Positions 1-13,338 of a stretch of DNA of 13,338 bases are shown one piece after another. The position numbers and the translations under genes are program-made. Position 1 is the stretch's first letter. Each line of letters starts with the position of its first letter. The stretch is from a virus, in UHGV virus genome UHGV-1739656. The stretch is one strand, 5' to 3'. The notes beneath the pieces are model-generated. The model was not told the origin of the DNA. It did not search any database and saw only the letters and a list, made by a program, of their open reading frames with translations.

Positions 1-6890: not shown

Positions 6891-7317
6891 AACGCTGAGA
6901 GCACTTAGCCTGTTAAGGCGCCACACTTTGTCGCGGCTCCATAAATGCTCTCATCGTTGTACCCTCGTCTCTTCCGAGGCGTCACACCGAATCGCCGGGA
7001 TGGTGAATCCCCGTGCGCGGAATAAAACCGCTCGACTTGCACATTCCGGCTACCTGGTTCGTTTGCCCGAGCAAGGGAGGGTGCCCCTTAAACGTATCCA
7101 GACCGCTATCGGCGCATGTGCCATACGCCGTACTGCTCAAAATAAAAGCTCACTCCACCTGTTCAATTTAACGACAAGCCAGTCAGGTTAGTAACCGGAA
7201 TGAACTCTTTGGTTACCTGAAAGGTAATAATTTGTGCGTTAAATGTCAACTACCTACGATAAATAAATCATATGTGGTTAAATTGGTAATAATTTAATTG
7301 CGTACGGAGTCATTGAT

Positions 7318-7524
7318 ATGTGCATGGGTAGCTCACCATCAGTGCCTGCAACACCAGAAGTTCAGGCAGCACCACAGGAGCAGGATGCCGCCGTTGTTGA
7401 TGCCCGCGACGAAGAAACTCGTCGCCGTCGCGCTGCTGCTGGTCGTAGTTCTACGCTGCTTACCGGTTCTCAGGGCGACACATCAACCGCTAATACCAGC
7501 GGTAAAACGCTGCTTGGTCAGTAA
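7318..7524 (+). CDS. Small hypothetical protein (68 aa), low complexity
   Basis: ATG 7318 is preceded by CGGAGTCATTGA, the same 12-bp initiation context found before the portal ATG. Sits immediately upstream of the portal gene. Confidence 0.4.
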   Translation: MCMGSSPSVPATPEVQAAPQEQDAAVVDARDEETRRRRAAAGRSSTLLTGSQGDTSTANTSGKTLLGQ

Positions 7525-7538
7525 CCGGAGTCATTGAA

Positions 7539-9218
7539 ATGGCGGAAACAACTAAAGAGCGATTGAACAAACAGTTCGCACAACTTGAAAGCGAGCGTCA
7601 GTCGTTCGAGCCGCACTGGCGCGAGTTGAGTGATTACATCAACCCGCGTGGTTCCCGCTTTCTGACTTCTGAGGTTAACCGTAACGATCGACGCAATACA
7701 CGCATTATTGATTCGACCGGGACTATGGCGGCGCGCACTCTTGCCAGCGGCATGATGTCAGGCATAACAAGCCCCGCCCGTCCGTGGTTTCGCCTGGCTA
7801 CGCCAGATCCTGAAATGATGGACTATGGCCCTGTTAAGTTGTGGCTTGAGGCAGTTCAGAACCGCATGAACGATATGTTCAATAAGTCGAATCTCTACCA
7901 GTCTCTTCCGCAGTTATACGGAAGCCTCGGCACATACAGCACTGGTGCAATGGCGGTGCTGGAGGATGACGAGGACATCATTCGCACAATGCCATTCCCG
8001 ATAGGCAGTTACTACCTGGCTAACTCACCTCGTGGCAGTGTGGACACCTGTTTTCGCAAGTTCTCTATGACTGTTCGTCAGCTTGTTCAGGAGTTCGGGC
8101 TAAATAACGTCAGCGAATCCGTAAAAAGCATGTGGGAAAGCGGCACCTACGAGAAGTGGATTGAAGTGATGCATTCGGTTTACCCGAACATTGACCGCGA
8201 TACATCGAAGCTGGATAGCAAGAACAAGCCATTCAAATCGGTTTATTACGAGGTTGGTGGCGATAACGACAAGTTGTTGCGTGAGTCCGGATTCGATGAG
8301 TTTCCAATTATGGCTCCGCGCTGGGAAGTTAACGGCGAAGATGTTTATGGATCATCATGCCCGGGTATGCTGGCGCTTGGACCTGTTAAGGCATTGCAGC
8401 TTCTCCAGAAGCGCAAGTCGCAGTTGATTGATAAAGCCACCAATCCGCCGATGGTTGCTCCGACTTCCCTCAAGAATCAGCGTGCCTCCCTTCTTCCTGG
8501 CGACATCACGTATATCGATCAGATTACTGGTCAGGATGGTTTCAGGCCTGCTTATCTGGTTAACCCCAGTACAGCAGATTTGGTGGCAGACATTCAGGAC
8601 ACCCGTCAAATCATTAACAGCGCCTACTTTGTCGATCTGTTCATGATGTTGCAGAACATCAATACCCGCTCGATGCCTGTTGAAGCGGTGATCGAAATGA
8701 AAGAAGAAAAACTTCTGATGTTGGGGCCGGTTCTGGAGCGTCTGAACGACGAATGTCTTAATCCTCTCATTGACCGCGCTTTCTCGATGATGGTGCGTAA
8801 AAACATGCTGCCGACACCGCCTGACGCGATGGAAGGCATGCCCCTGAAGGTCGAATACATTTCCGTCATGGCTCAGGCGCAGAAGTCTATCGGCCTGTCC
8901 AGTCTGGCGTCCACGGTTAACTTCATTGGTCAACTTGCGCAAGCGAAACCAGAAGCTCTCGACAAACTCAACGTTGATCAGGCGATCGATGCATTCGCTG
9001 ATATGTCCGGAGTGTCTCCAACCGTCATTGTTCCGCAGGAACAGGTTGAGCAGGCTCGCCAGCAACGGGCACAGCAACAACAGCAGCAACAAATGATGGC
9101 GATGGGGATGGCGGCGGCACAGGGTGCCAAGACGCTAAGCGAAGCTAAAACTTCGGATCCGAGTGTTTTGTCAGCTATGGCGAATGCAGTTAGTGGTCAG
9201 GGTGGGCAATCACAATGA
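7539..9218 (+). CDS. Portal (head-to-tail connector) protein, T7 gp8-type
   Basis: 559-aa ORF. The N-terminal region (...STGTMAARTLASGMMSGITSPARPWFRLA...) and the Gln/Ala/Met-rich C-terminus (QQQQQQQMMAMGMAAAQGA) resemble T7 gp8 as recalled. Position after the terminase is consistent. Confidence 0.75.
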   Translation: MAETTKERLNKQFAQLESERQSFEPHWRELSDYINPRGSRFLTSEVNRNDRRNTRIIDSTGTMAARTLASGMMSGITSPARPWFRLATPDPEMMDYGPVKLWLEAVQNRMNDMFNKSNLYQSLPQLYGSLGTYSTGAMAVLEDDEDIIRTMPFPIGSYYLANSPRGSVDTCFRKFSMTVRQLVQEFGLNNVSESVKSMWESGTYEKWIEVMHSVYPNIDRDTSKLDSKNKPFKSVYYEVGGDNDKLLRESGFDEFPIMAPRWEVNGEDVYGSSCPGMLALGPVKALQLLQKRKSQLIDKATNPPMVAPTSLKNQRASLLPGDITYIDQITGQDGFRPAYLVNPSTADLVADIQDTRQIINSAYFVDLFMMLQNINTRSMPVEAVIEMKEEKLLMLGPVLERLNDECLNPLIDRAFSMMVRKNMLPTPPDAMEGMPLKVEYISVMAQAQKSIGLSSLASTVNFIGQLAQAKPEALDKLNVDQAIDAFADMSGVSPTVIVPQEQVEQARQQRAQQQQQQQMMAMGMAAAQGAKTLSEAKTSDPSVLSAMANAVSGQGGQSQ

Positions 9219-9511
9219 CAGATTTCGAAGACGATCAACTGAAAGAAGAAAACGCCCGTAAGCAACGTGACATGGCACAGCGTGAAATTGATGACATTCG
9301 CTTTGTCATGAGCAGTGAACAGGGGCGTCGCGTTGTCTGGTCGGTGCTGGAGAAAGGCCGGGTGTTTTCCGCTATCTCTCCGATGGATGCTATGGCAATG
9401 GCATTTAATGAGGGGCAACGCAATCTGGCGCTGGAACTGTTTCAGCGCGTTATGGCGCATTGCCCTGAACAGTATTTGAAGATGGCCAAAGAGGCCAGTG
9501 AACAGGAGTGA
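9215..9511 (+). CDS. Hypothetical phage protein (98 aa) between portal and scaffold
   Basis: ATG overlaps the portal stop (ATGA). Charged helical protein of unknown function. Confidence 0.5.
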   Translation: MTDFEDDQLKEENARKQRDMAQREIDDIRFVMSSEQGRRVVWSVLEKGRVFSAISPMDAMAMAFNEGQRNLALELFQRVMAHCPEQYLKMAKEASEQE

Positions 9512-9513
9512 TC

Positions 9514-10209
9514 ATGAATTTATTTGAGCGTTTGCTGTATCGCCGTCTTTGCAATGAGCAACCAGTCGATGGTGGAGCAGCTCCGGCTGCGTCAGAACCG
9601 TCAGCGCCTGCAGGTGATAACCCTGCTCCAGTTGGTGATCCATCACAACAGGAAGGTGATAAGCCACAACCTGTTGCTGATGGCGATAAACCTGCTGATG
9701 ACAAAAAGCCTGAAAACGATAAGCAGGATGAAAAAAAGGACGGCGATAAACCAGAGGGTGCGCCTGAAAAGTACGAGTTTCAGGCTGCCGAAGGCGTAGA
9801 GCTGGATACAGAAGCGTTGAAGGAATTCGAGCCGGTGGCGCGAGAACTAAACCTGACCAACGAGCAAGCGCAAAAGCTGGTTGATGCTTATCCGAAGATT
9901 CTGGCAGGTGTTCAGCAGCGCCAGGCAGAAGCCTGGCAGAAAACAACCGAGCAGTGGGCTGCGGATGTAAAAGCCGACAAAGAAATCGGTGGCGACAAGT
10001 TGATTTCTAACCTTAGCGCCGCACAGCGTGCGCTTGACCAGTTCGGGACACCTGAACTCAAAGAATATCTGAACACCACCGGGCTGGGTAATCACCCTGA
10101 TCTGGTCAAAACGTTCGTGAAAATCGGAAAGGCGATGTCTGAAGATGGCATGGTCACCGGTGGTAATGAAGGCCAGCGTAGTGCGGCCGAAGTGCTCTAT
10201 GGCAAATAA
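9514..10209 (+). CDS. Putative scaffolding protein
   Basis: ATG 9514 lies 5 nt after AGGAG (track start 9508 is a GTG). Position is between portal and major capsid. Has an acidic Pro/Asp/Lys-rich low-complexity N-terminal region and a helical C-terminal part ending RSAAEVLYGK. Confidence 0.55.
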   Translation: MNLFERLLYRRLCNEQPVDGGAAPAASEPSAPAGDNPAPVGDPSQQEGDKPQPVADGDKPADDKKPENDKQDEKKDGDKPEGAPEKYEFQAAEGVELDTEALKEFEPVARELNLTNEQAQKLVDAYPKILAGVQQRQAEAWQKTTEQWAADVKADKEIGGDKLISNLSAAQRALDQFGTPELKEYLNTTGLGNHPDLVKTFVKIGKAMSEDGMVTGGNEGQRSAAEVLYGK

Positions 10210-10223
10210 GAGAGGAAATGACA

Positions 10224-11210
10224 ATGGCTGTTAAAGGCTTAACTGCGCTAACGCTGGCTGACTGGGGTAAGCGCGTCGATCCAAACGGGAAAGTCGATAA
10301 GATTATCGAGCTTCTCGGTCAAACTAACCCGATCCTTCAGGATATGCCTTTTGTCGAAGGGAACCTTCCTACCGGACACCGAACCACCATTCGTTCTGGT
10401 TTACCTTCAGCTACCTGGCGTTTGCTGAACTATGGCGTACAGCCAAGCAAATCAACCACAGTGCAGGTAACCGATTCCGTTGGCATGCTGGAAACCTATG
10501 CGGAAGTCGATAAGTCACTGGCTGATCTGAACGGCAATACCGCCGAATTCCGCCTGTCTGAAGACCGCGCATTTATTGAAGCGATGAATCAGCAGATGGC
10601 GCAGACGCTGTTTTATGGTGATTCCAGCGTTAACCCTCAGCAGTTTATGGGACTGTCCTCCCGCTATTCCAGCCTGTCTGCGGGTAATGCTCAGAACATC
10701 ATTGATGCTGGTGGCACGGGTACAGATAACACCTCAATCTGGTTAGTGGTGTGGGGCGAAAACACCGTGCATGGCATCTTCCCGAAAGGGCAGAAGGCTG
10801 GCATCCAGATGGAAGATAAAGGCCAGGTGACACTGGAAGATGCTAATGGCGGCAAGTACGAAGGCTATCGCACCCATTACAAATGGGATAACGGACTTGC
10901 TCTGCGTGACTGGCGTTATGTTGTTCGCATTGCAAACATCGATGTCAGCAATCTTTCAGAACCATCCTCTGCCGCAAATATTGCGAAGTTGATGGTTAAA
11001 GCACTACATCGCATTCCAAACCGTGGCATGGGCCGCCCGGTGTTCTACATGAACCGCACTGTAGGCCAGGCTCTTGATCTGCAGTCTCTGGAGAAAACAT
11101 CTCTGGCTATCAGCGTAAAAGAGACAGAAGGCGAGTGGTGGACTTCATTCCGTGGTGTACCAATCCGTGAAACTGATGCGCTTCTGGAAACAGAAGCCCG
11201 CGTGGTGTAA
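10224..11210 (+). CDS. Major capsid protein
   Basis: About 328 aa, immediately downstream of the scaffold. Start set at ATG 10224 (7 nt after GAGGA) rather than 10218. Followed by a stem-loop and a small decoration-like gene. Confidence 0.65.
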   Translation: MAVKGLTALTLADWGKRVDPNGKVDKIIELLGQTNPILQDMPFVEGNLPTGHRTTIRSGLPSATWRLLNYGVQPSKSTTVQVTDSVGMLETYAEVDKSLADLNGNTAEFRLSEDRAFIEAMNQQMAQTLFYGDSSVNPQQFMGLSSRYSSLSAGNAQNIIDAGGTGTDNTSIWLVVWGENTVHGIFPKGQKAGIQMEDKGQVTLEDANGGKYEGYRTHYKWDNGLALRDWRYVVRIANIDVSNLSEPSSAANIAKLMVKALHRIPNRGMGRPVFYMNRTVGQALDLQSLEKTSLAISVKETEGEWWTSFRGVPIRETDALLETEARVV

Positions 11211-11226
11211 CGCCTGTTATTAACCT

Positions 11227-11246
11227 GTGGGTCGTAACAGACCCAC
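11227..11246 (+). promoter_or_regulatory. Perfect 7-bp stem-loop just after the major capsid gene
   Basis: GTGGGTC-GTAACA-GACCCAC with no U-tract after it. Candidate RNA stability or processing element, or weak attenuator, affecting capsid-gene stoichiometry. Confidence 0.35.
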
Positions 11247-11261
11247 TAATGGAGAAAGAAG

Positions 11262-11699
11262 ATGATCACCGACAAACTGTTGATGTTCTCCGAAGCTCAG
11301 GCGGTTACGAATACCGCGGCTTCTACTGACGTAATCGATCTCGGTCCAATTGACGGAAAACGTCGTGATATCGGCGTGGGTTACCCGCTTGAGTTTTGGG
11401 CGCTGGTTAACACAGCCGCCGCAGCAAGCGGTGATGCAACTGTAAACATCCAGTTGCAGACGAGTGAGAATAACAGATCATGGACCACTATTTATGATAG
11501 TGGCGCACTGGCAAAGACCGCCCTGACAGCAGGTAAACGAGTTGTTTCTGCAAAGGTGCCTGCCGGTGTTCAGCGATATCTGCGTGTTAACTACTCCGTC
11601 GCAACTGGCCCACTAACGGCTGGCGAATTCACTGCTGGTATCAGTCTTGATGTTGATGCCAATACGCCGTATCCGATCCGCTCAAAAGTAACTGGTTAA
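11262..11699 (+). CDS. Putative capsid decoration or cement protein (Bbp16-like)
   Basis: 145-aa beta-rich protein (Thr/Ala/Ser/Val/Gly) directly after the major capsid gene, with RBS GGAG. The N-terminus MITDKLLMFSEAQAVT...VIDLG resembles recalled Bbp16-family cement proteins; not verified. Confidence 0.4.
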   Translation: MITDKLLMFSEAQAVTNTAASTDVIDLGPIDGKRRDIGVGYPLEFWALVNTAAAASGDATVNIQLQTSENNRSWTTIYDSGALAKTALTAGKRVVSAKVPAGVQRYLRVNYSVATGPLTAGEFTAGISLDVDANTPYPIRSKVTG

Positions 11700-11709
11700 G
11701 GTGATATCG

Positions 11710-12045
11710 ATGTCAGGTGAGAAACCAAGATACCGCGTTCTGCGCCTCTCTCATATCCATAACACTCTGTGGCCGGAGGGGGCAGAAATCGAATACGAAG
11801 GTGAGCCTGGTAGCGCACTGGAACCTGTTAACGATGCAGCCAGACAGGCAAAAGCAAAAGTTGCAGGAAAGGTGTCAATGGCAGCAACCAGCACCAAAAT
11901 CATCAACGACGTGTCAGATGATGGTGAACTGGATAAGCTCCGTGAAGAGTACGAATTGCTCTTTAACGAGAAGCCACACCATAACGCCAAAGCCGAAACG
12001 CTCCGCGAGAAGATCGCAGATAAGCGTAAAGAACTGGGCGTGTAA
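11710..12045 (+). CDS. Hypothetical virion-module protein (112 aa)
   Basis: ATG 11710 lies 5 nt after AAGGTGA (track start 11701 is a GTG). Followed by a strong intrinsic terminator. Confidence 0.45.
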   Translation: MSGEKPRYRVLRLSHIHNTLWPEGAEIEYEGEPGSALEPVNDAARQAKAKVAGKVSMAATSTKIINDVSDDGELDKLREEYELLFNEKPHHNAKAETLREKIADKRKELGV

Positions 12046-12061
12046 GCCTCGCGGATCAGAC

Positions 12062-12083
12062 AAGGGGCTTCGGCCCCTTTATT
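12062..12083 (+). terminator. Intrinsic terminator after the capsid gene block
   Basis: AAGGGGC-TTCG-GCCCCTT stem-loop (GC-rich stem, tetraloop) followed by TTTATT. The next gene's RBS begins immediately after. Confidence 0.7.
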
Positions 12084-12095
12084 GCAGGAGTGTAT

Positions 12096-12419
12096 ATGGA
12101 ACTCGTAAACCTCAAAACCGGCACTGACAGCTACCAGGATGAGAGCGGAGAAACCAGAACTCGCGATGAATACCCGTGGGGGCTGTGCATCACTCTTAAT
12201 AACGACACATTGAATAAGCTGAAGGCGCAACCTCAGGGCGTCGGAACAGAAGTGATGATAACTGCAAAGGCTGTTATTCGAGGCCTGTCTGCCAAAGAAA
12301 CTGACGATGGTGTTAATCGCAGCGCCGATCTGCAGATCACTGATATGGCGATCGCTCCTGTTTCCGGGGATGTAGAAAAATCAGCGGCTGAAACTCTGTA
12401 CGGTAACGGAGGTGAGTGA
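12096..12419 (+). CDS. Hypothetical small protein (107 aa) with a scaffold-like C-terminal motif
   Basis: ATG 12096 lies 5 nt after AGGAG. The C-terminus ...VEKSAAETLYGNGGE closely matches the scaffold C-terminus ...GQRSAAEVLYGK. Confidence 0.5.
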   Translation: MELVNLKTGTDSYQDESGETRTRDEYPWGLCITLNNDTLNKLKAQPQGVGTEVMITAKAVIRGLSAKETDDGVNRSADLQITDMAIAPVSGDVEKSAAETLYGNGGE

Positions 12420-13024
12420 TGGCCTCTGTAGTAGAGATCTGTAATCGTGCGCTGTCCAATATTGGCAACAGCCGCAGCATTAACAGCCTGACGGAAGCCA
12501 GCAAGGAAGCGGGGGAATGTTCGCTGCACTTTGAGGCCTGCCGTGATGCTGTGCTTTCTGATTTTGACTGGAACTTTGCTACCAAACGCGTGGCGCTTGC
12601 AGATACGAGCAATCCACCGCCTGACTGGGAATATGCGTACCAGTACCCGTCAGATTGTCTGCGCATTACTGAAATTATGCTTCCTGGTGTACGCAATCCA
12701 ACAGCAGCAATGCGCGTTCAGTACGAAGTTGGTGCAGACACCAACGGAACAGGAAAGTTGATCTACACAGACCAGCCTCAGGCATGGCTCAAGTATGTCT
12801 CTCGCGTTTCAGATGTAAACATGTTTGATGCCATTTTTATGGAGGCGCTGGCCTGGCGTCTTGCGGCAGCCATTAACATGGCGCTGACTGGGAATGCGGA
12901 TCTCGGTACATTTGCTCTCAATATGTACAATCGCGTGATTCTTAGTGCTGGCTCGCATAGCCAGAATGAATCACAGGAACCACAGCCACCGGTTGACGAG
13001 TTTACCATTGCGAGGTTGTCCTGA
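12419..13024 (+). CDS. Putative virion structural protein (201 aa), possibly head-tail adaptor
   Basis: ATG 12419 overlaps the upstream stop (TGATG) and follows GGAGGTGAG. Position after the capsid module suggests a head completion or adaptor role. No motif-level support. Confidence 0.4.
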   Translation: MASVVEICNRALSNIGNSRSINSLTEASKEAGECSLHFEACRDAVLSDFDWNFATKRVALADTSNPPPDWEYAYQYPSDCLRITEIMLPGVRNPTAAMRVQYEVGADTNGTGKLIYTDQPQAWLKYVSRVSDVNMFDAIFMEALAWRLAAAINMALTGNADLGTFALNMYNRVILSAGSHSQNESQEPQPPVDEFTIARLS

Positions 13025-13299
13025 TGGCTATCAGTTGGATCCAGCCCAGCTTTGCTGGTGGTGAGATTGGACCGTCGTTGTACGGACGTATCGACATGGC
13101 GAAGTACCAGGTGGCATTGCGCAAGTGCGATAACTTTATCGTGCGGCAGTATGGCGGCGTTGAGAATCGACCTGGTACGCGTTTTGTCGGTGCCGCCAAA
13201 TACCCAAATCGGAAATGCCGCCTGATCCCGTTCCAGTTCTCGACGGTTCAGACCTATGCTCTGGAGTTCGGACACCAGTACATGCGCGTTATCAAAGAT
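13024..13299 (+). CDS. Putative virion or tail protein, 3'-truncated by the contig end
   Basis: ATG overlaps the upstream stop (TGATG). The reading frame runs into adapter at 13300, so the last six track residues (LSLIHI) are adapter-encoded and only the first 92 codons are native. Confidence 0.4.
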
Positions 13300-13338
13300 C
13301 TGTCTCTTATACACATCTGACGCTGCCGACGATCTTAC
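13300..13338. other. Library adapter (reverse complement of Nextera/Tn5 mosaic-end adapter), not biological sequence
   Basis: CTGTCTCTTATACACATCT followed by GACGCTGCCGACGA is the reverse complement of TCGTCGGCAGCGTCAGATGTGTATAAGAGACAG. The trailing TCTTAC would be index or primer sequence. Confidence 0.9.

Follow-up and report, generated by a model that had tools for sequence, protein, structure and literature searches.

Why should two proteins encoded 2 kb apart in one phage head module, a putative scaffold and a 107-aa protein of the gp10-like family, end in nearly the same eight residues? The window analysed here (13,338 nucleotides of the virus genome UHGV-1739656) corresponds to a podophage head module of the phiV10/epsilon15-like type, and all the features described below lie on its plus strand. 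The gene assigned to the scaffolding protein (9514–10209, alternative start 9508; 231 aa; phrog_458) follows the portal/Bbp19-like genes and precedes the coat gene. Its tail motif, SAAEVLYG, is encoded at 10180–10203, with a short helix predicted for residues 224–229. Downstream are the genes for the major capsid protein (MCP; 10218–11210), which has the HK97 fold and belongs to the epsilon15 GP7 family (PF20911, E = 2e-149), for a Bbp16-like jellyroll cement protein homologous to epsilon15 gp8 (11262–11699; PF21190, E = 1e-46) and for a small gp9-like protein (11710–12045; phrog_590). The gp10-like gene (12096–12419, alternative start 12090) encodes its own motif, SAAETLYG, at 12381–12404, again with a predicted short helix (residues 97–102), and its stop codon overlaps the ATG (TGATG) of the gene for gp11, a T7 gp11-like tail adaptor (12419–13024; phrog_394). 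A preliminary description of this DNA had placed a strong terminator ahead of the gp10-like gene. The MFE and centroid folds agree on a G+C-rich hairpin at 12062–12083 (GGGGC-UUCG-GCCCC, followed by UUUAUU), and the epsilon15 record carries an annotated rho-independent terminator at the homologous site, but a simple terminator scan did not list the hairpin. We take it to be a probable intrinsic terminator or attenuator preceding the gp10-like gene and the tail genes; that it is a strong terminator is plausible rather than demonstrated.

The scaffold terminates in ...RSAAEVLYGK (longer translated end, ...GGNEGQRSAAEVLYGK) and the 107-aa protein in ...KSAAETLYGNGGE (longer translated end, ...GDVEKSAAETLYGNGGE). 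Seven of the eight motif residues are identical, yet only two of these seven use the same codon, and the serine codons come from different families (AGT versus TCA). The tails therefore did not arise by copying of DNA, and the original observation that the proteins match while the DNA differs holds. One objection is that the match has no shared function behind it and is a product of chance, of convergence in low-complexity sequence, or of recent gene conversion or duplication; alternatively, the tail could serve as a C-terminal degron or as a tag for a host chaperone or protease. Short Ala-rich peptides are common, and in composition-preserving shuffles of the 18 real proteins of the window a 7/8 match occurred anywhere in two proteins in 20 of 300 trials (∼ 7%); with the comparison confined to the last 20 residues of each protein, however, it occurred in only 4 of 3000 (0.13%). 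This within-window test is suggestive but not decisive. At the level of sequence, it is the comparative data that are decisive for the reality of the match.

The protein encoded at 9514–10209 is a homologue of epsilon15 gp6 and BPP-1 Bbp18. From its N-terminus it has a short helix and then ∼ 65 disordered aa, acidic and Pro-rich; a helical body comes next, and a Gly-rich linker leads to the tail. Its AF2 model is all-helical, being helical over residues 99–210 and disordered at 16–80 and, within the linker (211–223), at 213–221. An elongated, helical protein with disordered regions, encoded between the portal and MCP genes, has the attributes of an internal scaffold, and we infer its identity from this gene position and architecture. 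Searches with the scaffold returned no Pfam match, no PDB sequence match and no fold match, and the sole NCBIfam match, to DNA polymerase III, was sub-threshold (17 bits against a cut-off of 1259 bits). Databases label the family ‘protease/peptidase’. We rejected a prohead protease as its identity, because the model is all-helical and neither a signature nor a fold of a protease family was found (S49/ClpP, HK97 gp4/herpesvirus-like and U9/U35 were considered); no protease gene was found in the head module.

The tail is conserved far beyond the window, as a core of a hydrophobic residue and Tyr followed by G/P/D/S, placed after a variable linker. Among 136 gp10-like representatives at ≤ 50% identity, 123 have hydrophobic-Tyr and nine more have hydrophobic-F/W/L (together 132/136); the core sits 15–25 residues after the LQITDM strand in 132 of the 136, and the linker between is hypervariable. 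Loss of the motif among homologues, which the preliminary description had named as an observation that would count against a shared function, is thus not what we see. Only six columns are invariant in an alignment of gp10-like proteins with 31–44% identity to its first member, BPP-1 Bbp20, and the tail Tyr is one of them; this Tyr is invariant in all three gp10-like alignments (A1, A2 and A3). Some gp10-like homologues carry two tandem tails. On the scaffold side, 22 diverse proteins with 21–73% identity to the window scaffold all end in hydrophobic-(Y/F)-(G/P/D/S), and the tail is found across phages of Proteobacteria, Acidobacteria and Planctomycetota. No structural genes other than those for the scaffold and the gp10-like protein have the tail in phiV10, epsilon15 or BPP-1. 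The scaffolds of Tr60_Ab31, Vibrio 1.185.O and L193, phages without a gp10-like gene, have nevertheless kept it, so its function there is independent of the gp10-like protein. This family-wide conservation settles that the repeat is real and not a product of chance.

Within a genome, the two tails also tend to vary together. The SAAEVLYG/SAAETLYG pair of the window (scaffold first) has its counterparts in ISAFYPKK/KDAFYPDG of epsilon15 (the AFYP/AFYP type), ARRLYAASNMNP/AQRLYGASSMSA of BPP-1 (RRLYAASNM/QRLYGASSM), NRMYPDM/ARMYADDPSM of CP2, ARAAKLYD/QRAAKFYA of BcepC6B, KRFYPNSNMN/RALYPNSSMN of L116 and AEEIMYG/AEEVIYG of L139. Cognate tails are more alike than non-cognate ones by permutation, with P ∼ 1e-4 to 1e-5 for 11 lineages and P ≤ 1e-5 for 21–27 non-redundant representatives drawn from 93 genomes, although the covariation is not universal and the cognate pairs of several lineages share the hydrophobic-Y core only.

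The boundaries of sequence divergence place both tails with the coat genes. DNA identity to epsilon15 is 75–80% over the portal, Bbp19 and the scaffold body, falls to 40–55% over the last ∼ 12 scaffold codons and the MCP, cement, gp9 and gp10 genes, and returns to ∼ 80% exactly at the first codon of gp11, which marks the right-hand edge of the divergent head module; the gp9-like protein thus belongs to the same exchangeable block as the MCP, cement and gp10. The proteins of the phiV10 and epsilon15 types follow this pattern (portal 80%, scaffold 72%, MCP 42%, cement 32%, gp9 40%, gp10 41% and gp11 85% identity). In 30 enterobacterial genomes MCP identity is 80–100% for pairs with the same tail type and 36–54% for pairs with different types; portal, gp11 and scaffold-body identities are alike in the two kinds of pair. 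A third tail type, RMYPNMNP, accompanies a third MCP type. Across the 30 genomes the scaffold tail type is perfectly linked to the MCP/cement type, a linkage to be read in the light of gene order: because the scaffold tail adjoins the MCP gene and the exchange block also contains gp10, the tails are expected to be inherited together with the MCP anyway. The argument for a shared site comes only from the resemblance of the two tails to each other within each exchange block.

Together, family-wide conservation, covariation within genomes and the switching of tail type with the coat/cement module bear out the earlier view that the tails are selected and functional rather than the result of duplication. 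Chance and duplication are largely refuted by the covariation, by conservation over phyla and by the codon differences. A host factor is disfavoured because tail type tracks coat type among phages of the same enterobacterial hosts, which recognition by such a factor would not need. We consider an origin by chance or duplication, or a role as degron or host tag, exceedingly improbable.

We suggest instead, with somewhat better than even confidence, that the shared C-terminal peptide is a common anchor for the coat protein and that the gp10-like protein is a second head-assembly or internal protein rather than an external staple. In this model the scaffold and the gp10-like protein would each present the same short peptide on a flexible linker: a small amphipathic helix ending in hydrophobic-Tyr, then a ‘hook’ of one to six residues. 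The AF2 models of both proteins are consistent with this, as each has a linker of low confidence and then, at the motif, a short helix. The peptide would dock at one site on a partner from the coat module, most probably the MCP at its inner face or N-arm region. The scaffold tail would thereby promote co-assembly with coat protein into procapsids, and the gp10-like tail would recruit its protein to the coat lattice during assembly, where it could act as an auxiliary scaffold, as a competitor of the scaffold or as a low-copy internal protein. We infer the binding of the tails to the coat protein, as well as the interior location of the gp10-like protein and its fate after DNA packaging. A capsid-targeting tail on a second protein, proposed from the window at the outset, is supported by the conservation, the covariation and the switching with the coat module, of which it is the most economical reading.

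The partner might instead be a protein other than the coat, namely the portal, cement, gp9 or Bbp19, or the two tails might bind one another, the scaffold directly recruiting the gp10-like protein. In most lineages the gene order is portal>gp10>Bbp19>scaffold>MCP, which puts the gp10-like gene directly after the portal gene, and gp9 and cement lie within the exchange block of the tails. Tail type is, however, independent of portal and gp11 type, and the persistence of the scaffold tail in phages that lack a gp10-like gene argues against pairing of the tails. The cement protein is external, but scaffolds are normally internal (P22, T7, phi29 and 80alpha). Binding of a scaffold C-terminus to coat protein has a precedent (PMC5644958), and we judge a non-coat partner rather unlikely.

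A coat anchor of this kind is at odds with the current name of the 107-aa protein. It is a clear sequence homologue of epsilon15 gp10, with a significant, full-length match to PF21628 (E = 5.7e-51, profile positions 1–98 of 98) and to chain N of PDB 3J40 (phmmer, E = 6.4e-21). NCBI names it ‘capsid staple protein’, the description of PF21628 is ‘major coat protein-like’, and gp10 was deposited in 3J40 as the external capsid ‘staple’ of epsilon15, an assignment later judged probably wrong by the authors (PMC9207676). According to a report cited in the same paper, virion proteomics detected epsilon15 gp10 (PMC9207676). On these grounds the protein could be an external staple or decoration that bridges capsomers, its tail lying on the outer surface and its likeness to the scaffold being incidental or serving a different site. 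An AF2 model of the 111-aa epsilon15 gp10 misfits the staple density, however, with a map-model CC of 0.10, compared with 0.61, and 0.81 after refinement, for a 130-aa epsilon15 protein (PMC9207676). Epsilon15 gp8 is Bbp16-like and has the same length, 130 aa. Given this agreement in length, and the homology of gp8 to the Bbp16 cement protein, the Bbp16-like protein, which the window encodes for itself at 11262–11699, is likely to be the true external ‘staple’ or cement, and the description of PF21628 as an external jellyroll staple probably belongs to it. The AF2 model of the gp10-like protein (pLDDT 74.6) lacks the jellyroll expected of such a staple, which would sit as dimers at local two-folds on the outside of the capsid, and shows two β-hairpins and short helices, then a disordered linker (residues 89–96) and the tail; it has no fold match in the PDB, 3J40 included.

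The capsid maps of other phages argue in the same direction. At 3.2–3.5 Å, only MCP and Bbp16-type cement are described for BPP-1 (3.5 Å) and the CP2-like PhiXacm4-11 (3.16 Å), although both phages encode a gp10-like gene, and the third enterobacterial head module lacks the gene altogether. We therefore consider an external staple very improbable and ‘capsid staple’ probably a misnomer. The lack of reported gp10-like density in high-resolution maps implies that the protein is low-copy, disordered or lost after assembly. Were it bound inside the virion at many coat subunits, of which there are 420, some density might have shown.

The preliminary description had gone further and raised the possibility that the protein is cargo, packaged and then ejected into the host for an anti-defence or host-takeover role; the tail would then be purely a capsid-targeting signal. 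The protein does carry an anchor of the same kind as the scaffold's, and this anchor is modular, as the tandem tails of some homologues illustrate. The protein itself is small, its epsilon15 homologue was reported in virions by the cited proteomics, and the basic head design can do without it, as the gene is missing from some head modules that are otherwise isogenic. The family is, however, huge and ancient (3579 cluster representatives), and it diverges at about the rate of the MCP (41% versus 42% identity between the phiV10 and epsilon15 types). Wherever genomes were compared, its gene is grouped with those for portal, scaffold, coat and adaptor, and it is part of the phage's own head module in 93/93 genomes with both genes; such strict synteny across phyla speaks for a structural or assembly gene and not for fast-turnover counter-defence. 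No enzymatic fold and none resembling an inhibitor emerged from the fold search, and the known ejection proteins of this phage type, analogues of T7 gp14–16, are encoded downstream. We found no evidence for the host-takeover role, and regard ejected cargo as improbable; a morphogenetic or structural protein fits this family better than a variable accessory gene.

If our preferred reading, a shared coat anchor, is correct, it provides a first functional handle on the gp10-like family, whose present name is probably wrong, and identifies the coat-binding element of the scaffold for the epsilon15/BPP-1 lineage. It likewise points to widely propagating annotation errors in both families, as ‘capsid staple protein’ and ‘major coat protein’ for the gp10-like protein and as ‘protease/peptidase’ for the scaffold. 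It would also mean that a phage genome itself, and not only its satellites, encodes a second copy of the scaffold anchor, and the short peptide, which occurs in natural matched variants (LYG, FYP and MYP types), would become a candidate tag for loading proteins into these capsids. BPP-1 is already under consideration as a display platform. A bolder and more tentative version, which we rate as possible but doubtful, is that epsilon15/BPP-1-type podophages own a natural, portable loading peptide of ∼ 10 residues akin to the cargo-loading peptides of encapsulins, a helix plus Tyr-hook that co-evolves with the coat. The gp10-like protein would be its dedicated passenger, either an internal protein delivered with the DNA or a scaffold competitor that times scaffold release or sets T=7 assembly fidelity.

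Among known systems, the window scaffold resembles P22 gp8, T7 gp9 and phi29 gp7 in gene position from portal to coat, in its elongated helical form and in a C-terminal coat-binding element (here a candidate), but has no detectable sequence or fold similarity to them; we know of no second protein that copies the scaffold C-terminus in P22, T7 or phi29. More than one head-interior protein with the same targeting or anchoring segment is found in lambda (gpC/gpNu3), Mu (gpI/gpZ) and the internal proteins of T4. The common C-terminus in lambda and Mu, however, results from nested translation of one frame, whereas here two genes 2 kb apart use different codons; T4 has its signal at the N-terminus, from where the prohead protease removes it, whereas the present one is C-terminal with no protease detectable, and so is not of the T4 type. 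Encapsulin cargo-loading peptides are common to unrelated cargo proteins. They too are C-terminal, lie behind a flexible linker, dock inside an HK97-fold shell and covary with shell type, but encapsulins have no portal, scaffold or DNA and use another consensus peptide, and here one of the carriers is the assembly scaffold. The closest parallel is the 80alpha scaffold and SaPI1 CpmB, which have in common a C-terminal ‘helix-and-hook’ of ∼ 16 residues (an amphipathic helix and a short hook) with an RIIK motif and which bind, and compete for, one site, the N-arm helix, on an HK97-fold coat protein in the procapsid (PMC5644958). Binding and competition are demonstrated for 80alpha and would be expected here by analogy. 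The RIIK motif has no sequence similarity to hydrophobic-Tyr-Gly/Pro, and the body of CpmB is a helical dimer whereas that of the gp10-like protein is β-rich. CpmB is a satellite product that redirects capsid size, in contrast to the phage-encoded gp10-like protein of the head module, which is ancient and widespread. In both systems, two unrelated proteins carry a conserved C-terminal peptide after a flexible region, and the AF2 models of both window proteins reproduce the 80alpha/CpmB arrangement of body, linker, short helix and hook. Our reading would extend the 80alpha/CpmB principle from a satellite to the phage itself.

The window is 98–99% identical to the Escherichia phages phiV10, HEMP4, PAS61 and TL-2011b (genus Uetakevirus, epsilon15 group). 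The terminase small and large subunits (4044–6190) are separated from the portal (7539–9218, PF12236) by a gap that holds a tRNA-Arg gene (anticodon TCT, 6814–6890, minus strand); this tRNA carries no annotation in the phiV10 record used for comparison. The plus-strand gene for the Bbp19-like protein (9215–9511, PF25181), a small conserved head-module protein found invariably just upstream of the scaffold, is followed by the putative scaffold (9514–10209, plus strand), the HK97-fold major capsid protein, MCP (10218–11210, PF20911 'GP7'), the Bbp16-like cement protein (11262–11699, plus strand, PF21190), the gp9-like protein (11710–12045, plus strand), the 107-aa gp10-like protein (12096–12419, PF21628 'Gp10-like'), the T7-gp11-like adaptor (12419–13024) and, at the 3′ end, the start only of the nozzle gene. 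The stop codon of the gp10-like gene and the start codon of the adaptor share bases in TGATG. The C-terminus of the gp9-like protein, ...KIAxKRKELGV, looks invariant, and its gene lies in the same exchange block as MCP. The Tn5/Nextera mosaic-end CTGTCTCTTATACACATCT is present at 8–26 (minus strand) and 13300–13318 (plus strand), the 3′ copy being followed by GACGCTGCCGACGA. Both ends of the contig thus consist of library adapter and not of phage DNA, and ORFs entering the adapter (e.g. 6–191 on the minus strand and the last codons of 13024–13320) are artefactual at their ends.

On translation the scaffold ends in ...GGNEGQRSAAEVLYGK and the 107-aa protein in ...GDVEKSAAETLYGNGGE. The preliminary description was correct in reporting a shared C-terminal motif (nt 10180–10203 and 12381–12404), seven of whose eight residues are identical. 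Its statement that the protein is conserved while the DNA differs is also borne out: the same codon is used at only two of the seven shared residues, with Ser encoded by AGT in one copy and TCA in the other. Differing codons with matching residues point to similarity at the protein level and not to a recent DNA copy. When the 18 real window proteins were shuffled, two of their C-terminal 20-mers agreed at 7 of 8 positions in 4 of 3000 shuffles, and a 7/8 match anywhere in the proteins arose in about 7%; the statistics from the window alone are only suggestive of a non-chance match.

Related loci were gathered with BPP-1 Bbp20 as the lead; the window protein as lead gave near-identical loci only. 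The Bbp20-led alignment spans Enterobacteria, Bordetella, Burkholderia, Xanthomonas, Caulobacter, Stenotrophomonas, one acidobacterial MAG and one planctomycete MAG, and the tail Tyr is among only six invariant columns in members 31–44% identical to Bbp20. In gp10-like relatives that are at least 60% identical, the motif [ST]AA[EDQ]TLYG is nearly constant and the linker preceding it varies freely. A gp10-like profile search of 1.84 billion representatives gave 3579 clusters at E ≤ 1e-3. Among the matches listed, 136 representatives had an intact C-terminus; 123 end in a hydrophobic-Tyr tail, nine in hydrophobic-F/W/L, and four are apparently truncated. The preliminary description had named homologues lacking the motif as evidence against its idea; these counts show that homologues retain it. 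For the scaffold family, 22 out of 22 proteins (21–73% identical to the window scaffold) end in ..(L/F/M/I)(Y/F)(G/P/D/S/A).., preceded by a Gly/polar linker that varies between them; these are diverse sequences collected by hand, not hundreds, and the matches listed in scaffold protein searches were almost all enterobacterial relatives. The scaffold family is the wider of the two among sequenced phages (121 phage records versus 60), and its tail is kept where the gp10-like gene is missing, as in Pseudomonas Tr60_Ab31 (...AERMYPNYPA) and Vibrio 1.185.O (...SLLYPNDKTA). Among the structural genes of the complete phiV10, epsilon15 and BPP-1 genomes, only the scaffold and the gp10-like protein carry such a tail. 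A gp10-like subgroup has a tandem double tail (e.g. ...RATALYGAGSEGSRINGLSNALYGGG), as would be expected of a modular anchor. Double-tail proteins (...LYG-x14-...LYGG) occur among the collected loci L101 (7007–7375), L141, L165 and L118/L123/L127/L130 and the collected proteins P0248 and P0335; one double-tail clade has a degenerate second copy that reads ...LLGG.

The two tails change together. Scaffold and gp10-like tails read, respectively, RSAAEVLYGK and KSAAETLYGNGGE in the window, DLISAFYPKK and ELKDAFYPDGEDD in epsilon15, DARRLYAASNMNP and AAQRLYGASSMSA in BPP-1, PWNRMYPDM and KYARMYADDPSMKD in CP2, DPKSILYGG and NPSEVLYPNGEG in a Stenotrophomonas prophage, DARAAKLYDKS and EQRAAKFYANTPTT in BcepC6B, and DAKRFYPNSNMN and DARALYPNSSMN in the IMG/VR locus L116. 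Two further collected loci have TAEEIMYGSKD and SAEEVIYGDK (L139), and DAATVLYGE and DAATLLYGSD (L161). With tails from 11 deep lineages aligned on the Tyr, and the Tyr itself left out of the score, cognate pairs scored higher than permuted pairs (P about 1e-4 by identity, 1e-5 by BLOSUM62). A larger test took 27 or 21 non-redundant representatives of 93 genomes and compared the last 16 residues by local alignment; none of 100,000 permutations reached the observed cognate-pair sum. Covariation does not show in every lineage, and some cognate pairs have only the core in common. That two unlinked peptides, encoded by different codons, change in parallel argues for one common binding site or, less probably, for direct contact between the two tails.

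Natural mosaics allowed us to map the partner. DNA identity between the window and epsilon15 is 75–80% across portal, Bbp19 and the scaffold body. At about nt 10170, with ∼12 scaffold codons still to come, it falls to 40–55% and stays there across MCP, cement, gp9 and gp10; the first gp11 codon brings it back to ∼80%. A copy of the tail thus stands at either end of the divergent block. Protein identities are 80% for portal, 72% for scaffold, 42% for MCP, 32% for cement, 40% for gp9, 41% for gp10 and 85% for gp11. Across 188 enterobacterial scaffold clusters, one conserved scaffold body carries three tail types: AAEVLYG[KN], [IV]SAFYPKK and RMYPNMNP. Among 30 enterobacterial genomes in which the genes are complete, pairs of the same tail type share 80–100% identity in MCP and 69–100% in cement, whereas pairs of different type share only 36–54% and 35–46%. 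No such difference is seen for portal (79% same versus 80% different), gp11 (80% versus 82%) or scaffold body (75% versus 71%). Judged from these sequences, head modules are evidently exchanged as blocks with a left boundary within the scaffold gene. The mapping places the tail partner in the MCP–cement–gp9 block and excludes the portal and the adaptor. The RMYP-type locus L193 (JGI Ga0207713_1000484, 6001–9192) represents a third type of head module on the phiV10/epsilon15 backbone, with a third MCP type, a 151-aa cement protein and the order cement, gp9-like, gp11. It has no gp10-like gene, which indicates that the gp10-like protein is a head-module accessory dispensable for the basic design. 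Since both tails lie inside the exchanged block, physical linkage alone predicts their co-inheritance; the argument rests instead on the mutual resemblance of the two tails within each block. We conclude that the two tails very probably form a motif with a function and share a partner encoded in the coat module. The precedent of other scaffold C-termini makes MCP the obvious choice, and it is somewhat favoured as that partner.

Two widespread annotations are corrected by this analysis. The 107-aa protein, which matches PDB 3J40 chain N (epsilon15 gp10) at E = 6e-21, is named 'capsid staple protein' by NCBI. The label reportedly stems from cryo-EM work of 2008 and 2013 that modelled extra density on the capsid by threading a ∼12-kDa virion protein. 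In 2022 the same group found that an AlphaFold model of the 111-aa gp10 misfits the staple density (map-model CC 0.10) and that a 130-aa protein fits it (CC 0.61, 0.81 after refinement), and considered the gp10 assignment probably mistaken (PMC9207676). The 130-aa protein of the epsilon15 head module is gp8, a homologue of Bbp16, the proven jellyroll cement of BPP-1. The 3.16 Å capsid of the CP2-like phage PhiXacm4-11 is built of MCP and Bbp16-type cement only, and its gp10-like homologue, gp18, is an unmodelled 'hypothetical protein'. Our AF2 model of the window protein (pLDDT 74.6) comprises an N-terminal β-hairpin, a short helix, a long β-hairpin (53–88), a disordered linker (89–96) and a short motif helix (97–102); it has no jellyroll and gave no PDB match. 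Taken together, the misfit of gp10, the fit of a protein with the length of gp8 and the non-jellyroll model indicate that the true capsid staple is almost certainly the product of 11262–11699, which is labelled 'hypothetical' in phiV10-type records. 'Capsid staple protein' is thus probably attached to the wrong gene (12096–12419) in NCBI and Pfam. Our literature search found no paper on Bbp20, none using 'capsid staple protein', and none describing this tail or a Bbp20/gp10-like function beyond the questioned staple assignment. Proteins P0021 and P0117, from short ENA contigs, join host ClpP to a gp10-like protein at QITDMAI. We rejected these 'fusions' as a link to proteolysis because they are probably assembly chimeras at a QITD-like word on short metagenome contigs; they have left a spurious PF00574 (Clp protease) annotation on gp10-like clusters.

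The scaffold commonly goes under the name 'protease', 'endoprotease' or 'peptidase'. Neither a protease family nor a protease fold was detected in it, and AF2 predicts an all-helical structure with disordered parts (disordered 16–80, helical body 99–210, disordered 213–221, terminal helix 224–229). These names seem to have been carried over from an old similarity note. Neither the scaffold nor the gp10-like protein matched NCBIfam, except for a sub-threshold DNA polymerase III match on the scaffold low-complexity region. In Sodalis phage phiSG1 (6686–10392) the portal is split into two ORFs and the scaffold homologue continues into a 517-aa ORF. This ORF was considered as a natural scaffold–MCP fusion and rejected, since its downstream half is not MCP-like; the locus looks like a decaying head module in a phage of a tsetse symbiont.

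The commonest gene order, seen in most lineages, is portal, gp10-like, Bbp19, scaffold, MCP, cement, adaptor. The gp10-like gene stands directly before the adaptor in epsilon15 and phiV10 and between large terminase and portal in CP2-like phages, always within the head-assembly block in the lineages compared. One collected locus, from Limnohabitans phage DC33 (PQ492659.1), has BPP-1-type podophage head genes for the portal, the gp10-like protein and Bbp19 despite a taxonomy line reading Inoviridae (filamentous ssDNA phages). In the window the gp10-like gene is preceded by a G+C-rich UUCG hairpin with a U-rich tail (12062–12083), earlier described as a strong terminator. The hairpin itself and the terminators annotated at the equivalent place in the epsilon15 record agree with that description, but a simple terminator scan did not call it. 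If the hairpin attenuates transcription, the gp10-like protein would be made at tail-gene and not coat-gene levels, which would be compatible with a sub-stoichiometric role.

We propose that each protein consists of a folded or oligomerizing body, a flexible linker of 8–20 residues and the tail, a short amphipathic helix ending in hydrophobic-Tyr plus a short hook. While the procapsid assembles, this helix-hook would dock on the coat protein at its inner face. For the scaffold it would serve co-assembly with the coat protein; the same coat site would give the gp10-like protein entry into the procapsid, where we put its presence at about an even chance. There it might serve as a further scaffold, auxiliary or competing, or stay as a low-copy, disordered internal protein. 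The latter would fit both the reported presence of epsilon15 gp10 in virions and its absence from icosahedral maps. The interpretation in the preliminary description is partly supported: our data favour a capsid-binding tail on a second protein, but we found no evidence for its further suggestion that this protein could be internal or ejected cargo of a class that often has anti-defence functions. An ejected anti-defence cargo is very unlikely: the gp10-like family is ancient and strictly syntenic, and it diverges in step with MCP (41% versus 42% identity), unlike counter-defence genes.

The closest case is that of the 80α scaffold and SaPI1 CpmB, which have in common a C-terminal helix-and-hook (RIIK motif) for the same site on the coat N-arm, where CpmB competes and redirects capsid size (PMC5644958). 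The present pair may work in a similar way in outline. Three points set it apart from the 80α/CpmB family: the sequences are unrelated, the second protein is encoded by the phage and occurs widely, and it is not known to redirect capsid size. Encapsulin cargo-loading peptides offer another parallel in function. The lambda C/Nu3 and Mu I/Z pairs have common C-termini through nested translation, which is not behind the present pair. In T4 the capsid-targeting sequence stands at the N-terminus and depends on a protease, unlike the tail described here.
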